A DNA stretch of 38,893 nucleotides, from positions 64,469,547 through 64,508,439 of the forward strand of contig NC_068982.1 of the NCBI RefSeq assembly GCF_001194135.2, in the 5' to 3' direction. Below are positions 1 through 38,893 of this stretch, one piece after another; the first letter of the stretch is position 1; each line of letters starts with the position of its first letter. The DNA comes from Octopus bimaculoides. Its lineage: Eukaryota. The position numbers and the translations under genes were made by a program. The notes beneath the pieces are model-generated. The model made no database searches and had not been told where the DNA came from. It was given only the letters and a program-made list of their open reading frames with translations.

Positions 1-1306
1 GAAGTGCAGGTCGCCACTTGTGAAACGCTCTCTCTGCTGTCAAAAGCCTTTAAAGGGAGGTTTAGGGATGCCTTGGTTAATGATGTGCAGGCATGCGTTG
101 ATATTGAGGCACCTCTGGATTCTCCTGGATAGTGAACGGGTGTGGTCTGCGCTGGCCAGACAAATGTTCCCAGAGTTCAAAAGTTTTTGCGAGCAGGAAG
201 CCTGGTGTTCTCGTAGACCGAGGTCGAGTGAATGGCATAGAGTGTCGTAAGGCCCTCTTGCTTTTCCGGCGCTCGGGCAACGCCAGCGGTGGGGGTTCTA
301 CACGGATTTTATATAGTGGGTTGGTAGAGTCTGAATGCAACGATGGCCTAGGGGCGACTCTAGGTCTCGGGTTTATTCAACTGGACAGCCTGTTTCACCG
401 TACATTCGGGTTGAGAACGTTGGACAACTTCCAAAAGTCCTTNNNNNNNNNNNNNNNNNNNNNNNNNNNNNNNNNNNNNNNNNNNNNNNNNNNNNNNNNN
501 NNNNNNNNNNNNNNNNNNNNNNNNNNNNNNNNNNNNNNNNNNNNNNNNNNNNNNNNNNNNNNNNNNNNNNNNNNNNNNNNNNNNNNNNNNNNNNNNNNNN
601 NNNNNNNNNNNNNNNNNNNNNNNNNNNNNNNNNNNNNNNNNNNNNNNNNNNNNNNNNNNNNNNNNNNNNNNNNNNNNNNNNNNNNNNNNNNNNNNNNNNN
701 NNNNNNNNNNNNNNNNNNNNNNNNNNNNNNNNNNNNNNNNNNNNNNNNNNNNNNNNNNNNNNNNNNNNNNNNNNNNNNNNNNNNNNNNNNNNNNNNNNNN
801 NNNNNNNNNNNNNNNNNNNNNNNNNNNNNNNNNNNNNNNNNNNNNNNNNNNNNNNNNNNNNNNNNNNNNNNNNNNNNNNNNNNNNNNNNNNNNNNNNNNN
901 NNNNNNNNNNNNNNNNNNNNNNNNNNNNNNNNNNNNNNNNNNNNNNNNNNNNNNNNNNNNNNNNNNNNNNNNNNNNNNNNNNNNNNNNNNNNNNNNNNNN
1001 NNNNNNNNNNNNNNNNNNNNNNNNNNNNNNNNNNNNNNNNNNNNNNNNNNNGCAAGGAACCGTGTGAATAGTCAGAAAAAAAAAGAAAAAAAAAAAGGTG
1101 CCAGCGATAGATCGGGGCTTGTGGGGTCGGAGCGTGGCCTGATCATCGCTTCATTTGTGTTGTCTAACGTACTGTTAATATCATTCGATTTTTTATATTT
1201 TATAAAATTTTTAAAGTCATGTTTATGTAAACCATTCGCATTACTGATCCCAATCAGTTGTTTTGTACCATTCTATGTTTGGCCCCCTGTGGGCAATAAA
1301 GAAATT
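1..1306 (+). mobile_element. 3' part of L1/Tx1-like LINE (T1): ORF2 C-terminal region, assembly gap 443-1051, 3' UTR and tail
   Basis: 1-442 translates with one frameshift near 240 to PLVKRSLCCQKPLKGGLGMPWL...ECRKAL...LYSGLVE...LGATLG...LFHRTFG..LDNFQKS. The GGLG motif is typical of L1/Tx1 ORF2 and the text aligns with element A. The element ends in GCCCCCTGTGGGCAATAAAGAAATT (1282-1306). Confidence 0.85.
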
Positions 1307-1317
1307 GGTATTTCGTC

Positions 1318-2114
1318 ACTGTGAAGTTAATACGTGGTGATTTTGAATAGTTTTTGTGCTGCTTTGCAGCGGTTTGGGTGTTTATGTGTGTAATTTGTTT
1401 GAGCTTTCTCTTCTCGTTAGAGAAGAGACAGCTGGTTGAAGAATGTCTGAAGACAATTATAGTTACTCAGACATGTCATCATCCGAGGAGGAGTTGCTGG
1501 AGGCAGTTAAAACAATGGACCAGAAACTGATAAGAGAAGCGGAATTTTGCTGCTGTAGCAAGATGCAAGGAAACAGAAATGTATATCAGGGAATTCGGAA
1601 GACACAAAGAAGAAATGAACCGAGATGAGTTTGAAGTGAAGCTGTCACCCCCGCAAGAGGTTAAAAACGGAATAAGGGAAAGGTCGATAATCTATCGAAC
1701 CTTTTCGATAAATAAAAGAATAGACGTCGTCACGACAGAACAAATAGAAAAGGCGTTAGAGCAGATTTGGGAAGACATAATATACCTGACTAGAGGTTCA
1801 ACATTTGGAACAGTAGAAGTGAGGTTTCGTAATGCAGCAGCAGTAAGGAAACATGCAGCGTCGACAATTCGGAGCGAAGAAGGGGTGCTGTTGCCCACGT
1901 ATAGAGGCATGAGAGCAACAAGGATCACAGTCGAAGGAATCCCACCGGAGATTGATGTGACCTTGGTAGCAGATGCGGTCCTCTTTGGTAATGAGGACAA
2001 CATAGTGGTGCTCCAGGCCAAGAAAAAAAGAGTGCGTCAGCTGGAGAGGTCAATCACTGGAGATGATAGTCCAAGGTTCAAAAGAAACGATGGAAAAGAT
2101 TACGGAAACCATGT
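1318..2114 (+). mobile_element. 5' part of a second Tx1-like element (T2): 5' UTR plus frameshifted, truncated ORF1 (ATG 1443)
   Basis: ORFs 1443-1628 and 1579-2127 contain RSIIYRTF..IEKAL..RGSTFGTV..F..VLLPTYRGMR..I.VEGIPP, matching the ORF1s at 6445-6828 and 7740-8905. Cut off by a SINE at ~2115. Confidence 0.75.
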
Positions 2115-2309
2115 AACTGGTACTTAATTTATCGATCCCGAAAGAATGAAAAGCAAAGTCGACCTCGGCGGAATTTGAACTCAGAACCTAACGATAGACG
2201 AAATACTGCNNNNNNNNNNGCGGAATTTGAACTCAGAACCTAACGATAGACGAAATACTGCTAAGCATTTCGCCTGGCGTGCTAACGTTTCTGCCAGCTC
2301 GCCGCCTTT
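2115..2309 (-). mobile_element. tRNA-derived SINE, family 2 (here called SINE-2)
   Basis: Minus strand reads GGCGGCGAGCTGGCAGAAACGTTAGCAC...GCTTAGCAGTATTTCGTC...GAGTTCAAATTCCGCCGAGGTCGAC (A-box and B-box like). Homologous copies at 14412-14842 and 16339-16550. Confidence 0.8.
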
Positions 2310-3609
2310 CAATATGTATATATTAAGAAAAAATAGAAACAAACAAGAACAATTTTTAGTTAGTCTTCAATATTCAGATATTCTGGTAAGTGGATACAAT
2401 GTTACAAAATAGATTATATCGCAACTATAACAATTATAAGTTTGTTCTTAAAGTAACTTACAGATTATTTGAAACAATTCATTCTTTAAATGACAGTATT
2501 AAATTTAAATTGATATTTAAGCATATGAAGTTATACAAAATATAAACAAGCATAAAATCTAAAAAGTTATGAAATTTAAACACCATAAATTTCAATAAAT
2601 CTATATTGATTTCTAAATTGAAATAAATCAATAGATTAATCAAAAATAAATAGTTATTCGATGATGGGTATAAGATTTTACTTTGATTTCTCTACAGTAC
2701 AAAATTAATCTCAAAAACTCTTCCACAATACTTATTGTTCTGTAATTATGAATCTTTTATCCATGCAGAAGACATAAGCCAACACCAACCAACGAAGGAG
2801 CCTCTGCATAGCCACTCGACTTTCTAAAACTAACAAAAAAGCAGTAAAATCACACTCACTCTACTATCTTATAGGATATACCGGAAACATTTAACTTTAT
2901 AAAATTTTAAACGATGCAGCTTTGAATAAAATACATTCGTGTAGTCGAGTTTAATACTTTCGATTGTAATCACGAGTGATAAGACCTGTTGCTGCAAGAA
3001 TAGTTCCAGAAGAAAATGCTATTTAGTGCAACATTAATTATTTAATTCCAGCTTGACTGAACGACTTGCATGTTAGAAAGCTGTCCGTCTGCTGTTTTCA
3101 TGACGATAAACCTATACTTACCGGGCTGTGAGTGACCAAGTTAGTTTTCATAACTGAAGAAACGGAACGATGCAGAAACATATGCGTCCTACGTTCAAAT
3201 TACATCACTTACAGTCCAAAACAAAATGTGTACTTACACAAGTCTAGGTAGAGAATTTTCTGCAGAGACTATTCTTGCTGCAATAGATTTGATCACGTCC
3301 GATTACAATCGAATGTGTTAAACTCATTCTATATGTCTAGTGGTGGCCTGCTCTTAGGGAAGTCTTGTGCATGTGAACCTTCTCCATCACTCTCTATACG
3401 ACCTGGGAGGGCCCCTACCGTCCCCCTGCTGTCGTTAATTAGATTTCTAGAACTTACCATGACTAGACTTGGGAAGAATACTGGAGTAGCTCCCTGTTGC
3501 CTTTTCCAGGCAGGTGGAATTTGAACTTAAAAAGCAGAGAAGTGGAATATATACCGTAAAGCATTTTTTCCGACGCACAAACGAGCATTCCACTCCCCGC
3601 CTGCAGAGC

Positions 3610-3727
3610 AACGTGAAATTAAATGTTTTGCTCAAGAACACAAGGCACAACCTGGTCCCGGAATCTAGTGATCTACGATCGCCAGGTCAAAAATGCAACG
3701 ACCAAATTACAAGGCTACATGCCTTAA
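3610..3727 (-). mobile_element. degenerate tRNA-headed SINE fragment (third family)
   Basis: Minus strand ...GATTCCGGGACCAGGTTGTGCCTTGTGTTCTTGAGCAAAACATT resembles a B-box followed by a SINE body; heavily diverged. Confidence 0.4.
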
Positions 3728-3755
3728 CATATACTGTATGATGCGTGTGTATGTC

Positions 3756-3794
<39 letters not shown>

Positions 3795-3800
<6 letters not shown>

Positions 3801-4013
3801 TTTTATTTGTTTCAGTCATTTGACAGCAGCCATGCTGGAGCACAACCTTTAGTCGAACAAATCGACCCCAGGACTTATTCTTTGTAAGCCTAGTACTTAT
3901 TCTGTCGGTCTCTTTTGTCGAACTGCTAAGTTACGGGAACGTAAACACACCAGCATCGGTCGTCAAGCGATGGTGGGGGACAAACACAGGCACACAAACA
4001 TACACACACACAC

Positions 4014-4051
<38 letters not shown>

Positions 4052-4192
4052 GCGACGGGCTTCTTTCGATTTCCGTCTACCAAATCCACTCACAAGGCTT
4101 TGGTCGGCCCGAGGCTATAGTAAAAGACAAATGCCCAAGGTGCCACGCAGTGGGGCTGAACCCGATACTATGTGGTTAGTAAGCAAGCTACT
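3795..4192 (-). mobile_element. tRNA-derived SINE, family 1 (SINE-1), interrupted in its head by the LINE array
   Basis: Aligns with the intact copy at 24604-24776 (GACGGG..CACAAGGCTTT..CCCAAGGTGCCAC..GACTGAACC..AAGCAAGCT) but stops at AAGCAAGCTACT (4192). The head end (CCACACAGCC-like) is replaced by the LINE 3' tail. Confidence 0.85.
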
Positions 4193-4498
4193 TTATTTCA
4201 TATAATATTTACCATGAAGGCATTACAAAAAGGGGACGAACAAAGACAGACAAACATAAAAGGTGTAGTAGCTGCTATAACGTTTAAAAATTTATGATAA
4301 ATTTCTGATGCGATTTTAAAAATTACAAGTACAATTTACCGATTATATTTTACAAATTACGAATTACAAGTTGCTCATTACAAGTTACCTGTTACTCATT
4401 GCAATTTGCAATGACTTTCCTGGAGGAAAGGCATCCGACCACCAGGGTGGACCCCTTGCTTTCTCTTTTTTTTTTTTTTTTTTGCCTCCACTTATCTG

Positions 4499-6444
4499 GT
4501 GTCAAACACTCCCAGCTTCCTTGACACAGGCTTGTATCTTCTCATGAATCTATCACGTGAGAGGTACCTCTTCTCCAAGCCTGATCTTGCTACTGAAGTG
4601 GTAACTAAAAAAGTTAACCAAACCCTGGCCGGATACAAAGGTACCCGTCACTATGCCCCTTACATCCGTCTTCCATACTGTTTCTTTCAGTATGGCTACT
4701 ACGCAGAAAAAGCAAGCCATCCTTTCCCTGTTAAGGGAAGGAGGCGGTACAATCTCGATGATAGACTCAGCTGATAGCTGTACTTTGCCCATCGATGACA
4801 ACAGTTGCTATGTGAAAACTATCAGTCCCGTTAATTCCGGACATTCCACAAATGCGTGCAAGGCGGTTTCCCTGTCCTGCCCGCACCTCGGACATGTCGG
4901 CGAGACGGCACTTCCGTGCCTTGACAATTTATCACGAACAGGTAACGCCGCACGGAAGCACTGCCAGAGATTTCTTTTAATTGTCCAGATACCCCGGCCC
5001 GAAAGTTCTCCTGAAAAGGTTGATCAACTGATTTTCATCATAGCCCAGGGTCTCCCCCAAGGCATCTTCGGACATAAATCCCACTAACTCACTATAAAAA
5101 TCCGCGGTGGAACNNNNNNNNNNNNNNNNNNNNNNNNNNNNNNNNNNNNNNNNNNNNNNNNNNNNNNNNNNNNNNNNNNNNNNNNNNNCTGTCGGCACTC
5201 CAATTGCGAGTTCCCCAGCCTAGGTCTCTGCTTGATCCATCTACCGATGTCCGTTAAGGACGTCAATTCCGGAAGGTAGAACCGCACGTGCGGTGACCAC
5301 ACCTGTTCTCCATCCAGGTGAAGCAAGAGGTGCTTCAACCTTAACGCGAATTTTCGCATCCTCAGCCAAGGCATCCCTAGCCCACTCTTTAGCGGTTTCT
5401 GGCATCAGACAGAGCGCTTCACAAGTGGCTTTCCTCCCTTCCACAAAAAGCGGAAAAGGATTCTTTCCAACTTGTTCAGCCACAAATCGGGACAAGGCAC
5501 CAAGGTCAGACGGTAGGTGATAACCGATGCTTTAAAAACATCTGCACCACCTGCGCCTTTCCTAGCAAGGATAACCAGGTCTAGGTTAGAGCAGTCACCT
5601 TGCTGGTCACCTCACTCCGATTTTTCTCTATCTGGAGGCCTGGCCCGAACCAGACTCCAAGCAGCTTTACAGGACCTTCCATCCAACGCCCCACGACGTT
5701 ATTGGACGGCACCGGCTTGCCCCTCCAGGTGCCGAGTTGCAAACCGATCGACTTGTCCTTGTTAACCTTTGCTCCTGCCACCGCCTCGTAACTTTTGATA
5801 GCCTCTTCCACCACTGGAAGCTGGCACTCATCCGTCACGATGATGGAGATGTCATCCGCATACGCCGTAGCTCCTCTTCCACACCATAGATCNNNNNNNN
5901 NNNNNNNNNNNNNNNNNNNNNNNNNNNNNNNNNNNNNNNNNNNNNNNNNNNNNNNNNNNNNNNNNNNNNNNNNNNNNNNNNNNNNNNNNNNNNNNNNNNN
6001 NNNNNNNNNNNNNNNNNNNNNNNNNNNNNNNNNNNNNNNNNNNNNNNNNNNNNNNNNNNNNNNNNNNNNNNNNNNNNNNNNNNNNNNNNNNNNNNNNNNN
6101 NNNNNNNNNNNNNNNNNNNNNNNNNNNNNNNNNNNNNNNNNNNNNNNNNNNNNNNNNNNNNNNNNNNNNNNNNNNNNNNNNNNNNNNNNNNNNNNNNNNN
6201 NNNNNNNNNNNNNNNNNNNNNNNNNNNNNNNNNNNNNNNNNNNNNNNNNNNNNNNNNNNNNNNNNNNNNNNNNNNNNNNNNNNNNNNNNNNNNNNNNNNN
6301 NNNNNNNNNNNNNNNNNNNNNNTTATAGGCCTGAAGTTCCCTATTTCGTTCCCCTTGCTCGGGTCCTTTCTGATCAACGTCTGCTCATAGACTTGGGAAT
6401 TCTCCCATTCTGCAGCCAATTGGAGTAGACGCTGGCCAGCAGGC
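4499..6444 (-). pseudogene. LINE ORF2 reverse transcriptase and C-terminal zinc-binding region, disrupted
   Basis: Motifs in order: LLASVYSNWLQNGRIP, TLIRKDPSKGNEIGNFRPI, AYADDISIIV (rev. comp. of 5834-5868), PVKLLGVWFG, FLWKGGKPLVKRS, GLGMPWL, WQCFRAALPVRDKLSRHG, CPRCGQDRETALHAFVEC. Several frameshifts and stops. Confidence 0.9.
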
Positions 6445-6828
6445 TGGGAGGAGCACCACCTCCTTTGTTTTCAGGGGAGTCACTGAGTGCTCTTGGGCTT
6501 TTTCGACTGTTTCGAATTTGGCTTCTATTGTGCCATATGCCCGGCCCCTCGCTATGTTTTTTATGTCTTTCCATATAGGGGCCAGGCATTTTTCTATTTC
6601 ACACTGTTCAAAGTGTTTGAATTTATTGGATGAAGGATAGTATGTTTTAAAAACGACTGTCCTTCTTTTCAATTTTTCAACACTAGGGGAGGGTGATATC
6701 TTTATATCCCCACCTTCTTTCATTCTTCCAAAAAGCTCAGAAATCTTATCCGTTTGTATCACAATATCTTCACAGGCCACAGCGGCGACTGCCGAGAACT
6801 TCTTTGCTGGCTCATCCAGTGGTTTCAT
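6445..6828 (-). pseudogene. N-terminal half of Tx1-like ORF1
   Basis: MKPLDEP...KRRTVVFKTY..IEKCLAPIW..RGRAYGTIEAKF..KEVVLLP, homologous to the other two ORF1s. Joins RT sequence directly at ~6445. Confidence 0.75.
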
Positions 6829-6902
6829 TTTTTTATTATTTCGACCGACATACTCGGTCGAACTTAATTCTACACAAATAAATTATAAATTACAATTCCC
6901 TA

Positions 6903-7275
6903 GAAACGGGAAACCTATAATATTTTTTTTCCCTCTTAATGAGGACACCAGTTCAAATCCTACCCCCCGCTGGGGGGTGGGGTGTAGCAATAAAGCCTAC
7001 AGTGGCTGAAATTAAATTTTTCACACAGATTAAATTAAATATCCCTCAAAACGGGAAACCTATAATGTGTTTTTTCTTCTTAATGAGGACAACAGTTCAT
7101 AAATAAGGCCAACAACAGCTAAAATTAAATTTTTGGCACAGAATAAATAAAATATCCTTCAAAACGGGAAACCTATAATGTGTTTTTTTTTCTCCTCTTA
7201 ATGAGGATAACAGTTCAAATCCCACCCACGCTTGGGGGCGGGCGGGGCGCAACGCTAAAGCCTACAATGGCTTTA
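6903..7275. repeat. three imperfect tandem units (~113-145 bp) in the 5' UTR of element A
   Basis: AAACGGGAAACCTATAAT...CTTAATGAGGA..CAGTTCA recurs at ~6904, ~7049 and ~7162. Unit 2 lacks the C-run/G-run segment. Confidence 0.85.
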
Positions 7276-7506
7276 GCAAAGTTCAATTTTACAACAAATA
7301 ACAACTGCCAAAATGGCTTCACAAAAACAATTCCTGTCTCCCGTCACCGGGAAAAGCACACAAAAAAATGTTCAGTTCCACAATTCAATAAAGTTCAACA
7401 ACGATAACAACAATTCCAACAGAAAAACAATCCAATCTTCAACAAAACGTTCGACTCACCACCAAACAAAAACACGTACAACACGGAGTCCAGTAAGCAA
7501 GCTACT

Positions 7507-9363
7507 TTATTTCATCTGATTGACCATTACCGGTCTTACAAAGAGGAGTAGCTGCGGGCTGGACAATTACATCAATGAATGAAGGAAAATTAAAATGATG
7601 GAAAAAATGGGAGGAGCACCGGCGCCCGCCGACCGATAACCCCTCGAAAACATTGTTCAATTTACAAAATACAATTTACAATATATAATATACAACATTT
7701 CAACATTTTCAAATTTAACAATTACAACGTTTTTTCCCCTTAATCCTCCTTGTCCGGACCCCCAAGCAAGTTCTCTGCTGCCTGCAGGAACTCCCGCAAT
7801 GGTTGGCCCAGTAAACGTGTCTCAAAATCCTCGTATACACAGGTCGCTTTGACCTTATTAGCTTCGTCCAGACTAATAACTTCCGCAATTACCTGCGGAG
7901 GCCAGCTTGGGTGATCCATACAGGTCATATCAAATCTTCCCACCGAGAGCGTGTCATGTTCGGTCGGCGGCACAGTGACATCCACTGGCTGCCTCCCGTT
8001 TTTCTTTTTTCTCTCACTGGTTGCGGAAGTTGGGGTCTCCACTGGCACACCCAAGGGCTCCCTCTCTTCTCCCGCCACCTGCACCTCTACTGGTGAGCAA
8101 CTACCATTGCTCACTCGTCTCTTTCTATTTCTTGAGGCTGATACCTCAACGACCTCCTCCGCCTTTCCCTGCAATGGGATAGCGGAGGACACCTTCTCCT
8201 TACTCTGCTTCGGGGCTTTACCATGGCCCTTAGGGCAGTCTTTTCTTATGTGGCCTGACTCCAGGCACGAGTGACACTTGGGAGGGGGCGAACTTCCAGT
8301 ATCACTGTGTACCTGGAGCCAGCCATACATAGGAAGTCAGGGAAGTCCATCTCCCTTGCGGCCACTGGGGTCCATAGAGTCAAGGAAGCCTTTGTACCCT
8401 CCCAACTGACCGCAGGTGTCATTTGTACGTCCAAAATCTTGGGTCCACTGTCCCCCAGGCCCCTCCGGATGGCAGAAGCAATCCACCCAGGTTCAGTGCC
8501 CGGGGGCAGCCCACATATCCAGGCTTTAATCACTCTCTTCCCACAATAAGTGGGGAGAAACAAAATTTCCTCCTCTTGCAGGGGCCGACCAGCTGCAATG
8601 CTAGCATCTTCAGGGAAGTCAAACTGCAACCGTATCGTTGCATATTTGACTCCCCTGAATATGTAATATTTCTTTGCTGGCAAGCATCTTGCCAGTTCTT
8701 TTTCAATTATTTCCTTTCCGAAGAGGGCGATGGCATCACGTGACCTAGAAAAGGTTCGCAAGACCACCGTCCTCTTCTCAAGGCTTTCCACCCACTGCTT
8801 GAGCGGGACAACCTCCCACTCTACAACAGCGCTTTCACATTTTTTTGCTATGTTTGTTAAAACTAAACAGTCCACAAATGAGTCCAAAAAAGTTTTTAAA
8901 AACACAGAAACACTTTAAACGAAAGTCCAACCTAAAAAGACGAAGCAAAAATAAAAAACACAGCTCTAATAATGGAAAAGATAGACGGAAAATAAAATAA
9001 CAGTTCATACAGCAAAAACGCAGCAAATAACACAATAGTCCCGGCCTACAGGTACTCCAGGCCAACTGGAACACACAACAGGAACTTTTAAATCCACAGC
9101 AAAAATTAACACAATACAAGATACAATTAATGCAAGAGCCGCCGAGAGCAAGCGAAATTGTCCCAGAGCTAAGTACAATTTACTGAAAATAAAAATATTT
9201 AACGCACAACAAATTATACCCAGCTCAATATAACAAAATCACCTACATCGACGACACTTTGCTATTATTGTTCTTTTTTCCTTAAGTTCTTTCTAGGACG
9301 GAACTCACACAGCTCACGTCCTCACTGTTCTTCAGGAAGAAGCAACACCAACGCGCATGAGCG
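7507..9363 (-). mobile_element. ORF1-only Tx1-like element B (non-autonomous, HAL1-like architecture)
   Basis: Bounded by target copies at 7492-7506 and 9364-9377, with no N gaps. Contains 5' UTR, ORF1 and a ~230-bp 3' UTR ending ATGAAATAA; no endonuclease or RT sequence. Confidence 0.8.
7740..8905 (-). pseudogene. gag-like ORF1 with CCHC zinc knuckle, one frameshift near 8300
   Basis: 8905-8246 gives KRTVVLRTF..IEKEL..RGVKYATI..FLPTYCGKR..ICGLPP. 8330-7740 gives CHSCLESGHIRKDC (CX2CX4HX4C), a basic low-complexity tract, then a stop at 7740. Confidence 0.85.
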
Positions 9364-9377
9364 GGAAGCGAGCTACT

Positions 9378-9860
9378 TTATTTCATTTTATTTGCCATAA
9401 AGGCAGTATACAAAGTAACTGCGGGCTGGACAAACACATTAATGAGATGAGATGAATGATAAACACGATATTAATGGGAGAAGACAGAAGCCGCCCGCCG
9501 AACTCTGCCTCTCTAAAACATTGTTCTTTTATAAATTACACAAATTTACAAATTGAGGCTATAAACCTCTTACTTCACAATTTTATTTTACATTATGTCT
9601 TTGAACTGAGGCACTTGCCTCTTACACTTTTCTTTTTATGGGCCACATGACCTTTCAATATAAGGCACTCGTCCTCTTACACTTTACCGCCCGACCAGAC
9701 TCAGCGCTTCACTCAAGCAAAAAAAGTTGGCATTTCAAAACTTCAATTTCCCCCATAGCCCCCCGCCCCTAACCTCGTCATCCTTCACCTCCTTCAGAAA
9801 CCCCTCCTGGCGAAACACGTGGAAAAATACAGAGACTTTGATTGAAAGATAAAATCCTTT
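9378..9860 (-). mobile_element. 3' portion of a third array member (C), related to B; 5' boundary uncertain
   Basis: 9378-9560 parallels the 3' UTR of B (GCGGGCTGGACAA, ATGGGAG, CGCCCGCCGA, AAAACATTGTTC) and ends in the same ATGAAATAA tail against the target copy at 9364-9377. Confidence 0.65.
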
Positions 9861-10559
9861 TCAAATTTCAACTTTTCAAAAAAAGAATATATGTCTGATA
9901 GTCTGAGATGTTAAATGTCTTTGTATAACTCATTGTTTGATGAGAATTAAAATTTAATAGGAAACACAAACTTGAATACAGGAACTAAGCAAATGGTGAA
10001 AAAATATTTTACATATTAACATATTAGCTTTTCATTAAATTGTCTACAGATCTCATTTAGACAAAAGATAACTTGCAAATATCTACTACGGGCAGGCTTT
10101 AGTGACATTATCAGAACAATATGATATGGACAACAAAATGAAACTAATATTACAAACAAAGCATAAATTAATAAAACTGGAAGAAATAAAATAAAATCAA
10201 GCAAGTTAGTGATCATTTAAGCAAAGCCTAAAACATGAAAAGACAATCATGGGTATATATTAAAGCAACGAACTTCCAATCTAATATATTATATTATATC
10301 GTTTTTAACCAAAGAAATATTACATTTCCAATACTAACTTACCTGTGTAATTTGTTGAAATAAGTCTGCAACAACAAATATTGCAGAGAGACGACAGGTT
10401 TTTGCTTCATGCAACAATTATTAGTCGTAAAGGTTAGCAATTTCAAAAATTAATTACGTCTATATACTATAATGATAACTTGTGTAGTGAATAAGAATAA
10501 AGAATGCATACGTATACACGCGCGCATACACACACGTACAGATACACATACACATACGC

Positions 10560-10880
10560 ACTCATATATAGAGAGAGAGGGAGAGAGCGAGAGAGACATA
10601 CATGTATACATATATATGTAACACAAATTCACACACACACACACACACATATATGTATATATATATATATATACATTTATATATAATATATTTATATATA
10701 TATACATTTATATATAATATATCTATATATATATACATTTATATATAATATATTTATATATATATACATTTATATATATATATGTATATACATACATATC
10801 GACATATATATAATATTTATAAATAAATATATATGTATACACACACACTCTCACACACGCATACACCCACATGCATACAC
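10560..10880. repeat. compound (GA)/(CA)/(TA) microsatellite with ~30-bp AT-rich minisatellite units
   Basis: Visible directly; ATATATACATTTATATATAATATAT recurs about three times at 10665-10780. Confidence 0.9.
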
Positions 10881-11102
10881 ATATCAATGAATCTGACTAA
10901 CTCTTAAAAAGTAGTCATTGCGGTGATTAAGTGTGTAGACTTTCTACTAGTCTTCATTTTGTCTGGGATTAAATTTTCATCTCACGTACATTTATTGCAC
11001 TGTTTTATACAACGTCTGGCTAAGTAAGAGTTGTTTTGATCAATAAAATATTTCCATGGGAAAAAAAATTAATGAAACCACAAAAAGAATACATATATGA
11101 CA

Positions 11103-34966: not shown

Positions 34967-36236
34967 ATATATAACACACTACACCTCCGAAGCTAAACTA
35001 AATATGCATAAAAGAACTTTCCCTCTAAGTATTATTAATTATAAGTAGATACGAATAAGACCAGAGTTAGCCCCCTTTTCACCTAAATTTAAGGTTGCTT
35101 CCCTGTACTAACACCGCCGGTGCTATAAATATACGACGGATCCCTCAATCATAAAATCACGTGGAGATGCATTTGATTAAAACCGGAATAATGAACTTAA
35201 ATAGCACCCATCCTACATCCCCTTACAGGAAGTCCAACACAACTTCAACTAAAACGTAAGGCTTTCTTTACCTATCGCTATTATTACACCACCATATACA
35301 TTNNNNNNNNNNNNNNNNNNNNNNNNNNNNNNNNNNNNNNNNNNNNNNNNNNNNNNNNNNNNNNNNNNNNNNNNNNNNNNNNNNNNNNNNNNNNNNNNNN
35401 NNNNNNNNNNNNNNNNNNNNNNNNNNNNNNNNNNNNNNNNNNNNNNNNNNNNNNNNNNNNNNNNNNNNNNNNNNNNNNNNNNNNNNNNNNNNNNNNNNNN
35501 NNNNNNNNNNNNNNNNNNNNNNNNNNNNNNNNNNNNNNNNNNNNNNNNNNNNNNNNNNNNNNNNNNNNNNNNNNNNNNNNNNNNNNNNNNNNNNNNNNNN
35601 NNNNNNNNNNNNNNNNNNNNNNNNNNNNNNNNNNNNNNNNNNNNNNNNNNNNNNNNNNNNNNNNNNNNNNNNNNNNNNNNNNNNNNNNNNNNNNNNNNNN
35701 NNNNNNNNNNNNNNNNNNNNNNNNNNNNNNNNNNNNNNNNNNNNNNNNNNNNNNNNNNNNNNNNNNNNNNNNNNNNNNNNNNNNNNNNNNNNNNNNNNNN
35801 NNNNNNNNNNNNNNNNNNNNNNNNNNNNNNNNNNNNNNNNNNNNNNNNNNNNNNNNNNNNNNNNNNNNNNNNNNNNNNNNNNNNNNNNNNNNNNNNNNNN
35901 NNNNNNNNNNNNNNNNNNNNNNNNNNNNNNNNNNNNNNNNNNNNNNNNNNNNNNNNNNNNNNNNNNNNNNNNNNNNNNNNNNNNNNNNNNNNNNNNNNNN
36001 NNNNNNNNNNNNNNNNNNNNNNNNNNNNNNNNNNNNNNNNNNNNNNNNNNNNNNNNNNNNNNNNNNNNNNNNNNNNNNNNNNNNNNNNNNNNNNNNNNNN
36101 NNNNNNNNNNNNNNNNNNTATATATATATATAGTTGAAATTTACAAACAAAAGATGAAGACAGGTGTATGAACAACAAGCAGGTGTATGAACAACAAGCA
36201 GGTGTATTACTCTGACGCTCGGGAAAGTGAAGAAGT

Positions 36237-36272
36237 CTTCTAGGTTTCGAGCCTACGCTCTTCAACAGAAAG
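36237..36272 (-). ncRNA. second copy of the CUGUUGA hammerhead-like motif, triplet degenerate
   Basis: CTTT-CTGTTGA-A-GAGC(GTAG)GCTC-GAAAC-CTA-GAAG; flanks homologous to 12412-12510. Confidence 0.45.
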
Positions 36273-36453
36273 GAATTACAGAAAATATACAGAGAGAGAA
36301 TTAAAAAAAAAACCTGTCCATTTAGCAGTCAAACATGGCGACTGGTTTGACAAGAGAGGTTGAAAGAAGGGGAGATAATATATATATATATATATATATA
36401 TATACTTATACCTACACACACGCACACACATGCGTGTGTGTGCATATATATAT

Positions 36454-36455
<2 letters not shown>

Positions 36456-36485
<30 letters not shown>

Positions 36486-36486
36486 G

Positions 36487-36546
<60 letters not shown>
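36456..36546. repeat. (GATA)n microsatellite
   Basis: Visible directly. Confidence 0.95.
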
Positions 36547-36547
<1 letters not shown>

Positions 36548-37574
36548 GACATAGTTGGGTAGTATATCGTTGGTTACGGCCGGCTAGAAAATTGCCATTG
36601 GTTTCACGTCTACTATTGCACTTGGCAATATAGGCGACTCATCGGACCTGCTGACTGAAGAAACATAATCTCTTTAGTAATGGAGGTAAAAATGCAGTAC
36701 TGGTCAGCAGTGGTGCATGTCTGATAAGTCACCAATATAGCTAAGTGCAGGTAACTTCCTGATCGGCTATAACTAAGGATATACCACTCAACTACCTAAA
36801 ATACAACTGGTCAGAAAATTTTTAGACCGTGCTTTTTATCGGTTAAATGATCGATGTATGTCTGTATGTATATATATATATATATNNNNNNNNNNNNNNN
36901 NNNNNNNNNNNNNNNNNNNNNNNNNNNNNNNNNNNNNNNNNNNNNNNNNNNNNNNNNNNNNNNNNNNNNNNNNNNNNNNNNNNNNNNNNNNNNNNNNNNN
37001 NNNNNNNNNNNNNNNNNNNNNNNNNNNNNNNNNNNNNNNNNNNNNNNNNNNNNNNNNNNNNNNNNNNNNNNNNNNNNNNNNNNNNNNNNNNNNNNNNNNN
37101 NNNNNNNNNNNNNNNNNNNNNNNNNNNNNNNNNNNNNNNNNNNNNNNNNNNNNNNNNNNNNNNNNNNNNNNNNNNNNNNNNNNNNNNNNNNNNNNNNNNN
37201 NNNNNNNNNNNNNNNNNNNNNNNNNNNNNNNNNNNNNNNNNNNNNNNNNNNNNNNNNNNNNNNNNNNNNNNNNNNNNNNNNNNNNNNNNNNNNNNNNNNN
37301 NNNNNNNNNNNNNNNNNNNNNNNNNACTTTTTACTTAGCTTGATATTTATACACATATGAAAGCATTTGGGGTACGTACAGAGTAATAATGATGGACAAG
37401 ATTAACTCTCAAGTAATGGACCTTCGGTTCTTTATTTATTTACGTACAGGTATAAAATGTCTAACGAATGCAATTCATCTTGCTGTTATGCTGCCTAGCA
37501 CTGACGTCATAAATAATTACAGAAAAGAACCCACGCCACATTACTTCAAATTAATTTTTCTTTTAATATATATA

Positions 37575-38472
37575 CTAGCAGAAAACCGCCCGGTGGACGG
37601 TTTTCTGCTAGCATATGTATTGCGTATATTGATATTATATATACATATAGATATGATACATAAATTATAAAGTAAATTAACAATTTTCACATGGATTGAA
37701 CAAAGACTCTGTTATAGTTTATTCTGTAATCAGTAGACTAATCCATGATACATTTAAAAAAAAACGATAATGGAAATTGGAAAAGTGTTGAGACTGTCAA
37801 GGGAAAATGTTCATGAATCTTCACTTGAGTGAATTTGAAAATAGATGCTCTGGTGGGAATTAATGAATTACATTTACCAGTAGGAAGAGTTGAGTTTTGC
37901 TATATTGTTGTTTTACTATATTCACTTATGGACTTCTTAAGTGTTTCTAGTGTCCCTTTCCAAGCAATTAAAAAGAAATTTAAATACATTTCAATTAAAA
38001 GAGAGTAATGAATGTTTCACATCACTGTAGAATTTCTCTGTAGACACAATTGTCAGCAAATATATTTCAGTATATTTGGTGGAGGAGGAGGTAACTGAGC
38101 GAGTTTCACATTTCTCTAGCAGCAGCAGAGTTTTGGATTCATGACAACAATAAGCTTTACAGTACGAACAAACAGATGAAAAGAGACTTCCTGCGTTATG
38201 TTGTGGCATTGTATGAAGAACATTTTGTTCTTGGAAAGGTTCATCAGTAAATTCTTTGCCAGACCTTCAATAAACCTGTTCATTTTTCTCTGAACGTGTG
38301 TTATATTTGTTGCAAGTTGTTGTTGATGTAGTAAGTAAATTACATTTGCAGGCATTTGTTGAGATGTTTTAGAGCGATTATTCTTGGACTGAATTATCCT
38401 CCTCTCTCTTCGCCGTGGTGCATCTGCCGCCAAACGTTGAGATTTAGAAGAGAAATGTTTTCGGCGTGCCAT
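37575..38472 (-). mobile_element. non-autonomous Helitron relic: Rep N-terminal fragment plus 3' hairpin-CTAG end
   Basis: 38472-~38040 gives MARRKH...VCSYCKAY..E..LCCC*RNVKLAQLPPPPPNIL, like the Helitron C..C..CC..GKV.LP.L..PP pattern. Minus strand ends CCGTCC-ACC-GGGCGG, TTTTCTG, CTAG, followed by T. 5' terminus not fixed. Confidence 0.65.
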
Positions 38473-38893
38473 GTTGACTTTGCCATAGTGTCTCTATCTC
38501 TTTCTTTCTCTATATATATGTATAGAAAGTCATAATAACGGAAATTGGCATTTAAAAATTTTAAACAGAAGCGAATCTTATATTAAGTAATATTATTTAT
38601 GCCTAATATACAAATAAACTTTATAGTTTATAGTTTATAATTTTCATGGGAGTTATGGCCGTTATACATAGAATATAATTTCCAAATTTCATAAAGATCC
38701 GTTCAGTACTTTTGACGTAGTTTTGGATAAGAAAACAAATGACTAATGTGTGTGTTTGTGTGCATGTGTTTGTGTGTGATGGGTGTATATATGTATAGAT
38801 ATCTGTATGCATGTATATATATGTATATATGTGTACATATTACATGTACATCTACACATGTGTATACATATACATGTATGCATATAGATCTAT

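What the first reader, a model, noticed from the sequence alone, without database searches (positions are those of the whole stretch)
4178..9386. Head-to-tail array of Tx1-like LINEs all inserted at one site in a tRNA-derived SINE head
Seen: AGTAAGCAAGCTACTTTATTTCAT is identical at 4178-4201 and 7492-7515, with a variant GGAAGCGAGCTACTTTATTTCAT at 9364-9386. The first ~15 nt is SINE-1 head sequence between the A-box-like and B-box-like motifs (empty site at 24735-24750). The rest is the shared LINE tail. Three different elements (A, B, C) lie in the SINE's orientation, each separated only by that site. Known: Tx1-clade LINEs include sequence-specific families targeting tRNA arrays, U2 snRNA, 5S rRNA and microsatellites, and repeated use of one site gives such arrays. 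Inference: this family targets a SINE, i.e. a dispersed high-copy safe haven, and silences its Pol III promoter. I do not recall this being described for cephalopods.
Basis: partly seen in the sequence, partly recalled or inferred. Interest (0 to 1): 0.9.

Follow-up and report, generated by a model that had tools for sequence, protein, structure and literature searches.

The report
LINEs stacked in one SINE site
Three defective L1/Tx1-type retrotransposons sit head-to-tail on the minus strand, each followed by the same 13-16 bp taken from the hairpin in the head of an octopus SINE, which is the footprint of a site-specific LINE lineage; the behaviour is well known for this kind of element, and only the target (a SINE head) seems undescribed.

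Summary
The 24-mer is exact at 4178 and 7492 and has 3 mismatches at 9363 (0 expected by chance). Everything lies on the minus strand. Each LINE tail (...ATGAAATA) is followed by AAGTAGCTTGCTT(ACT), then by the SINE body in register, by the 5' end of element A, or by the 5' end of element B.

An independent Octopus sinensis locus (L008) supplies the piece missing here. A complete SINE head runs up to AAGTAGCTTGCTT and is followed directly by a B-like LINE 5' end. So the 13-16-mer is SINE sequence duplicated as a target-site duplication, not the LINE terminus.

That makes four insertions, from at least three subfamilies in two genomes, at one nucleotide position. Both assembly gaps lie inside one collinear ORF2 remnant, far from the junctions.

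Caveats:
- No genome-wide survey was possible.
- None of A, B or C carries an endonuclease.
- C is a roughly 0.2 kb fragment with no SINE head upstream.
- Tx1-clade placement was not tested by phylogeny.
- tRNA detectors do not recognise the SINE head.

Tx1 lineages that target other transposons, and tandem copies sandwiching a duplication, are published. This is a new member of a known kind.

The parts
3795..4177 (-). SINE remnant downstream of the insertion site. It comprises the body from AACCACATAG.., a B-box-like GGTTCAGCCCC (4162-4152), a central (AT)n/(TG)n-rich stretch, and the 3' half ending ..CTGAAACAAATAAAAGAAT. An (AT)n run follows.
   Evidence: 80% identity to the uninterrupted copy at 24604-24750. 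In-register alignment. Sequence read.
4178..4193 (-). Site copy 1. It reads AAGTAGCTTGCTTACT on the minus strand, which is SINE nt ~23-38, and is contiguous with the SINE body.
4194..7491 (-). Element A, a decayed and internally deleted LINE. 5' UTR 7491-6829, with 113-bp tandem repeats at 7005-7217. ORF1 remnant 6828-6445, fused at ~6443 to RT motifs 1-2 (6442-6323). Gap. RT YADD-to-thumb 5892-5189, with frameshifts and stops. Gap. zf-RVT C-terminus 5111-4559. 3' UTR 4558-4194, ending ATGAAATA. No endonuclease.
   Evidence: Translations. Pfam RVT_1 (weak, below cutoff) and zf-RVT (above cutoff). tblastn collinearity. TRF. No APE anywhere in the window.
7492..7507 (-). Site copy 2. AAGTAGCTTGCTTACT lies between the B tail and the A 5' end (GGACTCCGTG..). 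It is identical to copy 1, including the final T.
7508..9365 (-). Element B, a 1.86-kb ORF1-only LINE derivative. 5' end CCCGCTCATGCGCGTTGG.. at 9365. 5' UTR. ORF1 ~8851-7740 (RRM-like domain plus CCHC knuckle, one frameshift near 8285). 3' UTR 7739-7508, ending ATGAAATA. No ORF2.
   Evidence: ORFs. zf-CCHC 20.3 bits, just under the 20.8 cutoff. 48-57% aa identity to O. sinensis LOC115225585. 5' terminus homologous to the L008 LINE. RRM-type topology and RRM-dominated fold hits on the related P0008, weak.
9366..9378 (-). Site copy 3. AAGTAGCTCGCTT (13 nt, one T>C change) lies between the C tail and the B 5' end.
9379..9551 (-). Element C, a 5'-truncated LINE 3' end. Only the 3' UTR/tail is recognisable, at 72-74% identity to the B 3' UTR. 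The true 5' boundary is undefined, somewhere between 9551 and ~9850. No SINE head lies beyond it.
24600..24775 (-). Uninterrupted reference copy of the same SINE. Head GGCGCAGGCGTGG.., empty site AAGAAGCTTGCTTTCC at 24735-24750, B-box-like at 24719-24705.

Best explanation
The region is a stack of three independent insertions (A first, then B, then C) by a sequence-specific L1/Tx1-type LINE lineage. The lineage's target is a short hairpin, GGTAAG-TAGCTTG-CTTACC, in the head of an abundant octopus SINE. The hairpin lies between the A-box-like and B-box-like motifs.

Proposed mechanism:
1. ORF2p comes from an autonomous relative. It has an APE-type endonuclease, an RT and a CCHC finger. It is not encoded in this window.
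2. It nicks the bottom strand at 5'-..CTACTT^ACC.
3. The freed ..CTT-3'OH pairs with the ..AAG-3' end of the LINE RNA and primes reverse transcription.
4. The top strand is cut 13 nt downstream (CTT^ACC, the symmetric position in the palindrome) or 16 nt downstream.
5. Repair duplicates AAGTAGCTTGCTT(ACY) on both sides of the new copy.
6. Each insertion therefore regenerates the target at its 5' side. Later insertions land there and build a head-to-tail array with one duplication between neighbours.
7. A (endonuclease deleted) and B (ORF1 plus tail only) share the ~110-nt 3' tail. They were presumably mobilised in trans.

Shown: the junction sequences, the register with the SINE on both sides, and the reuse of the site by different subfamilies in two genomes. 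Inferred: the nick positions, priming by microhomology, trans-mobilisation, and loss of Pol III promoter function in the split SINE copy.
For: (1) Three tails are followed by the same 13-16-mer; chance expectation is 0. The tails are homologous upstream and unrelated downstream.

(2) Downstream of A, the 16-mer continues in register into the SINE body and runs to the SINE 3' end.

(3) O. sinensis L008, which per PMC13282606's reference list comes from a PacBio/Hi-C assembly: a full SINE head from nt 1 (GGCTGAGGCATGGCTGTGTGGT) plus AAGTAGCTTGCTT is followed directly by CCTGTGCATGCG.., a LINE 5' UTR and an ORF1 homologous to B. The first ~55 nt of that 5' end align with the B 5' end, which follows AAGTAGCTCGCTT in the window. 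So the 13-mer occurs upstream of a LINE 5' end with no LINE tail before it.

(4) The site copies flanking A are 16/16 identical, including a T that also occurs in the adjoining SINE body (GCTTACTAACC). That fits a local duplication.

(5) The elements are of L1 type. RT hits human L1 ORF2p at 3e-50 against R2 at 4e-24. zf-RVT is present. The full-length relatives P0010/P0011 carry PF03372+RVT_1+zf-RVT, and the Argonauta copy has an APE region.

(6) Other relatives in the same window also show target-type behaviour. D is flanked on both sides by (TAGA)n and abuts E. F is followed directly by G.

(7) Precedent: Tx1 lineages targeting Mariner, piggyBac, Harbinger and LTR elements, a 16-bp TSD, and tandem copies sandwiching a TSD (PMC4494074).
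Against: Only four insertion events were seen, and no genome-wide tabulation was possible. The scans of metagenome, prokaryote-genome and viral collections returned no octopus DNA.

No SINE head lies upstream of C in the window. An extra deletion or another history is needed to explain that.

The 3' end of the L008 element is missing, so no single element shows both junctions.

No endonuclease of this lineage was seen, so specificity is inferred from footprints only.

The 3' junction is ambiguous by the 3-nt AAG overlap.
Confidence: 0.72

Rival explanations
1. The array was not built at this locus, or was later damaged. Either a LINE stack formed inside a SINE elsewhere and was copied here as one unit (read-through transcript retrotransposed and 5'-truncated within C, or a segmental duplication), or the SINE head plus part of C was lost by a later deletion. 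Site-specific insertion would still be the origin of the stack.
For: No SINE head or A-box-like sequence lies anywhere upstream of C. C is recognisable for only ~170 nt. The SINE downstream of A runs to its natural 3' end, as a read-through RNA ending at the SINE tail would.
Against: No target-site duplication flanks the whole C-B-A-SINE block. The best shared word is 8 nt, about what chance gives. A transcript longer than 6 kb ending at a SINE tail is speculative. A simple deletion explains the same facts.
Confidence: 0.15
2. This is a loose hot spot rather than true sequence specificity. The endonuclease recognises only a short motif or a hairpin shape (for example CTT^ACC). The SINE is so abundant that repeated hits in it are expected.
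For: SINEs make up ~11.6% of the O. vulgaris genome (PMC13282606). The second-strand cut varies between 13 and 16 nt. Two of three SINE copies in the window are unoccupied.
Against: All four events share the same nucleotide for the 3' junction or the same 13-mer for the 5' junction. All have the same orientation relative to the SINE. A 6-nt motif would occur every few kb outside SINEs, yet every A/B/C-type tail seen is at this site.
Confidence: 0.08
3. The 15-16-mer belongs to the LINE's own 3' terminus, and its match to the SINE is coincidence or an old capture. The stack would then reflect LINEs inserting next to each other or end-to-end template jumping.
For: The 24-mer is the most conserved part of the three tails. 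The LINE end and the SINE overlap by AAG.
Against: In L008 the 13-mer is preceded by 22 nt of SINE head from SINE nt 1, and no LINE tail precedes it. In the window it runs in register into ~380 nt of SINE. An uninterrupted SINE carries it. Related LINE tails in the window (D, F) end in AATAAAG/AATAAAA-type sequences without it.
Confidence: 0.03
4. Assembly artefact: repeats were joined wrongly by a short-read assembler or scaffolder.
For: The window has 13 N-runs. Element A is stitched from three contigs.
Against: The B-A and C-B junctions lie within one gap-free 5.5-kb stretch. The shared exact word at the junctions is only 24 nt, with 74-80% identity around it, which is too short to mislead usual k-mer sizes. 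The RT pieces are collinear across both gaps. The same junction type occurs in an independent assembly of another species.
Confidence: 0.02

Closest known systems
Tx1-Mar families and SINEU-3 of crocodilians (Tx1 clade; Kojima 2015, PMC4494074)
   Same: LINEs insert at one position of a dispersed transposon family. The TSD is long (16 bp there, 13-16 bp here). Tandem copies sandwich one TSD. Non-autonomous passengers use the same site. There is no poly(A)-type tail.
   Different: The target there is a Mariner DNA transposon. Here it is the head of a SINE, between its A-box-like and B-box-like motifs. The passengers here are deletion derivatives of the LINE (A, B), not snRNA-headed SINEs. The host is a cephalopod.
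Tx1L in Tx1D (Xenopus laevis; Christensen et al. 2000, cited in PMC4494074)
   Same: The founding case of an APE-type LINE whose endonuclease targets a specific site inside another, non-autonomous transposon.
   Different: The target is a piggyBac-type DNA element. Endonuclease specificity was shown biochemically there. Here no endonuclease gene of the lineage was even recovered.
Small-RNA-gene and microsatellite targeting Tx1 families: Keno (U2), Mutsu (5S), Dewa (tRNA-Leu spacer), Kibi/Koshi ((TC)n/(TTC)n) (PMC3706591, PMC4494074)
   Same: Multicopy 'safe' targets. The site here lies in a Pol III-type, tRNA-like promoter region. A relative in the same window (D/E) sits in a (TAGA)n microsatellite.
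   Different: Those targets are functional gene arrays or simple repeats. Here the target is a retroposed, dispersed SINE, and a true tRNA origin of the site could not be confirmed.
R2/R1 in rDNA
   Same: Site-specific TPRT. The target is regenerated and copies can stack. 3' junctions are precise.
   Different: R2 uses a restriction-like endonuclease and belongs to another clade. RT similarity to R2 is much weaker than to L1.

Membership tests
L1 superfamily / Tx1 clade non-LTR retrotransposons | RT domain of L1 type | tested here: met
   The element A RT remnant has YADD. Its close relative P0009 hits human L1 ORF2p at E 3e-50, against R2 at 4e-24. Pfam RVT_1 on A itself is only a weak, sub-threshold hit because of decay and gaps.
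L1 superfamily / Tx1 clade non-LTR retrotransposons | APE-type endonuclease N-terminal to the RT | tested here: inconclusive
   Absent from A, B, C and the whole window. Present in relatives: PF03372 in P0010/P0011 and others, and an APE region upstream of the Argonauta ORF (L001 8597-10048). No A/B/C-type autonomous copy was recovered.
L1 superfamily / Tx1 clade non-LTR retrotransposons | C-terminal CCHC zinc finger after the RT (zf-RVT) | tested here: met
   PF13966 zf-RVT scores 37.4 bits against a 27.5 cutoff on the A C-terminus. The motif is CPRCGQDRETALHAFVEC.
L1 superfamily / Tx1 clade non-LTR retrotransposons | ORF1 with an RRM-type domain plus CCHC knuckle | tested here: inconclusive
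   CCHC scores 20.3 bits against a 20.8 cutoff in B. The AlphaFold model of the related P0008 has low confidence overall (pLDDT 46.7), but residues 23-100 (pLDDT 62-79) show beta-alpha-beta-beta-alpha-beta topology. Foldseek hits are mostly RRMs, with best E 4e-3.
L1 superfamily / Tx1 clade non-LTR retrotransposons | RT phylogeny grouping with Tx1L/Keno/Kibi rather than with L1 proper | not testable with these tools
The literature only says that L1-Tx1 families exist in octopus (PMC13282606, PMC8967140).
Sequence-specific (target-specific) LINE | Independent copies share the same flanking sequence at both junctions, with a TSD | tested here: met
   There are three 3' junctions and two 5' junctions in the window, plus one 5' junction in O. 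sinensis. All are at SINE nt ~22/23 and ~35/38. The sample is small, at four events.
Sequence-specific (target-specific) LINE | A large fraction of all genomic copies lie in the target (Kojima's working criterion: more than 20% of flanks) | not testable with these tools
   No octopus genome is searchable by DNA. Collection scans found only chance matches.
tRNA-derived SINE (SINE2) | Head recognisable as a tRNA, or carrying A and B boxes at tRNA spacing | tested here: inconclusive
   ARAGORN finds 0 genes, even on a rebuilt uninterrupted head. Rfam finds no tRNA hit at E<=10 on 24680-24800. Visible motifs are A-box-like TGGCTGTGTGG (nt 11-21; 10/11 to TRGCNNAGTGG) and B-box-like GGTTCAGCCCC (nt 54-64). 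tRNA-derived octopus SINEs are reported (Ohshima & Okada 1994, cited in PMC4758252), but identity with this family was not checked.

The most novel reading that the evidence does not exclude
Octopods carry a previously undescribed Tx1-type lineage that is strictly specific for the anticodon-arm-like hairpin of their most abundant SINE. It comprises several subfamilies plus ORF1-only and endonuclease-less passengers. Both strands would be cut at the same CTT^ACC motif, offered by the palindromic stem. If so, a LINE uses a retroposed Pol III element, present in hundreds of thousands of copies, as its safe haven and builds LINE stacks inside SINEs genome-wide.
Probability: 0.5. Interest if true: 0.55.

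Novelty: new member of a known kind. Interest (0 to 1): 0.42.

Why it matters
If the specificity holds genome-wide, it adds a SINE head to the list of targets chosen by Tx1-type LINEs. The list so far includes snRNA and 5S genes, a tRNA spacer, microsatellites, DNA transposons and LTR elements.

It would also give a simple rule for untangling nested LINE/SINE annotation in the very repeat-rich octopus genomes. Stacked LINEs separated by a 13-16-mer are sequential insertions, not new composite families.

The symmetric CTT^ACC cut sites in a hairpin give a concrete, testable model of how one endonuclease makes both nicks.

It does not change the general picture of how such elements work.

Tried and rejected
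(1) Collecting more genomic copies.
- DNA pattern scans of metagenome contigs were run with an unbiased B/C tail pattern and then a junction pattern. The first gave 0 hits. The second gave 21 hits, all chance matches in unrelated contigs.
- Scans of genome contigs gave 0 hits twice. The viral-contig scan gave 0.
- Looking up the window's own 196-aa ORF gave no record.
- The three homologue searches gave few cephalopod proteins. Only L008 (O. sinensis) and L001 (Argonauta) had usable flanks. L002, L030, L031 and L032 end before the tail. L003-L007 hold two decayed fragments joined inside coding sequence, not a tail-site-head junction.

(2) Idea that the LINE is the SINE's own partner through a shared 3' tail. 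Local alignments of the SINE 3' 110 nt against the A, B and C tails are no better than shuffles: 21-417 of 500 shuffles reach the score. Rejected.

(3) Idea that the F-type tail (..TGTGGGCAATAAAGAAAT) is shared with the second SINE family. No such tail occurs on that SINE's copies in the window. Dropped.

(4) tRNA identity of the SINE head. ARAGORN (also relaxed, on a rebuilt head) and Rfam were negative.

(5) A TSD around the whole C-B-A-SINE block. Only an 8-mer was found, at chance level.

(6) Extending C. No nucleotide or translated similarity to B or A exists beyond 9551.

(7) The Rfam 'miRNA' hits in the window are microsatellite artefacts, all far below gathering scores.

Full report
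**Observation**

The 24-mer AGTAAGCAAGCTACTTTATTTCAT occurs exactly at 4178-4201 and 7492-7515. It occurs with three mismatches at 9363-9386. None of 100 dinucleotide-preserving shuffles produced a single match. All features concerned lie on the minus strand, so sequences below are given on that strand.

Each of three LINE 3' ends reads ...ATGAAATA, followed by AAGTAGCTTGCTTACT (twice) or AAGTAGCTCGCTT-CCC (once). After that the three sequences have nothing in common:
- the first runs into a SINE body (AACCACATAG...GGTTCAGCCCC...);
- the second runs into the 5' end of element A (GGACTCCGTG...);
- the third runs into the 5' end of element B (GCTCATGCGCG...).

Upstream of the junction the three tails remain alignable for about 110 nt, at 74% mean column identity. 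They are therefore 3' ends of related but distinct LINE subfamilies.

**Assembly gaps**

This was tested first, as requested. Homologous proteins align collinearly across both N-runs.
- Across 5893-6322 (430 N), P0009 residue 293 lies at 6324 and residue 448 at 5892. About 462 nt are missing.
- Across 5114-5188 (75 N), P0001 residue 313 lies at 5189 and residue 329 at 5111. About 45 nt are missing.

Both gaps therefore sit inside one ORF2 remnant, with order and strand preserved. The frame across them cannot be judged because N lengths are estimates. The junctions lie at least 900 bp from any gap. The B-A and C-B junctions lie in one uninterrupted stretch, 6323-11826.

**What the elements are**

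Element A (4194-7491):
- It has a 5' UTR with 113-bp tandem repeats and an ORF1 remnant (6828-6445).
- The ORF1 remnant is fused at about 6443 directly to RT motifs 1-2.
- It then has an RT with YADD and several frameshifts and stops, and a C-terminal zf-RVT finger at 37.4 bits against a 27.5 cutoff.
- The second half of ORF1, the whole endonuclease and the N-terminal part of ORF2 are deleted.

Element B (7508-9365) is only 1.86 kb:
- It has a 5' UTR and an ORF1 with one frameshift and a CCHC knuckle.
- ORF1 is 48-57% identical to Octopus sinensis LOC115225585.
- It has a 3' UTR of about 230 nt and no ORF2.

Element C is recognisable only over 9379-9551.

No APE endonuclease is encoded anywhere in the window. 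Relatives do have one. Full-length ORF2 proteins P0010 and P0011 carry PF03372+RVT_1+zf-RVT. The Argonauta hians copy has an APE region upstream of its annotated ORF.

The nearest solved structures are human L1 ORF2p (E 3e-50), far ahead of R2 (4e-24).

A structure model of the ORF1 relative has low overall confidence (pLDDT 46.7). Its N-terminal 80 residues nevertheless have RRM topology, and the weak Foldseek hits are mostly RRMs.

The elements are thus L1-superfamily LINEs with Tx1-like architecture. Clade placement by phylogeny could not be done here.

**What the 13-16-mer is**

An uninterrupted copy of the same SINE lies at 24600-24775. It reads GGCGCAGGCGTGGTGACTGTCTGGG-AAGAAGCTTGCTTTCC-AACGACATGG...GGTTCAGTCC.

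The window sequence from 4193 downwards aligns with it in register, from the site to the SINE's natural 3' end.

The decisive piece comes from outside the window. In O. sinensis (L008, CM016886) a complete SINE head, GGCTGAGGCATGGCTGTGTGGT-AAGTAGCTTGCTT, is followed directly by CCTGTGCATGCGTTG.... This is the 5' UTR of a LINE whose ORF1 is the homologue of B's. The first ~55 nt of this 5' end align with the 5' end of B, which in the window follows AAGTAGCTCGCTT.

So the 13-mer occurs upstream of a LINE 5' end with SINE head, and no LINE tail, before it. It also occurs downstream of a LINE 3' end with SINE body after it. That is what a target-site duplication of SINE nt ~23-35(38) looks like. 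It excludes the reading that the 15-mer is simply the LINE's own terminus.

In total there are four insertions, from at least three subfamilies in two genomes. All use the same position and the same orientation.

**Mechanism (inferred)**

The site is a perfect hairpin, GGTAAG-TAGCTTG-CTTACC. It lies between an A-box-like motif (TGGCTGTGTGG, nt 11-21) and a B-box-like motif (GGTTCAGCCCC, nt 54-64).
- The 3' junction places the first nick on the bottom strand at ..CTACTT^ACC. A 3-nt overlap (AAG) between the LINE end and the target could serve for priming.
- The B-type 5' junctions place the second nick on the top strand at ..GCTT^ACC. This is the symmetric position of the palindrome and gives a 13-bp duplication.
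- For A the duplication is 16 bp. Both copies share a T that is also in the adjoining SINE body, which argues for a local duplication.
- Each insertion recreates the target on its 5' side, so later insertions stack head-to-tail.
- A is heavily decayed and B has only one frameshift. That fits the order A, then B, then C.
- A and B lack an endonuclease, and B also lacks an RT. They must have been moved in trans, presumably through the shared tail.
- Splitting the two promoter-like boxes by kilobases should inactivate that SINE copy. This is an inference and a by-product, not evidence of a function.

**Weak points**

(1) No SINE head lies upstream of C, and C's 5' boundary is undefined. Either a deletion removed the head, or the whole block came here by another route. 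No duplication flanks the block.

(2) No element shows both junctions. L008 has lost its 3' part.

The searchable DNA collections contain no octopus sequence. The protein-based route yielded only one informative octopus locus.

(4) The SINE head is not recognised as a tRNA by ARAGORN or Rfam.

**Context in the window**

Other relatives behave similarly.
- Fragment D (29411-28880) is flanked on both sides by (TAGA)n and abuts fragment E. This suggests a microsatellite-targeting sister lineage.
- On the plus strand, element F (tail ..GGGCAATAAAGAAAT at 1305) is followed at once by the 5' UTR and ORF1 of element G.

**Comparison with what is known**

Many Tx1-clade families are target-specific.
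- Tx1L inserts in the piggyBac-type Tx1D, Keno in U2 genes, and Kibi/Koshi in (TC)n/(TTC)n.
- Crocodilian Tx1-Mar inserts in Mariner-N4_AMi with a 16-bp duplication. Others insert in Harbinger or LTR elements.
- Tandem copies 'sandwiching a TSD' are explicitly described (PMC4494074).
- Mutsu (5S) and Dewa (tRNA-Leu spacer) are listed in PMC3706591.
- L1-Tx1 families are reported as present and recently active in octopus, without mention of targets (PMC13282606, PMC8967140).

Full-text searches found no description of a LINE lineage targeting a SINE head. Repbase notes could not be checked.

**Verdict**

The behaviour is a textbook property of this kind of LINE, so this is a new member (a new target) of a known kind. 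The genome-wide claim remains to be tested.

Noticed in passing
window 28535-29433 (minus strand): 5'-truncated LINE fragment D (29411-28880; tail ..GGCTATAATAAAAACATA) is flanked by (AGAT)5.5 upstream (29412-29433) and (TAGA)18.5 downstream (28806-28879). A second RT fragment, E (28810-28535), follows immediately. This looks like a sister lineage targeting a TAGA microsatellite, again stacked.
   Followed up: partly
window 2-2113 (plus strand): LINE F (RT 2-440, gap, 3' UTR ending GGGCAATAAAGAAAT at 1305) is followed directly by the 5' UTR and ORF1 of another LINE, G (ORF1 about 1579-2113). No recognisable SINE or microsatellite lies between them. G is cut off at 2113 by an inverted copy of a second SINE family.
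   Followed up: partly
window 4168-4196 / 24735-24755; L008 9470-9489: The target is a perfect 6-bp-stem hairpin, GGTAAG-TAGCTTG-CTTACC. The inferred first- and second-strand cuts of the B-type insertions fall at the same CTT^ACC motif on the two strands.
   Followed up: partly
window 7005-7217: The 5' UTR of element A contains 113-bp tandem repeats (1.8 copies at 88% by TRF). Self-BLAST shows a third, weaker copy from 6885.
   Followed up: no
window ~6443: In element A, ORF1 (about residue 98) is fused directly to RT motif 1. This deletes the ORF1 C-terminus, the endonuclease and the ORF2 N-terminus. B is an independent ORF1-plus-tail derivative. Non-autonomous deletion derivatives seem common in this lineage.
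   Followed up: partly
L001 12013-12660 (Argonauta hians): The Argonauta relative is followed by a ~110-nt spacer with a B-box-like GGTTCAATC. A second, 5'-truncated copy of the same 3' UTR follows, ending GGCTAATAAAGAAAT. This is another tandem arrangement in a different octopod.
   Followed up: no
P0004 (protein hit), L032, L002, L031: Cephalopod-type LINE ORF2 fragments turn up in records labelled as a bacterial MAG ('Herbaspirillum sp.' zinc-binding domain-containing protein) and in several metagenome assemblies. L032 is 79% identical in DNA to element A. This is probably host-DNA contamination of those data sets.
   Followed up: no
L003-L007 (Logan, SRR11869384-94): The same ~3.7-kb contig, holding two decayed LINE fragments joined inside coding sequence, was assembled from five separate sequencing runs. 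It may be a transcribed locus.
   Followed up: no
window 2115-2308, 14427-14862, 16340-16549: Copies of a second, unrelated SINE family are present (..GGTTCTGAGTTCAAATTCCGCCGAGGTCGAC..). They include two adjacent direct copies at 14427-14643 and 14653-14862.
   Followed up: no
window, many sites (e.g. 21745-21963, 38801-38889): All Rfam matches at E<=1 are 'miRNA'-family hits on (TG)n/(TA)n-type microsatellites, far below gathering scores. They are artefacts of simple sequence.
   Followed up: yes
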